A stretch of 1,026 nt of DNA, from assembly GCA_000004985.1 (NCBI GenBank), contig GG739608.1, one strand, 5' to 3'. This stretch comes from Naegleria gruberi. Its lineage: Eukaryota. Under the pieces are notes generated by a model. That model made no database searches, had not been told where the DNA came from, and saw nothing but the letters and a program-made list of their open reading frames with translations. The position numbers and the translations under genes are program-made. Positions within the stretch are counted from its first letter, which is position 1. Every line of letters starts with the position of its first letter. This document shows, piece by piece, positions 1 through 1,026 of this stretch.

Positions 1-2
1 GT

Positions 3-26
3 CACTGGGGTAATCTATCAGTATTG
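3..26 (+). other. Frame discontinuity (apparent 1-nt deletion or 2-nt insertion) inside the adhesin gene. Repeat-start motif H-W-G-N-L-S-V is in frame 3 (3-23) and the repeat continuation I-D-L-L-Q-N-Y is in frame 2 (23-43).
   Basis: The DNA string cactgg at 3-8 matches the repeat anchors at 299-304 and 593-598 but sits in frame 3. aat-cta-tca (N-L-S, 12-20, frame 3) parallels aat-ttg-tca (N-L-S) in the next repeat at 332-340. Frame 2 has TAA at 11-13 and frame 1 has TGA at 25-27. The HW-to-HW spacing 3 to 299 is 296 nt, i.e. 297 (99 codons) if one base is restored, matching the 294 and 303 nt periods of the following units. Confidence 0.5.
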
Positions 27-298
27 ATTTGTTACAAAATTATGCTGATCAAGATTACACTGCTGGTCGTGAATCTAAGGGTACAGTTAGTAATATTGAT
101 AAGACTTCTCTCAGTACTAAGGGTACTGTTTCTGCAGCTGTCGCTGGTGTTGTTACCTATACTGCTCCTTCTAATAAGTATGTTGGTCCAGATTCCTTCA
201 AGGTTACTGCAACTGATGGTCTTGCCACTGTCACTTACACTGTCAATATTAATATTCTTAACTCTGCTCCTATTACTAATACCAAGACTTCAACTGTT
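3..298 (+). repeat. Adhesin domain repeat unit A (coding tandem repeat, about 99 aa after correcting the frameshift), anchored on HW at 3-8; ends ...GPDSFKVTATDGLATVTYTVNINILNSAPITNTKTSTV.
   Basis: Protein-level alignment to units B and C: KGTVSAAVAG--VVTYTAPSNKYVGPDSFKVTATDGLATVTYTVNINILN versus KGTVSIVAGSQTLLYSAPTNPGALGADVVTYKFTDGAQ--ALENTDTVVNVNLIN. Confidence 0.7.
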
Positions 299-1026
299 CA
301 CTGGGCTGTTCACAAGACTGGTCATTCTGTCAATTTGTCAACTGGTGTAACTGATCCAGAAAATGATGCTTTGACTTATAATGTTGTTGCTGGTTCTGTT
401 TCACCATCTAGTGCTGGTACAGTTGCTATGGGTACTTCACCAAATGCTATTGCTACTGCTTCTTCTACACCATACTTGGGCAAGTTCACTTATACTTACA
501 CTGCTTCTGATTCAATTGTCTCAACTCCAGGTACTGTTGAAGTTACTGTTTATAACAATATGGCTACTCCTGTTGCTGACGCAAAGAGTGTTCACTGGAG
601 AGCAACTAATGTTCCTTTGGATCCACTTTCCAAGTTTGCTTCTGCTGGATATAAGGATAGTGAAGGTGATAATTTGACAATTCAAACTGCTCGTGCTCAA
701 AAGGGTACTGTTTCCATTGTTGCTGGTTCTCAAACATTGCTTTATAGCGCTCCAACTAATCCAGGTGCTCTTGGTGCTGATGTTGTCACTTACAAATTCA
801 CTGATGGTGCTCAAGCACTCGAAAATACTGATACTGTTGTTAATGTTAATCTCATTAACACTCCTCCAACTGCTACTGATCAAACTGCTAATGGAAAGTG
901 GAACGCTGCAATCTCTGTTTCTTTGAGTGGTGCTTGTTCTGATAGTGATTCTTTGGATGTTCCTTTTGTTACCTTCAATGGTGTTATTTCAAATGTTGTT
1001 GGTGGTTCTGCCTCTGTTTCTGGTAA
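14..1026 (+). CDS. Internal fragment of a giant repeat-containing cell-surface adhesin made of tandem cadherin-like/VCBS-type Ig-fold domains. It is 3' partial (continues past 1026) and 5' interrupted by an in-frame TAA at 11-13, with the upstream continuation apparently in frame 3.
   Basis: Frame 2 is open for 337 codons with no stop and runs off the window end. Third codon position is strongly T-biased and periodic. The translation shows about 98-101 aa tandem repeats with a conserved HW/KW anchor, DxExDxLTY motifs and G.DSF.VT.TDG...TV.V.V terminal strands typical of bacterial cadherin-like/VCBS repeats. All other frames give Leu-rich low-complexity artefacts or the S/N/I-rich antisense. 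Confidence 0.88.
299..592 (+). repeat. Adhesin domain repeat unit B (98 aa): HWAVHKTGHSVNLSTGVTDPENDALTYNVVAGSVSPSSAGTVAMGTSPNAIATASSTPYLGKFTYTYTASDSIVSTPGTVEVTVYNNMATPVADAKSV.
   Basis: HW anchor at 299-304; DPENDALTY at 353-379; GKFTYTYTASDS...TVEVTVYN at 479-556. Order and spacing of motifs match the cadherin-like/VCBS repeat consensus (DxDGDxLT...GTV...Y.P....G.DSFTYT..D..G...TATVT.TV). Confidence 0.75.
593..895 (+). repeat. Adhesin domain repeat unit C (101 aa): HWRATNVPLDPLSKFASAGYKDSEGDNLTIQTARAQKGTVSIVAGSQTLLYSAPTNPGALGADVVTYKFTDGAQALENTDTVVNVNLINTPPTATDQTANGK.
   Basis: HW anchor at 593-598; KDSEGDNLT at 653-679 aligns with DPENDALTY of unit B; GADVVTYKFTDG...TVVNVNLIN at 773-856 aligns with the terminal strand motif of units A and B. 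Confidence 0.75.
896..1026 (+). repeat. Adhesin domain repeat unit D (partial, runs off the window): KWNAAISVSLSGACSDSDSLDVPFVTFNGVISNVVGGSASVSG...
   Basis: The K-W at 896-901 sits 303 nt after the previous HW anchor. The downstream sequence is again S/T/V/G-rich beta-strand-like, but with a divergent acidic Ser/Asp cluster and the only Cys codon in the window (935-937). Confidence 0.55.

Follow-up and report, generated by a model that had tools for sequence, protein, structure and literature searches.

Long tandem arrays of Big_9 domains are known from the giant adhesins of the bacterial tandem-95 type, such as WP_168661575.1 of Ferrimonas lipolytica. These belong to the same domain family as the array analysed here (PF17963, NF012211) and, like it, are built of units of around 95–100 residues. 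Arrays of this bacterial type are also present in nuclear genes of Naegleria, where a VWA and Cys-rich region is fused to them at the C-terminus (loci L002, 2001–9369, and L003, 2153–9555). Two such proteins are of concern here, XP_044559448.1 of N. fowleri (FDP41_006209, 2312 aa) and XP_044547813.1 of N. lovaniensis (C9374_005926), both annotated simply as VWFA domain-containing protein. A literature search found no description of this Naegleria giant protein.

The DNA considered here, called the window, is a stretch of 1026 nt with around 40% G+C. The best explanation overall, to which we give a probability of about 0.78, is that it comes from an orthologue of the giant Naegleria proteins and has lost one base near its 5′ end, either as an ordinary lesion or as an assembly error.

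All features described are on the plus strand. The window has a single long reading frame, frame 2. The ORF extends from nt 14 to nt 1026 and on past the end of the window, and its 337 codons without a stop encode 3.4 Big_9/tandem-95 units: the remainder of unit 1, the whole of units 2 and 3, and the beginning of unit 4. At its 5′ side it is closed by the only stop in frame 2, a TAA at 11–13. Frame 1 is shut by a TGA at 25–27, while frame 3 has no stop from nt 3 until a TAA at 348–350, which would end any frame-3 translation after an off-frame tail of about 111 codons, rich in Leu, Ile and Val. In all three frames the stops are where the original prediction placed them.

Unit 2 (VHW..., 98 codons) occupies 296–589 and unit 3 (VHW..., 101 codons) 590–892, and both open with the hexamer CACTGG, encoding the His-Trp anchor, at 299–304 and 593–598 respectively. 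Unit 4, of which only the beginning is present (893–1026), opens with GKW. The identical hexamer is found at 3–8 in unit 1, in frame 3. The Trp codons are thus at 6, 302, 596 and 899, with spacings of 296, 294 and 303 nt. When one base is restored to unit 1 the units become 99, 98 and 101 codons long, as had been claimed, and the distances from W to W fit tandem units of around 95–100 residues.

The frame-2 product matches the Pfam family Big_9 (PF17963) in three stretches, with 61.1 bits against a cut-off of 23.6 (E=2e-16), and Cadherin_4 (PF17803) and Cadherin_5 (PF17892) likewise exceed their own cut-offs. The NCBIfam model tand_rpt_95 (NF012211) gives 58.5 bits, which is below its whole-protein cut-off of 90, as is expected for a fragment of 3.4 units. 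Tandem Repeats Finder detects no repeat in the window at the DNA level, because the units are too diverged. Unit 4 deviates from the D-x-D-G-D pattern that is usual in Big_9 units. It contains the conserved motif GACSDSDSLD, an example of the sequence G-A-C-x-D-x-D-S-L-D that holds the only Cys of the window and is invariant in the window and both Naegleria proteins, as is F-V-x-F-x-G-x-x-S-N-x-V-G-G. A Big_9-like stretch with 35% identity to residues 55–124 of the window is also present in the Nanoarchaeota single amplified genome AM-311-D13 (JBHPEA010000021.1; L001 3001–3222). Exact 50-mer and 36-mer searches of GTDB genomes, IMG/VR and JGI metagenomes, megablast against phage and plasmid records, and protein-pattern scans of genomes, viral contigs and metagenomes gave neither this DNA nor any close relative of it; the single locus that they yielded was this unrelated nanoarchaeal one.

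An exhaustive search with HMMER found 3345 relatives, mainly giant proteins at around 30% identity. Only two of them are collinear with the window and align from end to end, and these are the N. fowleri and N. lovaniensis proteins: residues 2–337 of the query align with 1258–1587 of XP_044559448.1 and with 130–460 of XP_044547813.1. In a MAFFT alignment the window is 50–51% identical to either protein over 327 aligned residues, unit for unit, and the identity between the two Naegleria proteins across the matching stretch is 69%. A word-indexed protein search had returned only matches of around 30% identity, all shorter than about 800 aa. That search missed XP_044559448.1 even when a 468-residue piece of this same protein was used as the query, and so a finding of "no close homologue" from a word-indexed search is unreliable for giant repeat proteins.

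Both orthologues are encoded on nuclear contigs of around 630 kb, with eukaryotic genes around them. The N. fowleri gene is interrupted by three spliceosomal introns, located close to its ends. On the strength of the collinear alignment, the gene in the window is judged to be an orthologue of the nuclear Naegleria VWFA-domain giant proteins, and not a bacterial gene. Its most probable source is a heterolobosean amoeba that stands further from N. fowleri than N. lovaniensis does. The original prediction of a giant adhesin gene therefore stands as far as the giant repeat gene is concerned, and falls as regards a bacterial adhesin. After Naegleria, the next-best relatives are bacterial giant proteins at around 30% identity (for example that of Ferrimonas lipolytica). 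The presence of Big_9 arrays in Naegleria nuclear genes may reflect an old horizontal transfer, or else a shared ancestry of the domain.

Alignment to orthologues had been proposed as a check on the break, and it is informative. In N. fowleri the junction reads ...TTW-SSTIGVT-IDLLANYVDPDYTASRESLGTV, and in N. lovaniensis ...VVW-SSTGID-IDLLVAYSDADMTAGFETLGTI; in the window it reads HW-GN in frame 3, followed by (S)ISIDLLQNYADQDYTAGRESKGTV in frame 2. The orthologous W sits 8–9 residues ahead of DLL, giving a pattern W-x7/8-DLL. Both orthologues are coding across the junction in one frame and without interruption, with no intron and no gene boundary: in N. fowleri it lies within an exon of 6357 nt (2427–8783), and the N. 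lovaniensis model is intronless. Since both orthologues have such a junction, a conserved W is to be expected a few residues before the I-x-I-D-L-L strand, with coding sequence continuing upstream of it. A gene start at this point was considered and rejected: frame 2 lacks an ATG until about nt 428, and the orthologues run for more than 1200 residues further upstream.

Homology in frame 2 reaches back to nt 14–17, where both HMMER and MAFFT place I-S-I-D of the window opposite V-T-I-D and I-D-I-D of the orthologues. With one base restored, the window has W, six residues and then D, which is 1–2 residues shorter than the orthologous unit in both Naegleria species. This is the same spacing as is found in the N. 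fowleri unit W687 (W-NRSVDC-D-VKAND).

The HW at 3–8 is the same anchor as in units 2 and 3, in frame 3, as originally proposed; both its position and tests against chance bear this out. All units, whether of the window or of the two Naegleria proteins, have a W at the anchor position, and in coding DNA of the family about half of the in-frame W residues are preceded by H or K. In 10.9 kb of this DNA, HW arises off-frame at a frequency per position of 0.0011 (+1) to 0.0041 (+2). An HMM for the unit was built from 14 paralogous unit N-termini. It gives HWGN+x+ISIDLL a score of 24.2–24.7 bits, compared with 21.1–22.4 bits for readings with a frame-2 prefix, a frame-1 prefix or no prefix. When off-frame four-residue prefixes from the family were used as decoys, the score of HWGN was attained by 0.39% (+1) or 1.7% (+2) of them. 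The visible upstream part is 13–16 nt long, and the HMM margin is small, at 2–3.5 bits.

Codon usage provides further information. The downstream ORF has a strong preference for codons ending in T (T3 = 0.67), with Gly encoded by GGT in 23 of 26 cases and Asn by AAT in 20 of 24, and CTG, GGG, CAG and GAG are unused in 327 downstream codons. Apart from ATG and TGG, the only codons ending in G that are used in 14–1026 are AAG and TTG. A model comparing coding with off-frame codons gives +4.4 bits to nt 3–14 in frame 3 (cac-tgg-ggt-aat), in which the final two codons at 9–14, ggt aat (Gly-Asn), score +4.55 and +2.70 bits and are the last in frame 3 to score as coding. By contrast, nt 2–13 in frame 2 (tca-ctg-ggg-taa) score −13.4 bits, and the ctg, ggg and taa of this reading are all three unused downstream. 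From nt 14 onward (tct atc agt att gat) frame 2 is coding-like. Over the first four codons the difference between frames 3 and 2 is thus 17.8 bits; among 323 leave-out control positions taken from this gene the largest was 7.8. Likelihood models that make no use of the anchor position put a frame-3 upstream region ahead of the frame-2 and frame-1 alternatives by 4–10 bits, even though the rare residues H and W are counted in these models against frame 3. The evidence that nt 3–14 are read in frame 3 is good but not overwhelming, and it comes from four codons.

The same comparisons bear on a reading in which the upstream sequence is in frame 1 (gtc act ggg, or V-T-G) and there is one extra base at around nt 10–13, the CACTGG being then an off-frame gtC-ACT-GGg. 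In its favour, GTC and ACT score well as codons (+1.1 and +3.5 bits), and among 3630 +2 positions there are 10 at which CACTGG arises off-frame. Moreover V-T-G-V aligns weakly with S-T-G-I and T-I-G-V of the orthologues, the S-T-G of N. lovaniensis lying three residues past its W. Nevertheless we consider this reading unlikely. It requires a particular inserted T, or else GGG together with GTA, which make up 0 of 26 Gly codons and 1 of 38 Val codons respectively, and its likelihood is 3–8 bits below that of the frame-3 model. Its HMM score is 21.6–21.8 as against 24.2–24.7 bits, and the observed score is attained by only 1.7% of the +2 decoys.

The frame therefore changes from 3 to 2 close to the 5′ end of the window, and the position of the change can be narrowed down. 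If a single base is inserted anywhere after nt 11, up to about nt 25, the ORF opens from nt 3 through to nt 1026; with an insertion at nt 10 or earlier, the TAA comes into frame. The latter holds for the G4 run also, and an indel in that run was accordingly rejected. A breakpoint scan of the codon scores has its best break after nt 11–14. Taking the breakpoint scan, the insertion scan and the unit HMM together, the missing base (or 3n+1 nt) is best placed at about nt 11–17, for example by a change of aat-tct to aatct, or of aaa/aag-tct to aatct. Exactly one base is probably missing.

In this respect the original prediction needs to be corrected. It had placed the break at 21–28 and had drawn a parallel between N-L-S in frame 3 and N-L-S in a neighbouring unit. 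HWGNLSVx+DLL scores 20.3 bits, which is below the score with no prefix at all (21.1), whereas placement at nt 11–17 gives 24.2–24.7. The N-L-S parallel, and LSV with it, is not borne out: among 327 downstream codons CTA does not occur and GTA occurs a single time, and nt 17–25 are assigned to frame 2 by the HMM as well as by the alignment with the orthologues, with I-S-I opposite V-T-I and I-D-I. The statement that there is no homopolymer longer than ttt is also wrong, as there is GGGG at 7–10 and AAAA at 36–39, although neither run can repair the frame.

We hypothesise that the window lies inside a very long gene of the single-exon type, encoding a giant extracellular protein of tandem Big_9 (bacterial Ig/cadherin-like) units, in which, compared with the intact coding sequence, one base (or 3n+1) would be absent somewhere in the region of nt 11–17. 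The reading frame would then be frame 3 upstream (...H-W-G-N) and frame 2 downstream (S/x-I-S-I-D-L-L-Q-N-Y...). A ribosome arriving from upstream would keep to frame 3 and stop at 348–350, and the rest of the protein would be lost. The sequence gives no sign that the cell corrects the break.

No decay is visible in the 337 codons downstream: they contain no stop, their codon bias is extreme, and the residues that are invariant in the family are kept. This implies that the lesion is very recent or allelic, if the organism carries it at all. The leading explanations given originally, a point indel or a sequencing or assembly error, are supported. Between a deletion made in sequencing or assembly and a real frameshift mutation, very recent or allelic, we have a slight preference for the artefact. 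Long-read errors are concentrated in long homopolymers, and this preference is weakened by the fact that the site (taatct) has no long homopolymer.

A precedent for such an artefact is found in N. lovaniensis. Its orthologue on PYSW02000025.1 (L003) is annotated as two genes, at 2153–5863 and 6001–9555. One base is absent from a run of A (GGACAAAAATTGCC) at 5838–5842, where frame 2 (...FDAGQK) passes to frame 1 (KIAITSFVNDLDAADV), in comparison with GQQYSIASYVSDADANDV in N. fowleri. When the run is restored to A6 it gives GQKIAITSFVNDLDAADV, matching GQQYSIASYVSDADANDV. An A5 homopolymer is a classic site of long-read error. The N. lovaniensis assembly is a PacBio assembly (Table 1, PMC9928731), and the break is probably a PacBio homopolymer error, the two models being one gene. 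It resembles the break in the window in being a single missing base that causes a −1 shift inside a Big_9 unit, with intact ORFs on either side. It differs in that it occurs in an A5 homopolymer, around 165 codons upstream of the equivalent position, whereas that of the window occurs in taatct, with no run of more than 2 bases.

Two breaks in the same gene could also be taken to mean that truncation by frameshift is real in the organism and recurs in heterolobosean amoebae, as a eukaryotic analogue of on/off switching or of the quick loss of a big adhesin-like protein, or that some non-canonical recoding produces a full-length protein. We regard this as improbable. A one-base break of frame in a long repeat gene is common and well understood, and calls for no new mechanism.

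A further reading dispenses with the change of frame altogether. The whole window would be in frame 2, with the TAA at 11–13 arising from a nonsense mutation or a base-call substitution, or being read through; the conserved W would be just off the window (NNg, ending at nt 1), and the CACTGG coincidental. This is very unlikely, because CTG and GGG are absent from 327 downstream codons and nt 2–10 score −8.9 bits even without the stop, and because so good a mimic of the anchor is found in just 0.39% of +1 off-frame prefixes. It does have the merit that W-SLG*SIS-IDLL is exactly as long as the W-SSTIGVT-IDLL of N. fowleri, with S opposite S, and that the HMM score rises to 22.4 bits when a hypothetical W is added. 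A variant genetic code with TAA as a sense codon was also considered in this context, and was rejected: the 341 frame-2 codons include a single TAA, Gln is encoded by CAA in all 7 cases, and the orthologue ORFs, of 2119 and 1184 codons, are free of in-frame stops.

Because the gene is an orthologue of nuclear Naegleria genes, an intron had to be considered. In this reading a spliceosomal intron would end with nt 1–21 (tctatCAG|T), the exon would start at nt 22 in phase 2 (xxT ATT GAT, or x-I-D), and there would be no lesion. The source is probably a eukaryote, the introns of the orthologue end in CAG, and there is a YAG after pyrimidines at 14–21. The sequence tctatCAG at that position resembles the N. 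fowleri acceptors ..AACCAG, ..AAACAG and ..ATTCAG; yet nt 1–21 are richer in G+C than those introns, with 48% compared with 21–40% in the three of them. In addition, neither orthologue has an intron at or near the position, and the chance that nt 1–21 would mimic HW, GGT AAT and the I-S of the strand is well under 1–2%. An intron is thus highly unlikely. Two introns within the window were examined separately. A 44-nt intron from GT(10) to AG(53) repairs the frame, but deletes the conserved IDLLQNYADQ. A mini-intron GTAATCTATCAG (10–21) has GT...AG ends like the Naegleria splice signals (GTAAGT ... CAG), which is probably a coincidence; with 12 nt, a multiple of 3, it is too short and cannot restore the frame.

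Programmed −1 ribosomal frameshifting, or phase variation, as the means by which frames 3 and 2 are joined in expression is scarcely credible, even though −1 is the usual direction of programmed frameshifting and the gene has a −1-type break in a second species too: as the original prediction said, there is no slippery heptamer (X XXY YYZ), here in any frame of nt 1–66, and no support for either process, given that the downstream fold is unremarkable (nt 15–110, MFE −20.5 kcal/mol, z = −1.58, with 14 of 200 shuffles as stable), that the longest nearby tract is the G4 at 7–10, where an inserted base puts the TAA in frame, and that both orthologues have the junction in a single frame.

A missing base in a giant gene of this kind is of consequence chiefly for annotation. 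If left uncorrected, it would lead a gene caller to split or truncate a surface protein of several thousand residues, or to invent a false intron, and such a mis-annotation seems to have occurred in the N. lovaniensis orthologue. There is also a more general caution, that what looks from its repeats alone like a giant bacterial adhesin can be a eukaryotic gene. Since Big_9/tandem-95 arrays fused to VWA exist in Naegleria nuclear genomes, an assignment to bacteria on the repeats only is unsafe. If the frameshift is genuine, it would mean that a candidate adhesion protein of a free-living amoeba has recently been inactivated or varies between alleles, and would be of modest interest.

The window can finally be compared with the systems noted at the outset. 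With the Naegleria orthologues it has in common the order of individually recognisable Big_9 units and the W anchors, and the motifs HKxG, LDP, GACxDxDSLD and VVNVN are present in the window and in both orthologues. The preference for codons ending in T is also alike (RSCU r = 0.74–0.84). The bias is stronger in the window, with a T3 of 0.67 compared with 0.48–0.49 and a GC3 of 0.19 compared with 0.30–0.32, which suggests either a different species with a stronger bias or high expression. The frame of the window is broken immediately after the W of the unit that matches N. fowleri W1252, whereas the orthologues are unbroken there. The C-terminal VWA and Cys-rich part is a feature of the orthologues, and would lie outside the 1026 nt of the window. 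The bacterial tandem-95 adhesins, unlike the Naegleria orthologues, have only around 30% identity to the window and no unit-by-unit collinearity. By contrast, the genes to which it is truly related are eukaryotic and nuclear, have spliceosomal introns and encode a VWA domain at the C-terminus.
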